Below, in pieces: positions 1-64,000 of a DNA stretch of 64,000 bases. The notes below the pieces were generated by a model. The model saw only the letters and a program-made list of their open reading frames with translations. It was not told the DNA's origin and did not search any database. The DNA comes from Acidobacteriota bacterium (GTDB lineage: Bacteria; Acidobacteriota; UBA890; WLXD01). Location of the stretch: NCBI GenBank assembly GCA_965205505.1, contig CBDBHB010000008.1, positions 320,001 through 384,000 of the forward strand, written 5' to 3'. Every line of letters starts with the position of its first letter. Within the stretch, counting starts at the first letter, position 1. A program made the position numbers and the translations under genes.

Positions 1-928
1 CGGGGCCGGCGCCGTCGTCAGCCTCGGCCACGACAGCGGTGACGCGCCGTTCGAGATGCGGGACGAGATCGTGCCCGACGGCGCCCGGTCTCGTACCGCC
101 GGGCGAGGGATCACGTCGCCGGAGCCCGGGCGGTCGGAAGTCCCCTTCTGGGTTACCTCCGAGGAAGAGGCGCGCGCCGCCGTGCAGGAGCTGGCCGCCC
201 AAGAGGTCGATATCGTCAAGATATGGGTCGATGATCGCAGCGGCCAATACGACAAGCTCTCCCCCGCCCTCTACGGTGCGATCATCGACGAAGCCCACCA
301 GCACGGGTTGATGGTCACCGCTCACGTCTTCACCCTCGAGGATGCAAAGGGCCTCCTTCGCGCCGGGGTCGATGTGTTTGCCCACGGCATCCGTGACCTG
401 GACGTCGACGACGAGCTGGTGGCGCTCTGGACCGAGCGTCCGAACGTGGTCCTGGTACCGAATCTCCCTAGCCCGGGAGTGGCGCTCGACCTCGAGTGGT
501 TGAGCGGAACGGTACCGTCGGCCGAGTTGCAGCAGATGCAGGCAGCTTCCGTAGATCGCCCAGCTGCCCAGGAGGCTTTCGGGATTCAGGGCCGGAATCT
601 GGCAAGGCTCAGCGCCGTCGGCGTGAAGATCGCGTTCGGCACCGATGGGAGTGCCGCGTGGGCGCCCCACCAGGAGATGGAGGACATGGTGAGGTCGGGA
701 CTGTCCACCGCCGACGTCATCGTGGCGGCCACCAGCAGCTCCGCAGAGCTCATGGGTTGGGATGATCTAGGAACAGTGGCGGCCGGAAAGAGCGCCGACT
801 TCATCGTCCTGGACGCCAACCCCCTCGAGGACATCACCCACACAAGGCGGATCTCATCGGTTTACCTGCGCGGCGCGCAGATCGACCGGCAGTCGATCGG
901 GACGCGTCTCAGGAGCGAGACGCCTTAG
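1..928 (+). CDS. Amidohydrolase family protein, 5'-truncated by window edge
   Basis: ORF 56..928 with the frame open upstream; VKIWVDDR, TAH, FAHG, FGTD and C-terminal GTVAAGKSADFIVLDANPLEDI motifs typical of amidohydrolases. Confidence 0.85.
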   Translation, partial: GAGAVVSLGHDSGDAPFEMRDEIVPDGARSRTAGRGITSPEPGRSEVPFWVTSEEEARAAVQELAAQEVDIVKIWVDDRSGQYDKLSPALYGAIIDEAHQHGLMVTAHVFTLEDAKGLLRAGVDVFAHGIRDLDVDDELVALWTERPNVVLVPNLPSPGVALDLEWLSGTVPSAELQQMQAASVDRPAAQEAFGIQGRNLARLSAVGVKIAFGTDGSAAWAPHQEMEDMVRSGLSTADVIVAATSSSAELMGWDDLGTVAAGKSADFIVLDANPLEDITHTRRISSVYLRGAQIDRQSIGTRLRSETP

Positions 929-996
929 CAGGCCGCCTTGCATCTGGCCCCAACTCGCCGTAACCAGACCCACCACACTTTCACAGCGGCCTGCTA
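926..996. mobile_element. Collapsed 71-bp derivative of the MITE at 19949-20227
   Basis: Terminal IR TAGCAGGCCGC/GCGGCCTGCTA; interior gccttgcatctggcccca..cgccgtaaccagacccacca matches the right part of the MITE. Confidence 0.7.
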
Positions 997-1160
997 GGCT
1001 AGCATCACCACCGGCATGGACGAAAACCTAACCACAGCGACCCGGATGTCCGTTGGTGCCCGAGGCCCTGCGGTGCCGAGCTTCCGGATAAGATGTGCCG
1101 CCGATGCACGAGCCTTCCACCGGTCAATGCCACGAGAGGACGCACTTGACGCGAGCGAGA

Positions 1161-1538
1161 ATGAAACGACCGGCAGCTTTGCTGGGTCTAGCCGTGCTGC
1201 TCCCGCAGCTCACCGGGTGCTACAACACTCAGGTGCTCCGAGTGGCACCACCCTCGGCCGAGGATTCCCAACAAATCAGCAACGTTGTGGGGGTCACCAC
1301 GATCGAGAACCAGGAGGTGTCCTTCGTACGATCTGGTGAGGTTCGGGACGAGACCGTGTACGGCACGATCGAAACCAGCTCCGCCACGGGGACCGTCCTG
1401 ACGCCCTACGAGATCGCAGTGTCACAGGTTGCACGTCTGTGGCTGGAAGAAAGAGAGCTTGAATGGGCCCGCCTGCTTACGGGCATCGCTGTAATAGCCG
1501 GCGCGGTCCTTGCGGTCTTGATCGATCCTGTCGATTGA
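1161..1538 (+). CDS. Hypothetical lipoprotein
   Basis: MKRPAALLGLAVLLPQLTG-C lipobox-like signal; C-terminal hydrophobic helix. Confidence 0.6.
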   Translation: MKRPAALLGLAVLLPQLTGCYNTQVLRVAPPSAEDSQQISNVVGVTTIENQEVSFVRSGEVRDETVYGTIETSSATGTVLTPYEIAVSQVARLWLEERELEWARLLTGIAVIAGAVLAVLIDPVD

Positions 1539-1735
1539 GCCGTGTCCCGCGCTTGTCGAGAGCGTCGGCGAGGCTGGCCGCCATTACCCTGGCGGCGCTG
1601 TGCATCGCAGCGTGGCCCCAGCCGGCGCCAGCTGCTGACGAAAGGCGCGCATATACGGTCTTGGAGGATCGATACTGAGGTGGCTAGCCGGCTGACGGAT
1701 CGCCGGATCATGTCCTCGCTCGCGCGAGTGCCCGA

Positions 1736-1978
1736 GTGGGCCGGCTCTTCGGAGAAAACTACGCTTTCCTGGCGATCGAGACCGATGCGAGCAACCTGGC
1801 TGCGGGCGATGTCACGGAGATCGAAGGAACCGACGTGACGTTGGCGACGCCAGCGGGCGAGGAGCGCATCGGTATCGACGATGTCTTCGTCTTCATCGGG
1901 GGCGAGCTCCCTTTCCCGCTGTTACAGCGTATCGGGATCCGCTTCGGCGGCGACGACGCCACACCGGACAATCGCTGA
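1736..1978 (+). pseudogene. C-terminal fragment of a thioredoxin-reductase-like FAD oxidoreductase
   Basis: DDVFVFIGGELPFPLLQRIGIRF resembles the end of this family; no N-terminal FAD-binding part present. Confidence 0.45.
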
Positions 1979-2024
1979 GGCGCCGACTGCGACGCAGCCA
2001 GCGTGTCATTACCCCGAAATCATT

Positions 2025-2051
2025 TAGCAGAGTTCTTCAGCACCCTGCTAG
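2025..2051. mobile_element. Isolated MITE/IS right end
   Basis: cagagttcttcagcaccctgctag is identical to the MITE right end at ~20205-20228. Confidence 0.7.
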
Positions 2052-3062
2052 AGGAACGCGTTGAGGCGAATCCGTTGGCTGAACTGAGGTCGGTCCTGCC
2101 TACGTGCCGATTGCACGTCGCGCTCGCAGGTGTGGACGGCAATCGTGTCTGCACCGGTGACGCTCGCGCTGGCACCCCAACGGAGACTTGCCCCTCTCGC
2201 GCATCTGAGGCGCAACCTGTCGAGCTTTACCAGCAGGCGGTCGCCGGGCGCGTTCATGTCGAGGTGATACACGTCGACCAGGTCGCGGAGCGAGGGGGCG
2301 GACCTCGGTCGAGTACTGCGGAAATGCCGACGACGACGCACCGAGATCGCACTCTGCGCCAGTCCGACGAAAAACACCTTTCCGCGAGTGTCCGACAGCA
2401 GGGAGATGCTGTTCGGGTAGCCGATCCAATCACTCGCGTCCACACGCCTGTTGTAGATCCCGTGCAGCCAGAACATGCACAACGGATCGCCGAGAACGAG
2501 ATTCGGCGGTTGTTCGGTACACCTCTACGATATCGCCTCTCGGGTGCGTGACCGCGGCCAGCACGTAATACTCGCCGGTATTGTCGTGTGTTGTCGTAAC
2601 TCCCACGCAGTAGGGCTTCCTCGACATGCGCAAGCTGCGAACAACTCGGAGCGCATTGTTGACGTCGCGAAACTGCACCTCGTAGTCGGTCCCCCTGTTT
2701 GGGTAGGTGGGGACCGCCACGTAGTGACCGATCGCCTGAATGCCTCCGGGGTGGCCATTGGTCGCCAGGGGCACAGCCGGATCTTGCACAACATACAGCG
2801 CGTCGTCGACGCGGCGCGCCGTGAAGAGGTTGCCGCCCTTCACACTGGTCGATAGCACCAGCCGGTCGCCGCATGTGGTCACCCCCTGCAAATGCTTGGT
2901 CTTCAGCACCTTCCCGGAGGCGGGAATCTGGGATCCACCAGACCGTGCTCTGACCTCCACGTTGGTTCGCGCGCCGAGCTTGCGGAGGGCAGGAACGATC
3001 GCGGGCGCGCCGGTGGTGGTGGCCGTGAGCTTCGGGTTCTTCTCTCGAATCGGTATCGGCAT
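2048..3062 (-). CDS. Hypothetical beta-rich protein, frameshifted
   Basis: Overlapping ORFs 2430..3062 and 2048..2482 read as one protein with a shift near 2480. Confidence 0.5.
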
Positions 3063-3215
3063 AGCGTGTCTCCTGGCAGCTCCTCACAGACAGGAGGCGT
3101 CGCATCGTCATCCAGGTCACCGTCGATCACCGTGTAGGCGAGCCCCTCCTCGACCACGAGTTCCTCGGAAGACGTTTCTAGGTTCGTGACAGCGTGCAGG
3201 GTAGCGGCAGTCCGT

Positions 3216-4148
3216 CTACCAGCTGACGTACTTGTACATCAGTCGGATCAGCTTGTAGCCCTCGGTCATGTTGCGAGCCGTGTACTCGACGGTCGTACCG
3301 TCGACGCGTTGCATGTCGGGCACCGCCTGCAGGATGTCGGCGCGGGTGGTGGTCGCGAAGCGCACTCGGACAACCGTAGGCTCGTCGGGAACGAGGGGGG
3401 ACATCGAAGATAGGTTGGCGAGCGCGTCGAGGGTTGCAACGCGGAGCCTCTCGCGAACCACCGCCGGGTGATCGAGGCGCGCCACTTGAGCGCCGATCGC
3501 CTCCTTGGTGGCCACGGTGCGGGTGCCCGGGCCGACCAAACTCGAGAACTGCCTGGTGAAGACGAGATCGCCCGAAGCCACAATCACCGGGACCCCGTGG
3601 GAGCCAGCGTAGTAGGCGTTCATGCCGCCTTCTCCCACTTCGACCCCGTTAACCCACAACCCCTTGACCGAGCCCGATCCCGTGTGGGCGAGGAAGCCCC
3701 CTTCGGTGCGCGCCCGGGCGTGATAACCGATGAAGATCGCCGCGTCGAACGAGCCGTCGAGCCCCTGCACCATGCCGAGCGGCTTGTTGTTGCCTTGAAT
3801 GTATTCGACGCGCGGATCGAGACTCATGTGGAGCAGGTTCTGCATGCTGCCATGTGAATCGTTGACCAGGATCTCGGCCGGCCCATGCTCGAAGATCGCC
3901 GCAGCAACGGTGTTGATCTCTTCGGTCATGAGCTCCTGACCGAGCCCGTAGCCCCTGCTTCCGGCGCTGGTCATGGCGCTCGTGCCGATGCCGCCGATCC
4001 CCTCCATATCGACTGAGATGAAGACCTTGAGCGATGCTTGCGCTCCGACTGCCGCACCTGAATAGGCGGCAGCCAGCAGCGCAACCGCGAGCGCGATCCG
4101 GGTCGTGCGCACCCCAGTGCTTTGCCTCATGTCGTCGCTCTCCTCCAT
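3216..4148 (-). CDS. M55 family D-aminopeptidase (DppA-like), secreted
   Basis: VFISVDMEG, VNDSHG, IGYHA, LAHT and GEGGMN motifs; signal peptide. Confidence 0.9.
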   Translation of the reverse strand: MEESDDMRQSTGVRTTRIALAVALLAAAYSGAAVGAQASLKVFISVDMEGIGGIGTSAMTSAGSRGYGLGQELMTEEINTVAAAIFEHGPAEILVNDSHGSMQNLLHMSLDPRVEYIQGNNKPLGMVQGLDGSFDAAIFIGYHARARTEGGFLAHTGSGSVKGLWVNGVEVGEGGMNAYYAGSHGVPVIVASGDLVFTRQFSSLVGPGTRTVATKEAIGAQVARLDHPAVVRERLRVATLDALANLSSMSPLVPDEPTVVRVRFATTTRADILQAVPDMQRVDGTTVEYTARNMTEGYKLIRLMYKYVSW

Positions 4149-4192
4149 GTGATCGGATCCGCGGTCATGGGCCGCGACCCTGTCAAGTTCAC

Positions 4193-6592
4193 CTACGCGC
4201 CCGCGGCCTCGAGCGCGGCGAGCACACGCTCGTCTCGAAAGGGCGCTCGGCGAAGACGGACGCCGGTCGCATCGTGGATGGCGTTGGCGACCGCCGCGAC
4301 CATCGGTTTGCAGACCGCCTCGCCGGCTCCGTAGGGCGGCAGATCAGACCGGTCCGGATTGGGATCACCGTTGACCAGCACCACCTCAATCTCGTCCGGC
4401 GTGTCGGTGTGCCTGAGGCTTGGATGAGACAACCAGTCCACGCTCGTGACCTTTTCGGTGTCGAACTGCACCTCCTCATGGAGCGCACGGCTAAGCGAGT
4501 GCAACATCCCACACTCGATCGTGCGACGCAGACCCTCTGGGTTGACGACCAACCCGCAGTCGTGTGCGCAGACGAGCCGCTTCACCCACACGTGTCCCGT
4601 CTCACGATTCACCTCGACCTCGGCAATCTCGGCGACGATCGTCTGGCTACGGAAGGAGTACGCGATCCCGCGTCCCGTCAGAATCGTTCCCGTTCCACGC
4701 AGTTTCGGCGAAGGCCGCGTGTCCCAGCCATAGGCAGCAGCAGCCGCACGAACTACCGCGACCGAGCGCGCCCGTCTGAACCCGCTGTCATCGTCGGTGC
4801 TGCCGCTGAGCAGATTCAGCCGGAACTCGACCGGGTCGGCGTTGGTCGCTGCCGCCAGCTCGTCGATGAACGATTCGGAGGCAAACGTGACTTGCGGTCC
4901 GTTGGGATCCCGGAGGTTGCCGGTTCGAAGCGGCGTTTCCCAAATCAAGGGAAGCCGAACTACTTGAGCCGTCGTGCGCCGGTGCGGAATGGCATACATC
5001 TCGGACGGCGTCGAAGCGCGACCCCTGTTCGGCGTTGCGAGCCGCGTCCCCATGAGTTGTGAGATCAAGACCGTCTCGACCTCGTTGTACCCGACGTGGT
5101 TGTAGTCGGCACTTTGCGCGTCGTACTCCAATGCGACCAGCTTGCCCTGAGTGTCGAGTGCTGCACGCAACCTGAACGTGAACGCCGGCCCCTTCGTATC
5201 CCAGGCCGTTTCCTCGTCCCTCATCCACTGCATGCGAACCGGCCGGCCGATCTCTTTGGCCAGGAATGCGGCCTCGAAGCCCGCATCGTCGGCGGCCGTT
5301 CGGCCGTACGCTTGGGAACCTTCCATCCAGACGACGCGCACCCGGTCCCTGGGCATGCCGAGGAACTCGGCGATGCCGTTCCGCATGCCGTAGGACTTCA
5401 TGTCGTTGGAGTAGATCGTCATCTGATCGTCGGACGGGTCGGCCAGAGCATGAGCTGGACCGAAGGCCGTGTGTCCCTGGAACGGGAAGTCGTACTCGGC
5501 CTCGATTAGCTGTGCGGCGCCGGCGAGCGCCGCTTCGGGATTTCCCACCACGTCCGGATCGTTGCTCGAGGTGGGCGTCGCGCTGCGCATATATGCATAC
5601 AATTCGTCGGACGTCGGGAACGGCGCGGCCGGCGGTTTGTCCCAGTCCGCCTGCAGCCGTCTTGCGGCGTCGATCGCCTGCTCTTCCCGCTCGCAAACCA
5701 CCGCCACGTAGTTACCCCTGCTGACCACTCGGATGAATCCCGGCAGGTCTGTTACGGACGACTCATCGATGCCGCGCAGTGCGGCGCCCACAACCGGCGG
5801 CCTGACGTTGCGCGCATGAACCATCCCGGGCAGCGTGACATCCACTGCCCAGGTCAACGACCCGTCTACCTTCGGGGGAATGTCGTAGCGCTGCGGCGAT
5901 TGGCCGACGATCCGGAGATCCTCCACCGGCTTGACGTCAGCCAGTCCTGAGATCGCGTTGACATCGCGTCCCGTCAGCGTGACATTGAACCGCCGCTCGC
6001 CGACCAAATCCGCGTAGGTGACCGTCTTGGAGGCGTCTGATCTCAACGCGATCACCGCATCACTGACGTCGAGCTGCTCGACCGGCACCTCGAACCGCTC
6101 GGAAGCCAGTTCCAGCAGGACGCGCCGGGCCTCGGCGGCGACACGCCGCATCGGCCAGCCGTCTCTCTGTATCGCATCAGATCCGCCCGAGCCGCCCTGG
6201 TCGGGCGTGACGTCGGTGCTACCCATGACGAGGCTGGTTTTGTCGTACGCGATATCCAGCTCGTCGGACATCATCTGCCGAAATGCCGTTCCGGTGCCTT
6301 GACCACAATCCGTCTTTCCTACGTAGAAAGTCGCTGTGTTGTCGCCATGAATCACGACCCAGGTATCGAGCTGCATGAAGTCGGGGTCGGGATAGGGGCC
6401 CACCGCCTGGGCCAGGGCTGATTCGCCGCCGCCGGCCACCGCCGTGAGTGAGTCGGCGCCCGTGACCGCCGTCGCGCTGAAGCTCACGACAAGAGCGCCC
6501 GAAGTCTTGAGGAAGTCCCTCCGAGAGGTCGAAGGGCTCAGGTTCTCCAATACGTCTTTGACGGCTTTCGGAACGTTCGTGAAGATTGTCAT
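4193..6592 (-). CDS. Xanthine dehydrogenase family molybdopterin-binding subunit (IorB-like), Tat-exported
   Basis: SRRDFLK Tat motif; GKTDCGQG, HDCGLVVNP and GAGE motifs. Confidence 0.9.
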   Translation of the reverse strand: MTIFTNVPKAVKDVLENLSPSTSRRDFLKTSGALVVSFSATAVTGADSLTAVAGGGESALAQAVGPYPDPDFMQLDTWVVIHGDNTATFYVGKTDCGQGTGTAFRQMMSDELDIAYDKTSLVMGSTDVTPDQGGSGGSDAIQRDGWPMRRVAAEARRVLLELASERFEVPVEQLDVSDAVIALRSDASKTVTYADLVGERRFNVTLTGRDVNAISGLADVKPVEDLRIVGQSPQRYDIPPKVDGSLTWAVDVTLPGMVHARNVRPPVVGAALRGIDESSVTDLPGFIRVVSRGNYVAVVCEREEQAIDAARRLQADWDKPPAAPFPTSDELYAYMRSATPTSSNDPDVVGNPEAALAGAAQLIEAEYDFPFQGHTAFGPAHALADPSDDQMTIYSNDMKSYGMRNGIAEFLGMPRDRVRVVWMEGSQAYGRTAADDAGFEAAFLAKEIGRPVRMQWMRDEETAWDTKGPAFTFRLRAALDTQGKLVALEYDAQSADYNHVGYNEVETVLISQLMGTRLATPNRGRASTPSEMYAIPHRRTTAQVVRLPLIWETPLRTGNLRDPNGPQVTFASESFIDELAAATNADPVEFRLNLLSGSTDDDSGFRRARSVAVVRAAAAAYGWDTRPSPKLRGTGTILTGRGIAYSFRSQTIVAEIAEVEVNRETGHVWVKRLVCAHDCGLVVNPEGLRRTIECGMLHSLSRALHEEVQFDTEKVTSVDWLSHPSLRHTDTPDEIEVVLVNGDPNPDRSDLPPYGAGEAVCKPMVAAVANAIHDATGVRLRRAPFRDERVLAALEAAGA

Positions 6593-7101
6593 CCGACCAC
6601 CTCAGGCGCGATGGCCGGTCCGCTGGTCGGTCCGCCGGACGGGGCCCCGCGCGCGACACGCTTGATCGCCGCTTGGACCCGGTAATACGTCATGCACCGA
6701 CACAGGGCTAGGGCCATCCCCTGGCGAATCTCGGCATCCGTCGGATTCGGATTTCGGTCCAGCAGGGCCTTGGCGGTCATGATCTGCCCGTTCTGGCAGA
6801 AGCCGCACTGCGGAACCTGCTCGTCGATCCACGCCTGTTGCACAGGATCCAGCGTCCCGTTCTTGGCGAGGCCTTCGAGCGTCGTTATCTCGCCGCTGAC
6901 CCGAGACGTGAGCGTGACACACGACCGAGTCGCCACGCCATCGATGATCACCGTGCACGCCCCGCACTGCCCGAGCCCACACCCGAACCGCGGCCCCCGC
7001 AAGCCGAGATCGTTTCGCAGGACATAGAGCAGCCGAGTCGACGGATCGATGTCCACCGTGTGTGTTGCACCGTTCACATGCAATGTGACGTTGCTCATCA
7101 T
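6589..7101 (-). CDS. (2Fe-2S)-binding small subunit (IorA/CoxS-like)
   Basis: GCGLGQCGACT, QCGFCQNG and LCRC motifs; start reassigned to MMSNVTL after a GGAG RBS. Confidence 0.9.
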   Translation of the reverse strand: MMSNVTLHVNGATHTVDIDPSTRLLYVLRNDLGLRGPRFGCGLGQCGACTVIIDGVATRSCVTLTSRVSGEITTLEGLAKNGTLDPVQQAWIDEQVPQCGFCQNGQIMTAKALLDRNPNPTDAEIRQGMALALCRCMTYYRVQAAIKRVARGAPSGGPTSGPAIAPEVVG

Positions 7102-7218
7102 CCATGCTCCTGGGCGTAGTATTTCATTGCTCTCTGCGAGCATCTTAGCGAAATAGCGGCGCTGCTTGGAGGCCCGCCGAAGCCGGCTCTCTTTTTTCGC
7201 GTGTGCCCGCCAGGCAGC

Positions 7219-7297
7219 TAGCGTCTCAGCCGAGTCTCGCGAAATGGCTACTCCCTTGGACCCTCGCCGGCTCCGGCGATAGGCTTCAGGCACTCAC
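7219..7297 (+). repeat. Kinase-promoter repeat copy A
   Basis: tagcg..cagccgagtctcgcga..ttgga..ctcgccg..cgataggcttcaggcactcac aligns with 24522-24606. Confidence 0.7.
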
Positions 7298-7357
7298 GAC
7301 AGCACCGCTGCACGTGGACCGACAACCCCGTCGGCGCCACCGCTCAAGGAGAACACC

Positions 7358-7937
7358 ATGAGGTTGATGCGCGTTCCCGTCATACCAGTCGCCGTCGCCT
7401 TGGCGGCCCTACTTGTGGCGGTTCCGAGCGGTGGAGAAGTCGTGCCTGAGGATTCCGCACCGCAGGTGGTCAACGTCTACGCGTCGAACCCGGCGTCGGA
7501 GATTTCCGCGCCGACCGCGCACATTAACTCTGCACAGGTTGGCTGGGAGAACGTCGGCGCCATCACGCGCTGGAATACGGTCATTGGCGGCGACTCGATT
7601 CCCGACGACGACATGCAGGTAGGCCTCTGGGAGCTTGCGCCGCGGGCGATCTACGCCGGTCACGTTCACCCGGTACCGGAATTCTACGTCGTCCTCGACG
7701 GGCAAGCGGAGTGGACCCTCGGCACCGACACCTTCGTCGCCGAGCCGGGCGAGGTGGTCTACATCGCCCCGAATACGATGCACCGGATGGTGAACCTGAC
7801 AGACGATCTGGTGCGGGCGGTCTGGGGCCGCTGGGCTCCCGACGGCGACCGCAGCGTGTTCGAGGGCGAGTTATCGGTTCGTGGAGCCGATTCCGGAACA
7901 ACCGCCCGAGGCAGTGTTCCCGGAGTCTGGGCAGTAG
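7358..7937 (+). CDS. Secreted cupin-domain protein, frameshift near 7871
   Basis: Signal peptide; HVHPVPEFYVVLDG and PNTMH cupin motifs; plausible C-terminus YRFVEPIPEQPPEAVFPESGQ* in the shifted frame. Confidence 0.7.
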
Positions 7938-8007
7938 GCTGCGCTATCGATGGCAAAGCTGTCTCGATGCAGGGGTCGTTCGATGCCCGGCGAGGACTGC
8001 AGCACTC

Positions 8008-8589
8008 CTATCCGCCGGGAAGCTGCCAGTTCCTTACTGCGTCGAGCGGGCGAATCAGCATCAGGATGTTGAGCAGCAGGCTGTCGCGGATCCACAAGAT
8101 CAGCAGGGCTTCGATAGCGAAGAAGCCACCGACGGAGGCCCAGGTCGGGATCGCGGCAGCCAGCGCGTAGCCGATGCCGCACGCGGCGATATCAGCCAGC
8201 GAGTTGACGATGCTGTCGCCGTAGTAGTCGAGCGAGATCGTCGATTCGCGATAGCAATCGATCATGTATGGCGTGTTCTCGAAGACCTCCCAGACGGTCT
8301 CGACTCCCAGCGTCACGACGAAGCGCCCGGCGTGCGACAGCCTCGTGCCGACGATCAGCCACAGCAGCCCGTAGAACGCCACCCCGTGGAGTACATGCGT
8401 CAGCGTGTAGGGGTCGGCAAGATGCTGCGAGTTGTGCATGCTCCAGATGTCGGCCGAGAACAGCTGCGCTTGTCCGCCCTCGCACCAGACGACCCGCCCC
8501 ATGGCGCCGAGCGCCAGGGCGGCGCCGACGAAAAGCGATGCCACTGCTACCACCTTGGACAAGGTGACGTCGGCGTGGAGCTTGCGCAT
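8008..8589 (-). CDS. DUF2585 (UPF0314) family membrane protein
   Basis: NSQHLADPYTLTHVLHG, WEVFEN, YYGDSIVNS and IRDSLLLN motifs. Confidence 0.85.
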   Translation of the reverse strand: MRKLHADVTLSKVVAVASLFVGAALALGAMGRVVWCEGGQAQLFSADIWSMHNSQHLADPYTLTHVLHGVAFYGLLWLIVGTRLSHAGRFVVTLGVETVWEVFENTPYMIDCYRESTISLDYYGDSIVNSLADIAACGIGYALAAAIPTWASVGGFFAIEALLILWIRDSLLLNILMLIRPLDAVRNWQLPGG

Positions 8590-8642
8590 TGACTCACCGG
8601 AATCGGTTGCAGTCACCGTGACGCGAGGTTCCGGCTGATCTT

Positions 8643-8754
8643 ACGATGGGCTTCACGCGCTCATTCTGGTAGCGCCATGAAACCCGGCACTCGACTAGGC
8701 CACTACGAGATCCTCGCTCCGCTCGGTGTAGGCGGCATGGGCCAGGTGTACCGG
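8643..8754 (+). repeat. Kinase-promoter/5' repeat copy B (26 kinase codons from ATG 8677)
   Basis: Translates MKPGTRLGHYEILAPLGVGGMGQVYR, the Gly-rich loop of a Hanks-type kinase. Confidence 0.85.
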
Positions 8755-8755
8755 C

Positions 8756-10451
8756 TACCGGGACCATCTACAACCCGTTCTTTTCTCCGGACGGTCAATG
8801 GGTAGGGTTCACGGATAACGGCGAACGGGAGCTGAGAAAGGTACCCGTCGGCGGAGGCTCTCCGGTGACCATTGCGTCGCTGGGAGGGCGTGGCGGCCGA
8901 TGTTCGGCCAGCTGGAGCGCTGACGATTGGATCTTCTATACGCCTGGTCTGCACAGCGCCCTGTTCCGTGTGCCGGCAGCCGGTGGGGATCCCGAGCGGT
9001 TGACCACCCTTGATGCCGCACGAGGTGAGCTCACCCACCGTTTCCCGCAGGCGCTACCGGGCAGCAATGCCGTGTTGTTCACCTCCCACACCGCGCTCAC
9101 GGGGCTCGAGAACGGCAATATCGAGGTACTGGATCTGCAGACAGGGCAAAGGAAGGTACTGCTGCGCGGGGGCTTCGATGCCCGCTACGTACCCACCGGG
9201 CATCTGGTGTACGCGCGGCAGGGAGCCTTGCACGCCGTACCTTTCGACCTGGGACGGCTAGAGGTGCAAGGCTCCGACACACTCATCGTGCAATCGCTCC
9301 GCACGATCGACGCACCGAGACGGTCGGGGCCACCGTTCAGCTTCGCCCAAACGGGAGCGCTCTTTTATCTGAGCGAGGAGAGTGCCGCTCGGCAGTATCC
9401 GGTCGTATGGGTCGATCGCCAGGGCAACGCAACCCCGCTGTGGGATGAACCCGGCCTCTATGGCGATCCAACTCTGTCGCCAGACGGCACACGCTTGGCC
9501 GTCAGACTCATGCGCGACGACAACGTGGATGTGTGGATCTACGACATGGAACGGGATGTTCCGAGCCGGCTGACGTTTGCCGAAGCCATGGATGTTGTTC
9601 CTGTCTGGTCGCCGGACGGGCAGTTTCTCGTCTTCGGCTCGGATCGGAGCGGGCCGCTGAATACGTATCGGATTCGCGCCGACGGCTCGGGACAGGCTGA
9701 GGTGCTGATTGAGGGCGAGCAGAACAACTGGCCGATGTCGTGGTCTGACGACGGCAGGTTCCTCGCCTATGGCACACCGAGTGAGGCTGACCTTGGCGCT
9801 GACGTTTGGGTGCTGCCGGTGAACGGCGGCCGAGAACCGCACGCCCTCCTCAACACCAGCGCCGCCGAGCAGCGGGCCGACCTGTCGCCTAACGGTCGCT
9901 GGATTGCGTACGAATCCAATGAGTCGGGGGAAGTATGGGAGGTTTACGTGCGGCCTTTCCCCGAAGGGCCCGGCAAGTGGCAGCTTTCGAGCACCGGAGG
10001 TGGCCAACCCAAATGGTCAGCCGATGGACGTGAGGTTTTTTACCTCAGCGAGACCGGGGTCATGGCGGTTGCGGTAGAGACGGAGGGCGACTCTTTCAGC
10101 CATGGCCGAGCCGAGCAGCTCTTCGAGGGAACCGCCATCGGTGGGTTTCTCGGGGCACCGCTCGGGGACGCCTACCTTCGCAGCTATGACGTCGCAGCCG
10201 ACGGGCAGCGTTTCGTGATGCTCCCCAACCAGAGCCAGACGAGAAGCGGCAATGTGACGCTGGTCACCAACTGGTTCGAGGAGCTGAAGCGGCTCGTGCC
10301 GACGGCCCCACCCCACCCTGCTCCCGCAGCTAGCGAACGCGCGCGATTCGCTCCTCCGTCGGGAAGCGATGGAATTTCTGGACATCGTGGCCGGGTACGC
10401 CACGATCGGGTGAGCCTGCCAGCTCGATCGGATCGGCGAGTACCAAGTTGA
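8756..10451 (+). pseudogene. TolB-like (PD40) beta-propeller C-terminal part of a Ser/Thr kinase gene whose kinase domain is deleted
   Basis: Repeated SPDG motifs; family-typical end NWFEELKRLVP near 10300 followed by run-on; out of frame with the kinase start at 8677. Confidence 0.8.
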
Positions 10452-10558
10452 GCGATTCTCTGCGCGGCGAATAGCGTCGGCAGGCCACCCGAAAGCATTG
10501 GTACCCGACTCCGAATCCGGTGGGCTTACGCTCGCGAGGGTTCGAGTCCAGATGACGG

Positions 10559-12514
10559 TCAGCAAGAAACGCAGTTGTGGTTGTTCTCCGCGCCCAGGCT
10601 CTCGAGCAGCGCCAAGGTGGCCGGGAAGGGCTGGATGCGCTGAACAGGGCCGTTCGCCATGTCGGCGGTAGTCTGGCCCTTGCGACTCACGGCGGCGACG
10701 TCGGCGCCGTGCGACACGAGATAGCGCACCATGTCCAGGTCGCCGCGCGCCGCCGCATGGTGCAGTGGCGTGTAGGCGTTATGGTCGCGCGCGTTGATGT
10801 CGGCCCCCATCTCTTCGATCAGATACTTCACCGCCGCCATCCAGCCGTCCGGTACGTGGCGGTGTTGGTTAGCGGCGAACCCCTCGCCGTAGCCGATACC
10901 GGAAGCTGCGTGGATCGGATAGGCCGCCGGCCCGCCGATCTCGACCGGCTGCAGCCCGGAGTGGTCCTCCTCGTCTCCCTGCGGCCGGCGGTTGCCGCCG
11001 CGGCGGCGGCGCCCCGGTAACTTGCGCGTCGGGGTGCTCGGGTCGGCGCCGTGAGCCACCAGGAGCTTCATCGCGTCGACGTCGGTGGCGTAGGCGGCCC
11101 GCCAGAACGGCGTGGCGCCGGTCGTGTCCGTCAGCAGATCGAAGTTGAAGCCGCCGTACCACAAGTGCTTCTTCAGCCGCACGTTAGGGTCGGCCCCGGC
11201 GGTCAGCAACGCTTCCATCAGCTCCAGGTAGGTGGCCTGCTGCTGCTTGGCCGCATTCTGCGGCGGGTAGGACGACTTCTGTATCCAGCGCGCGTTGAGC
11301 GCCAGGTAAAGCGGCGTAGCACCGTTCTCGCTCGCCAGCTGGGGATTCGCACCGGCCTCCAACAGGATCAGCGCCAGATCGAAGTGACCGTTCAAGATAG
11401 AGATCAGCAACGAGCTGGTCTGGTCCCCGTCGCTCACCTGGTTGATATCCGCCCCGGCCTCGAGCAACGCCAGTACCGTATCTGTGTAGCCCTCGCGAGC
11501 GGCGTAATGCAGCGCGGTCAACCCTCCGTGAGCGAACACGAGGTCGAAGAAGGATGGCCGCTCCGCGGGCTCCTTCTTACCTTCCTCTTCTTCGGACTCG
11601 CCTTCGCCCTCACCCTCGCTTTCGGCTCCCTCCTTGGGCTCCCCACCTTGGACAGTTTCCTCGCCTTCGACGGCCTCCTCGCCTTGGACAGTTTCCTCGC
11701 CCTCGGCGGTCCCGTCACCCTCCGCAGTCTCCTCCTCCTCGGCGCTCTCCTCCCTCGTTTCTTCGCTCTCTTCGCCCTCCTCAGCTTCCTCGCTCTCCTT
11801 GGCTTCGGCTGCTGCCTGCTCCTCCTCCTCGAGGGCGCGGAGCGCGGCTTTCTGCCGGGCTCGGCGACGCACCTCGTCGCGGTCCCACCCACCGCGCTCG
11901 ACGATATCGACGACCGAGCTCGTCACCGCAGGGTCAGCGCCGCCCTGCAACAACAGGTTCACCGCGGCGACCCGACCCGTGGCCGCCGCGAACATCAGCG
12001 GAGTCTGCCTCCAGGCGGCCTCGCCGGCGTCGATGTCGGCGCCATGATGGAGCAAGAGCGCGATGGCCTCGGTGTTGCCGATCTCGGCGGCGAAGTGGAG
12101 GGGGCGTGCCCCCCCAGCGGCCGTCGGCGCGTTGGGGTCGGCGCCGGCCTCCAGCAACGTCGCCATCACCGTCACGCTGCCCGCACGGCTGGCGAGATGG
12201 AGGGGCTCATAGTTGCCGTTTCGCGTCCCCGCCTTCAGGTTGGCACCGGCGTAGACGAGCATCTCGGCGAGCTCGTCCGCGTCGTTGAGGGCTGCCCAGT
12301 GGAGGGCCGTCATCCCATCTGCCTGTGCAGCGTTGACGTCTGCTCCGCTCCTCAGCAGGGAGCGAGCGGTCTCCGTGTCGCCGCGCATGGCGGCGTCGGC
12401 AACGAGCGAGTCCTCGGGGCTCGCTCGCAGCAGGGTCGGCGCCCCGAGGGCCAGCAGCAGGACGAGGCACCAAATGCGGGCGTCAGTGGCGGCCGTTCGT
12501 ACGGATCGCGACAT
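10559..12514 (-). CDS. Secreted ankyrin-repeat protein with a Glu-rich insert
   Basis: Multiple TALH/TPL ankyrin repeats; signal peptide; C-terminal CVSC. Confidence 0.9.
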   Translation of the reverse strand: MSRSVRTAATDARIWCLVLLLALGAPTLLRASPEDSLVADAAMRGDTETARSLLRSGADVNAAQADGMTALHWAALNDADELAEMLVYAGANLKAGTRNGNYEPLHLASRAGSVTVMATLLEAGADPNAPTAAGGARPLHFAAEIGNTEAIALLLHHGADIDAGEAAWRQTPLMFAAATGRVAAVNLLLQGGADPAVTSSVVDIVERGGWDRDEVRRRARQKAALRALEEEEQAAAEAKESEEAEEGEESEETREESAEEEETAEGDGTAEGEETVQGEEAVEGEETVQGGEPKEGAESEGEGEGESEEEEGKKEPAERPSFFDLVFAHGGLTALHYAAREGYTDTVLALLEAGADINQVSDGDQTSSLLISILNGHFDLALILLEAGANPQLASENGATPLYLALNARWIQKSSYPPQNAAKQQQATYLELMEALLTAGADPNVRLKKHLWYGGFNFDLLTDTTGATPFWRAAYATDVDAMKLLVAHGADPSTPTRKLPGRRRRGGNRRPQGDEEDHSGLQPVEIGGPAAYPIHAASGIGYGEGFAANQHRHVPDGWMAAVKYLIEEMGADINARDHNAYTPLHHAAARGDLDMVRYLVSHGADVAAVSRKGQTTADMANGPVQRIQPFPATLALLESLGAENNHNCVSC

Positions 12515-12549
12515 CGTCCCTCGTTCCTCCTTCGAGCTGGTGAGGACGC

Positions 12550-13935
12550 TCAGCCGCTCAACGCGAACGGCGCGGAGCTGTTCCCGAAGCTCCGCATGTC
12601 GTCGAGCCCGAGGGCGTGCAGCAGGCTGAGTATGACGTTGGCCATGGGAGTTCCATCCGGAGCCCGCAGGTGCAGGTTCCCTTCGAGACGACCCTTCGCG
12701 CCGCCGACGATGAAGAGCGGGCACCGCTTGTGGTTGTGGACGTTGGGATCTCCCATCGGAGAGCCGTAGATGACCATGCTCTTGTCCAGCAGGGTCGCGT
12801 CACCCTCCGTCAGGCTTTGCAGCTTCTCGAGCAGGTACGGGATCAGGCTGAGGTGGTAGCGGTTGATCAGCGCAAAGTCGTCGATGTTCTTCTCCACGCC
12901 GCCGTGATGGGAGGCCGGGTGAAACGGCTTGTTCACGCCGCTCGAGGGATAGACCCTCCCCGAGACATCCCGCCCCAGCTTGAACGAGAACGTACGCGTG
13001 ATATCGGCGGCGAAGGCTAGCGCCTGCAGATCGAACATCAGCCGGACGTGATCGCCGAAGGAGTCGGGCACCCCGGCCGGAGCTTCGGGGAGTTGCCGCA
13101 GCTCGCCGCTGGTGTTGTGCTCCTCGATCTTCTGGATGCGCCGCTCGACCTCACGAATGTTGTCCAGGTAGCGGTCCAGTCGGCGGCGGTCCTCGGGTCC
13201 GACCTCCGCCCTCAGGTAAGCGGCTTCACGTGCGATCCAGTCCAGGATGCTGGCCTTGCTGCGCCGCCGGGCGGCGCGTTCCTCCGGCGTTCCTCCGGCG
13301 CCGAACAGTCGATCAAACACCGTCCGCGGGTCCCGGATCATCGGCAGCGGCTCGGTCGGAGAAGCCCAGCTGATGGTGTCGGAGTAGACGCAGGCGTATC
13401 CGTAGGTGCAGGAGCCCGCCTGATCGACGTTCTCGACGCACAGTTGCATCGCGGGGACCGGCGTGTCCTGGCCAAAGCGCTGCGCGTACAGTTGGTCGAG
13501 CGAGGTGCCGACCTCGACGTCAGATCCTTCGGTCTGGCGCGGGTGAGCTTGGGTCAGGAAACAAGCGCTCGAGCGATAGTGGTCGCCGCCGATCTCTTTG
13601 GGTATGATCGCTTCCGCCGGCTCGACGTCGGTATTGCTGACGATCGTCAGCTGGTCGCGGAAAGGCTCCAGCGATCGCAACGCGCTGGAGCTCAGGTCGA
13701 ACTCCCGGCCTTCCTCTGCCGGCGACCAGTAGTTCTTGGTGGCGCCGTACTCGGTGCTCCCGGCAGCACCGTGGACCATCTCGAGGCAGATCAGGCGGAC
13801 CGGATCGAGATCCTTCGAAACCTTGGCCCAGACGGTTCCCGCCGGAACCATTGAGTCCAGGAACGGCAACGCCACCGTCGCTCCGACCCCCCGCAGGACA
13901 GTGCGCCGCGGAATCCGCTTTCCGGTGATGTACAT
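12550..13935 (-). CDS. DUF1552 (HXXSHH) family protein
   Basis: RRTVLRG..ALPFLDSM N-terminus; FHPASHH motif. Confidence 0.9.
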   Translation of the reverse strand: MYITGKRIPRRTVLRGVGATVALPFLDSMVPAGTVWAKVSKDLDPVRLICLEMVHGAAGSTEYGATKNYWSPAEEGREFDLSSSALRSLEPFRDQLTIVSNTDVEPAEAIIPKEIGGDHYRSSACFLTQAHPRQTEGSDVEVGTSLDQLYAQRFGQDTPVPAMQLCVENVDQAGSCTYGYACVYSDTISWASPTEPLPMIRDPRTVFDRLFGAGGTPEERAARRRSKASILDWIAREAAYLRAEVGPEDRRRLDRYLDNIREVERRIQKIEEHNTSGELRQLPEAPAGVPDSFGDHVRLMFDLQALAFAADITRTFSFKLGRDVSGRVYPSSGVNKPFHPASHHGGVEKNIDDFALINRYHLSLIPYLLEKLQSLTEGDATLLDKSMVIYGSPMGDPNVHNHKRCPLFIVGGAKGRLEGNLHLRAPDGTPMANVILSLLHALGLDDMRSFGNSSAPFALSG

Positions 13936-13954
13936 CAGTCCTCCTCGAAGCTGT

Positions 13955-16411
13955 TCATCGACTCCCGCGACGCGGATCGTCAACCGTCGAGTCGCCTCGG
14001 CGAAGCTGTTCGTTGCTCTGGAACGCGACGCTCTTCACCACCCCCAACACCAGAGATGACAAGCGGTTTCCGTCGCTAGCCGCGTCTCGGACGATCCTGC
14101 GAACTGCCGGCATATCAGCGTACTCCACGCGCCTACCCAAGCCATAGGCCATCAGGTTTTCCGTGAAGCTCGTGATCAGGGCGTCGGAGTACTGCAGCAA
14201 CGCCTGCCGCAGATCCTCGGGACCATTGATGGAGCTGCCATCATAGAGCTGACCCGCCGCGTCGACGATGGCCCAGTTGTCCTTGATACGCCAGGCCCCG
14301 GTGACGTCGAAGTTCTCCAGCGCCAGGCCAATCGGATCGATGACGCGGTGGCAGGAGGCGCACGCGGGGTCGCGGCGATGCCGCTCCATCCGCTCACTCA
14401 CCTTGAGGAAGCGGCCATCGGCCGCCTCGTCGGTCTCCTCCAGGGCGGGCACGTTGGGAGGAGGAGGCGGCGGCGGGCTCCCCAGCAGCACCTCCATCAC
14501 CCATTTGCCGCGCAGCACCGGCGAGGTGCGGTTGCCGTGCGAGGTCAGTGTCAGCACGCTTCCATGGCCCAAGATGCCCCGGCGCTCGCTGCTTACCAGG
14601 GGTACACGGCGAAACTGATCCCCGATTACTCCCGGTATGCCGTAGTGCTCGGCCAGGGCCTCGTTGACGAAGGTGTAGTCGGCCGTTAGCAACTCCAGGA
14701 TGCTGCGCTCCTCCTGGAGCAGGCTGTGGAAGAGCAGCTCGGTCTCGCGGCGCATCGCGTCGGCCAGCTGCTGATCGTAGTCCGGGAACATCAGGGAGTC
14801 CGGGTGCACCCGGTCCTGCGCCGACAAACGCAGCCACTGCGCCGCGAAACGGGTGGCGAGGGCCTCGGCACGAGGATCGGCGAGCATCCGGCGGACCTGA
14901 CGCTCGAGTATCGCGGGATCGGAGAGCTGCCCCTCGCGGGCCAGGCCGCTGAGCTCGTCATCCGGCGGAGATGCCCAGAGGAAGAAGGAGAGGCGGGTCG
15001 CCAAGGCGATGTCGCTGATCCTCGTGCCACCAAGGCTGCCGGCGTCGCCCTGCTCCGCCGGCTCTTCGATCCGGAAGACGAAGTGCAGGCTCGCCAGGAT
15101 CGCCTCCAGAGCGGAGCGGATCCCGACCTCGAAGCCTCCCTCGGCGGCCCCCATCTCGTAGAAGGACATCAGTGGCTCGAGATCCCTGTCGGTCAGCGGC
15201 CGCCGGTACGCATCGGCTGCGAGCCGGCCGATGATCTCCTGCGCGCAGGCGGCCTCTTCGTCGGGCACGGTCGGCCGGCAGCTGAAGATGCGCTCGCGGA
15301 TCGCGTTGGCAGAGATGCCGGTCGCGTTGTAAGGCCCCGCCACCGACAGGACTCGCAGGTGGGGTAGCGAGGTAAGTCCAAACACCAGGCCGGTGTCCTT
15401 GTCGGCCAGGCTCCATCTGTGCGGCGAGAGCACATCGGCCACCGGTCCCTCGAACTTGCGGACGAACGCCGCCGTGAGGCGCCGCGGCCCACCTCGGATG
15501 ACGATCGGGGCCGTCTTGATGCTCTCGTTGTCTGCGTCCATCCTGCGATCGATGTTCAGCAACGCCACCCGCTCCCCGTCGACCGAGATCTCGATCTGCT
15601 CGTCGTGGTAGGTGGTCTTGCCGAAGATGAAGGCGACCGGCGCGTCCTGGAAGGCCAGCGTGAAGACGTACTCCCCGTCGGCTGGAAAGTTGTGGATGAC
15701 CGAGAGCCCGCCGCGCGTGCCGAACGGAGCGCCTTCGACCCGCTCGGCCTGAGACACATACCGCAGAAGCCTGTAGTTGGTCTCGCCGGCGCTCGCCGTC
15801 GGGTCGCCGACCGCCAGCCTGCTGATCTCGCTGGCGGCGCTGAGATAGCCCTCCATCACCGTGGTCGAAACGCTCTGGACGTCGGCGATGTTGTCGAACC
15901 CGGCGCTCATCGTGTCCGGGGCCAGGTAGACGGTCGCATCGATCTCGATCCCCAACAGGGCGTGCACGGAGCGCTCGTACTCGGTTCGGTTGAGCCTCTG
16001 GAAGGTCCGACCGCCAGGGCGCGGGCTGGTATCGCTGGCCGTGTCGAGGCGTGACGACAGCGCCGCTGTCAGCGCGTTCACGCTGTCGTGATCGGGCCGT
16101 CGCGACAGCGGTGGCGGCATCATTCCGGCCTGCAGCTTGCGAATGATCTTCTCCGCCAACTCCCGGCTCTCGGCGGCGGCCGTAACGTCAAACCCCTCCA
16201 GCGTCAGGCCGCCACGCAGGGTGTCGTCGTTGTGGCAGCGAATACAGTAGCGACCGATCACGACGTTGTGCGCGGAGGCACTCGGATCCGCCGCTGCCTG
16301 CGTCGAGAGCTCGATAGGGCGCCTGTAAGCACTGACAGCCGAGCCCGTTCGCGCCGCCAAGGTGAGGCACAGAAGTCCGGCCACAAGGGCGAGTAACTTG
16401 GAGCCTCGCAT
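13955..16411 (-). CDS. DUF1592/DUF1588-type cytochrome c domain protein
   Basis: CIRCH and CASCH haem motifs; RLNRTEY, RLSFFLW and RTSPVLRGKW motifs. Confidence 0.9.
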   Translation of the reverse strand: MRGSKLLALVAGLLCLTLAARTGSAVSAYRRPIELSTQAAADPSASAHNVVIGRYCIRCHNDDTLRGGLTLEGFDVTAAAESRELAEKIIRKLQAGMMPPPLSRRPDHDSVNALTAALSSRLDTASDTSPRPGGRTFQRLNRTEYERSVHALLGIEIDATVYLAPDTMSAGFDNIADVQSVSTTVMEGYLSAASEISRLAVGDPTASAGETNYRLLRYVSQAERVEGAPFGTRGGLSVIHNFPADGEYVFTLAFQDAPVAFIFGKTTYHDEQIEISVDGERVALLNIDRRMDADNESIKTAPIVIRGGPRRLTAAFVRKFEGPVADVLSPHRWSLADKDTGLVFGLTSLPHLRVLSVAGPYNATGISANAIRERIFSCRPTVPDEEAACAQEIIGRLAADAYRRPLTDRDLEPLMSFYEMGAAEGGFEVGIRSALEAILASLHFVFRIEEPAEQGDAGSLGGTRISDIALATRLSFFLWASPPDDELSGLAREGQLSDPAILERQVRRMLADPRAEALATRFAAQWLRLSAQDRVHPDSLMFPDYDQQLADAMRRETELLFHSLLQEERSILELLTADYTFVNEALAEHYGIPGVIGDQFRRVPLVSSERRGILGHGSVLTLTSHGNRTSPVLRGKWVMEVLLGSPPPPPPPNVPALEETDEAADGRFLKVSERMERHRRDPACASCHRVIDPIGLALENFDVTGAWRIKDNWAIVDAAGQLYDGSSINGPEDLRQALLQYSDALITSFTENLMAYGLGRRVEYADMPAVRRIVRDAASDGNRLSSLVLGVVKSVAFQSNEQLRRGDSTVDDPRRGSR

Positions 16412-16432
16412 CGTTCTTCTCCACCCTGCACG

Positions 16433-16478
16433 AGCGACCTGGTACGGCACACAAGCGACCTGGTACGGCCAGATTATA
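16433..16478 (-). promoter_or_regulatory. -10 box (TATAAT) followed by a 16-bp direct repeat (putative operator)
   Basis: TATAAT on the minus strand at 16473-16478; agcgacctggtacggc at 16433 and 16454. Confidence 0.5.
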
Positions 16479-16541
16479 CCGTGGGAGCGGGCGCAGACGA
16501 TGAGCTGGGCAACCCGACGTGCGCGAACTCGATCGGAGCGG

Positions 16542-17390
16542 TTACTCGTTGGTGCTGGTCTCGCCGACCATTCGCAGGATCGCCTCGACGGTCTCGTTGA
16601 CGCGAATGTCGACCAGCTCTCGTCCGTGCGCGATCGCCCGCTCTTTGGGCATGATGCTGATGCCGTTGATGGAGGCTTTGTTGGCGGCGACGCGCTGGTC
16701 GTAGCGCACGGCCTGGGGGTCGACGGTCATGATGATCGAAGTAACGCTGTAGTCATCGTGGATCCCTTCCGGCACTTCTGCCTTGCCAGCGACCTGCTCG
16801 ACCGCTGCTTCCGCCACATACCAGCTGTCGTAGTACTCGCGCACGAAATGAATGGCGGTCTCGCCACCGTTCCAGGCGTCGGTCAGCTCTTCGGCAACTT
16901 CCTCGAGGCCGCGCTGGTTGCCGCCGCTGTCGCCGATCAAGATGATGTTGCGGAAGCCCTGGTGCTTCAGACTCGTAGCCACGTCGGCCAGGATCGCCTT
17001 GTAGGTCTCCATGCGCACCCGGATCGAGCCTGGATAGCGGGGGTTTTCCGGATCGCCGGGCTCATAGCGCACGGTCGGGGCGATCAGGGCGTTGCCCAGC
17101 TTGCGTGCGATGGGTTCCGCCGTTGCGCGCAGTACGTAGTCATGCTTGGCGGCCAGTACGTAAGGACCGTTCTGTTCGAGGCTTCCGGCAGCCACGATGA
17201 CCGTTGTCTTGCCGTCGGCAATCGCATCGCGCACTTCCATCCACGTCATTTCTTCGATCCACACGGTGTCGAGCGCGTCGATCGGTCGGGGCGTGTTGAC
17301 GTCCAGCCGCCGACGCCCTCCATCTTGCGCCATGAGCGGCGCCGCTATGGCGAGGACCAGGACCACGGCGAGCACACTTGAATCTCTCAT
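16542..17390 (-). CDS. Creatininase family protein, secreted
   Basis: EEMTWMEV, GSLEQNGP, IGDSGGNQ and GIHD motifs; signal peptide. Confidence 0.85.
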   Translation of the reverse strand: MRDSSVLAVVLVLAIAAPLMAQDGGRRRLDVNTPRPIDALDTVWIEEMTWMEVRDAIADGKTTVIVAAGSLEQNGPYVLAAKHDYVLRATAEPIARKLGNALIAPTVRYEPGDPENPRYPGSIRVRMETYKAILADVATSLKHQGFRNIILIGDSGGNQRGLEEVAEELTDAWNGGETAIHFVREYYDSWYVAEAAVEQVAGKAEVPEGIHDDYSVTSIIMTVDPQAVRYDQRVAANKASINGISIMPKERAIAHGRELVDIRVNETVEAILRMVGETSTNE

Positions 17391-17655
17391 CAGTCGAAAC
17401 CTCCCGGTGGCGCAGTCATGCGGCCCAGACGGCGGCTCACTGGCTGCAATGCGATATCGCAAGACTGTACTCATCGGTGACGCCGAGCGACAGGCGTTCT
17501 GTGGATCCGTTCAGCGTGTTTGCGGCCTTCGTCGGGCTCAACAACTCGCTCTGGGCCCCGCTGCCCATGCCCATGAAGTAAGTTCCTATACTTGTTACAG
17601 CTTTCTTGATCGGGCCCGCCTTCCGAGTGCAGGTCTCGAGACAGGACCGGAACGA

Positions 17656-19062
17656 ATGACCGAACTGGGTAGCTTCGATACCGGCATCATCTTCGTCTAC
17701 TTTCTACTGCTGCTTGGCATCGGTTTCTATGTCAACCGTCGGCAAGAGAGCGTCGAAGACTATTTCATTGGCGGCGGCAGAACAGGCACCTTCTCCATCG
17801 CCTGCCTGTGGGTTGCCTCTTGGGTAGGTGGCGCAGCCATCGTTGGCGGTACGGCCAAGGCTTTCGAGGTCGGCATCTCTTCAGGCTGGTACACGATGTC
17901 GATGTTTGTCGGTTGCCTGCTGTTCGGATTGTTCTTCGCCAAACGGGTAAAGCGCGCCGGCCTACAGGAGAAGATGCTGACGTATCCCGACTTCATCGAA
18001 TCGCGATATGACAGCCGCACACGAATCGTCGCAACGATCACGACCGTCGTCGCATACATTGCGTTTGCCGCGGGGCAGCTGGCGGCAGCCGCAGCGATCC
18101 TCCAAACCCTACTGGGTTGGGATTACACCGCTACCTTGCTGCTGGCCAGTAGCATCATCGTGGTGTACACGGCCACCGGCGGGTTTCTCGCCGTTACCTA
18201 CACCGACTGGGTACAGCTCCTGTTGCTGTACGTCGGCGTGGTGTTCATCGGCATCCCGGTAGCCATCAGCAAAGGGGGCACCTGGGCGGCGTTCACGACG
18301 GGTCTGCCTGATGTCTACTTCGATCTTGGTGGCTGGGGATGGCCAACGATTCTCGCCATGGCTGTTTCGATTCCCCTGAGCTTTTTTGTGGCCATGGACA
18401 GCTACACGCGGACCTTCTCCGCGAGAAGCGAAGAGACCGCACGTCGCGGCGCCCTACTTGCCGCGGCCTTCCTCGTGCCGTTTGCCTTCGCCGCAGTCTG
18501 GCTCGGCATGACTTCTGCCATCCTTTATCCGGGCGCGGAGAGCAGCGGCATCCTCTCCACCTTCATCCTGCAGGAGTTCCCGACGGGGCTGAAGGGCCTG
18601 GCGCTCGTCGGGATTCTCGCTGCGCTGATGTCGACCGCCGACATCTGCATTCTTACTGCATCGGCGAATATCACCTGCGATGTTTACAAGCGGTACGTGA
18701 ATCCGGAGATCGCCCCGACCAAGCTGCTCCGTATGAGCATGGGCGCGTCGCTTGTCATCGGCACTCTGGCCGTTCTGATGGCCTGGGGCATGCGAGACGT
18801 CATCGACATCTTGTTGCTCGCCTTCACGGTCAATTCTGCCGGCCTATTCATTCCGACCCTGGCGATGGTGTACATGTCTGGCGTCAGCAAAGGCGCCGCC
18901 TTCTGGAGCATCACGCTGTCTCTGACTACGGTGCTGACTCTGTATATCGGTTCGTTTCTCAGCGACCTCGGTGTGTTTTCCATCGACCCGCTATGGCCGG
19001 GGCTCGCGGTCTCAATCGTCGTGTTCGTTGCAATGAACATGAAAGAGATGAAGTCTGCATGA
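17656..19062 (+). CDS. Sodium:solute symporter family protein
   Basis: EDYFIGG, GGFLAVTYTDWVQ and AALMSTAD motifs; many hydrophobic helices. Confidence 0.9.
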   Translation: MTELGSFDTGIIFVYFLLLLGIGFYVNRRQESVEDYFIGGGRTGTFSIACLWVASWVGGAAIVGGTAKAFEVGISSGWYTMSMFVGCLLFGLFFAKRVKRAGLQEKMLTYPDFIESRYDSRTRIVATITTVVAYIAFAAGQLAAAAAILQTLLGWDYTATLLLASSIIVVYTATGGFLAVTYTDWVQLLLLYVGVVFIGIPVAISKGGTWAAFTTGLPDVYFDLGGWGWPTILAMAVSIPLSFFVAMDSYTRTFSARSEETARRGALLAAAFLVPFAFAAVWLGMTSAILYPGAESSGILSTFILQEFPTGLKGLALVGILAALMSTADICILTASANITCDVYKRYVNPEIAPTKLLRMSMGASLVIGTLAVLMAWGMRDVIDILLLAFTVNSAGLFIPTLAMVYMSGVSKGAAFWSITLSLTTVLTLYIGSFLSDLGVFSIDPLWPGLAVSIVVFVAMNMKEMKSA

Positions 19063-19199
19063 CGGGCTAGCCACGCGCCGCGTCACGGCAGTCGAACGAA
19101 TTGCTCAGGAGTGTCTCGAGGCCGTCCCGCAGAGCGGGGTTGCAGTAGTGCTCCTGATCATAAGTACGGTGACGTTTGTGGCGCGCGCGACCGGGGCGA

Positions 19200-19260
19200 A
19201 TTGTAGGAGCGGCGACGAGGGCGATGCTGGGTGTATCGTCGAGGCGCCGCGACGCCCAAG
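19200..19260. repeat. Diverged copy of the MITE internal core
   Basis: gcgacgagggcgatgctgggtgtatcgtcgagg resembles gcgacgatggcgatgccagggggcatcgtcgagg at ~20015. Confidence 0.5.
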
Positions 19261-19294
19261 GTGGCCGGTCCCGCGGCCACCCGGAGGGCAGGAG

Positions 19295-19329
19295 CGATAG
19301 GCTTCAGGCGCTCACCCAACCCCCTCTGG
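19295..19329 (+). repeat. Kinase-promoter repeat copy C
   Basis: cgataggcttcaggcgctcacccaacccccctctgg-like stretch, matching the core of copies A, D and E. Confidence 0.65.
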
Positions 19330-19398
19330 AGTGCGTAGAGCACTCAGGAAAACGGGGCACCGCGAACGACGGGGAATGGGAACCCGGAGGAGCAACCG

Positions 19399-19951
19399 AT
19401 GGCGAGATGGAGTTTCGAACCAGGTCACACGGCCGCCGAGTTCTGCGTTCGGCACATGATGGTGACTTGGGTACGCGGAGCGTTCAAAGACGTGCATGGA
19501 ACCCTCGAGTTCGACCCCGATGATCAACGGAAGGGTGCGGTTGAGATCGAGATCGACGCCAGGCTCGTATGGAGTGGCGAGGCGGATCGCGACGCCCACC
19601 TGAAGAACGCCGACTTTCTCGACGCTGACAACCACCCCCACATCACTTTCAGAGGCGAAACGACTGAGAGCATTGGGCCTGACCGGTTCAAAGTCACCGG
19701 CGACCTCACCATTCGAGGAGTGGCGCGTCGGGCGGAGCTCGACGTTTCATTTCTCGGCCACTGGGACACGCCGTGGTGGGAGGACGGCGAGGACAAGGGG
19801 CCCAAGCGGCGTGCCGGCTTCCAGGCTACCACCGAGATCAACCGCCACGATTACGGCGTAAGCTGGAACGGCGATCTTGAACGCGGTGGCGTCGTCGTAG
19901 GGGATCGCGTGTTCATCACCCATCGACGCAGAGGCCATACTCGACGATTAG
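19399..19951 (+). CDS. YceI family protein, frameshift near 19920
   Basis: HTAAEFCVRHM.VTWVRG, RDAHLK..DFLD and GDLTIRG motifs; expected end ITIDAEAILDD* in the shifted frame. Confidence 0.85.
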
Positions 19952-20227
19952 CAGGGTGCTGAAAAAACTCTGGTGGGTCTGGCGCGTGGGTCTTGCTGGC
20001 GAGATCAAGGAAGAGCGACGATGGCGATGCCAGGGGGCATCGTCGAGGAGCTCTGACGCTGAGATCGTCGGCAACCCCCACGCGCCCTACGGGTTACGGC
20101 GTCGTGGGGCCACCTGCGGCGTTGGCCCTCCTGGACGATACAACGAGCATCGCCTGCGTCGCGCCGCCTTGCATCTGGCCCCACGACGCCGTAACCAGAC
20201 CCACCAGAGTTCTTCAGCACCCTGCTA
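19949..20227. mobile_element. Non-autonomous MITE (~279 bp) with IS5/IS1182-like ends
   Basis: Terminal IR tagcagggtgctgaaaaaactctggtgggtctgg / ccagacccaccagagttcttcagcaccctgcta; internal perfect 21-bp IR; no transposase. Family assignment is tentative. Confidence 0.8.
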
Positions 20228-20240
20228 GAGCACCGACCTC

Positions 20241-20732
20241 CTAACCTCCCGACCGCTCACGGGCTGCAGTCGCCCGCACATCCTCGACCGCTGATTCGGG
20301 ATGGCCCAATGAGCGCAGACCCTTGATGATGTGGCCGAGGTATCTCTCGGAAGGCGCTTGATACAGCTTCGGTTTCGGAACGACGTAAACCTCGGCGTCG
20401 AGTGCGCCGTCAGGGCATTCCAGTGTGATGGTGCAACGGACGCCACGTTGCCGTGCGTTCTTGTCCGACCCGAGTTCTACCTCATCCATCCTGACGATCT
20501 GGGCGTGTTCGATCTGATGCACGGCGCCATAGACCTTGTCGCCAGGCGAGGTCTCGATAATCGCGCCGCCTCCGCCCTCCGACGTTACCTCGCCTGAAAA
20601 TCTGAGCGCGTATCCGTGTAGGATGACGCGCTTCCGACCCAAGAACTCACAAACGCGAGCCCTGAACCTGTCAGGGTCGAGATTCGAGCCATAGGAGAAA
20701 TACCAGACGGTGTCGTCGCTTGGTGCAGGCAC
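20241..20732 (-). CDS. Gamma-glutamylcyclotransferase family protein
   Basis: YFSYGSNL motif, MDEVE and PSERYL. Confidence 0.85.
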   Translation of the reverse strand: MPAPSDDTVWYFSYGSNLDPDRFRARVCEFLGRKRVILHGYALRFSGEVTSEGGGGAIIETSPGDKVYGAVHQIEHAQIVRMDEVELGSDKNARQRGVRCTITLECPDGALDAEVYVVPKPKLYQAPSERYLGHIIKGLRSLGHPESAVEDVRATAARERSGG

Positions 20733-20898
20733 ATCCCATCCTTGGTTGGTGCAGGAATCAGTTCACCCCGTTACATTGTCCACTGTTTACTTTGTGTTGT
20801 TTCAAAGTGTGGCCCGCTAACCCGTGGCCACGATCATCTACCTCAGCAGCCCTGTGCGATGCCTTGCGCTTGAAATCCTTCGGTTCGAAACTGCATAG

Positions 20899-21356
20899 GT
20901 GAGCAGCCACCGAGAACCCATCGCAGCGCCTCCAATGATTTTCCTCGCGTCGACGATAGCTGGGGGCGTCGCGGAATTCTTCTATCGAACCTCGGCCATC
21001 CCCGGCTCAATCCGGTACTTTGCCGGCAGCGTGCTCATTGCTGGCGGTGTCTTGTTGATCCGCGGGTCCATGGGCGAGATCACGAAAGCTGGTACCACCT
21101 ACGTGCCCTGGGCACGCCCACGAAGTTGGTGACCTCCGGACCGTATCGGGTCTCGCGTAATCCCGGTTATCTGGGGCTCGTCCTGATCCAGTTCGGTCTT
21201 GCCGCCTTGTCCAACAGCTTGTGGCTTGTCGCCGCTACTGTGCCAGCCGTGCTCCTCACCCACTTCGGCGTGATCCTCCGCGAGGAGGAGAAGCTCGGGC
21301 GAGAGCTCGGGGAGGCATACCAGCGCTATAGATCGTCCGTCCGACGGTGGATCTGA
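20899..21356 (+). CDS. Isoprenylcysteine carboxylmethyltransferase family protein, frameshifted
   Basis: LVTSGPYRVSRNPGYLG, REEEKL and Y..YRSSVRRWI motifs; split across ORFs 20899 and 21126. Confidence 0.8.
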
Positions 21357-21484
21357 GCCTCTCCGCAGAGAATCCCTGTGTCCCGCGTGCGGAAGTGACC
21401 GAGCCAGTCGGTGAAGGTTAGCTCAGGATGCGGACGCGGCAACGGCTGGGTCAGCGGCGACATGACGACCGCCGCACGAGAGGA

Positions 21485-21799
21485 CTAGACATCTTCGACC
21501 AGAACCAGGCGCACGACTGGCGTCACGGAACGCGCCTTGTGAGCGCTCGATGGACCAGCCGGAATGAAGATGCCTGAGCCTTCTGGATACGAAACCACCC
21601 GGTCTCGAAAGTCCACCTCGAGTTCACCGGCCAGCACCAAGCCCACATGGCCCTTCTCACACCAGTCCGGCTCTCTGAACTCCGAAGTGAACTCGACTAG
21701 ACGAATTTGTTTTGATCCTTCGTGATGCGATTTGGAGCGCGCACCCGGCAACGGCGAGTGCCACTCGATAGAGTCGAAGTCAACTTTGAATAGAGGCAT
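21485..21799 (-). CDS. Small cupin-fold protein
   Basis: DWCEKGHVGLVLAGEL...HKA cupin-like pattern. Confidence 0.7.
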   Translation of the reverse strand: MPLFKVDFDSIEWHSPLPGARSKSHHEGSKQIRLVEFTSEFREPDWCEKGHVGLVLAGELEVDFRDRVVSYPEGSGIFIPAGPSSAHKARSVTPVVRLVLVEDV

Positions 21800-21931
21800 G
21801 ACTCATTGCTCCAATGGCTGAGAAAAGAGTCGTGGTAACCGACCCGGGTGGATCAAAGAATGGTGTTGCTTTACGAGCCGTAGAGCCGGTCTTCGTGAAC
21901 GCTCGCCGACGGCGGCACGACGACACCTTCC

Positions 21932-22020
21932 GTGGACCCTTGCACCCTTCGACGATAGGCTTCACGCGCTCACTCACCTCCCTCTTTGGTAGCACCATGG
22001 AACCCCGCACCAAACTAGGC
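21932..22020 (+). repeat. Kinase-promoter/5' repeat copy D (8 codons, MEPRTKLG)
   Basis: gacgataggcttcacgcgctcac...ggtagcaccATGgaaccccgcaccaaactaggc. Confidence 0.8.
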
Positions 22021-22069
22021 CGGCTCTCCAAGAACCGCGTCGCCCAAACAACGTGAATCGGGAGATGCA

Positions 22070-23125
22070 ATGAGCCGACGCCGTTGGTGGGTCGGATCTG
22101 CGGTCGTCGCGGTGCTGGCGATGGCAGTGGCGGCGGTCGCAGCGGGAGGACCCGCCGCGCTGGCGTCGCGCCTCATCGACCTGCCGGTGCTGATCCGTGG
22201 CCGGCTGGTGGCGGCGCCCAGCGGCGAGGAGCTCGCCGTACCCGTCGCCGTCGAGCAGCACGCCGAGGAGCTCGTCGGAGGCATCGACGGCTTTATCGTC
22301 TGGTCGAGCAACCGCGACGGTAATCACGAGCTGTACCGCATGGATCTTTCGGGGCGACAGATCCGCCGGCTCACCGAGCATCCCCACGTCGATTACTACG
22401 GCCGCATATCGCCCGACGGCAGGCGCATCGTCTTCATGCGTAGCCGTCCCCGCCGCTTGTCCGTGCGGGAGGCGGGCGGCTGGGAGATCTGGATCATGGA
22501 TGCCGGGGGAGGCGGCGCGCGACGTATCGCAGAGGAGGGCTACCGACCGGGTTGGAGCGCCGATGGCGGTGCCGTGCACTACATGCGCGACCGCTCCGGG
22601 TATCGGGTCGATATGGAGACGGGGGCGACGAAGAAGCTGTTCGACTTTCCCGACGCACTGCCGGAGATCCGCTACGGCGGCGTCTATATCAGCCCGGACG
22701 CCAGCCGCATCACGGCCGCGTTTCCTGGCGGCGGGACTCGTATCTTCGAACTTCCTGGGTTTCAGGAGCACGTTCTCGACGATCACCAGTCGTGCCAGGG
22801 TCTGTGGGCTCCGGGCCTGGGCGGCGTGGTGTGGATCCAGTCCAGCGGGGCGGGGGGTAACCGGGTGATGCGGGCCGCCCCCGACGGTTCTGATCAACAA
22901 GTGCTCATCGACCTGCGCGGTAGCCATGCTCACGAATACTTCCCCAGCGTCGGTCCCGACGGACGGTGGCTTGCCTGGGGCGCCACCGCCGCCGGGCACG
23001 AGCACGACCGGGCCGACTACGAGATCTTCCTGTGGGAGATCGGCACCGAGGCAGAGACCACGCTGCGCCTGACCTACCACACCGGTAACGACATGTGGCC
23101 CGACGTGTGGGTTCGCACGGACTGA
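22070..23125 (+). CDS. TolB-like (PD40) beta-propeller protein
   Basis: SSNRDGNHELY, ISPDG and WSADG repeats; N-terminal hydrophobic segment. Confidence 0.8.
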   Translation: MSRRRWWVGSAVVAVLAMAVAAVAAGGPAALASRLIDLPVLIRGRLVAAPSGEELAVPVAVEQHAEELVGGIDGFIVWSSNRDGNHELYRMDLSGRQIRRLTEHPHVDYYGRISPDGRRIVFMRSRPRRLSVREAGGWEIWIMDAGGGGARRIAEEGYRPGWSADGGAVHYMRDRSGYRVDMETGATKKLFDFPDALPEIRYGGVYISPDASRITAAFPGGGTRIFELPGFQEHVLDDHQSCQGLWAPGLGGVVWIQSSGAGGNRVMRAAPDGSDQQVLIDLRGSHAHEYFPSVGPDGRWLAWGATAAGHEHDRADYEIFLWEIGTEAETTLRLTYHTGNDMWPDVWVRTD

Positions 23126-23225
23126 CGGTCTCCGGACGGCCGAATACTCAACGCCTCACGCACCGACCTAACGCCGATGGTGCCCGCCTACGAGTCACGC
23201 CGGGAATTCGCAGATAGGTCGTGTC

Positions 23226-23255
23226 GGCACTGTCAAGTTAAAAACTTGACAGTAC
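23226..23255. mobile_element. Back-to-back IS6-like inverted-repeat footprint
   Basis: GGCACTGTCAAGTT-AAA-AACTTGACAGTAC; a further GGCACTGTCAAGTT at 24487-24500. Confidence 0.5.
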
Positions 23256-23406
23256 ACTGGAGCGCGCTGTGGAGAGAAACGACCACCCAGCGCCAGTGCG
23301 ACAGATCGGCTGCCACGCGGCCTGCGAAATCCGCAGTGGTCTCCAAGCAGAGCACCGCTTCGTGGGTCTCATCGGTTCTGAGGTACCGAGCCATCGCGCG
23401 GGGATG

Positions 23407-24263
23407 CTATCGGTTAGCCAGATGGTCGTACACTTCGTCTGGCGGGACGCCCCTGCCCAACGCGTTCTGGATGCCTGAAAGGAGATCGCTAAGCCCCTGG
23501 TGCCCTGACAGAACCAGACGCTTGGAGTCCTCGAAGGCTCGCACAAACTCCTCCGGCGAGGCCCTGCTATCTCGCATGGTCACGTAGACCAAGTCCAGAA
23601 GGCGATCTAAGCTCGCTGAGCGCCCTGGCTCCTCGACGCTGTAGACATCGGCGACGAAGCTGGCGACCTCAAGATGTCCGACCTTAGTGATCGTCGACAA
23701 CGTCGCGACCCCTCGCAGAGCCGATTCCATCATTTCGAGCTTCACGTTCCGGAAGGCCAAGCGCCGGAGGACCTCAGCCACCTCTACCGGACCTAAGGCT
23801 CCCCGGCCATCCACACGACCGATGCGTCGAAGTTCGGTCTCGATCCGCTTCGTGTTTTAGAGTTCCGCGACACCGATGAGGCAGCATGCAGATACAGATC
23901 CTCGACAGTCGCTGCGATCCGGATGCTGGCGATGAGCAGGACCGCCAGTGAAAAAACGGTCCACGCTCCAGCAAAGATGACGAAGCGCCCAGCCGTCCAC
24001 TCCACGGAGAAGACTGTGAGTAGACCGGCCACCAGTGCGAGCGCTGCTTCTCCATAGTTACTGGTAGAGGCATAGACGACGATCGAGGTCCCGAGCACGA
24101 GAAGTACGGCGATCACCATCATCGCATTGGACGAAGTCGCGGCAACCGCAATAGCAACAGTGGCGAGTAGGAGAGCAACTACCACGATGAACGGCACGAT
24201 CCGGTTCGCGGCTTGCAGTGCTCCTCGAAGGGACCGGAGAACGCTGGATGTGGTTTCCAGCAA
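23407..24263 (-). CDS. Hypothetical membrane protein, frameshifted
   Basis: ORFs 23793..24263 (about four TM helices) and 23407..23814 overlap and appear to join. Confidence 0.5.
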
Positions 24264-24521
24264 CTGTCCTTCTTCAGTCAGAGGTCACCTCCCCTCGGCT
24301 TGGCGGCCTGACGATCTCGCCAGGGGCAGCGTCTGCAGCTTAGGCAATCTGGCCAGGCAGCGCCAAGGCACTCGGTGGAAGGAAACTGACAGCCGCGCAT
24401 GTTGCCCGGTACCGCCGCCGGCAATGCCGACTCGGCTGCGATATGCCCCTCCTGGCTCCGTAGCGCGTTTTCCGAAGGCTGCGCGCGGCACTGTCAAGTT
24501 CGACGGGGGCCGACGGATCCG

Positions 24522-24822
24522 TAGCGCCGTCAGCCGAGTCTCGCGAGCCATCCCTGCCCCTTCCGTTGGATCTCGCCGACTCTGACGATACGCTTCAGCC
24601 GCTCACTCCCACCCCTCTAGTAGCGCCATGGAAGCCGGCACCAAACTGGGCCATTACGAGATTACCGTGCAGCTCGGTGCTGGCGGCATGGGCGAGGTCT
24701 ATCTCGCCCAGGACACTCGCCTGGGCCGCAAGGTGGCCATCAAGGTGCTGCCCGCCGAGTTCGCCTCCGACCCCGAACGCCTCGCCCGCTTCGAGCAGGA
24801 GGCTCGAGCTGCCGCCGCCCAC
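24522..24822 (+). pseudogene. Kinase repeat copy E: promoter plus truncated Ser/Thr kinase N-lobe (ATG 24628)
   Basis: [30 protein letters not shown], then homology stops. Confidence 0.9.
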
Positions 24823-24865
24823 CACTTCTCGTTGACCCGCGTACGTACTCCCGCACCGCGACGGC

Positions 24866-25576
24866 TCAGGATCGCTTGGACGCGGGCTTGGCGGCCTCGG
24901 CGCGATATGTGCCGCTAGTAGCGCCGTTGTCCGTACCCTCCTCTTCTCCCGTTTCGATGCACATGAATGTGCCCGAGAGCCTCGCTGAGCGGACGACGTA
25001 GCTGGAGCCTCCTTCCTTGACCGACCCTCCTCCACCAGCGTTGAACTCGCAGTTCTCAGCCCCCGAGGAGTACGTTCCCTGCAGGTAGATCGAGAAATGA
25101 CTCTGCGTCGCGGTAGCTCTGACGCTGGCCTCTATGGTTGTCAGGCTCCTGGCCCCCGACACGATGCAAGGTACCGGAGCTCCAGTCTTATTGAACGGTA
25201 TCCGGACCGTCGCACGACAGACCAAACGGGTATCGCCCCCGGAGAGGTTGACGTCGATGTTCCATGTGAAGACGGTGGTCTCGTCGGGCAAGGCAGGCAG
25301 CGCGACGTCCACGGCCAATGTGTCCGTGCCCACGGGCACGCTGACGATCTTGAGCACCGGTGGTCGCCCAGGTACGTTGATCGACAGCCCATAATCGCCC
25401 GGCAACAAGAAGAACTTGCCGCCCGCTGGTTGGGTAAAGACGAAGAACCCGAAAAAGGGGTCGGTGTTGTAGGCCGTAATCGTTCCTTCTGTCACAGGCT
25501 CCCCGGACGCCGTCCTCAGGTCGACCTCTACGGCGCGAAAGCCCTCCTCCGGTTTGAACCACTCCTCCGAGCACAC
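24866..25576 (-). pseudogene. Probable C-terminal fragment of a secreted protein with a carboxypeptidase-regulatory-like domain
   Basis: GEPVTEGTIT..LLPGDYGLSI pattern; no signal peptide or clear start. Confidence 0.4.
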
Positions 25577-25677
25577 CCATACTTATGTAGGGGCCGTTGG
25601 GAAATCCGGCGCATGGGTCGGGTTTACCTCGTACAGAGTCCCGAACGCGAAGGGGTGCTCGGCGTAGGAGGTCGTTC

Positions 25678-26337
25678 TCACCGCTCACGAAGAGGCCCGG
25701 GGCAACGGAAGCTGCTGCATCCCCCAACTCCTCGAAGTCTCCCGTGAAGAACGACGAGGATGGCCCGGCCCCCGAGTTCGGGCTCGTAATCGCTGCCCAC
25801 GTCAAGGAAGCGTCTGCCTGCCTGATCCTCATAGATCGATACGGCAATCACCTCCACGGGCAAGCCATTCTCGATCAGGAACTCCATCGCCGATTCCGTG
25901 CGTCCATCGAAGTCCCGCGCCACCAGGACAAGGCGGGGAGTCTTGCTCAGCGTCAATGGAGTCGCGGACTCAGTGAATTCCTGCCAGTCCGTGAAGAACG
26001 CTGCCGGACCACCCTGATACAGGCCCGACAACTCGTCGAGACTCGTGGTCCGTGCCCAGCCGGCGTACTCCAGACATTGGGCGAGTTGCCGTCGATCGAG
26101 ATCCCGCTTGACCTCGATCACGACTACGTCTGCCTTCTGGTCGAGCGCAACGACGTCCGGGCGACCGCCGTTCGTAAGACTGGCCTGTCGAGCCACCGGA
26201 AACAGCGTGTCGCCAGTGAACTCATCGAGGTTCGCCCAGAGAAGATCCTCGATCAGGCTCTCGTAGAGTTCACGCCCGCCGCGAAGCTGCCGGAACGGCA
26301 CGAGCTCCTTGTTATCGTCGATCTCAAACAGCGGCAT
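25678..26337 (-). CDS. NucS/EndoMS-like PD-(D/E)XK nuclease-domain protein, possibly C-terminally truncated
   Basis: GRPDVVALD..VVIEVKR..AQCLEYAGW motif. Confidence 0.7.
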   Translation of the reverse strand: MPLFEIDDNKELVPFRQLRGGRELYESLIEDLLWANLDEFTGDTLFPVARQASLTNGGRPDVVALDQKADVVVIEVKRDLDRRQLAQCLEYAGWARTTSLDELSGLYQGGPAAFFTDWQEFTESATPLTLSKTPRLVLVARDFDGRTESAMEFLIENGLPVEVIAVSIYEDQAGRRFLDVGSDYEPELGGRAILVVLHGRLRGVGGCSSFRCPGPLRER

Positions 26338-27011
26338 GGCGAACCTGTTGTCGGAGTGGCATCGGGCGCACGATGACCCGTACCGAGGGTTTCCAGAGGC
26401 CATCTTAGTTGACCCGGGCGGGGTGCACGGCCTTGTCTACGCGGCGAACGTCTGGAGGGACGAGCTGAGCGGCCGTCTGGGCCCCGTGTGCGGCGGCAGC
26501 ATACATCGGATCGCCACTAACCCAAGCAAGGCAAAGAGCCCGCACGCGCAGACGTGCAAGACCTCTCTTGGTGTGTGCTACCGAGAGGCTCGTGTGTCCC
26601 AAGCCGTCGTCATGCCTGTGTCCCGGCGTCCATGCTTCTTTCTTGTGGGTGAGCCGAATTGCGGCAAGAGCCGCTCGTGGCCTCTCGGCTCCTGGAGGAC
26701 TGCAGAGGCTCTGGCAGCGGTGTGTCATCGGCAAACTCTTCCCCGAATACAGCGATCCCAGGAGACGTTCGGAGTCGTCACCCTAGATGGATGTCGAAAA
26801 CTGCGCTTCTCCTCGCCCTCGTCGTGCGCATTGTCGAGTAGCGTCGCCTCGATCAGCTGCGGCGCCTCGGCCGTATGCCGCCGGTGGCCCATCCTATCCA
26901 AGACCGGCAGGAACATCATGATCGCCGTGCCGAGCAAGGCGGCGGCGGGGTTAAGGTGTTGAGGGAAGAAGGGTCAGGTATAGGAACGACGAAATAGGGT
27001 TTGGACTCCAG

Positions 27012-27774
27012 ATGATCGACCCGGACGACATTCCCAGGACGGCCATCGAACAGGTCGTCATGATGGAAGGCATCCTAATAGCGGCTGCCACAGGCGGTTC
27101 ACCGACAACCACATCTACGCTCACCTGCGCCGGCAATTCATGGCCGATCCCGTGATCCGCGACCTGCTTCCCTAGTTCGTTCGCACCTATCGCAACCTCA
27201 GCGCCTTCTGGCCCTACATTAAGCATAAGGCAGGCACCTACGCGGAGCGGCGGCAGATCATCAGCGAGGCTTTCACGCCCCTGATGGATCACCTTGAGGG
27301 CCGGAACAGCACGCCCGGTGACCAGGTTGCATCCGACGCCCTGAAAAGGTTCGACGCGGACCGAGTTCATGCCGTGTGGCAGAAGGCGCTGGCCCGACGC
27401 ACTACCGATCCTGAAGGCGCAATAACTATCGCTCGGACGCTGCTTGAGACGGTGACGAAGCGCATCCCTCGACGAGATGGGTGAGACCTACTCAGACAAA
27501 GACGATCTGCCGAAGCTCTATTCGAATGCCGCGAGGGCGCTCAATCTCGCCCGTCAGCACACGGGGGAGCCGATCAAGGCGATCCTCGGCAGCGCCATGA
27601 CTCTGGTGAACGGCATCGGTTACATTGCGTAACCGTCTGTCCGACTCCCACGGGCGGGGCGTCAAACTTCCGGTGAAGCCGTCACCACGCCATGCCAGCC
27701 TCGCTGTCAATATGGCGGGGACGATTGCGTCCTTTCTCGTCGAGACCTACCTTGAAGGGCATTCGCGATCATAG
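27012..27774 (+). pseudogene. Abortive infection (Abi_C-domain) family protein with an internal stop and frameshifts
   Basis: Reconstructed DPEGAITIARTLLETV..DDLPKLY..LRNRLSDSHG..PSPRHASLAVN; in-frame TAG near 27173. Confidence 0.75.
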
Positions 27775-28139
27775 CTCGACCGTGCGCATGCGCTTGGTCA
27801 AGTCGATGCTATTGGACACGTCGTCCCGCAGCAGGAACCTGTGGCTGCTGGTGTGGGCGATGTGGATGGAGCTGTCACGAGCGACGGCAGCGCCTATGCC
27901 GCTACGTGGTGCCACGATGCCGCTGCTAATCGAGAAGTTCGCGGAGGCGTTGACCGCCCGCTAGGGGGGCCGAGAACCCCGCTTCCGTCCGACCGTCGCT
28001 CAGACGCCGTCAAGCAAGCTAGCCACCTCGGGAACTGTCGCGGATAGTGATTACGAATCAGTTCCGACACGGCAGCGCCGCCGCAGATCCCCTGAACCCC
28101 CGCTGAAGCGCGCACGCCACCACTCCTTGCCAACGCAGC

Positions 28140-28193
28140 GTCTCGACATCCGTGCACGGAATGCACGGGCAACGACGTGGCCACTGGTCTGGC
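28140..28193. repeat. Cassette left-end repeat X, copy 1
   Basis: Aligns with 30298-30353; shares exact ggcaacgacgtggccac and cgtgcacggaa. Confidence 0.75.
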
Positions 28194-28457
28194 GTTGGAG
28201 GTGGCCGGTGACTCCACTCGGTTCGTGAACCTGGCGCAATACCGCGCATCGAGCCCTCGACAGGTACTTCCTCGCGCCGCGGGCCCGTCCGCGTCTACGG
28301 TGACAGGGTTCCTTCTCCGATCCCCCCGGCCCACGGGCTAGAAGCCTGGTTCATCTGCAGAGGCTCCGCCGGACCGGCAAGATGCACTATGTGACGACGG
28401 GCTAAGCACCACAGCGATGTAGCGTAGCGTCGGTTCCCGCACTATAGCTCTGCAACC

Positions 28458-29957
28458 ATGACGAGAATCGGGATTTGCCTGGTCGTCGTATCACTAGCGC
28501 TCGTGTCGCCATCGGGCAACGCCGCTGGGCAGCACGATGCCAGACACCGCCTGATCGGATCCGGCGAGCTGATCGTGCCGGCCGGTCGGGGACGATGGCA
28601 GGGTTACACGTCGGAGCTGTCGCCCGAACAGCGTGCCACGCTTGGCTCCGACATCACCGTGGCCGAGTACGCGAGGGTCCACGCTGCGCTCGACGCGTAC
28701 GAGCGCACCTACGGGTTGCCGCCGGCAACCAAAACTGACATCTCGACCCGCTACCCCTTTTACCCGCAGGCCGGGGTGCACGAAGGCGACCTGTTCTTTT
28801 CTGGCTTCGTCGACCTGGACCCGACTCAAGGAGATGCCGCCATCTTGGATTGGAATTGCACCGACTACACCTATGATGGGCACCAGGGACACGACTCTGA
28901 CGTGCGGAGCTTCGCGTTCCAGGACATCGGGGTGCCGATCTACGCCGCGCTGGACGGACGCGTGGTCGCTGCTCAGGACGGTAATCCCGACCGCTCGACG
29001 ACGCTGACGTACAAGCCCGCCAACTACGTCATCATCAGCCACGGAGGCGGTCAGCTGTCGCTGTACTGGCACATGCGCAAAGGCAGCGTCGCGGTCAAGA
29101 TGGGCGATGACGTCGTGGCCGGGCAGAGCATCGGCATGACGGCCTCGAGCGGCTACAGTACCGGACCGCACCTGCACTTCGAGACCTGGGTGAAGCGGTT
29201 TGTCATCGAGCCGTTCGCAGGCCGCTGCAACCCGGGCGCCAGCGGCTTCGTCAAGCAGCTCAAGTTCAAGCGCAACACCTACCTGTTCGACGCCGGGATC
29301 ACCCACGAAGAGCTCCGTACGCTAACCGATGACGAGCTGCCGCCCGAGCAACTGCCCTCGTCGGGCCAGTTTCAGACCGACGATGAGTGGCTCTACATCT
29401 GGTTCCTGCTGCAGAACCTACCGGCTAACAGCATCCAGCGGGTGGTGTTCCGGCGGCCCAACAACTCCGTCGCGTTCGACACTGGCGCGCGTGAGCTCGG
29501 CAACATCGATTCTCTCCACTACAGCTGGTGGAGGCAGCGCTGGATCGTCAACGGCATGCGCGTCTTCACCGGCACCTGGAAACTCGAGCTGCACGTCAAC
29601 GGCAAGAAGCTCGCCACGATGCCCTACGAGGTCATGACCAAGCGGGATCCCGAACTGAACCGGGCGCCGGTGGCGCTCAAGAGGGTCAGGTTTCGCAACA
29701 AGCCGAAGGCCCGCAGAGTGCCGTTGTGCGAGATCAAGCACCCGCTGGTGACCGACGACCCGGACTACGACGTCGTCTCGTACCGGTACGTATGGAAGGT
29801 CGACGGCAGGGTTGTGCGGGACGTCACCATCGCAGCGCACTCCGACGCCCTCGCCACCGACCTGTTCGCCAAGGGCGACCGCCTGGAGTGTACCGTGACG
29901 CCGACGGACGGCGATCTGCAGTCGCCCAGCAAGTCGGTTCGCTCCAAGGTGAGGTAG
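28458..29957 (+). CDS. M23 family metallopeptidase, secreted, with C-terminal beta domains
   Basis: YDGHQGHD, LYWHM and STGPHLHFE motifs; signal peptide. Confidence 0.85.
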   Translation: MTRIGICLVVVSLALVSPSGNAAGQHDARHRLIGSGELIVPAGRGRWQGYTSELSPEQRATLGSDITVAEYARVHAALDAYERTYGLPPATKTDISTRYPFYPQAGVHEGDLFFSGFVDLDPTQGDAAILDWNCTDYTYDGHQGHDSDVRSFAFQDIGVPIYAALDGRVVAAQDGNPDRSTTLTYKPANYVIISHGGGQLSLYWHMRKGSVAVKMGDDVVAGQSIGMTASSGYSTGPHLHFETWVKRFVIEPFAGRCNPGASGFVKQLKFKRNTYLFDAGITHEELRTLTDDELPPEQLPSSGQFQTDDEWLYIWFLLQNLPANSIQRVVFRRPNNSVAFDTGARELGNIDSLHYSWWRQRWIVNGMRVFTGTWKLELHVNGKKLATMPYEVMTKRDPELNRAPVALKRVRFRNKPKARRVPLCEIKHPLVTDDPDYDVVSYRYVWKVDGRVVRDVTIAAHSDALATDLFAKGDRLECTVTPTDGDLQSPSKSVRSKVR

Positions 29958-30099
29958 GCGAACGCGCGAAGGAACGCGTCCTGGAGCGAAAGCCTGGGAG
30001 CACCCCGGCCAGAAAGAAGGCTGGAACCGTCGACGGAAGAGGATTACCTCGGAGAATCGCACCAGGCTCAGCCCTGTTGACACCGGACCAGCGACGAAA

Positions 30100-30118
30100 T
30101 GTTAGATGGATGTTAGAT
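30100..30118. promoter_or_regulatory. Putative integrase arm-type direct repeat
   Basis: tgttagatggatgttagat; 17/19 identical to 34547-34565, with 11-bp periodicity. Confidence 0.55.
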
Positions 30119-30204
30119 CGCTGAACGTTCAGCTTGGAACGTGAGTGTCGAGATCCGGCCTTTTGTCGGTTGGATCTCCCTTGTACAGAGCAGCTTACAA
30201 GTAG

Positions 30205-30263
30205 TGCCCAAGGAGGGACTTGAACCCCCACGGGCCGAAGCCCGCTAGGTCCTGAACCTAGTG
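30205..30263 (-). pseudogene. 3' fragment of tRNA-Leu(CAG), att-like
   Basis: Reverse complement gives anticodon arm ctagg-ttCAGga-cctag, a variable arm, T-loop gttcaagtc and acceptor 3' strand; the 5' acceptor strand and D-arm are missing. Confidence 0.85.
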
Positions 30264-30297
30264 AGAGGGCGCGGGCGCGGGCGGTTCCCTGCTCGGT

Positions 30298-30353
30298 GTC
30301 TCGACGACTGCGTGCACGGAACACACAGGCAACGACGTGGCCACCGGTCCGGC
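30298..30353. repeat. Cassette left-end repeat X, copy 2
   Basis: Aligns with 28140-28193. Confidence 0.75.
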
Positions 30354-30492
30354 ACCTAGAGCAAGGCTTTAGCTGCGCGAGCCGATGGCCGGACGGGATA
30401 AGCTCGAAACCTTGGGCAAGGTGTCACGGGCTCGCGCGGCGACACCTCAAGGTCCCAGTGGACTCCGAGCACACGGTACACGCGGAGGTAAC

Positions 30493-32016
30493 ATGAGCGA
30501 AGGTGGGCACAAGAAACACGGGGATGACGGGCGGATCAAGGTCAGCCGTCGCGACTTTGCCAAGACCTCAGTGGCGGCGGGTGCCGCGGCGGTCGCGCTG
30601 CCCGGTGCCGTGCGCGCGGAGACATCGAAGAGCGCCAAGCTGGCCTCGCTCCGCTCGAGAGCGGTGGAGAATCGGCCTGCCGCGCGCCGGATCACGCCGC
30701 CGCGGCAGGCCGTCGGATACGGCGGCAGCGGTGCTGCACGCAACGACGGCAAAGCCTCCAAAACGGAGAAGGTGTATCCGGGCGGCTGGCAACCGGGCAC
30801 CACGATCCCGGCAGAGTACTACCTCCAAGAGGAGCACTACCTACGCGACGAGGCGTTCCTCAAAGAGAACCTGTGGCTGTTCGCCGATCACGTCGACCGG
30901 ATCCCGAACCCCGGCGACTACTTCGTGTACCAGTTCGGTCGTGCCGAGAGCGTCATCATAGTGCGCAACCCGGCAGGCGAGATCAAAGCGTTCCACAACG
31001 TCTGCCGCCACCGCGGCTCGCGCCTTTGTCGTCACGATGCCGACCCGATCCCCGACGATCCGCGCCTGTCAGTCAAGCAGCTCGGGCAGATGGGCAACAG
31101 CCCGGTGTTTCGCTGCCCGTATCACGCCTGGACGTACGACACGGACGGCACCCTGATCCACGCTTACGGCATGCAGGAGGACTTCGATCCGGCCGACAAC
31201 GGCCTCGTTCCGTGCCACCTGCGGGTGTCCGAGGGCATGATCTTCGTGCATCTGACGCAGGCGTTGGAACCACCCGACTTCGACGAGCAGGTCGGTAACG
31301 ATATCCATCCGGTGCTCAGCTACTACGGCAGCGCCGAGCTGAAGGTCGCGGTTCGCGAGCAGTATCCGATCCACGGTAACTGGAAGCTGGCGCTGGAGAA
31401 CTTCCTTGAGTGCTACCACTGTGGCCCGTCGCACAGGTCGCTGGTCACGACGCACAACTGGGACCAGGAGATGCCGCGCAGGCATCGCACCCAGCGTAAC
31501 GCGCAGGTGGCCGAGTGGGTCACGCAGGAGGGCAAGCGCGTCATCTCCAACGATGGCGGCATGGGCGGCGCGGAGTACGAGTCGAGCATGGGCGGCAGTC
31601 TGAACCCCGGCTTCATGACCGGCTCACTGGACGGCAAGCCGGTGGCGCCGCTGCTGCCGAATATCAAGGAGTGGACGTACGGCACGCGCGTCACCGGCAC
31701 ACGGTGGTCGCAGTTCTACGTGCAGGCTTACGACGACCATCTGGGCATCGCTCGCTTCACGCCGCGCGATCCCGAGCACACCGACTGCGAGCTGATCTGG
31801 CTAGTGCACCCGGACGCCGTCGAGGGCCACGACTACGATCCCGAGAGGGTCAAGGCCCTGTGGCACATCACCATCCAGGAGGACATCTGGGTGGTGGAGA
31901 ACAACCACGCCGGGGTTCGCTCTGGAGCCTACGGAGCTGGGCGCTACGCCCGCAGCGAGGGTGGCCCGAGGGGCTTCATCAGGTGGTACATGAACCAGCT
32001 CGTCGGCGCCCAATAG
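30493..32016 (+). CDS. Rieske non-haem iron oxygenase alpha subunit (GbcA/choline monooxygenase-like) with a Tat-like leader
   Basis: NVCRHRG..CPYHAW Rieske motif; NWKLALENFLECYHC...H; N-terminal SRRDFAK plus hydrophobic stretch. Confidence 0.88.
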   Translation: MSEGGHKKHGDDGRIKVSRRDFAKTSVAAGAAAVALPGAVRAETSKSAKLASLRSRAVENRPAARRITPPRQAVGYGGSGAARNDGKASKTEKVYPGGWQPGTTIPAEYYLQEEHYLRDEAFLKENLWLFADHVDRIPNPGDYFVYQFGRAESVIIVRNPAGEIKAFHNVCRHRGSRLCRHDADPIPDDPRLSVKQLGQMGNSPVFRCPYHAWTYDTDGTLIHAYGMQEDFDPADNGLVPCHLRVSEGMIFVHLTQALEPPDFDEQVGNDIHPVLSYYGSAELKVAVREQYPIHGNWKLALENFLECYHCGPSHRSLVTTHNWDQEMPRRHRTQRNAQVAEWVTQEGKRVISNDGGMGGAEYESSMGGSLNPGFMTGSLDGKPVAPLLPNIKEWTYGTRVTGTRWSQFYVQAYDDHLGIARFTPRDPEHTDCELIWLVHPDAVEGHDYDPERVKALWHITIQEDIWVVENNHAGVRSGAYGAGRYARSEGGPRGFIRWYMNQLVGAQ

Positions 32017-32325
32017 CCCATCGACGTTACGGCGGCGATAGAGAGTACCGCTCGGACCGCGTCGCGAACACCAAGTCGGCACAGGCCAACGTCCGGTGCC
32101 GTCTCTTGTTGCAGAATCAGACCAAGGGCATCCTGTCGTGTTTTCAGTCACCGCAGCCGCGCCTCGAGACATCTAACGCTTGCCTGTTCTGCTTTGGAGT
32201 GCGTCACGAACGGCCTTGCTGTTAGCCATCACTTGTCTCTGTCAGCAGGTTAGGGTTGCACTACAACTTTCTAGCTAGAGCCCTCATCGTGCCGTATGAA
32301 GACAGGCTAGCTGGCTCTGTGCCGC

Positions 32326-32583
32326 ATGGCGGGTGGGCGCGCCGCATTGCTGCGTGTGCTGTCCGTGACCGACCAGGCAGTGGAGCTCACCGATGCTGGA
32401 GGGCCACAGGCCTGGTACCGGCGCACAGACGTGTTCCGAATGGATAGTGCGCTCCTGTCGGCGCTGGTACGCGCCCGCGCTGCCGGCGACACCGCAGCCC
32501 TGGAGGCGCTATGGGACCAGGCAGTGCCCTGGGCACCTGGAGGAGCAGGACGGTTGAAGGGTACGGCTCGGGCGCGCCCGTGA
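32326..32583 (+). CDS. Small hypothetical protein
   Basis: 85-aa ORF with protein-like composition; no recognised motif. Confidence 0.3.
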   Translation: MAGGRAALLRVLSVTDQAVELTDAGGPQAWYRRTDVFRMDSALLSALVRARAAGDTAALEALWDQAVPWAPGGAGRLKGTARARP

Positions 32584-32822
32584 AGGTCGGCTCGCTGAGC
32601 CCCCAGAGGTCTAAAGGAGTCCATCGTATTCCCCGAAATAATGGTGGAAATGGTGCGGGGATGTGCGACTAGTTGTTCATGTAACATATTGTAGATAAGC
32701 AGTTTATAAGAATTACTATGGCGGTTTCTGCCATCGTCGGCGTTGGGGGAGTCTCGCGGCCCCAAGAGTACGCTACGGGCAGCAGAAGCCGCCCGTTGTG
32801 ATTCCGAACCTGGAGGCAGACT

Positions 32823-34190
32823 GTGAAGCTGCGTTACGCCGTACTGGCGCTCGTCTGCTTCGTCGGGGTCGCACACACTGGCGCAGCCGCACCGCGGGTC
32901 GCGGCGGCGGTGGACAGCGTGGCGCCCGAGCGCATCGTGGTGGTGGGCGGGGGCATCTCTGGCCTGGCGGCGGCGCACACGTTGCACGAGGCCGGTTACG
33001 AGGTCGTGGTGCTGGAGGCCAAGGACCACCTCGGCGGACGCGTCTGGACGGACCGCGCCACGGGGACGCCGCTGGACATGGGAGCCAACTGGATTCAGGG
33101 AGTCCAGGGCAACCCGATCAGCACGCTCGCCGACCAGCTCGGGCTCGAGCGGGTCGTGACCGACTACGACAACACTGCGGACTATGACTTTGACGGCACC
33201 CCGGAGCCGCTGAACCAGGCCCAGTACGCCAGCTGGGAGAGCGTGCTCTGGTCGTACACACGCAGTTTTCTGCGCCGCGCGCCCAACGCCACGATCCAGA
33301 TCATGATCGACCGGGCACGCCAGGCGGGTGAACTCGATACCCTCACGGATCGGCAGCTGGACTTTCTACTCAACAACTACGTTGAGCAGGAGTACGCAGC
33401 CGACGCCGCGGAGATGGCGGTTCGCGGCCTTGGTGAAGGCAAGTCGTTTCGCGGTGACGATGTCGTCTTTCCGGGAGGCTACGACGCCATCATCGCCGCC
33501 TTGGCCAGCGGCTTGAGCGTGCATCTGAGCACCGTGGTGAGGATCATCGAGCACGGGGGTTTCGGGGTCAGGGTGCATACGGACAGCGAGGTGTTCGAGG
33601 CGCAGCGACTCGTGGTAACGCTTCCTCTCGGGGTGCTCAAGTCGGGTGACGTGAAGTTCACGCCGCGGCTGCCGCTCTGGAAGCGTCGGGCAATAGAGCG
33701 GCTCGAGATGGGCGTGTTAAACAAGGTCTGGCTGGTGTTTCCGAACGTGTTCTGGGACGCCGAGGTGCATGCGATCAACTACCTGAGCCAGGGCAAGGGG
33801 CGGTTCTCCTACTGGCTGAACTTGTCACGCCACACCGGTGCTCCGGTGTTGGTGGCGTTCAACGCTGGCGCCTACGGACGAGAAGTGGAAACGCTGAGCG
33901 ACGCGCAAATCATCGACGCAGCCATGCAGGTGCTGCGGAGGATATACGGCGGCGGCATTCCCGATCCGGTGGCAACGCGCATCACGCGCTGGTCCTCGGA
34001 CCCTTTCGCGTATGGCTCGTACTCGTTCCTACCACCTGGTGCGCGGAGCGTTCACCGACGGCGGCTGGCACGAGCCGTCAAGGGCCGACTGTTGTTCGCG
34101 GGCGAGGCGACCAGCCACGAGTACCCGGCTACGGTGCACGGCGCCTACCTGTCGGGGGTGCGGGCGGCAGAGCAGATCCTGGATCGCTAG
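32823..34190 (+). CDS. Flavin-dependent amine/polyamine oxidase family protein, secreted
   Basis: VVGGGISGLAAA, EA.D..GGR, MGANWI and FAGEAT..TVHGAYLSG motifs; signal peptide. Confidence 0.9.
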   Translation: MKLRYAVLALVCFVGVAHTGAAAPRVAAAVDSVAPERIVVVGGGISGLAAAHTLHEAGYEVVVLEAKDHLGGRVWTDRATGTPLDMGANWIQGVQGNPISTLADQLGLERVVTDYDNTADYDFDGTPEPLNQAQYASWESVLWSYTRSFLRRAPNATIQIMIDRARQAGELDTLTDRQLDFLLNNYVEQEYAADAAEMAVRGLGEGKSFRGDDVVFPGGYDAIIAALASGLSVHLSTVVRIIEHGGFGVRVHTDSEVFEAQRLVVTLPLGVLKSGDVKFTPRLPLWKRRAIERLEMGVLNKVWLVFPNVFWDAEVHAINYLSQGKGRFSYWLNLSRHTGAPVLVAFNAGAYGREVETLSDAQIIDAAMQVLRRIYGGGIPDPVATRITRWSSDPFAYGSYSFLPPGARSVHRRRLARAVKGRLLFAGEATSHEYPATVHGAYLSGVRAAEQILDR

Positions 34191-34546
34191 CGGATCCGCA
34201 CGGCTGCTCTACGGGGCCGCCTGTGCAGAGAATAGCCAGCCGCGTCGTGGTCGAGAGTGTCATAGTCGGCGCGCCTATCTGCGCCGTCTTCGGCACGCCG
34301 CGTGGTAGGCCGCAGAGTAGCTGACTGGATACGTCTCGACGCAACTGCGGCTCATGGCCGGCTCGCGTGCGCGGCGACGGTACCGGTCGCGTGCGGCTCT
34401 CGCGGCGCGGCGGTGTTGACGTGGCGGCGTGTCACCCCTCGCCGCTGACGCATCCGCTGCATCTCCCCGGCGCGTCGCCGTCAGGTCTCTCGTCGGTAGA
34501 GTGCGGGACTCGATCGGTCGAGAAACGATGCCCCGAGGCCAGGCCG

Positions 34547-34565
34547 TGTTAGACGGACGTTAGAT
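34547..34565. promoter_or_regulatory. Putative integrase arm-type direct repeat
   Basis: tgttagacggacgttagat, matching 30100-30118. Confidence 0.55.
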
Positions 34566-34570
34566 AGAAC

Positions 34571-34611
34571 GACGAAAGGGACCAGGCGTCTCCGACTTGG
34601 TCCCTTTCGTC
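34571..34611 (-). terminator. Hairpin downstream of tRNA-Met
   Basis: 14-bp IR gacgaaagggacca / tggtccctttcgtc. Confidence 0.65.
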
Positions 34612-34627
34612 ATCGGCACTTACGCAG

Positions 34628-34701
<74 letters not shown>

Positions 34702-34739
34702 TCCAGGAAAAAAGACGGTACGACAGGCTCCAGGGGTCG

Positions 34740-35678
34740 TCAAGCGCGCTGCCGGGACATCTCGATGAGCGGAAACGCAGCGCGGGCGCGGCGCCGTAGC
34801 AAGCGTGCCTTGAGCGTGGCCGCGGCGGCGCGCCAGGCGGCCGGTGGACGGACCAGGTGGACGGCTAGATGCAGCTGTTCGCTGATTTGCGCCAGCCGCG
34901 CCGAGGTCAAGAAACCGATGCCGCTGAACGAGTCCGTATCGTGGCCTGAGCTGCGCATCGCGCGGCGCTGCTCCTCGAGCATCTGCTCGCCGTCGTCGCC
35001 ACGCTGGTAGTACGGCGTATCCATGACAACCAGGCTGCCCTTCGGGCGAAGCACGCGGAGCGCTTCCGAGAGGGTATCTCGAAGGGAATTGGAGTAGTGG
35101 ATGCTGCCATTGAAGATCAGTAAGTCGGCGTCACTGTCGGCCAACGGCAGGCGATCGAAGCCTGCTTGGATGGTCAAGATCGAGCCGGGTTCGGCGTAGC
35201 GTGCGAGAGCACCGAGACCATCGCGTTCGTCGGCGTTGACATCGACGGCGGCGACTCGATGGCCACTACACGCAAGGCGGTGACTGAGCCAGCCATTACC
35301 CGCGCCCACGTCGACAATGCGCAGCTCGCGGTCCGCCGTACGCGACATCGGGCGGACGACGCGCCGCTCCAAGCAACGGTAGCTCTGAGCTCGGATTCTC
35401 CATACTGCGGAGTGACGTCGCGAGCGGTCCTCGAACGGCAACGCGCGGTAGAACTCTGCGTCGTCGCTGCCCCATCCCTCGGTCTCTCGCACCCGCGCGT
35501 ACTGATCCAGAAAGGGCTGGTGGGCAATGCGGTCAGCATCACGCAGGAGTCGCCAGATTCCCGCCTCGGCGTTCCACATCCGGCTCTCACTCGCGCACCG
35601 GCGAGCGTCGCCGACCGGCTCCTCGAGGCGGCTACGGCACTCCGGGCAGATGAGTCGAAACACCGGGGTTGCGGGCAC
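34740..35678 (-). CDS. Class I SAM-dependent methyltransferase with an N-terminal Trm112-like Zn ribbon
   Basis: CPEC at N-terminus; IVDVGAGNGW motif I. Confidence 0.85.
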   Translation of the reverse strand: MPATPVFRLICPECRSRLEEPVGDARRCASESRMWNAEAGIWRLLRDADRIAHQPFLDQYARVRETEGWGSDDAEFYRALPFEDRSRRHSAVWRIRAQSYRCLERRVVRPMSRTADRELRIVDVGAGNGWLSHRLACSGHRVAAVDVNADERDGLGALARYAEPGSILTIQAGFDRLPLADSDADLLIFNGSIHYSNSLRDTLSEALRVLRPKGSLVVMDTPYYQRGDDGEQMLEEQRRAMRSSGHDTDSFSGIGFLTSARLAQISEQLHLAVHLVRPPAAWRAAAATLKARLLRRRARAAFPLIEMSRQRA

Positions 35679-35738
35679 GCCGACAGCCTAGCAGGCCGTA
35701 CTGGAGGATCATCCCGGCGATCCTGGTACGCTAGATCC

Positions 35739-36236
35739 ATGGTCGAGGCGGAGGCACGAATCAAGCGCTGGCTCTCGGTACCGGGGAGCTCTGCCGCGTT
35801 ACAGCCGATCGTGCGCAACATGGCACGGTTGTTCGCGCCGCGTCACCGCATCGGTGTGTTCGTCGCCACCTTCGACAACGACGACCGCGTGCTCCTCCTG
35901 CGACATGTACTGCATCCGGCGGCTCCCTGGGGTCTGCCTGGCGGCTGGCTGGAGCGGCACGAGCGGCCGCAGGACGGAGCACGGCGCGAGTTTCGTGAGG
36001 AGACCGGGCTCGATGTCGAAATCGGAGACATTGCTCAGCTCGAGATCGAGAGCGAGCCCGAACACGTAACGATCGTATTTCTGGGCCGGGCGCTCGCCGG
36101 TGACGTTCGGCTCGGTGCGGAGATCGCCGACCATGGCTGGTTTGGTGAGGAAGAGTTACCGACCGGCACACCGCCATTTTTCAGGACCGCGATCCGGCAT
36201 GCTGTGCAACGCGCGCGCGAGGTCGATGCACGATGA
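35739..36236 (+). CDS. NUDIX hydrolase
   Basis: WGLPGGWLERHERPQDGARREFREETG Nudix box. Confidence 0.9.
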   Translation: MVEAEARIKRWLSVPGSSAALQPIVRNMARLFAPRHRIGVFVATFDNDDRVLLLRHVLHPAAPWGLPGGWLERHERPQDGARREFREETGLDVEIGDIAQLEIESEPEHVTIVFLGRALAGDVRLGAEIADHGWFGEEELPTGTPPFFRTAIRHAVQRAREVDAR

Positions 36237-37269
36237 CGCTCCGTGTTGGTATCGACGCACGGTTTGTCGATCCGGCCTACCCGGGGATCGGGCGTTACGT
36301 GTCGAATCTGATTCCGGCGCTAACTCGCCAGCCCGGCATCGATCGAGTGTGTGTTTTTCACCGCGCCGAGCAATCACTCGACGATCTGGCACATGGAGCG
36401 CGCCCAGAGGACGTGCGCTCGATAAGAGTGCGGGCGCGGGTGCGGTCCCTGGCTGAACAGCTCGAGCTGCCGCGTCTGGCACGGCGCCACCGACTCGACG
36501 TGTTCCACGCCCCCTACGTGCTGGCGCCCATGCGCCTTCCCTGCCCCATGGCGGTGAACATCTACGACCTGATTCCGCTACGCCCCGACGGTGGCCTATC
36601 GCCGCCGAGACGCGCTGCGTTCCGGCAGCTCGTTCGGCTGGCGTTGCGGCGGGCGGAGAGTTCCGACCGATCGGCACCGATGAGAGCCACGCGGCGCTCG
36701 CCGGCCTGGACGTTCCCGAGAGTTACCTCCTCTACGTTGGCGCTTGGCGGCCTCACAAGAACCTGGCCCGGCTGCTAGAGGCCTGGGGACGGCTTGGCGA
36801 CGCCAGGCAAGGGGCGCACCTGCTGCTAGCGGGCCCGGCGGGCGCCGATGAGGCGATGAGCTCCTCCGCAGCGGCGGGTCGCGAGCTCGACAACGTCCGG
36901 TTCCTCGGTTGTATCCCCAACGCCGTGCTGCCCTCCTTATACTCCCGAGCCCAGGGCTACGTGCAACCGTCCATCGAGGAAGGATTCGGGTTCCCGGTGC
37001 TCGAGGCGATGGCCTGCGGTGTCCCCGTCGCCTGCTCGGCGACGGCTGCTCTGCGCGAGCTCACAGGCGCGGCAGCGATCCATTTCGATCCATTCAACAC
37101 TGGCTCCATCGTTGCGTCCCTTCGGCACCTGCTTGCCGGGGAGCACGGCCGCGCCGATCGAATCCGCGCTGGTCTGCGGCGCGCCGCCGAGCTCGATTGG
37201 AGCCACACCGCCACGTCCACGGTCGAGATCTACCGCGATATCGCCCGACCGGCGGCACGGGTAGCGTGA
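36233..37269 (+). CDS. GT4 glycosyltransferase, disrupted (probable internal deletion/frameshifts at ~36660-36790)
   Basis: IGIDAR-like start, GIGRY, IYDLIPL; HKNLARLL in another frame; EGFGFPVLEAMACG. Confidence 0.8.
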
Positions 37270-37274
37270 GTCGA

Positions 37275-38369
37275 ATGCGGGTGCTGCACGTGTACAAGGA
37301 TTACCCCCCGGTGATCGGCGGCATCGAGGGACACATACGTCTGCTCGCAGAGGCGCAGGCTCGACGCGGGTTGGAGGTGACCGTGTTGGCCACCTCGCCC
37401 GACCGCCATACATCGATCGACCAGGAGCATGGCGTACGGGTGGTCCGGGCCGGCCGGCTTGGGGAGCTGGCGTCGACACCCATCAGCCTGCGGTTGGTGC
37501 GACAGCTACAGCGCGAGCGCGCCGACGTAGTGCATGTGCACATGCCGTATCCGTTGGCTGAGCTTGCCGAGCTCACGATGGGGGGCCGGCGTGCTTGCGT
37601 GGTGACCTACCACAGCGATGTGGTAAGGCAGCGAACGTGGGCGGGGTTGCTCGCCCCGCTGCGCCGGCGGTTCTTGCAACGCACCCGATGCGTGCTCGCT
37701 ACCAGTGCCGCGTATGTGAGTAGCTCTCCGACACTGAGCCGCATGCGCGACAAGTGCCGCGTCGTTCCGCTGGGCGTCGACATCGAACGGTTCGCCGACC
37801 CCGAGCGCACCGTCCGGTCGTCGATCGACGTGGCTGGACAGGTCGTCCTTTTCGTAGGCCGCTTCCGCCACTACAAGGGGTTGTCTGTTCTGGTCGAGGC
37901 GATGACGCAACTCGATGCGAACCTGGTGCTGGTGGGCGACGGTGTCGAACGGCGCCGCCTCGAGCGTCAGATTCGCCACTCCCCGGCGCGTTCGCGCATC
38001 AGTATTATCAGCGACGTGACCGACGAGGACCTGCCCGGCTGCTACGCTCGTGCCGACGTCGTCGTGCTCCCTTCAACGCAGCGCAGCGAGGCCTTCGGGT
38101 TGACGCTGGTCGAGGCCATGGCGAGCGGCACTCCTGTGGTCAGCACCGAGCTGAGCACTGGAACGAGCGAAGTGAACGAGCACGGGGTTACCGGCTTGGT
38201 GGTGCCCCCCGACGATCCGGCGTCGCTGCGGGCCGCGCTCGATACGCTGCTGGGCGATACGACGCTGCGAGAGCGCATGGGGCGCGCCGCAACGCACCGC
38301 GCTCGTGCGTGCTACGCCGCGAGCCAGATGGTCGATGCCACCCTCGAGGCCTACGAGGACGCTCTATGA
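37275..38369 (+). CDS. GT4 glycosyltransferase
   Basis: YPPVIGGIE, FVGRFRHYKG and SEAFGLTLVEAMASG motifs. Confidence 0.9.
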   Translation: MRVLHVYKDYPPVIGGIEGHIRLLAEAQARRGLEVTVLATSPDRHTSIDQEHGVRVVRAGRLGELASTPISLRLVRQLQRERADVVHVHMPYPLAELAELTMGGRRACVVTYHSDVVRQRTWAGLLAPLRRRFLQRTRCVLATSAAYVSSSPTLSRMRDKCRVVPLGVDIERFADPERTVRSSIDVAGQVVLFVGRFRHYKGLSVLVEAMTQLDANLVLVGDGVERRRLERQIRHSPARSRISIISDVTDEDLPGCYARADVVVLPSTQRSEAFGLTLVEAMASGTPVVSTELSTGTSEVNEHGVTGLVVPPDDPASLRAALDTLLGDTTLRERMGRAATHRARACYAASQMVDATLEAYEDAL

Positions 38370-39496
38370 GCTCGTACCTCACACCCACATCGCCGCGGCA
38401 GACACCCGGTGCGCTGGCGTCCGGGGGAACATCACCAAGAGTGCTGACTCCGATAGAGCGAGACGTCGTGCTGACCCTCGCTTACGCCGACATGTTCGAC
38501 TATCCGCTTACCTTGCCGGAGATACATCGCTACCTCGTCGGCACCGCCGCAGAGTTGGCCGAGGTAACCACCGCGGTCAACGGGCTGGAGGGGCGGGGCA
38601 TCGAGCGGCGCGACGGCTACGTGTTCGTAGCCGGACGTCGGCACACCGTCGACATGCGACTCCGCCGCCGGCGTTCGAGCGCACCTCGATGGGACACGGC
38701 GCGACGATACGCGTGGGCCTTGAGTCGGTGTCCGTTCGTGCGGATGGTGGCGGTGTGTGGCTCGTTGGCGGTAGACAACGTCGACGACCACGGCGATATC
38801 GATATCTTCTGCATCACCGTCCGTGGGCGGCTCTGGTGGGGGCAGGTGGCCGCCATGCTGCTACGCCGGTTGCCGGCGTTCGCGCGCCAGCATGTGTGTC
38901 CGAACTTCTTTCTATCAGCTGGCAGCCTGCGCCTCGACGACCGCAACCTGTACACAGCTCACGAGATCATCCAGGCTGCGCCACTGGCCGGCGAAGCAGT
39001 GTACCGCGAGTTCGTCGACGCCAACGACTGGCTCGACGAGCTACTACCCAACGCGCGCGGCGCAGATGTAGACACCATTGGCGGGGCCGCCGATGAGCCC
39101 GGCGGCGGACCACGAGGTGACCACCAACGCCGAGGCGCCGCGTTCATCGAACGACTGTTCGGTGGCCGGTTCGGGGACGCGCTCGACCGCATAGGCTACG
39201 AGACATTGCTCCGCTACTACGCGCTGCGGTTGCGTGCACGCGGTGTAACCCTGCAACAGCTGCGCCGCTATTACCGACGCGATCGCCAGCTGGTTGTCGG
39301 TGGGGGCTACGAGGCGATCGTTCGATCGCGGTTTGCCGCGCACCTGCGCGAGCTTCTCGGCGACCCTGGCGCGGCCGCCATGGTGGCGCGTCTGCTCCCC
39401 GTTGGCGAAGCTAGCGCCACGAACGGGCCGGGCCGCCGGCCATCGCAGCCGCTGTACGAGCAGCAGTTCGAGACTCGCTACGGAGCAGACCGGTGA
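38366..39496 (+). CDS. Nucleotidyltransferase-fold protein
   Basis: VCGSLA..DIDIF (hGS..DxD) motif; N-terminal YADMFDYPLT. Confidence 0.65.
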   Translation: MSSYLTPTSPRQTPGALASGGTSPRVLTPIERDVVLTLAYADMFDYPLTLPEIHRYLVGTAAELAEVTTAVNGLEGRGIERRDGYVFVAGRRHTVDMRLRRRRSSAPRWDTARRYAWALSRCPFVRMVAVCGSLAVDNVDDHGDIDIFCITVRGRLWWGQVAAMLLRRLPAFARQHVCPNFFLSAGSLRLDDRNLYTAHEIIQAAPLAGEAVYREFVDANDWLDELLPNARGADVDTIGGAADEPGGGPRGDHQRRGAAFIERLFGGRFGDALDRIGYETLLRYYALRLRARGVTLQQLRRYYRRDRQLVVGGGYEAIVRSRFAAHLRELLGDPGAAAMVARLLPVGEASATNGPGRRPSQPLYEQQFETRYGADR

Positions 39497-41067
39497 GCGA
39501 CCTGCTGGTGGGCCAGTCCTATTTCCTACGCTTCGACCCGAAACTCTACCGGGCCATGCGGCCGCAGCCGCCACTGGGATCGTTGTGGGCCGCGTCGTGC
39601 GCCCGCCAGCAAGGCCACTCGGTGCAGGTGTTCGACGCCATGCTGGCAGAGTCTGAGGACGACTGGGCCGCGGCGCTAGAGCGGGCCCGCCCGCGTTTCG
39701 CCGTGTTGTTCGAAGACAACTTCAACTACCTGTCGAAGATGTGTCTGCTACGCATGCGCGAGGCAGCATTCCGCATGATCGCAATGGCAGGCAAGCGCCA
39801 GTGCGAGGTAATCGTGTGCGGCTCCGACGCTACCGATCACTCACGTGAGTACCTCGAGCAGGGGGCCGACTTCGTGCTCAGCGGCGAGGGTGAGGCCACC
39901 TTGATCGAGCTTTTGGCCTCACGCACCGGGCGCAGCGACCAACCGGTGGAGGCGATCGCAGGTTTGCGCTTCCTGGCAGCCGACGGCAGCTTTCGCGACG
40001 CCGGCAGCCGGCCTCTGCTGATCGATCTGGATGCGTTGCCCGCACCGGCGCGGGATCTGATCGACATGGAGCGCTATGCGTCGATCTGGCGGCAACGCCA
40101 CGGCATGTTCTCGCTGAACATGGCCACCACCCGCGGCTGTCCCTTCCACTGCAACTGGTGCGCCAAGCCCATCTGGGGGCAGGCCTACCACACCCGTAGC
40201 CCTGAGCACGTGGTCGCCGAGATGGCGCAGATAGTCGAGCAATACGGCGTGGAGCACATCGACTTCGCCGACGACATCATGGGGCTGCAGCCGGGATGGC
40301 TGGGGCGATTCGCCGACCGTCTTGCCGACGCCGGGCTCCGAGTGCCCTACAAGTGCCCGAGCCGCGCCGACCTGCTGCTGCGCGAAGGCGAGATCGGCGC
40401 GCTGCGACGCTCCGGTTGCCGCACGGTATGGATGGGGGCCGAGTCGGGCTCGCAGAAGGTTCTCGATGCGATGGAGAAGGGCACCACGGTCGAACAAGTC
40501 GAGGAGGCCAGTGGGCAGCTGCGCCAGGCGGGAATCGGCGTCGGGTTCTTTCTGCAGTTCGGCTACCCGGGCGAGACACAAGATGACATCGATCGGACGC
40601 AACAGCTGGTGCGACGCTGCGCGCCCGACGAGATCGGCATCTCGGTGTCGTACCCGCTGCCCGGCACCAAGTTCCATGATCGCGTGCAAGAGCAGTTCGG
40701 CACGCAGCGCAACTGGGTAGATTCCGACGACATGGCGATGCTCTACGCCGGCCCGTATAGCGCTCCGTTTTATCGTCGGCTGTACCACGTTGTGCAGCTC
40801 GAATTCCGTCGCGACCGAGCGCTTGCCGAGGCCATCGGCCGCGATCACCGACCGACCTCGACGCCCCGCCGACGATTGCGCTGTCTCGCCGCAGCCACGG
40901 CGCACACACTGCGTTTGCCGTTCGAACGTAGGCAACTGGAACGACTGCGGCGGCAATCGGCAAGCGGGCCGCAGCTGATCGCCCAGCCGGTCGATCGGGA
41001 AGAGGCCGCCACCCCTACCCCGCAGGCTGCCGCGCACGCCACTCCGCAGCCAATCGCGCAGGGCTGA
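39493..41067 (+). CDS. B12-binding radical SAM protein 1
   Basis: PPLG N-terminal cobalamin domain; TRGCPFHCNWC; GAESGSQ. Confidence 0.92.
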   Translation: MSDLLVGQSYFLRFDPKLYRAMRPQPPLGSLWAASCARQQGHSVQVFDAMLAESEDDWAAALERARPRFAVLFEDNFNYLSKMCLLRMREAAFRMIAMAGKRQCEVIVCGSDATDHSREYLEQGADFVLSGEGEATLIELLASRTGRSDQPVEAIAGLRFLAADGSFRDAGSRPLLIDLDALPAPARDLIDMERYASIWRQRHGMFSLNMATTRGCPFHCNWCAKPIWGQAYHTRSPEHVVAEMAQIVEQYGVEHIDFADDIMGLQPGWLGRFADRLADAGLRVPYKCPSRADLLLREGEIGALRRSGCRTVWMGAESGSQKVLDAMEKGTTVEQVEEASGQLRQAGIGVGFFLQFGYPGETQDDIDRTQQLVRRCAPDEIGISVSYPLPGTKFHDRVQEQFGTQRNWVDSDDMAMLYAGPYSAPFYRRLYHVVQLEFRRDRALAEAIGRDHRPTSTPRRRLRCLAAATAHTLRLPFERRQLERLRRQSASGPQLIAQPVDREEAATPTPQAAAHATPQPIAQG

Positions 41068-41072
41068 GAGCG

Positions 41073-42484
41073 ATGCGGCGGAGTGTCGTCCTGTACAATC
41101 CTCAGGCGGTCTTCTTCACCATGCCGCTGGGTCTCCTGGCGGTCGGATCGGCGCTCGATCCCAGCCGCTATTCGGTACGGATCATCGATGCCCGGCTGGA
41201 AGCGAACCCGCATGAAGCGCTCGTTGCCGCCGCCGAGGACGCCGTTTGTGTGGGAATCGGTGTGCTAACTGGCGCCCCGATACACGATGCGCTGGCGGCC
41301 TCCAGGGCCGTCAAGGCCCGCTTCCCAGCACTGCCCGTGGTGTGGGGCGGCTGGCACCCGTCGCTCTTTCCGACCGCGACGCTCGATGAGCCCACCATCG
41401 ACGTATCGGTACAGGGGCAAGGCGAGCAGACGTTCGCGGAGCTCGTTGAACGGCTCGACCGGGGCGATGATCTAGCCGGCTTGCCAGGCATCGCCTATCG
41501 GAACGGCGACCGCGTGTTACAGAACCCCCCCCCCGCCCACTTGCCTCCATGGACGAGCTTCCGCAGCCCGACTACGGGCTCATCGACGTGCCCGCCTACT
41601 TCGCGAGGAAGGGCGCGCCACAGTTCGATTTCGTCTCCTCGACCGGTTGCCATTTCCGCTGTGCCTTCTGTGCCGATCCGTTCGTCTACAAGCGCGGCTG
41701 GGTGGCGCTGTCGCCGCCGCGGTTCGGCGACCTGATCGAGGAGCACTGGCGTCGCTATCGCTTCGGTGAGCTCGCATTTCAGGACGAGACCTTCTTCACC
41801 TACCGCGATCGTGTAGCGGCGATCGCCGAGGAGATCCTGCGACGCGACCTGCACTTCAGCTGGACGGCGACGATGCGCGCCGACCAGGGGACCCGGCTCA
41901 CCGGCGAGATCTTCGAGCACTGCGTACGCTCCGGCATGAGCCGGCTGCTTATCGGGGTGGAGTCGGGCGATCAGGCAACGCTCGATTGGATGCAGAAGGA
42001 CATCACGATCGACCAGGTCATGGAGTGTGCCGAGCTTTGCGCGCACTACCGAGTCGGCGCGCAGTTCCCGTTCATCGTCGGCTTCCCCGGAGAGCCGGAC
42101 AAGAGCATCGAGCGCTCGCTGAGGCTGGCACACCGGCTGCGTCGCATGAGCCCGCGCTTCGAGACGCCGATCTTCTACTTCAAGCCCTACCCGGGCTCGC
42201 CGATCACCGCACAGGCCGTGCGCGACGGTTACGCGCTGCCGGCCGACCTGGAGGGTTGGGCCAACTTCGACTTCGTCGGCTCCGCTGGCCCCTGGGTAAG
42301 CGCCGAGCTCTTTCGCCGTGTCGAGCGGTTCAAGTTCTACAACCGTTTCGCAGGCGGGCCCGACAGGTTGCTCAAGCGACCGCTCGCCTGGCTTGCTCGC
42401 TGGCGCTGCCGACACAATTTCTTCGCGCTGCCGGTAGAGAAGCTCGTCGTCGAGCAACTGGCGCCCACGCCACAGCTTTCCTGA
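41073..42484 (+). CDS. B12-binding radical SAM protein 2, frameshift at the poly-C tract near 41525
   Basis: MPLG and VVWGGWHP; GCHFRCAFC; GVESG. Confidence 0.88.
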
Positions 42485-42488
42485 GCCC

Positions 42489-43818
42489 ATGGACCTACTG
42501 CTGACACACGCGTATTTCCTCCAGGAGGACAAACACGAGCAGCTCGCGGCACGAGTTCCGCTGCCACCTTGAGCGTACACGGCCCCGCATCGTCGGCATC
42601 TACGTCAACCTGATGACGCTCGCTAGCGCCCTCCAGACGATCTCCGACTGTCGCGAGTTCGGCAGCATCGTGGTGGTGGGTGGACCGGAGCCGGCCGAGT
42701 ACGCCGATGAGTACCTCGCAGCCGGCGCCGACGTCGTGGTCGACGGCGAGGGCGAGATCACCCTACGGGAGCTGGTGCCGCACCTACTGGAGCACGGCGT
42801 TGCAGGCCTCGATGCGATCGACGGGATCATCTACCGTTCCGAAACATCCAATGGTGCGAACCAACGCGCCCCCGTCCGCACGGCCGCGAGAGCGCAGATC
42901 AGCGATCTAGATACGCTTCCGGACCCCGACCGAGAGGCCATCGACATTGGTCGCTACGTCGACGTATGGCGCACCCATCATGGGGCCGGCTCGGTGTCGT
43001 TGATCACTGCTCGAGGGTGCCCGTACAAATGCAATTGGTGCAGCCACAGCGTGTTCGGCTTCTCTCACCGGCGTCGATCCCCGGTGCGTGTCGCCGACGA
43101 GCTCGAGCATATCGTGAGCCGCTACCGCCCCGACCAGGTCTGGTATGCCGACGACGTGTTCACGATCAATCATCGCTGGCTTCACGAGTACGGCGACGAG
43201 CTGGAGCGCCGTGGTATGCGTGTGCCATTCGAGACCATCTCGCGCGAGGATCGCCTCGATACCGAGACCATCGCGCGTCTCGCCTCGATGGGATGCCGCC
43301 GTCTGTGGGTTGGGGCGGAAAGCGGGTCGCAGCGCGTCCTCGATGCCATGCAGCGCCAGACGAACGCGCCGCGTGTCGAGCAGATCGTCCACGAGCTACA
43401 ACAACACGGCATCGAGGTCGGTCTGTTCATCATGCTCGGCTACGAAGGCGAGCGGGTGAGCGACATCGAAGAGACCGTGGCGTTTCTCAAGCGGGCACGG
43501 CCAGACCGCTTCGTTACCACGGTTGCCTATCCCATCAGGGGGACCAGATACTATGAGCGCGTCTCGGATCGGCTCGTCGTGCCGCAGTCGTGGGCGACCA
43601 GCACCGATCGCGACATCTCGGTGCGTGGCAGGCACTCCGACAGGTTCTATCGCTGCGCCACACGCTGGATGGTCAACGAGGTCGAGCGCGCGCGCCTACG
43701 CAGCAGCGATCGAACCGGCTATGGGCGGCTCGCCCGCGCCACCGTCAATGCCCACGTAGGGCGCCTCGGCATGCACCTCCTGCGGCATCAGCAGCGCACT
43801 GCGGCGCCGCAGCCATGA
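42489..43818 (+). CDS. B12-binding radical SAM protein 3, N-terminal lesion at ~42550-42600
   Basis: MDLLLTHAYFLQED start; VVGGPEP; ARGCPYKCNWC; GAESGSQ. Confidence 0.85.
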
Positions 43819-44666
43819 GCGCACTGCCCGCCTCGCTCGTTGGCGCTTCGGCAACCTTCGACAACGTCGCAAACGACTATGACCGCACCTTCAGCCACCG
43901 GACCCTGGGCCGCTGGTTGCGTCGATCGGTGCATTCTCGCCTGCGTGCCTACACGGCAGGCGATCGCGTCATCGAGCTCGGTTGCGGTACCGGCGAGGAC
44001 GCGCTCTGGCTGGCTCGGCGCGGTGTGCGTGTGGTGGCCATCGACGCTTCGTCAGCAATGCTGTCGGTAGCGGAGCGCAAGCTCCGCAGCGCCGGAGTCG
44101 TCGACCGCGTGCGCCTAGAGCATATCGATCTCAACGCGCCTCCGACCGACCTGCGGCGAGCGCTGGTGGGCGACGATTGGGTCAACGGCGAGCTCTTCGA
44201 CGGTTGTCTCTCGAACTTCGGCGCGCTCAACTGCGTCAGTGCCCGCCCGGCGCTCGCCGGCGTGGTCGCCAGCGTCATGCGCCCCGGCGCACGACTCACG
44301 GTTGTCGTGATGGGTCCCGTTTGCCCCTGGGAGATCGCCTCGTTCACGTTCCGCGGCCGGCTACCGAGCGCCTGCCGACGACTGCGTGGACGCGCCAGGG
44401 CGCGTATCGGCGACCACACGGTCGTGGTCGACTATCCGACCCCGCGGCGCCTGCGGAGTGAGCCGACACCGTGGTTTCGAGCTCTCGGCACGCGTGGGAT
44501 CGGCGTATTGCTACCACCCTCGCAGCTCGCCCACTTGGTGGAACAATGGACGCCGGCATTCGACCGCCTGCGTCGCTGGGAGGAGCGCTTCGCACACCTA
44601 CGAACCGCCGCGTGGCTGAGCGATCACTACCTACTGGAGATGGAGCGTCGTGACGACGAAACATGA
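43815..44666 (+). CDS. Class I SAM-dependent methyltransferase
   Basis: VIELGCGTGED and SNFGALNC motifs. Confidence 0.88.
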   Translation: MSALPASLVGASATFDNVANDYDRTFSHRTLGRWLRRSVHSRLRAYTAGDRVIELGCGTGEDALWLARRGVRVVAIDASSAMLSVAERKLRSAGVVDRVRLEHIDLNAPPTDLRRALVGDDWVNGELFDGCLSNFGALNCVSARPALAGVVASVMRPGARLTVVVMGPVCPWEIASFTFRGRLPSACRRLRGRARARIGDHTVVVDYPTPRRLRSEPTPWFRALGTRGIGVLLPPSQLAHLVEQWTPAFDRLRRWEERFAHLRTAAWLSDHYLLEMERRDDET

Positions 44667-44683
44667 TCGTGCCGGCGCGCTCG

Positions 44684-45883
44684 TCAGGCGACGTTGTCGC
44701 CAGCCTCACGTCGTTGAACAACTCGTTCATAGAGCGCTGCCAGCCGCTCCGCCATCGCGGCGAAGCTGAGCCGGCGATCGAACCGATCGACGACGCACTG
44801 CGCCACCTCGGCTGGCCGAGCTGCCCAGATACTCTGAACTCGCCGCGCCAGGGCGGCGGCGTCTCCCACCGGGAACAGCAAACCGCCGAGCTCCGCGCCG
44901 AGCATCTCGCGAAACGCCGGAATGTCGGTGACCACCGGGACCACCCCGCACGACATGGCCTCGAGGACCGCGCAGCCGCTGTGCTCACGCAGGCTGGCCT
45001 GGAGTAGGAAATCGGCGCTGCTGTAGATCGCCTCCATCTCCGCAGCGGGAGCCTCGCCGTGGAGGGTGGTACGGCACGCCAGCCGCGGGAGCGATCGCAG
45101 GAAATCGCTCACCTCGTCGAGCAGGTCAGCGCTCTGATACACACAGTGCAGGCGCGCCGTCGGCAGCGCATCAACGATCGCTTCGACGCCGCGAAGCATG
45201 GTCAACGGATCCTTGACCGGATGCAGCCGCGCCACCGACAACAGCACCGGCGCGCCGTCGAATCCGGTACGCTGGCGCGCCGCTTCGCGATCCTGCGGGT
45301 TCAGGGCGCTGGAGGTCTCAACAACTTGGGCGACGCGTTCGTACCCGTCCTCCAACAACCCGGCGTCGACGTAGGGTTGAGCATGCTCGGGCGCAGTGAA
45401 GAGGAGCGTCGCCGGTCCCGTGAGCCAGCGTCGCTGCAGTCGGCGCACCAACCAGCTGCGCGCCGGCTCGCCGCCGTGATGCTGCGCCACCCACGGGGTG
45501 CCGCAGCGCCTCAGCGCCCGATCTACTAGCGCCAAGTTGATGTGTGGAACTAGGCTATGAACGTGGACCAGATCGGGCTTCAGATCCACGACGCGGGCGA
45601 CGGTCGAGCGAGCAGGGATCAGGTGCGCCGCAGCAATAGGCGACAGCCGGGCCAGACCACGACCCAGCGTCGCCGCCACGTGCCCTTCCGAAACCAAGTG
45701 GTAGCGCACACCATGCTCGCGGTAATGCGTGGCATGCGGATGTTGCACGACGACGTCGACATGGTGTCCGAGCCGCGCTACCTGCCGAGGCAGGTGCCGT
45801 AGAAGCGGAAAACGATCGAGATAGTCTGCCGGCGCCAGATCCGCGTTCGGCGGACAATATGGTTGGACATAACAGATCCTCAT
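44684..45883 (-). CDS. GT4 glycosyltransferase
   Basis: VARLHPVKD and EHSGCAVLEAMSCG motifs. Confidence 0.88.
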   Translation of the reverse strand: MRICYVQPYCPPNADLAPADYLDRFPLLRHLPRQVARLGHHVDVVVQHPHATHYREHGVRYHLVSEGHVAATLGRGLARLSPIAAAHLIPARSTVARVVDLKPDLVHVHSLVPHINLALVDRALRRCGTPWVAQHHGGEPARSWLVRRLQRRWLTGPATLLFTAPEHAQPYVDAGLLEDGYERVAQVVETSSALNPQDREAARQRTGFDGAPVLLSVARLHPVKDPLTMLRGVEAIVDALPTARLHCVYQSADLLDEVSDFLRSLPRLACRTTLHGEAPAAEMEAIYSSADFLLQASLREHSGCAVLEAMSCGVVPVVTDIPAFREMLGAELGGLLFPVGDAAALARRVQSIWAARPAEVAQCVVDRFDRRLSFAAMAERLAALYERVVQRREAGDNVA

Positions 45884-45893
45884 GGACCGGTCG

Positions 45894-47165
45894 ATGCTCG
45901 AGCGCCTAGGACGGCGACGCAAGCCTCCCTCGCTGCTGCTGCGGAACCTGGAATGCTACAGCGACGGTGAGGTATTCCATGGCGACCTTCGCCTGACGGC
46001 GGGTCGCGTCGCCGAGATCGGCAGCGGCCTGGCGGCCGGCTCCGGGGAGCGCACTCTGGATCTCGACGGCCACCTGGCGTACCCGGGCCTGATCAACGCT
46101 CACGATCACCTCGAGCTGGACTTCCTTCCACGTCTCGGGAGCCCCCCCTACCCCAGTTTCTACGACTGGGCGGACGACGTTTACCATCCCGACGAGCCGC
46201 CGATTCGAGATTTGCGTCACGTGAGCCTGTCGGACCGCCTCTGGTGGGGGGCCTACAAGAACACGGTCGCCAGCGTCACCACAGTGATGCACCACGACAC
46301 TTACCATCGTCGCATCTTTCAGAGCGGTTTCCCGGTGCGCGTCACCCACCCCTACCGATGGGCGCACTCACTGGGTTTCGGCGTCGATCCCCGCGAAGCG
46401 TACGCCAGCGGCGCGGGCCCGTTCGTGATTCACGCCGCCGAGGGTGTTGACCAACGCAGCGAGCACGAGCTCGACGAGCTCTACGACATCGGCGTGCTTG
46501 CCGACGACACCATCCTCGTGCACGGCATCGCGATCACGTCGGCACAATGGCGGCGGCTGGCGGCACGTGGGGTGGGGCTGGTGTGGTGCCCCACGTCGAA
46601 CCTGTTCCTGTTCGGCAAGACGGTGGACGTGGGCTCCCTGCCTGAGGGCGTCGACGTGGCGCTCGGCACCGATTCCACCATCAGCGGCTCGGCCGGCCTG
46701 CTCGACGAGCTCCGGATGGCACGCAACACGGGCGCGGCGAGCGCCGTACGCCTGCTTGAGATGGTGACCACGGTGCCGGCCGCGATGCTCGCCCTCGAGA
46801 CCGGCTGCGGCCGTATTCAGCAAGGCGGTCCGGCCGATGTGATCATCCTCACTCCTGCAGACAGCGCTGCATCGCTGCCCGGGGCTGACAGCGATGGCGA
46901 CGCGGCACGCGCGGCGCACGCGCTGTTGGGAGCGCACTCGGCCGACCTTGCACTCGTGCTGGTCGCCGGCCGGCCGATGCTCGCCGACCCCGACGTCGCC
47001 GCAACCCTGGGCCTCGGCCCGGCGCGCGCGCTAATAGACGGCAGCTCCAAGTGGCTTGTCGGCGACCTTCCGGCTCTTCGAGAACGCATCGCCGCGGCGT
47101 CCGACGATGCCGACGCCTGGAACGCCAACCCTGTCTGGCGCCGGCTGCAGGCGGCCCCGAGTTGA
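45894..47165 (+). CDS. Amidohydrolase/deaminase family protein
   Basis: PGLINAHDH, IHAAEG, LVHG, WCPTSN and ALGTDS motifs. Confidence 0.88.
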   Translation: MLERLGRRRKPPSLLLRNLECYSDGEVFHGDLRLTAGRVAEIGSGLAAGSGERTLDLDGHLAYPGLINAHDHLELDFLPRLGSPPYPSFYDWADDVYHPDEPPIRDLRHVSLSDRLWWGAYKNTVASVTTVMHHDTYHRRIFQSGFPVRVTHPYRWAHSLGFGVDPREAYASGAGPFVIHAAEGVDQRSEHELDELYDIGVLADDTILVHGIAITSAQWRRLAARGVGLVWCPTSNLFLFGKTVDVGSLPEGVDVALGTDSTISGSAGLLDELRMARNTGAASAVRLLEMVTTVPAAMLALETGCGRIQQGGPADVIILTPADSAASLPGADSDGDAARAAHALLGAHSADLALVLVAGRPMLADPDVAATLGLGPARALIDGSSKWLVGDLPALRERIAAASDDADAWNANPVWRRLQAAPS

Positions 47166-47256
47166 CCGCTCGGCGCCTGCGCATCGGTCTGGTCGTGCCC
47201 GGCTTCAGCGCCGACGAGCACGACTGGTGGATCCCCGCGCTGCGCGACCTGGTGGT
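47162..47256 (+). pseudogene. N-terminal stub of a probable glycosyltransferase
   Basis: TTG start; RLRIGLVVPGFSADEHDWWIPALRDLV resembles GT4 N-termini, then switches abruptly to another gene. Confidence 0.5.
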
Positions 47257-49993
47257 CGGGCGTCTGTGGTGCTCAGCTCGGCGACCTCCATCGCTCCCGC
47301 CCTGAGCTGGTCGGGATCATACGATCGCGGTCAAGGTGCGTGGCTCGAGATCGGTTACGTTGCCCTGTTCGCCGCGCTGGCAACACGACTCCGCAGCGCG
47401 CAGCAATGGCGGCGCCTGAGGTTCACGATTGCCACGTCCAGCGTCCCGGTGTGCCTCTTGGCGCTGGCGGGACGATCCGGCATCCCGATCCTCCTGGGCA
47501 ACGAGCCCCTGGAGGTAAACGCCACATTCGGCAACCCGACCTTCCTCGGGGCTTTCCTGTTGCTGACTTTGTTCGTGACCGCCGATTTCGTCGTCGAGAC
47601 GGCTACCAGCATGCGAGGTGGCGAGCAGCCGGTGACCGCCCACCAGGCGCGCCTGGGGCTACGCCGCGCCGCGCTGCCGACGTTGATCATCACTCTCCAG
47701 CTCGCGGTGCTGCTTGCCACACGCGGCTCCGCGGCGTTGATCGGGCTGCTGTTCGGCCTGTCGCTCCTGGTCGCCGGGGCGTTCGCCATGCGGCGCACCG
47801 ACTCAACGACAGCGCGCTCCGCCACGGGTCGGTGGAGGCGTCGCCCGATCGTGCTGGTATCGGTGGTCGTAGTCGCGGAGATCGTCTGGCTCGGTGCCAC
47901 CGCGGATCGCACCGCCAACGGTAATCAGGTGGTCGAGCTTGCGACGATGTTCAACCCGGAGCGCGACGCCAACCGGGTCCGACTATTGATCTGGGATGCC
48001 GTCTCGCAAGCGATGGTGACCTCGGCCGGCAACGACCAGGAAGTGCGCAACGCAGCGTGGCGCTGGCTTGTCGGGTTCCGCCCGGAGACCACCTGGCTAG
48101 CCCTCGAGCACTCCTACCCGGCCGAGCTGGCTGTCGTCGAGAGCTGGCAATCGCTGCCCGACCGGGCGCACAACCAGGTGCTGGAGATTCTTCTGACGCG
48201 CGGCCTGTTGGGGGGTCGGTTGCTACCTACTAACCGCCGCAGCGCTTCTCGCCATCGGACTGCGAGCCGCCGGTCTGCTGATCGAGCCGGGATCGACGCG
48301 GCGCTTCGCGACTGCGTTGATGGCCGGAAGCACGCTGGGCGGCGTCGCCGCACTCGCGGCGTCGGGCAGATGGTCGCTCGCAGCCGTAGGGCTGATCCCG
48401 GGCATGGTCGTCGGGGCGCTGGGTTACCTGCTTGGGCGGGTGGAAGGCACAGGCGAGAGCCCGCCTCGGCCGCGTCGCCAGCGATGGCTAGCGCTGCTGC
48501 TTACTGCCGCCGTAGTCGCGCATCTCGTGGAGACCCAGTTCGGCATTGCGGTGACCGCCAGCGAGACGTATTTCTGGCTTCTTGCCGGCGCGCTGGTAGC
48601 GCTCCGCTATCGCGGCTGGAGCCCGGGCGACGCAGCCGATGCGGCCGCCCCGGGCGGCACGGTCGACGGCCTCGTAATCGGCACGATCCTCCTGACGCTG
48701 GTTTTCGGCTTGATGACTCCCGGCACTACCGTGCCCCTGGTTGTGGCGCTCGTGCTCCTGGGGGCGTGGCTAGGCGGCTGGGTGCTTTCATCGCTGGGCA
48801 TGGCAACGCCGGCGCTGTTCGGCCGGCGCGGCAAGCGCGTCGCACTTGTCAGCGCTGTGGTTGTGGCGGCGTTTATCGGCTTCCACAAGCTGCAGACGGC
48901 AACCGCCACCGCCCTCCAGACGCGCGGCGACGACCTCGCTGCCGCGTCGACGTTCGCGACTTTCTTCGACGGGTACCAGGCCTGGATGCTAGCAGCCACG
49001 CTAGCCACCGGCGTGCTGCTGGCGGCATCAAAGCACGACGACGATCAGAGCGTCGGCGATCGCTCCCCGGCGCGCACCGTCCTCACGGTGACGCTGATCC
49101 TGGCGCTCGGCATCGCACTGCCGCGCGCACCGCATTTCGCCGCCGCGCGTGCCGATATCCTGGCCGCACAAGCCGAGAGGGCGCGGCTTGCAGGACGCTT
49201 CGCCAGCGCCGGGCGCCTCTACCAGGAGGCGCTGTCGCTGGGCGCCGACGAGATCGTCTACCGCATCGGGCTCGCCAAGGCACAGACCGATTGGGCCGGC
49301 GAGACCTCCGGTGATGTACGCGACAGTCGCTTTCGACGCGCCGCACACCAACTTCGGCTGGCGCTGCAATCGGAGCAGGCGGGCGCTACCGAGCACGCCA
49401 ACATGGCACGCCTGTACACGCTGTGGGGAGAAACCGAAGTCGATGCGGAGGCGCAATCCAGCAGGCTGGCGCGTGCCGATCGCCACTATCGCGGCGCCCT
49501 TGCGATACGCCCACAATCGGCTCGCTACTACGCCGAGTGGGGGCGCCTGAGCGTGCTCCAGGGCTGGCTCGAACCGGCGCGTTGGCGCTTCGGCCGCTCC
49601 TTGGCATTGGACCCGACACAGGGACAGACCTACCTCTGGGTGCGGCCCTTGCTGAGCTCCGACCTGCTGGAGGCAAGCGACGCCCTGGCCGAGCTCGGAC
49701 CCGACGTTGGCGCCATATCGCCGGCCCAGGTGCACGGAGCGCTGGTCGAACACTTCATCGAGGCCGGCCAGTTCGAGGCAGCGATCGAGGCAGCGTTCCG
49801 GCTCGCGCAGGCAGTCCCGGAGCACCCGGTCGGCCATTGGACCCTGGCCGGCCTGTACAGCCGTACCGGCCGGCCCGCCGAGGGTCTGCCGCACGCTCGC
49901 CGAGCGCTCCAACGTGCGCAGGGGCGGCCGCGCCGTCAGATCGCCCGGCTCATCGACAACCTCGAAACCGCAATCGAGAGAACGGCGTCGTGA
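47257..49993 (+). CDS. O-antigen ligase family membrane protein with a C-terminal TPR region, 5'-truncated and frameshifted near 48210
   Basis: ATFGNPTFLG, RLLIW and DRAHN..LE motifs; many TM helices; TPR-like helical repeats. Confidence 0.75.
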
Positions 49994-50207
49994 TCGGCAA
50001 CGCCCATGTGTGGCTGGCCGTTTCGTTCGTCGCCTCGCGGCGCTGGGCCCGTCAGTGTGGACGGTGGCTCGTCTACGCTTCCACCATGGCCTGCTAGTCG
50101 GCAGCAGCACCCCGTAGCGGGGCCAAGGGGCGTTGCCAACACTCAGGTCAGTCGGAGCAGCTTGCCGACCGAGCGCCTGGAAACGGCCCGTTGACCCGAG
50201 GTCAGAG

Positions 50208-50831
50208 CTACTGGTGGTTGGCTTCCACCAGCAACTCGATCTGCACATCGCCGCCAACGATGGCGGTCTCTGCCCACGATCCCACGCCCACGCCAAAATC
50301 TCTGCGATCGATGGTCAGGCTGGCCTGAAAGCTGGCAGCCTCGGTGATGCCGCCGAGCATGTCGCGCATCGGAGCGGGAATCGATTGCACGCCGAGCACC
50401 TTGATCGGCACGTCAACCTCGCGGGCAACGCCCTTGATCGTGAGGGTGCCGGTGGCTACCAAGTTAGTGGCGTTGATTCGCTTGACCGAGCTGCTGCTGA
50501 ACGTGATGTAAGGGTAATCGTCGGCTTCGAACCAATCTCCCGAGCGCAGGTGGTTGTCGCGGCGCTCGTTACCCGTGTTGACCGAGGCAACGGCAATCGT
50601 CGCCTCTACGTGACTATTGGCTGGGTTCTCCGAATCGAAGACAAGGTCGATCTCATAGTCGTTGAACGATCCGCTGATCGGTGTGAAGAAATGGCGCACC
50701 TGGAAACCGACCTCGGTGTGGTCGCCATCGACATTCCATGTGCGCGCGTCGAGTCTGGTGGCGGCAGCGTGGCCGAACGACGAGGCGGCGATCAGACCGA
50801 CCAGAACGGTGAGGACAAGCAGCTTTCGCAT
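50208..50831 (-). CDS. YceI family protein, secreted
   Basis: HTEVGFQVRH, RDNHLRS and LTIKG motifs; signal peptide. Confidence 0.9.
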   Translation of the reverse strand: MRKLLVLTVLVGLIAASSFGHAAATRLDARTWNVDGDHTEVGFQVRHFFTPISGSFNDYEIDLVFDSENPANSHVEATIAVASVNTGNERRDNHLRSGDWFEADDYPYITFSSSSVKRINATNLVATGTLTIKGVAREVDVPIKVLGVQSIPAPMRDMLGGITEAASFQASLTIDRRDFGVGVGSWAETAIVGGDVQIELLVEANHQ

Positions 50832-51073
50832 GTGAACCCTTCCTGGGGAGCTAGCGTGGATGGTGCCTCGCGGCAGACGTTTCCTGGCGACCGTGAGGGT
50901 GAGCGGCGAGGTGCTCGGTCGTTTGTTCGCCGCGGCCAGCAAGCTGGTTACAGCCGTTGGGCTCCGGCACCGTCAGGAGTGTGGCGCAGATAACGGGCCG
51001 CAGCGCGCTGCGACCGGCCTCGATACCCGGCGCTAGCAGGCCGTGGTCGAAGCGCGACGGGCCTGGCGACCGG

Positions 51074-53170
51074 TCACCACATCTCGCGGAGCTTCGCGCC
51101 CACGTCTGCCACAACCCCTCCAACCGCCGCCACCTCGCCATCGTCGCTTCCGCCGCCAGGGGCGAGACGCTCGAACCGATCACGGGCCTCCACCGGCAGG
51201 AACCGGCTGATCGGCGCGTACACATGTCGGCCGCCGAGACGACGCTGATGAGTCACGTAGAAGCGCAACGGATGGATGAGGTGAAGCTCGCGCTCGGCCC
51301 GCGTCATCGCCACATAGAGCAGCCGTCGCTCCTCATCGATCTCCTCGGTCGTGCCGGTCGCCATGTCGGAGGGGATGCAGCCATCCACAACGTTGAGCAG
51401 GTGCACGCTGTCCCACTCCTGACCCTTGGCAGAGTGGATGGTCGAGAGGATCAGGTAGTCCTCGTCTAGATGCGGCGGCCCAGCATGATCGCCGCTTGCC
51501 TGCGGCGGGTCGATGATGAGCTCGGTAAGGAACCGCTCGCGGTTCGGATAACGGCCCGCGATGTGCTCGAGCTGCTCCAGGTCGCCGGCCCGGACTACCG
51601 GAGCCTCGTAGAGCGCTTCGAGGTAGGGCTCGTACCAGACACGAGCACGACCCAGGTCTCCCGGCCACTGCGCATCAGCACCCGCCAGCTCGATCAACAG
51701 CTCGAGGAGCGCGGCGAATTCCTGGCGGGCGGCGAGCGGAACCTGGCATTCGCGCAGCGCCTCCCATTCGCCGTTGGCGTCGTCGAGGGACTCGATCACA
51801 CGCTGGGCCGTCCCGGGGCCGACGCCCGACAGCAGCTGCAGCACGCGAAACGCCGCCGGGCTGTCGCGAGAGTTCTGCGCCCAGCGCAGCAGGGCGAGTA
51901 GATCCTTGATGTGGGCGGCCTCGAGGAACTTCAAGCCCCCGTACTTGACGAACGGGATGTTGCGGCGCGCCAGCTCCACTTCGAGCAGATCGCTGTGGTG
52001 CGAGGTACGAAACAGCACCGCTTGCCGTTTGAGCGGCACCCCCTCCTCGCGCGTCGCCAGGATCTCCTCGACTACATACTGCGCCTGGGCGTTCTCATCC
52101 TCGACGGCCACCAGGCGCGGCCGCTGGTCGGAGACCTTGCTGGTGAACAAGTCTTTGGTATAGAGCTCGGTCGCCTGCGCGATCACGACGTTGGCGGCCT
52201 CGAGAATCGGCTGGGTGGATCGATAGTTCTGCTCCAGGGTGACGACCCTGGCGGGCGGTTCGAAGCAAGCCGGAAAGTCGAGGATGTTACGTACTGAGGC
52301 GGCCCGAAACGCGTAGATGGCCTGCGCATCGTCGCCGACCACTGTGATGCCGTCGCGGCCTGGACGCAGCGCCAAGAGGATCTGCGCCTGCAGGCTATTG
52401 GTGTCCTGATACTCGTCGACCAGCACGTGGTCGAAAAGCTCTGCAACGTACCCGGCGAGCTCCTTTTCCTTCATCATGTACGCCCAGTACAGCAGCAGGT
52501 CGTCGTAGTCGAGAATAGCGCGCTCCTGCTTGAGCTCCACGTATGCCCGGAAGAGCTTGCGCAGCGACTCCTCCCACTCCGCGCACCAGGGGAAGTGTCG
52601 CCCGAGGACCTCGTCGAGCTGTTGTTCGCTGTTCACCGTTCGTGAGTACACCGACATGCAGGTGCCCTTGCGCGGGAAGCGCTTGGCCCGGTCCGACATG
52701 CCAAGCTGGTTGCGCACCAAGTTGAGTAGGTCCTCCGAGTCCGAGCGGTCCATCACCGTGAACGACTCGGACAGTCCTACCGCCGGCCCGAAACGGCGCA
52801 ACAACCGGCCGGCGACGGAATGGAACGTCCCGGCCCACTGCAGCGACATGGGCGTCGAGCGCATCGGACGACCCGAGACGTCGTTGCTCCGTACCGCAGC
52901 GACGACGATCCGCTCTGCCCTACGACGCATCTCCTGCGCCGCCCGGCGACTGAAGGTCAACAGCAGTACACGCCGTGGATCGGCCCCGCGAACGATGAGC
53001 TCGGCAACGCGGTGGGCGAGGGTCAAGGTCTTGCCGGCGCCGGCGCCGGCAATGATCAGCAATGGCGGCACGGCGCGCAGATCGTCATCCAGCCCATACA
53101 GAACCGCTCGTCGCTGCGCTTCGTTGAGGTTGTCCAGGTGCGACGACGGCGCGCTGCTCCCCTCCTCCAT
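51074..53170 (-). CDS. UvrD/Rep family ATP-dependent helicase
   Basis: AGAGAGKT, VDEYQD, VGDDAQAIY.FR, NYRS, TIHSAKG.EW and YVAMTRA motifs. Confidence 0.95.
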   Translation of the reverse strand: MEEGSSAPSSHLDNLNEAQRRAVLYGLDDDLRAVPPLLIIAGAGAGKTLTLAHRVAELIVRGADPRRVLLLTFSRRAAQEMRRRAERIVVAAVRSNDVSGRPMRSTPMSLQWAGTFHSVAGRLLRRFGPAVGLSESFTVMDRSDSEDLLNLVRNQLGMSDRAKRFPRKGTCMSVYSRTVNSEQQLDEVLGRHFPWCAEWEESLRKLFRAYVELKQERAILDYDDLLLYWAYMMKEKELAGYVAELFDHVLVDEYQDTNSLQAQILLALRPGRDGITVVGDDAQAIYAFRAASVRNILDFPACFEPPARVVTLEQNYRSTQPILEAANVVIAQATELYTKDLFTSKVSDQRPRLVAVEDENAQAQYVVEEILATREEGVPLKRQAVLFRTSHHSDLLEVELARRNIPFVKYGGLKFLEAAHIKDLLALLRWAQNSRDSPAAFRVLQLLSGVGPGTAQRVIESLDDANGEWEALRECQVPLAARQEFAALLELLIELAGADAQWPGDLGRARVWYEPYLEALYEAPVVRAGDLEQLEHIAGRYPNRERFLTELIIDPPQASGDHAGPPHLDEDYLILSTIHSAKGQEWDSVHLLNVVDGCIPSDMATGTTEEIDEERRLLYVAMTRAERELHLIHPLRFYVTHQRRLGGRHVYAPISRFLPVEARDRFERLAPGGGSDDGEVAAVGGVVADVGAKLREMW

Positions 53171-53285
53171 CCTGGCATGCTACAACACGCTCTGGCGGCA
53201 TCGTGGGGCGCTGGTTGCCAACCGACGGGGCATCGTCCCGCCCATGTCTGCATGGGCCCGTCGGCGGGTTGGAGGCCCGCACCAC

Positions 53286-54461
53286 ATGCCCGACAAGCAC
53301 GTCGGAGAGGCAACGTACGGAGACGCTGGCCTCTATCTCCACGCACCCTTCTGCACGCGCGTTTGTCCCTACTGCGATTTCGCCGTGCGCACCGGCAACG
53401 CACGCCGGCGCGCCCGCTTCGTCGACCACCTGATCGACGAGATGGAGCACTACCGCGAGTGGACCCGGGTGATCGACACGGTCTACGTGGGCGGTGGCAC
53501 GCCCTCGTGCATGGATCCCGCGCAGCTGGCGAGAGTGCTCGATTGCGCCAGCGTCCAGCTACCGATACGCGCAGATGCGATGTACACCCTCGAGGCCAAT
53601 CCAGAGGACGTCAGCGTCGAATCGGCCGCGGCCTGGCGCCATCTCGGGTTCGATACCCTCAACCTCGGCACGCAATCGTTCGACGACGACGAGCTCGCTT
53701 TCCTGGGCCGCAGCCACACCGCTGCCGACGCCGCCCGCTGTGTCGAGGTGGCCCTCGACGCGGGCTTTGAGTCGGTCTCGGTCGACCTTATCTTCGGCCT
53801 ACCTGATCAACGTCCCGATGTTTGGCGCTCCAATCTGCAACGAGCTGTGGCGCTCCGACCAGATCACCTCTCTTGCTACCAGCTGACCCTACACAAGGGC
53901 ACGCCACTGCATCGACGCTGGCGACGCGGCGAGTACCAGGAGCTGCCCGATGCGGATCAGGCCGAGCTCTACTTGCTGGCTCACGAGTTTCTCGCCGACG
54001 CCGGTTACCGTGCCTATGAGGTATCGAACTTTTCGCGCGCGCCGCGTCACGAATCGCGTCACAATCGCAAGTACTGGGGCCACGCGCCCTACCTCGGTCT
54101 GGGCCCCTCGGCCCACTCATTCAGCGGCGGTCGCAGCCGCTGGTGGAACCTGCGCCAGCTCAACGACTGGGAGCGCGCGATCGGCAACGGTAAGCGCCCG
54201 CTCCACGGATCGGAACGGCTGCGCCGCGAGGATCTTGCTCTGGAGGCGGTCATGTTGGGGCTGCGCACGCGCGCCGGGCTCGATTGCGATGCCGTTCAGG
54301 AACGCTGGGGGACCGACGTGTGGACGCCAAACGAGGTCACGTTTGAACGCTTCGTCACCGAAGACCTGGTTGTCGTAAGCGGCCGTTGCGTGCGCCCGAC
54401 GCCCCGCGGCCTGGCGGTCGCCGACTATCTGGCGCGCGACGTAACGATCCCGCCGGCCTGA
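53286..54461 (+). CDS. hemW: Radical SAM haem chaperone HemW
   Basis: LYLHAPFCTRVCPYCDF, GGGTPS, YEVSNF and HNRKYW motifs. Confidence 0.9.
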   Translation: MPDKHVGEATYGDAGLYLHAPFCTRVCPYCDFAVRTGNARRRARFVDHLIDEMEHYREWTRVIDTVYVGGGTPSCMDPAQLARVLDCASVQLPIRADAMYTLEANPEDVSVESAAAWRHLGFDTLNLGTQSFDDDELAFLGRSHTAADAARCVEVALDAGFESVSVDLIFGLPDQRPDVWRSNLQRAVALRPDHLSCYQLTLHKGTPLHRRWRRGEYQELPDADQAELYLLAHEFLADAGYRAYEVSNFSRAPRHESRHNRKYWGHAPYLGLGPSAHSFSGGRSRWWNLRQLNDWERAIGNGKRPLHGSERLRREDLALEAVMLGLRTRAGLDCDAVQERWGTDVWTPNEVTFERFVTEDLVVVSGRCVRPTPRGLAVADYLARDVTIPPA

Positions 54462-54466
54462 CTACG

Positions 54467-55789
54467 ATGTCCCGCATGCAAACCGGCCTGACCGGCCGCG
54501 AGATCGCCACCACATGGTGGCCACTGGCACTCAGCTGGCTCTTCATGGCGCTCGAGCTACCGGTGGTAAGTGCCGCGCTTGCACGCCTGCCAGAGGCGCA
54601 GATCCAGCTGGCCGCCTTTGGCGGCGTGGTGATGGCGTTGCTGCTGCTGGTCGAGTCCCCGATCATCATGCTGTTGGCTGCTTCCACGGCGCTGTCGCGC
54701 GACGGTGCCAGCTACCTGTCGCTGCGTAACTTCATGCACCGGTTGAGCGCCGGGCTCACGCTGGTGCAGCTCGTGCTGGCGACCACGCCTCTCTACGACT
54801 TAGTGGTGACGAGGTTGATCGCCGTCCCCGAAGCGGTGGTCGAGCCCGCCCGGATCGGCCTGCTGATCGCGGTGCCATGGACCTGGACGATCGCCTACCG
54901 CCGGTTCAACCAGGGAATCCTCATCCGGCACGGTGCCTCTCGCGCCGTTGGCGTGGGAACGCTGCTGCGGCTCATCGCCAATGTCGTAGTGCTGGGCGCG
55001 GGGCTCTGGCTCCACCGGGTTGCGCCGCAGCTCACCCCTTCGGGGGTGGCGCTCGGCAGCAGCGCGGTGCTCGCCGGAGTCGTTGCCGAGGCAACGTTCG
55101 TCCGCTGGCGGGTCACACCGATCATTCGGCGGCATTTCGACCTCGACTCCCCGGCCGGAGAGGGCATCGCGCTTGGCGAGCTCCTACGCTTCTATGTGCC
55201 GTTGGCGCTGACTTCGTTGCTGGCGCTGATCATGCAGCCGGTCGGCAGCGCCGCTGTGAGCCGCATGCCGCTGCCGCTGCCATCGCTGGCGGCCTGGCCA
55301 GTGGTCGTCGGAGTAGTGTTCGTACTGCGGAGCCCGGGCACGGCGTTCAAAGAGGTGGTCGTCGCGTTGCTGGATCGGCCCGACCCCGAACCGGCCCTCC
55401 GCCGGTTTGCCGTGTCGCTGGTATTGATCAGCTTGGGGCTGTCGCTGTTGGCGTTCACGCCGCTCAGCCACCTGCTCCTGGTACGTTTCTCCGCCCTTAC
55501 GCCGGAGCTCGCGACGCTGGCCGGTACCGGCCTCAAGATCGCCGTATTGCTTCCCGCCATGAGTGTGCTGCAGAACGCCTACGTCGGCGTGCTGGTGCAT
55601 CGGCGCCGGACCCGCCCGGTCACCGAATCGATGGTCGTTTTCCTGTCGATCTCGATCGCCGGTCTGATTCTCGGCGTGCTCCGGGGCGGGGCGCCGGGAA
55701 TCTATGTGGCATACGCAGCGTTCACCGCCGGGCACCTGGCACAGTTGTTCTGGGTTCGACGAGCGGTCGGTCGGACTGTGTCCGCGTGA
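54467..55789 (+). CDS. MATE-like (ANKH-like) membrane protein
   Basis: Two internal repeats WWPLALS and YVPLALTS; about 12 TM helices. Confidence 0.7.
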   Translation: MSRMQTGLTGREIATTWWPLALSWLFMALELPVVSAALARLPEAQIQLAAFGGVVMALLLLVESPIIMLLAASTALSRDGASYLSLRNFMHRLSAGLTLVQLVLATTPLYDLVVTRLIAVPEAVVEPARIGLLIAVPWTWTIAYRRFNQGILIRHGASRAVGVGTLLRLIANVVVLGAGLWLHRVAPQLTPSGVALGSSAVLAGVVAEATFVRWRVTPIIRRHFDLDSPAGEGIALGELLRFYVPLALTSLLALIMQPVGSAAVSRMPLPLPSLAAWPVVVGVVFVLRSPGTAFKEVVVALLDRPDPEPALRRFAVSLVLISLGLSLLAFTPLSHLLLVRFSALTPELATLAGTGLKIAVLLPAMSVLQNAYVGVLVHRRRTRPVTESMVVFLSISIAGLILGVLRGGAPGIYVAYAAFTAGHLAQLFWVRRAVGRTVSA

Positions 55790-55801
55790 CGTCGCCGCCT
55801 G

Positions 55802-57294
55802 CTAGCGAAACGCTCCGGCCTCCGTCTGAGCCACGCGCACCCCGCGCGGCTGCGGCGGCTTACCGCTGGCGACGAGCTGATCATACTCGCGCCCGATAGC
55901 GTAGGCCGCGTAGAGCCACGCCACGACCAGCACCATCACGACCGCCGAGAAGCCGCTGACCGTCAGACCGAGGGTAGTGCCGGCGAACACCAGTCCCGCG
56001 GCGAGCACGTCTCCGGCACGCTGGCTGAAGGAGTCCGTTACCTGTTTGGCTTTGTACTTCTGCTCGCGCGTGGTCGGCAGGAAGAGCATGGCGCGCAACG
56101 TGTTGTAGAGCGAGTAATCGGTGGCGTTCTCGAAGGTCTTGGTCCAGCGAACGACGGCCAGCGTCGGCACCATGGCGATCAACCCATAGGCGCCAAGCGA
56201 ATAGAGCGGCAGCAGCAGCAGGGCCCGGCGGAGCCCGACATACTTGATCACTCGCGAGGTAATGAAGAGCTGAATCAGCAGGCTCACCGTATTCATGACG
56301 GCGAAGAAACCAGCGTAATAGCTGCCAAGGTACTCGCCGACGGATAACTCGCCGCCGGCAGCAACGGCCGCCGTCGCCGCCTCCGAGAAGGTGCGGCTGA
56401 GGATGTAGCCGCCGAGCGTATTGACCCAATTGAGGAACAGGACCAGGACGCCGATGAGCAACAGATACCGGGTGCGCCACACGAGCTGGAACGCCGACAT
56501 GCCGCTGCCGGGCTGTTCGAAGTCCTCGACGACCTCGCCGCGCTCCTTGGCCTCGTAAAGTACCCTCTCGCGCTCGGCGAGCTCCTCGAGCTCCTCGATC
56601 GTCTTTGACGCCTGGAAGACGCCGGTCGCGGCGATCGTGGCCGTGGTCTTGATGTCGGGCACCCCCGCCTCGCGGATGCCGCGCTCGCGCGTATCGACAT
56701 AGTTGGTGATCAGCAGCCCGAAGAGCAATATCACCGCCGACATGATCATCGGGATGTAAAGGCCAAGGGGCTCGATCAGGCCCCCGACGAACGTCGCGCC
56801 AACCACCCCGCCGACCGACGCGCCGACGGCGACGATCGGGAACAGCCGCTCGCCCTCGTCGCGCATGTAGATGTCGTTGGCAAACGACCAGAACTGCGCC
56901 ACGATCATCACGTTGAAAATGCTGCCGAAAACGAAGAACGGTATGCCGATACTGAGGCCAGCCATACCGGCGACGGCGAACGCGACGAGCATTCCACCGA
57001 TGACCCAGGTGACAAGGCTGATCAGCCGGCGGCGCGGGAAGCGGTCGGCCATCCTGCCGTACACCGGAACGAGCACGGCCAGGACGGCGACGTTGGCGAC
57101 CTGCAGATAGGTGGGCATCTCCGGGCCCCACTCGGCCGTGACGATACCGTCCCGCATCGGTCGGATCATGTAGTAGGAGCCCAGGATGACGAAGACATTG
57201 CTGGCCAGCAGCACGGCGGTGAGCCCCTCGCCGGCGCGCACGTCGGTAAAGAGCCGTAGGAAGCGATCGAGCGCGCTGGCTGGTTACGGGCCAA
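55802..57294 (-). CDS. Npt1/Npt2 (TLC) family nucleotide-exchange-like transporter
   Basis: YYMIRPMRD, QFWSFANDIY..EGERLF, ENATDYSL and REQKYKAK motifs; probable TTG start at 57294 with an early frameshift. Confidence 0.8.
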
Positions 57295-57308
57295 GCGGCC
57301 CTCCCGCG

Positions 57309-58190
57309 TCAGCGGCCGAGGCGTCGCTGCCGCTGGCTGTAGGCGCGCAGCGCGCGGTACAGGTCGATGCGGCGGAACGCTGGCCAATACGTGTCGCTGA
57401 AGTAGAACTCCGAGTAGGCGCTCTGCCACAGCAGGAACCCGCTGAGCCTCACCTCGCCGCTGGTCCGCAGAATCAGGTCCGGCTCTGGCTGGCCCGACGT
57501 GTACAGGAAGCGCTCGATCGACGCATCGTCGAACTCGGCCGCCATCTGCGCGAGATCTCCGCCGCGTTCGGCCTGATCGCGCAGGTAGGCGCGGAACGCC
57601 TCGGTGATCTCCTGGCGTCCGCCGTAGGCCATTGCGATGTTGAGCTTGAATCGGTCGTAGTGGCGGGTGGCGTGCTCCACTTCCTCGATCACTGCCTGCA
57701 GGCTCTCGGGCAGCAGCTCTGTCTTGCCTATGTAACGAATCCGTATCTCGCTCTCGTGAACATCGGGGCTATCGATGAGCTCGCGGGTTCGCTCCTCGAA
57801 CAGGCGTAGCAGATCGGTGACCTCGGACTCGGCGCGATCAAAATTATCTAGCGAGAAACTCCAAACGCTGACCACCGGGATGCCCAACTCCTGGCACCAG
57901 CGCAACACGTCGCGCAGCTTCTCGGCGCCGCGCGCGTGTCCGAACAGTACGTGCCGGCGGCCAAAATCGCGCGCGAACCTGCGGTTGCCGTCCATGATGA
58001 TGCCGATGTGCCGGGGCAACCTCCAGGTGTGCGCCTCGGCCGCTAGACGGCGTTCGTACAGAGCATAGAAGGGGAGCTTGATGAGGTGTTTGGCGGCACG
58101 CCAGAGCCCCGGTATTGTGCCAACGACCGGGCCAACGAAGGATTCCTTAGGATCCGCGCTCGTTTCCGCGCGGCGGGTCGTCGATTCCAA
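57309..58190 (-). CDS. uppS: cis-Isoprenyl (undecaprenyl-type) diphosphate synthase
   Basis: HIGIIMDGNRR, FSLDNFDR, YGGR and RTSGEVRLSGFLLWQ motifs; start uncertain. Confidence 0.88.
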   Translation of the reverse strand: MESTTRRAETSADPKESFVGPVVGTIPGLWRAAKHLIKLPFYALYERRLAAEAHTWRLPRHIGIIMDGNRRFARDFGRRHVLFGHARGAEKLRDVLRWCQELGIPVVSVWSFSLDNFDRAESEVTDLLRLFEERTRELIDSPDVHESEIRIRYIGKTELLPESLQAVIEEVEHATRHYDRFKLNIAMAYGGRQEITEAFRAYLRDQAERGGDLAQMAAEFDDASIERFLYTSGQPEPDLILRTSGEVRLSGFLLWQSAYSEFYFSDTYWPAFRRIDLYRALRAYSQRQRRLGR

Positions 58191-58300
58191 AGCAGCAACG
58201 TCCTGGGAGGGCGTAGAGTTGCTTGAGGCTGGGAGCAGGCAACGCCGGAAGGGGCTGCAGCTCGACGAGATTGTACCGCAGCGCGGGCGCCTATCGTTGC

Positions 58301-58798
58301 TTACTCGACCGGGTAGTACCAAACCCGCCGGATACGGCCGTCGCGGATCTCGTAAACAGCAAGCGAAGCTTGCGAGACTTCCTCGCCACCTTGCATCCAG
58401 TACGCGCGCTCGCGTACCGCGGCGAAGCGCCCCACGCTGAGGCGCTCCTCGATCTCCGCCCGGGCGCTGGACACAGACGCAAAGTAGGGTTTCATCGAAC
58501 GACGAAACTCCTCGCGGCCACGCAGCTCCACGCGCGTCATGTCCGGATCGACCGCGAACCAGGCGAAATCCTCCGCAAGGTTGGCCACCATGGCGTTGAC
58601 GTCGTGGGCGTTGAACGCAGCCAGCTGCGCATCGATCACCGCGAACGGATCGATAGGATCGGTGGCCGGCTCCGCCTCTTGCCGGGCGGCTTCGGACTCA
58701 CGTTGCCGCCCGGCGTCCAGCGGCAAGACCGGCCACGCGACAGCTCCCGTCGCTACGAGACTCACCAGCACCCCAAGCGAAAGCGCGCGACGCATCAT
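58301..58798 (-). CDS. SnoaL/NTF2-like protein, secreted
   Basis: QLAAFNAHD..GREE..VYEIRDGRIRRVW; signal peptide. Confidence 0.8.
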   Translation of the reverse strand: MMRRALSLGVLVSLVATGAVAWPVLPLDAGRQRESEAARQEAEPATDPIDPFAVIDAQLAAFNAHDVNAMVANLAEDFAWFAVDPDMTRVELRGREEFRRSMKPYFASVSSARAEIEERLSVGRFAAVRERAYWMQGGEEVSQASLAVYEIRDGRIRRVWYYPVE

Positions 58799-59120
58799 GT
58801 CCTCCGTGGTGGAAGTGAGCATTGGCGCGCCGCGGCGGCCAGCCTTGCTACGTCGTTCCTCGTCAACGATGGGGTGACCATCGCTTCCTCCTTTCTCCTT
58901 GCCTCCGCCTCGCAAGCCCCCTGGCGCCAGACCCGCCACACTTCCTGCTAGTGCGGTCGGTCCGCTTAACGTACCCTGTTGCGACGTTGTTCACGCACCT
59001 CCCACGGGGGGCCGCACGCCAAGCGAAGCGGCGTGCTCCGAACCTCGGGGTGTACCCTCCGGCGCGCCCCCGATGCGGGCAGCGAGGGATCGTGCGTGTT
59101 CCCTACAAGGATCCGAGGCG

Positions 59121-60449
<1,329 letters not shown>

Positions 60450-60483
60450 CAAGCCGTGGTGGAAGTGTGGTGGGTCTGGCTCG

Positions 60484-61659
60484 CTACTGCCCGGCGGAGA
60501 CCGTCGAGCCGTTGATCGCCGACAGCAGCAGTTGATATCGCACAATCACGCTGCGGCCGGCGCGCTGCTCTACCCGGAATACGTGCTCGCCGCGATGCGC
60601 ATCCCACCCCTGGAACGACAGAATGCCGTTGACCACCAGCTCACCATCAGGGCTGTATACGTCCACCGGAAACTCGGTAGCATCGGCATCCACGACATAC
60701 GGAAAGACGAATAGCCGGCCCTGGTCATCGGTCTCGATGCCCGCCAGCGCCGGGAAGTAATCGGGCCAGATAGCATCCGCGTCCTCGGCCAGGTTGGCCG
60801 CCATCGTGCGCCCGACCCGCTCGGCCCGTCCGGTGGTCTTGGCCACCAGGTGCTCGGGAATCGGCTCGCGCGGCCAGGGCGCCTCCAGCACCCAGACAAC
60901 ATCGGCGTTGAGATCGAACGCGGCTACCTCGTAGATGGCGCTGGCGGTGGCATACACACGATCGCCTCCTACCACGAACGCCTCTTTCGGCCACAGGTGG
61001 ATGTCACCGGCGCGATCCTGCTCGGGCGCCTTGAATACGGTGAAGCGACCGACAACGCTGCCATCCTCGGCAACTAGACTCAGCACTCCGGTGGACAGCT
61101 CGCGGGCTACTGTCCGCTCATCACGAATCGGGTGTGGAAAGACGATCCCCGGCGCTGTCTCGACACCACGTAGATACGTACCATCGGACGCGAAAGTGGA
61201 CAGGCGGCCGGGCTCGGAAGGGTCAGGCGACAACTGCGCAATGACCAAGCCATCATGCCGAGCACCGATCGTCACCAGACTGCCCGGCGGTGTGGACTCC
61301 AGCACCACCTTGGCGCTTGTCCAGTCGCCCACGGCGATGCCTTGCGGTGTGAACGCCCCCAACCACACATCAGCGAGCGTATCGAACTTGAAGATTCTAC
61401 CCCCGGAGCCGACCGCGATGGCCAGCGCGTTGGGGAACTGCGGGTCTGCCGGAGCCACGTCGATCACCAGCTCCTCCACGGTGCCGACGCGAACGCGACC
61501 AGGACCCGCGGCCACCACCGCGACGCTGCGACGGGGGACGTCGTCGGCTACATAGAGAACAACCTCGTCCGCGCTCGTATCACCCGCTTCCGTGCCGCCA
61601 CAAGATATCAATAGTGCCCCAGAGGCAACTATCAACAGTATCAACCACTTATGTATCAA
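60484..61659 (-). CDS. 6-bladed beta-propeller-like lipoprotein
   Basis: LLISC lipobox; DDQGRLFV and VDVYSPDG blade-like motifs. Confidence 0.7.
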   Translation of the reverse strand: MIHKWLILLIVASGALLISCGGTEAGDTSADEVVLYVADDVPRRSVAVVAAGPGRVRVGTVEELVIDVAPADPQFPNALAIAVGSGGRIFKFDTLADVWLGAFTPQGIAVGDWTSAKVVLESTPPGSLVTIGARHDGLVIAQLSPDPSEPGRLSTFASDGTYLRGVETAPGIVFPHPIRDERTVARELSTGVLSLVAEDGSVVGRFTVFKAPEQDRAGDIHLWPKEAFVVGGDRVYATASAIYEVAAFDLNADVVWVLEAPWPREPIPEHLVAKTTGRAERVGRTMAANLAEDADAIWPDYFPALAGIETDDQGRLFVFPYVVDADATEFPVDVYSPDGELVVNGILSFQGWDAHRGEHVFRVEQRAGRSVIVRYQLLLSAINGSTVSAGQ

Positions 61660-61691
61660 GTATCCCCCTTACACCCAAGGGAATAGTTTAG

Positions 61692-61725
61692 CTAGCTCGT
61701 GGTGCTTACTAGCTCGTGGTGCTTA
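61692..61725. repeat. Perfect 17-bp tandem repeat
   Basis: ctagctcgtggtgctta x2. Confidence 0.9.
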
Positions 61726-61736
61726 AAGGAAGCCCG

Positions 61737-61781
61737 AAGAAAAGAAAGTGGGGGTACCCGATTGACAACCGGGCACCCCCC
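61737..61781 (-). terminator. Rho-independent terminator after the peptide gene
   Basis: Stem ggggtacccg/cgggcacccc followed on the minus strand by a U-rich tail (ctttcttttctt). Confidence 0.75.
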
Positions 61782-61820
61782 GTATGTTCAGCTCCGATTG
61801 CTCGGAGCACAGGTACCGCT

Positions 61821-61991
61821 CTAGCGGCACGATCTCCAGCAGCCCGAAACGGATCCGCCCATTGCGATGCAGGCTCTCATACACGAGCGCGGACCTGCCT
61901 CGGCCGGGGCGACGCTCAGCTGAAGTATGCCGAGAGCCATCACGGTGCCGAAGAGTAGCGTCGCTGCAATACGCAGCGTTCGCCTAGTCAT
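61821..61991 (-). CDS. Secreted Cys-rich peptide precursor (56 aa)
   Basis: Purine-rich RBS; Sec signal ending AEA; predicted mature GPRSCMRACIAMGGSVSGCWRSCR; own terminator. Confidence 0.75.
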   Translation of the reverse strand: MTRRTLRIAATLLFGTVMALGILQLSVAPAEAGPRSCMRACIAMGGSVSGCWRSCR

Positions 61992-62396
61992 CCTCTTTAC
62001 TCCGGGGAGAGGGACCCTCGATGGAGGGGCCCGATGAGGTTTGGAAGACTTCACAGGTGTTGGGTCATTCCCCCTTCGGCACAGCTATTCGGGGAGGTGA
62101 ACGGTCGCACGGTCTGATCACCACATCAGCTGCCCGCGGTTGTGCCTACCGCGGGAGCCTCGCAGCAACCAAGGTCTTCGCCGAGCGACCCGGACAAAGC
62201 GTTGTTCGTGGTCAGGTACTAACGGTCGATAAGATCGAGTAGAACATCGACATCGGCTTCTCTGAGCGCCCCAGACCAGACGCGTTCAACAACAGCGTCG
62301 GCTCCCACCAGAACCGTTATCGGCACTAGCGGGACTGGGCCTCCCCCGATTTCCCGGACACCTTTGGAAGTCCGATAATGGGCTCGGAGGTGAAGC

Positions 62397-62690
62397 ATGG
62401 GGTCACGACGGCGGTACAGTCGCGAGTTCAAGATTGAGGCAGTGAGGATGGTGACGCAGCTGGGCCATCCGGTGTCTGAGGTGGCCCGGGATCTGGGTGT
62501 TGGCCGCGGCATGTTGACCAAGTGGCGCAAACAGCTCCAGGAGCAGGGGGTCACGGCGTTTCCGGGCGCGGGGAAGATGCCCGACCAGGACCTGGACGGG
62601 CAACAGCTACGGCGGCACCTGCGGCGAGTACGGCAGGAGCGCGACATTCTAAAAAAAGCGTTGGCGATCTTCTCGGAACGCCCGCGATGA
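62397..62690 (+). CDS. IS3 transposase OrfA
   Basis: YSREFKIEAV HTH; ERDILKKA with an A7G -1 frameshift motif at 62651-62658. Confidence 0.92.
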   Translation: MGSRRRYSREFKIEAVRMVTQLGHPVSEVARDLGVGRGMLTKWRKQLQEQGVTAFPGAGKMPDQDLDGQQLRRHLRRVRQERDILKKALAIFSERPR

Positions 62691-63682
62691 AGTACCCGAT
62701 CATCAAGCAACTGTCCGGCAAGTTCCCGGTGCGGCGGTTGTGCAAGATGCTCGAGGTGTCTCACGGCGGTTACTACGAGTGGCGAGGAAGGGGGCCGAGC
62801 CCGAGAGCGCGAGAAGATCGCCGTCTACGTGTGCAGATCAGAGCTGCATTCCGAGAGAGCCGCGACCGTTACGGAAGTCCGCGCATCCACAAGCAACTTC
62901 GGCAACGAGGGATCCGCTGCTCTCGCAAGCGGGTAGCTCGGCTGATGCGCCAGGAAGGACTTCGAGCTCGCCAACCCCGTCGGTTCCGGGTGACAACACG
63001 GCCCACACCTGGCCGGTCAGCGGCGCCCAACGTGCTGGCACGGCGCTTCACGGTGGATGCCGTGGACAGCGTCTGGGTGGGCGACCTGACATACCTGTGG
63101 ACGCAGGAAGGATGGCTATACCTGGCCGTGGTGATGGATCTGTGCTCGCGACGGATCATCGGCTGGGCGGTGAGCGAGACGATGACGGACGATTTGACGC
63201 TGGCGGTCCTGGATCAGGCCTTGGAGCAACGCCGTCCCGGTTCCGGAGTGCTCCATCACAGCGACCGCGGCAGCCAGTACAGCAGCGACGATTACCTAGA
63301 CAAGCTGCGTGACCGTGGCTTCACCATCAGCATGAGCAGGAAAGGAGACTGCTGGGATAACGCGCCGATGGAGAGTTTCTTCTCTACCCTGAAGTTCCAA
63401 CTCGGTGGCTGCTTCAGTTCCCGGGCGGCGGCCCGAGCCGAGTTGTTCCACTACATCGAAGTGTTCTACAACCGGGCTCGCATGCACACCTCGATCGGAG
63501 ACCAGAGTCCGGCTCAGTTCGAGGCGGCAATGCGGCGGCCAGGCCAGAGCGGCCAATCAGCTGTGGAAGCTGACGCGCCCGTGGAAATCGACTCCCGATT
63601 TCCACCGTCGCTTGGACAACGCTCCGCGTTGCCAACAGCTCCCACAGCCGCTAATACGACTACGACAATGGATCTTAACTAA
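62687..63682 (+). CDS. IS3 transposase OrfB (DDE)
   Basis: WVGDLTY, HSDRGSQY and DNAPMESFF motifs. Confidence 0.95.
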   Translation: MKYPIIKQLSGKFPVRRLCKMLEVSHGGYYEWRGRGPSPRAREDRRLRVQIRAAFRESRDRYGSPRIHKQLRQRGIRCSRKRVARLMRQEGLRARQPRRFRVTTRPTPGRSAAPNVLARRFTVDAVDSVWVGDLTYLWTQEGWLYLAVVMDLCSRRIIGWAVSETMTDDLTLAVLDQALEQRRPGSGVLHHSDRGSQYSSDDYLDKLRDRGFTISMSRKGDCWDNAPMESFFSTLKFQLGGCFSSRAAARAELFHYIEVFYNRARMHTSIGDQSPAQFEAAMRRPGQSGQSAVEADAPVEIDSRFPPSLGQRSALPTAPTAANTTTTMDLN

Positions 63683-64000
63683 GTGTCCGGGAAAGCGGGG
63701 CAAGGTCAGACCTTCAGCGCAGCGCTAGCGGCGAGCTGGTCGTCTGGGAGCCACAGCGGCCATGCCACCCCCATCTCGGTGACGTAGCTTCGCGTCCGCT
63801 CCGCGTCGTCGAGGGAAACGCCAACGAACGGGACGCCGCTCGCGGCATACGCCTCGGCAAGCCGCTCCCAGGCAGGGAGTGTTTCCTTGCAGAAGGGGCA
63901 AGTAGTGGTCAGAAACGCGATCACGCCGCCACGCGGCACGATGTTGCTCAGGGCTGACGGTCGACCGGCAAGATCGGTGAGCAAGACCGCAGGCAACGTG

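Follow-up and report, generated by a model that had tools for sequence, protein, structure and literature searches.

A 64,000-nucleotide stretch of DNA from an Acidobacteriota genome (hereafter the window) carries on its reverse strand a real, conserved gene for an exported peptide with a four-cysteine framework, which is missing from the curated family libraries. The gene (61821..61991) codes for a 56-aa precursor composed of a 32-aa Sec-type signal ending in AEA and a 24-aa core of the form CX3C-X9-CX3C-R. The core is the predicted mature peptide and has a net charge of +4 in the window copy. A preliminary description of this DNA had picked out the ORF with its signal and cationic mature peptide, and the sequence is exactly the one given there. 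Neither Pfam nor NCBIfam has a family that matches the precursor. The earlier remark was that so short an ORF is easily missed by annotation; small exported peptides in general largely escape it.

Six intact copies of the gene were recovered, distributed over four Acidobacteriota genomes, and all of them retain the signal peptide, the AxA cleavage site and the CX3C-X9-CX3C pattern, with the four cysteines (C37, C41, C51 and C55 in precursor numbering) unchanged in 6/6. The dN/dS ratio lies between 0.10 and 0.50 in each of the 15 pairs of copies, and the variable columns number 24, 22 and 44 of 60 at the three codon positions. The pattern is no product of chance: the window and 32 further loci (491,799 bases in all) have 8,212 stop-to-stop frames that reach 30 aa or more, of which only seven contain it, and six of these are copies of the window peptide. 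The charge of the peptide varies, from +4 in the window to about +1 to +2 in the other copies and to acidic values in the modules of the related protein P0014. Hence, the cationic character is not conserved, and we found no supporting evidence for the antimicrobial role once proposed for the peptide. A longer, 77-aa ORF with a GTG start at 62054 was considered as the true gene and ruled out, as indels in L002 and L003 break its frame upstream of the ATG. Tat export was likewise rejected, the RR pair being confined to the window and L001B, with KR or KA in the other copies; the signal sequence makes Sec the more likely route.

Modeling of the peptide alone with AlphaFold2, a check that the preliminary description had suggested, predicts a helix-loop-helix with helices at residues 35-43 and 48-55 and a core pLDDT of about 85. 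A Foldseek search of the PDB with this model recovered no significant structural match, the best being thionins with E>3. The peptide has few relatives: searched with a profile, 1.84 billion representative proteins yielded only four hits, and an Atlas search (best score 0.77) was uninformative. The wider family comprises a further four-cysteine member (P0016), six-cysteine members (P0015, P0017, P0018 and P0019) and a protein with three modules (P0014), whose only Pfam hit is a sub-threshold match to Vicilin_N (E 0.097). The six-cysteine subfamily shows the pattern CX3CX3C-X9-CX3CX3C, that is, one extra cysteine on each outer side with the i+4 spacing kept. This is the arrangement expected from an antiparallel cysteine ladder, and it supports the prediction of a Cys-ladder hairpin.

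The peptide gene has its own ribosome-binding site, a GGAG 8 nt 5' of the ATG, and its own intrinsic terminator (61750..61780, read from 61780 to 61750 on the reverse strand), both as first described. The terminator, built from a 14-bp stem and a T tract, is kept in L001-L003, and in L002 a T-A pair has become C-G, a compensatory change. We further recognized a structured, conserved leader of about 200 nt 5' of the gene (61992..62194, reverse strand). It opens with a hairpin located where the preceding redoxin ORF ends, followed by an invariant block, and then a hairpin together with a CCUC/GAGG helix that is predicted to cover the Shine-Dalgarno sequence. The leader has nhmmer matches at seven peptide sites only, and a scan of 60000-64000 against Rfam gave no match at E<=1. 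No sigma-70 promoter was found in a scan of 61500-62400. Specific to the window is a perfect tandem duplication of 17 nt (61692..61725), which lies 5' of the propeller gene and is missing from L001-L003 in the alignment.

The redoxin gene lies upstream of the peptide gene. The preliminary description spoke of three co-oriented genes: the peptide, the propeller and the redoxin fragments do all lie on the reverse strand, but the redoxin is split, and an insertion sequence on the forward strand stands between the peptide and the part with the active site. This part (63709..64000, reverse strand) is the CPFC-containing thioredoxin-fold gene reported earlier; it runs off the end of the window, leaving its N-terminus outside. 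The 3' fragment (62122..62335, reverse strand) is TlpA/ResA-like and has a recognizable C-terminal tail with a CC pair, and it is interrupted by an in-frame TAG (62219-62221), past which the orthologous redoxins continue for about 30 codons. The 1,373-bp element between the fragments (62336..63708, forward strand), which the preliminary description had overlooked, matches NF033516 (4.5e-107), rve and HTH_Tnp_1, and is present in one copy in the window. Its orfA (62397..62690) is followed by an orfB in the -1 frame extending to 63682, with an A7 slippery run at 62651-62657; it ends in TG..CA inverted repeats matching at 22/30 positions, and is flanked by a 3-bp GAC target duplication (62333-62335 and 63709-63711). 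These frames, slippery site, repeats and duplication make it a member of the IS3 family. Given the insertion and the in-frame stop, the redoxin copy in the window is a pseudogene, with the peptide gene intact.

The redoxin scores above the Pfam cut-offs for AhpC-TSA (PF00578; 42 bits, cut-off 26) and Redoxin (PF08534; 31.8 bits, cut-off 26.6). Its scores against the NCBIfam equivalogs ResA, TlpA and DsbE (32.8-40 bits) fall under the cut-offs of 170-230 and do not identify it at that level. The best solved relative is ResA, and in the redoxin a valine precedes the proline that aligns to the cis-proline of ResA. The orthologues share an N-terminal hydrophobic anchor, and the active site of the module's enzyme reads CP[FS]C.

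Several observations support the redoxin being a dedicated TlpA/ResA-like partner of the peptide. Redoxin and peptide genes have been duplicated together, in tandem, in L002 and L003, two of the three orthologous loci, giving the order redoxin-peptide-redoxin-peptide-propeller. The A and B peptide copies hold distinct features across genomes, and at dS of about 0.5-1.4 both genes are still intact in A as well as in B. The start of the leader inside the last part of the redoxin ORF further points to a coupled organization. The earlier proposal of a redoxin dedicated to the peptide is supported as far as the pairing goes, but the copy in the window is inactivated. In L001, the proximal redoxin is deleted and the remaining one reads CPFG. 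Together with the loss in the window, this implies that the peptide may not strictly need the redoxin. These two losses might instead represent assembly errors, or another copy may lie beyond position 64000. The pairing has been seen in four genomes only, which are closely related. One might regard the two genes as neighbors only. The general Dsb machinery would then fold the exported peptide, the substrate of the redoxin would be another one, and the pairing would reflect an inherited duplicated segment. While the dispensability of the proximal redoxin in two genomes agrees with such a scenario, the duplicated unit always holds both genes, their copies have stayed intact over the above divergence, and the leader begins inside the redoxin; we judge it improbable.

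The reading that we favor, tentatively and at somewhat less than an even chance, is that the peptide is exported by Sec and is matured, by the periplasmic oxidoreductase paired with it, into a helical hairpin stapled by disulfides. The module would consist of two genes, one for a membrane-anchored, periplasm-facing TlpA/ResA-like thiol:disulfide oxidoreductase and the other for the 56-aa precursor. Following export by Sec, signal peptidase would cut after AEA to release a peptide of about 24 aa, with two short helices and a GG-containing loop between them. The four cysteines, placed at i/i+4 on each helix, would come face to face to form two nested disulfides (C37-C55 and C41-C51), which the paired redoxin would form or proofread. 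The product would be a stapled alpha-hairpin mini-protein working in the cell envelope. The connectivity, the redox direction and the site of action in this scheme are those that we infer. In favor of the oxidative direction, the CPFC motif with a valine before the cis-proline resembles oxidizing DsbA types, such as Campylobacter DsbA2 with its CPFC/VcP pair, which an excerpt of PMC4460558 places near the classical oxidizing DsbA. The sublancin operon offers a precedent in having its own thiol-disulfide oxidoreductases for a peptide with two disulfides (PMC6391423, in part). Against the stapled hairpin, TlpA/ResA-type proteins are classically reductants (excerpted from PMC7558416). Neither the window nor the orthologous loci show a DsbB/VKOR or DsbD/CcdA partner, and a scan of 55 window ORFs turned up no gene for a Dsb protein, VKOR, CcdA or copper handling.

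The reductive character of ResA and TlpA, the closest named relatives of the redoxin, speaks for the main rival to the stapled hairpin. In this alternative the peptide would be a thiolate binder of Cu(I) or another soft metal, possibly as a dimeric Cys-lined bundle, and the TlpA-like partner would keep its cysteines reduced in the oxidizing periplasm. Parallels are described in PMC7558416: before cytochrome oxidase subunit II is metallated, TlpA reduces its copper-binding cysteines; Sco proteins use a CxxxC motif to bind copper; and a putative copper-binding CxxxC is present in CutF, which is small and exported by Sec. Likewise, Csp proteins hold Cu(I) in Cys-lined four-helix bundles (PMC9484137, in part). 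The neighborhood is suggestive too, in that L003 has a CopD-family gene (PF05425, 5e-17) in divergent orientation upstream of the module and similar 300-aa ORFs occupy its position in L001 and L002; yet this adjacency is common to close relatives only. The neighbors across the loci are otherwise NhaC-like, ino1, propeller and IS genes, and CopA, CopC, Sco and PCuAC are seen in neither the window nor the orthologous loci. Moreover, the peptide conserves no His/Met ligand pattern, its core has only 24 aa, and the DsbA-like features of the redoxin active site also count against a reductant. On balance, a metal-binding role appears rather unlikely.

Downstream of the peptide gene is a propeller lipoprotein, as the preliminary description had it: 391 aa (60484..61659, reverse strand), with a TTG start and the lipobox LISC, the cysteine of which is unchanged in 10/10 homologues. 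It has no Pfam (E<=0.1) or NCBIfam match, including to PF17170 and PF01436, both of which are carried by homologues at 24-31% identity; in the Atlas it scores 0.96 to DUF5128/NHL clusters. On the strength of the AlphaFold2 model (pLDDT 75.9, pTM 0.78), for which the top Foldseek matches are the NHL domains of TRIM2 and Brat (E about 1e-10, target-normalized TM about 0.6), the predicted fold is a six-bladed NHL-type propeller of a large, DUF5128-like family. A relative, P0004, is 38% identical.

The preliminary description took the peptide to be a released, hairpinin-like antimicrobial or signaling molecule; the redoxin was to catalyze its disulfides, and the propeller to act as a receptor or immunity protein. 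The cysteine motif and the predicted fold do fit the C1X3C2XnC3X3C4 helix-loop-helix outlined in an excerpt of PMC11591084, and the window peptide has a charge of +4. The propeller adjoins the peptide in 4/4 orthologous loci and has diverged at about the pace of the peptide, with 66% identity where the neighboring ino1 has 91%. Even the terminator between the genes has a parallel, as the sublancin immunity gene is also separated by a terminator from the structural gene (PMC6391423, in part), and NHLRC2, including its bacterial forms, fuses TlpA-like and NHL-propeller domains (excerpted from PMC6107167). However, the four genomes are close relatives, so that this synteny is no independent evidence. 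A search for cysteine-rich ORFs beside homologous genes, as had been advised, recovered a signal-bearing Cys peptide in L001-L003, but in the 29 loci around more distantly related propellers no signal plus four-Cys ORF stands next to the propeller gene (0/29); the only other hit is an ORF in L025, unrelated and some 4 kb distant. No thioredoxin-fold protein was present among 74 neighboring ORFs scanned in 19 of these 29 loci. The relatives were located by a contig scan for two C-terminal propeller motifs, which misses relatives lacking them. Predictions of a peptide-propeller complex (0.02, 0.38 and 0.03 in three runs) provide evidence neither way. Acidobacteriota are generally held to be diderm, which counts against release from the cell; the locus encodes no outer-membrane export system or ABC transporter. 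With the charge varying among the copies as well, we consider the released-peptide version improbable, and the receptor or immunity role does not follow from adjacency in four close genomes. Given the intervening terminator, the propeller gene is a transcription unit separate from the peptide gene, and its product may or may not be a partner. We take it that DUF5128-type propeller genes of Bacteroidetes adjoin small 'NVEALA' peptides; a literature search on DUF5128 and on this propeller/'NVEALA' pairing found nothing.

Should the stapled hairpin hold, bacteria would have a counterpart to a scaffold so far known from plant defense peptides. The module would then also supply a compact scaffold built naturally on disulfides along with the catalyst that folds it, and it would make available a TlpA-fold enzyme with a defined substrate on which to measure the direction of its redox reaction. 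Were the peptide to bind copper, it would represent a minimal periplasmic thiolate buffer. Either way, the module offers a testable way into the envelope biology of the little-studied Acidobacteriota. More speculatively, and with the chances against it though not heavily, alpha-hairpinin-like, Sec-exported Cys-ladder mini-proteins might have evolved independently in bacteria, in four-Cys, six-Cys and multi-module versions, each paired one-to-one with a TlpA-fold oxidase or isomerase and expressed via a structured leader, thereby constituting a new envelope peptide system in Acidobacteriota.

The closest parallel is with the plant alpha-hairpinins, which share the CX3C-Xn-CX3C pattern (n=9 here, within the prediction range of 4-20 in the part of PMC11591084 consulted, although active plant forms have n=11-13), the six-Cys CX3CX3C-Xn-CX3CX3C form, a multi-module protein (P0014) and the predicted helix-loop-helix. 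They differ in that the peptide is bacterial and has its own Sec signal, whereas the plant forms are excised from vicilin-type or multimodular precursors. The likeness thus concerns cysteine pattern and predicted fold, not homology, and common descent does not emerge from the sequences; the label "bacterial hairpinin-like" holds in the former sense but not the latter. Judged from titles and the beginnings of abstracts, the papers that a literature search on bacterial hairpinins retrieved describe none, dealing instead with plant peptides or allergens and with synthetic macrocyclic peptides. Sublancin, a glycocin, folds as a helix-loop-helix held by two disulfides. Like the present system, glycocins combine a ribosomal peptide with clustered thiol-disulfide oxidoreductase genes (BdbA/BdbB in sublancin; PMC6391423, in part), but they have a double-glycine leader and SunT in place of a Sec signal, a different cysteine spacing and Firmicutes as hosts. 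The window locus and its orthologues lack a glycosyltransferase, a double-glycine leader and a peptidase-ABC exporter, and are thus not glycocin loci. CutF and Csp copper proteins are comparable in being exported with CX3C on helices, and the orthologous loci have CopD neighbors; these proteins are not homologous to the window peptide, which is much shorter. NHLRC2 associates a TlpA-like domain with a six-bladed NHL propeller (PMC6107167, in part), whereas here the two are separate genes with the peptide gene and a terminator between them, a likeness at the level of fold class. Finally, TlpA, ResA and CcmG share with the redoxin the fold family, the CXXC site, the aligned cis-proline and, in the orthologues, the N-terminal anchor. 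The redoxin is set apart by its 40 bits against a ResA cut-off of 170, by T-C-P-F-C in place of W-C-x-x-C, and by an additional C-terminal tail with a conserved CC pair, and its candidate substrate is the co-encoded mini-protein.

The 56-aa peptide ORF (61821..61991, minus strand) matches exactly the sequence quoted in the preliminary description, which had also credited it with its own ribosome-binding site and terminator; a GGAG Shine-Dalgarno motif indeed lies 8 nt upstream of the ATG, and a 14-pair stem followed by a T tract is found at 61780..61750 (minus strand). Several lines of evidence show that this small ORF is a real gene. Used to scan species-representative genomes, the downstream propeller protein yielded 32 loci, three of which are orthologous to that of the window (L001 at 91% identity, L002 and L003 at 66% each); all three belong to Acidobacteriota MAGs and have a convergent ino1 gene. 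Across the window and these orthologs, tblastn recovers seven peptide copies, six of them intact and one (the upstream copy in L001) with a one-base frameshift within a G run. Every intact copy displays a K/R-rich start, a hydrophobic core, an AxA motif and the CX3C-X9-CX3C pattern, followed by R or H and the stop. The dN/dS ratio (Nei-Gojobori) is 0.10-0.50 in all 15 peptide pairs, and of the 60 columns at each codon position, 24, 22 and 44 are variable at positions 1, 2 and 3, respectively. A 77-aa frame with a GTG start was ruled out: it is interrupted by indels in L002 and L003, and the ATG is therefore the start. The cysteine pattern is rare by chance: among 8,212 frames (491,799 bases) with a length of 30 aa or more, seven have it, and six of these are the peptide genes themselves. 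Between the terminator and the propeller gene, the window also has a perfect 17-nt tandem duplication (61692-61725) that is absent from the three orthologs.

Gene order, known from four closely related genomes, points to a duplicated redoxin-peptide unit with an upstream (A) and a downstream (B) copy. In L003, a CopD-like gene on the opposite strand is followed by redoxin A, peptide A, redoxin B, peptide B, the propeller gene and ino1. L002 has the same order, but its redoxin B is frameshifted, while L001 has redoxin A, peptide A, peptide B and the propeller gene, redoxin B having been deleted precisely to where the peptide leader begins. The A peptides have Ala after the cleavage site and CIAMGG, and the B peptides Gly and mostly CIASG; since these distinct features are kept, the duplication is older than the divergence of these genomes, and the two units have been retained since. 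The CopD-family membrane protein gene is divergent and upstream of the module in all three orthologous loci (minus strand; L003 4235-5137, L001 5291-6193, L002 4223-5125; Pfam match checked in L003). The orthologs also bear lesions, namely a CPFG redoxin and the peptide A frameshift in L001 (6505-7173 and 7306-7475), the redoxin B frameshift in L002 (6819-7590) and a propeller frameshift in L003 (7946-9086), which may be either genuine decay or long-read assembly errors.

The three co-oriented genes described earlier hold insofar as three coding elements lie on the minus strand within 60484..64000, but the redoxin is broken by a plus-strand insertion sequence that had gone unnoticed. This IS3-family element of 1,373 bp (62336..63708) is apparently intact: it has an orfA (HTH_Tnp_1), an orfB (rve, and NF033516 at 4.5e-107), an A7 slippery run (62651-62657), terminal repeats identical at 22 of 30 positions with a TG start and a CA end, and a bordering 3-bp GAC duplication. 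The window has no second copy of it, and the 32 loci have none. The thioredoxin-fold fragment beyond it (63709..64000, minus strand) continues past the window edge, which falls within the redoxin gene; the pieces at 63709..63999 and 62222..62335 join exactly at the duplicated codon, and both align gap-free with intact orthologs. A TAG (62219-62221) stands in place of a sense codon, and the 30 codons past it still code for the conserved tail. Because the element splits the gene and the TAG is in frame, the redoxin adjoining the peptide is a pseudogene in this genome, and the module is partly decayed here.

Intact redoxins (~222-234 aa) have a hydrophobic N-terminal anchor followed by a thioredoxin domain, and carry a conserved CC pair in their C-terminal tail; their best solved relatives are ResA proteins (E 2e-6). 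The active site is CPFC in the window, both L003 copies and L002B, CPSC in L002A and CPFG in L001, and Val precedes the aligned cis-Pro. The CPFC and V-cisPro combination of Campylobacter DsbA2 is described in a review as close to classical oxidising DsbA (PMC4460558). TlpA itself, by contrast, reduces CX3C copper sites (PMC7558416), so the redoxin may act as either an oxidant or a reductant. The main rival to an oxidised peptide, which we regard as rather unlikely, holds that the peptide binds copper through thiolates that a TlpA-like reductase would keep in the reduced state; it agrees with the CopD neighbor and with known TlpA substrates (PMC7558416).

A profile of six peptides searched against 1.84 billion representative proteins (E<=0.001) gave four matches: the copies in L001 and L002, P0015 (66 aa, with a homologous signal peptide and a CX3CX3C-X9-CX3CX3C core) and P0014 (228 aa, with three CX3C-X9-CX3C modules). 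Searching a word index with an alignment added P0016, with four cysteines, and P0017, P0018 and P0019, with six. The six-cysteine form gains one cysteine per segment, placed at i-4 in the first and at i+4 in the second, a symmetric addition such as an antiparallel cross-link ladder would predict. In line with the hairpin envisaged earlier, AlphaFold2 modeling of the peptide alone (six-row alignment) predicts a signal helix and helices at 35-43 and 48-55 (pLDDT ~85). Foldseek found no significant match to this model, and neither Pfam nor NCBIfam recognized any family member.

The conserved redoxin tails carry a vicinal CC pair (..DPGCC.APAVGTT.G; window 62122-62218, minus strand; L001 7080-7173; L002 6010-6105; L003 5925-6020 and 7365-7462), and their last codons double as the hairpin that opens the peptide leader. 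This leader (61992-62194, minus strand, and six equivalent sites aligned in L001-L003) spans ~200 nt upstream of each peptide ATG and is conserved above the level of coding sequence. Its hairpin at the extreme end of the redoxin ORF is followed by a near-invariant block, a hairpin with compensatory changes and a CCUC/GAGG helix, with one double change in L003B, that is predicted to mask the Shine-Dalgarno motif; compensatory change is seen in 8 of 56 predicted pairs. By nhmmer, the element occurs only at the seven peptide sites in all sequence examined, and Rfam gave no match. It may serve as a promoter with an operator, switch translation or mark a processing site; an invariant GGAAT..N16-17..GTC-like block may be an ECF-type promoter.

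The 391-aa propeller protein (60484..61659, minus strand) is the lipoprotein earlier proposed, with a lipobox and its invariant Cys; its model (pTM 0.78) best matches NHL domains, and relatives at 24-31% identity bear PF17170 and PF01436, with which the Atlas is consistent. The family is expanded, with 16 of the 32 loci on one Acidobacteriota chromosome, often in tandem arrays. On that contig, OZ244217.1, at least 16 loci (within L004-L030) carry DUF5128/NHL-like lipoprotein genes in arrays of 2-4 and varied contexts. The expectation of small Cys-rich ORFs beside homologous propellers was not borne out past L001-L003: a filter for a signal peptide and at least four cysteines retained only one further, unrelated ORF (L025), and a thioredoxin fold was found in none of 74 neighboring ORFs at the 19 of 29 non-orthologous loci scanned. 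Given these neighborhoods and the conserved terminator separating the two genes, the peptide-propeller link is weak, and consists of adjacency in four related genomes and the general Trx-NHL association known from NHLRC2 (PMC6107167). The earlier proposal of an antimicrobial peptide with the propeller as receptor or immunity protein is possible but unsupported, and we deem it improbable; peptide charge varies among copies, and the locus encodes no means of crossing the outer membrane.

Elsewhere in the window, the inositol-3-phosphate synthase gene (58899-60449, plus strand) is overlapped on the opposite strand by a 471-aa ORF (59130-60545, minus strand), most likely an artefact of high GC content. 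About 18 kb from the peptide locus, two B12-binding radical SAM genes (39493-41067 and 42613-43818, plus strand) lie among glycosyltransferase genes, with no connection to that locus seen, and ~11 consecutive ORFs (21485-28334) have no Pfam match at E<=1e-5.

The best-supported reading, which we hold tentatively at somewhat below even chance, is that the redoxin-peptide module makes an exported, disulfide-stapled helical hairpin. It would work in the manner of the plant alpha-hairpinins (PMC11591084) and of the glycocins with their operon-encoded oxidoreductases (PMC6391423), while belonging to neither family.
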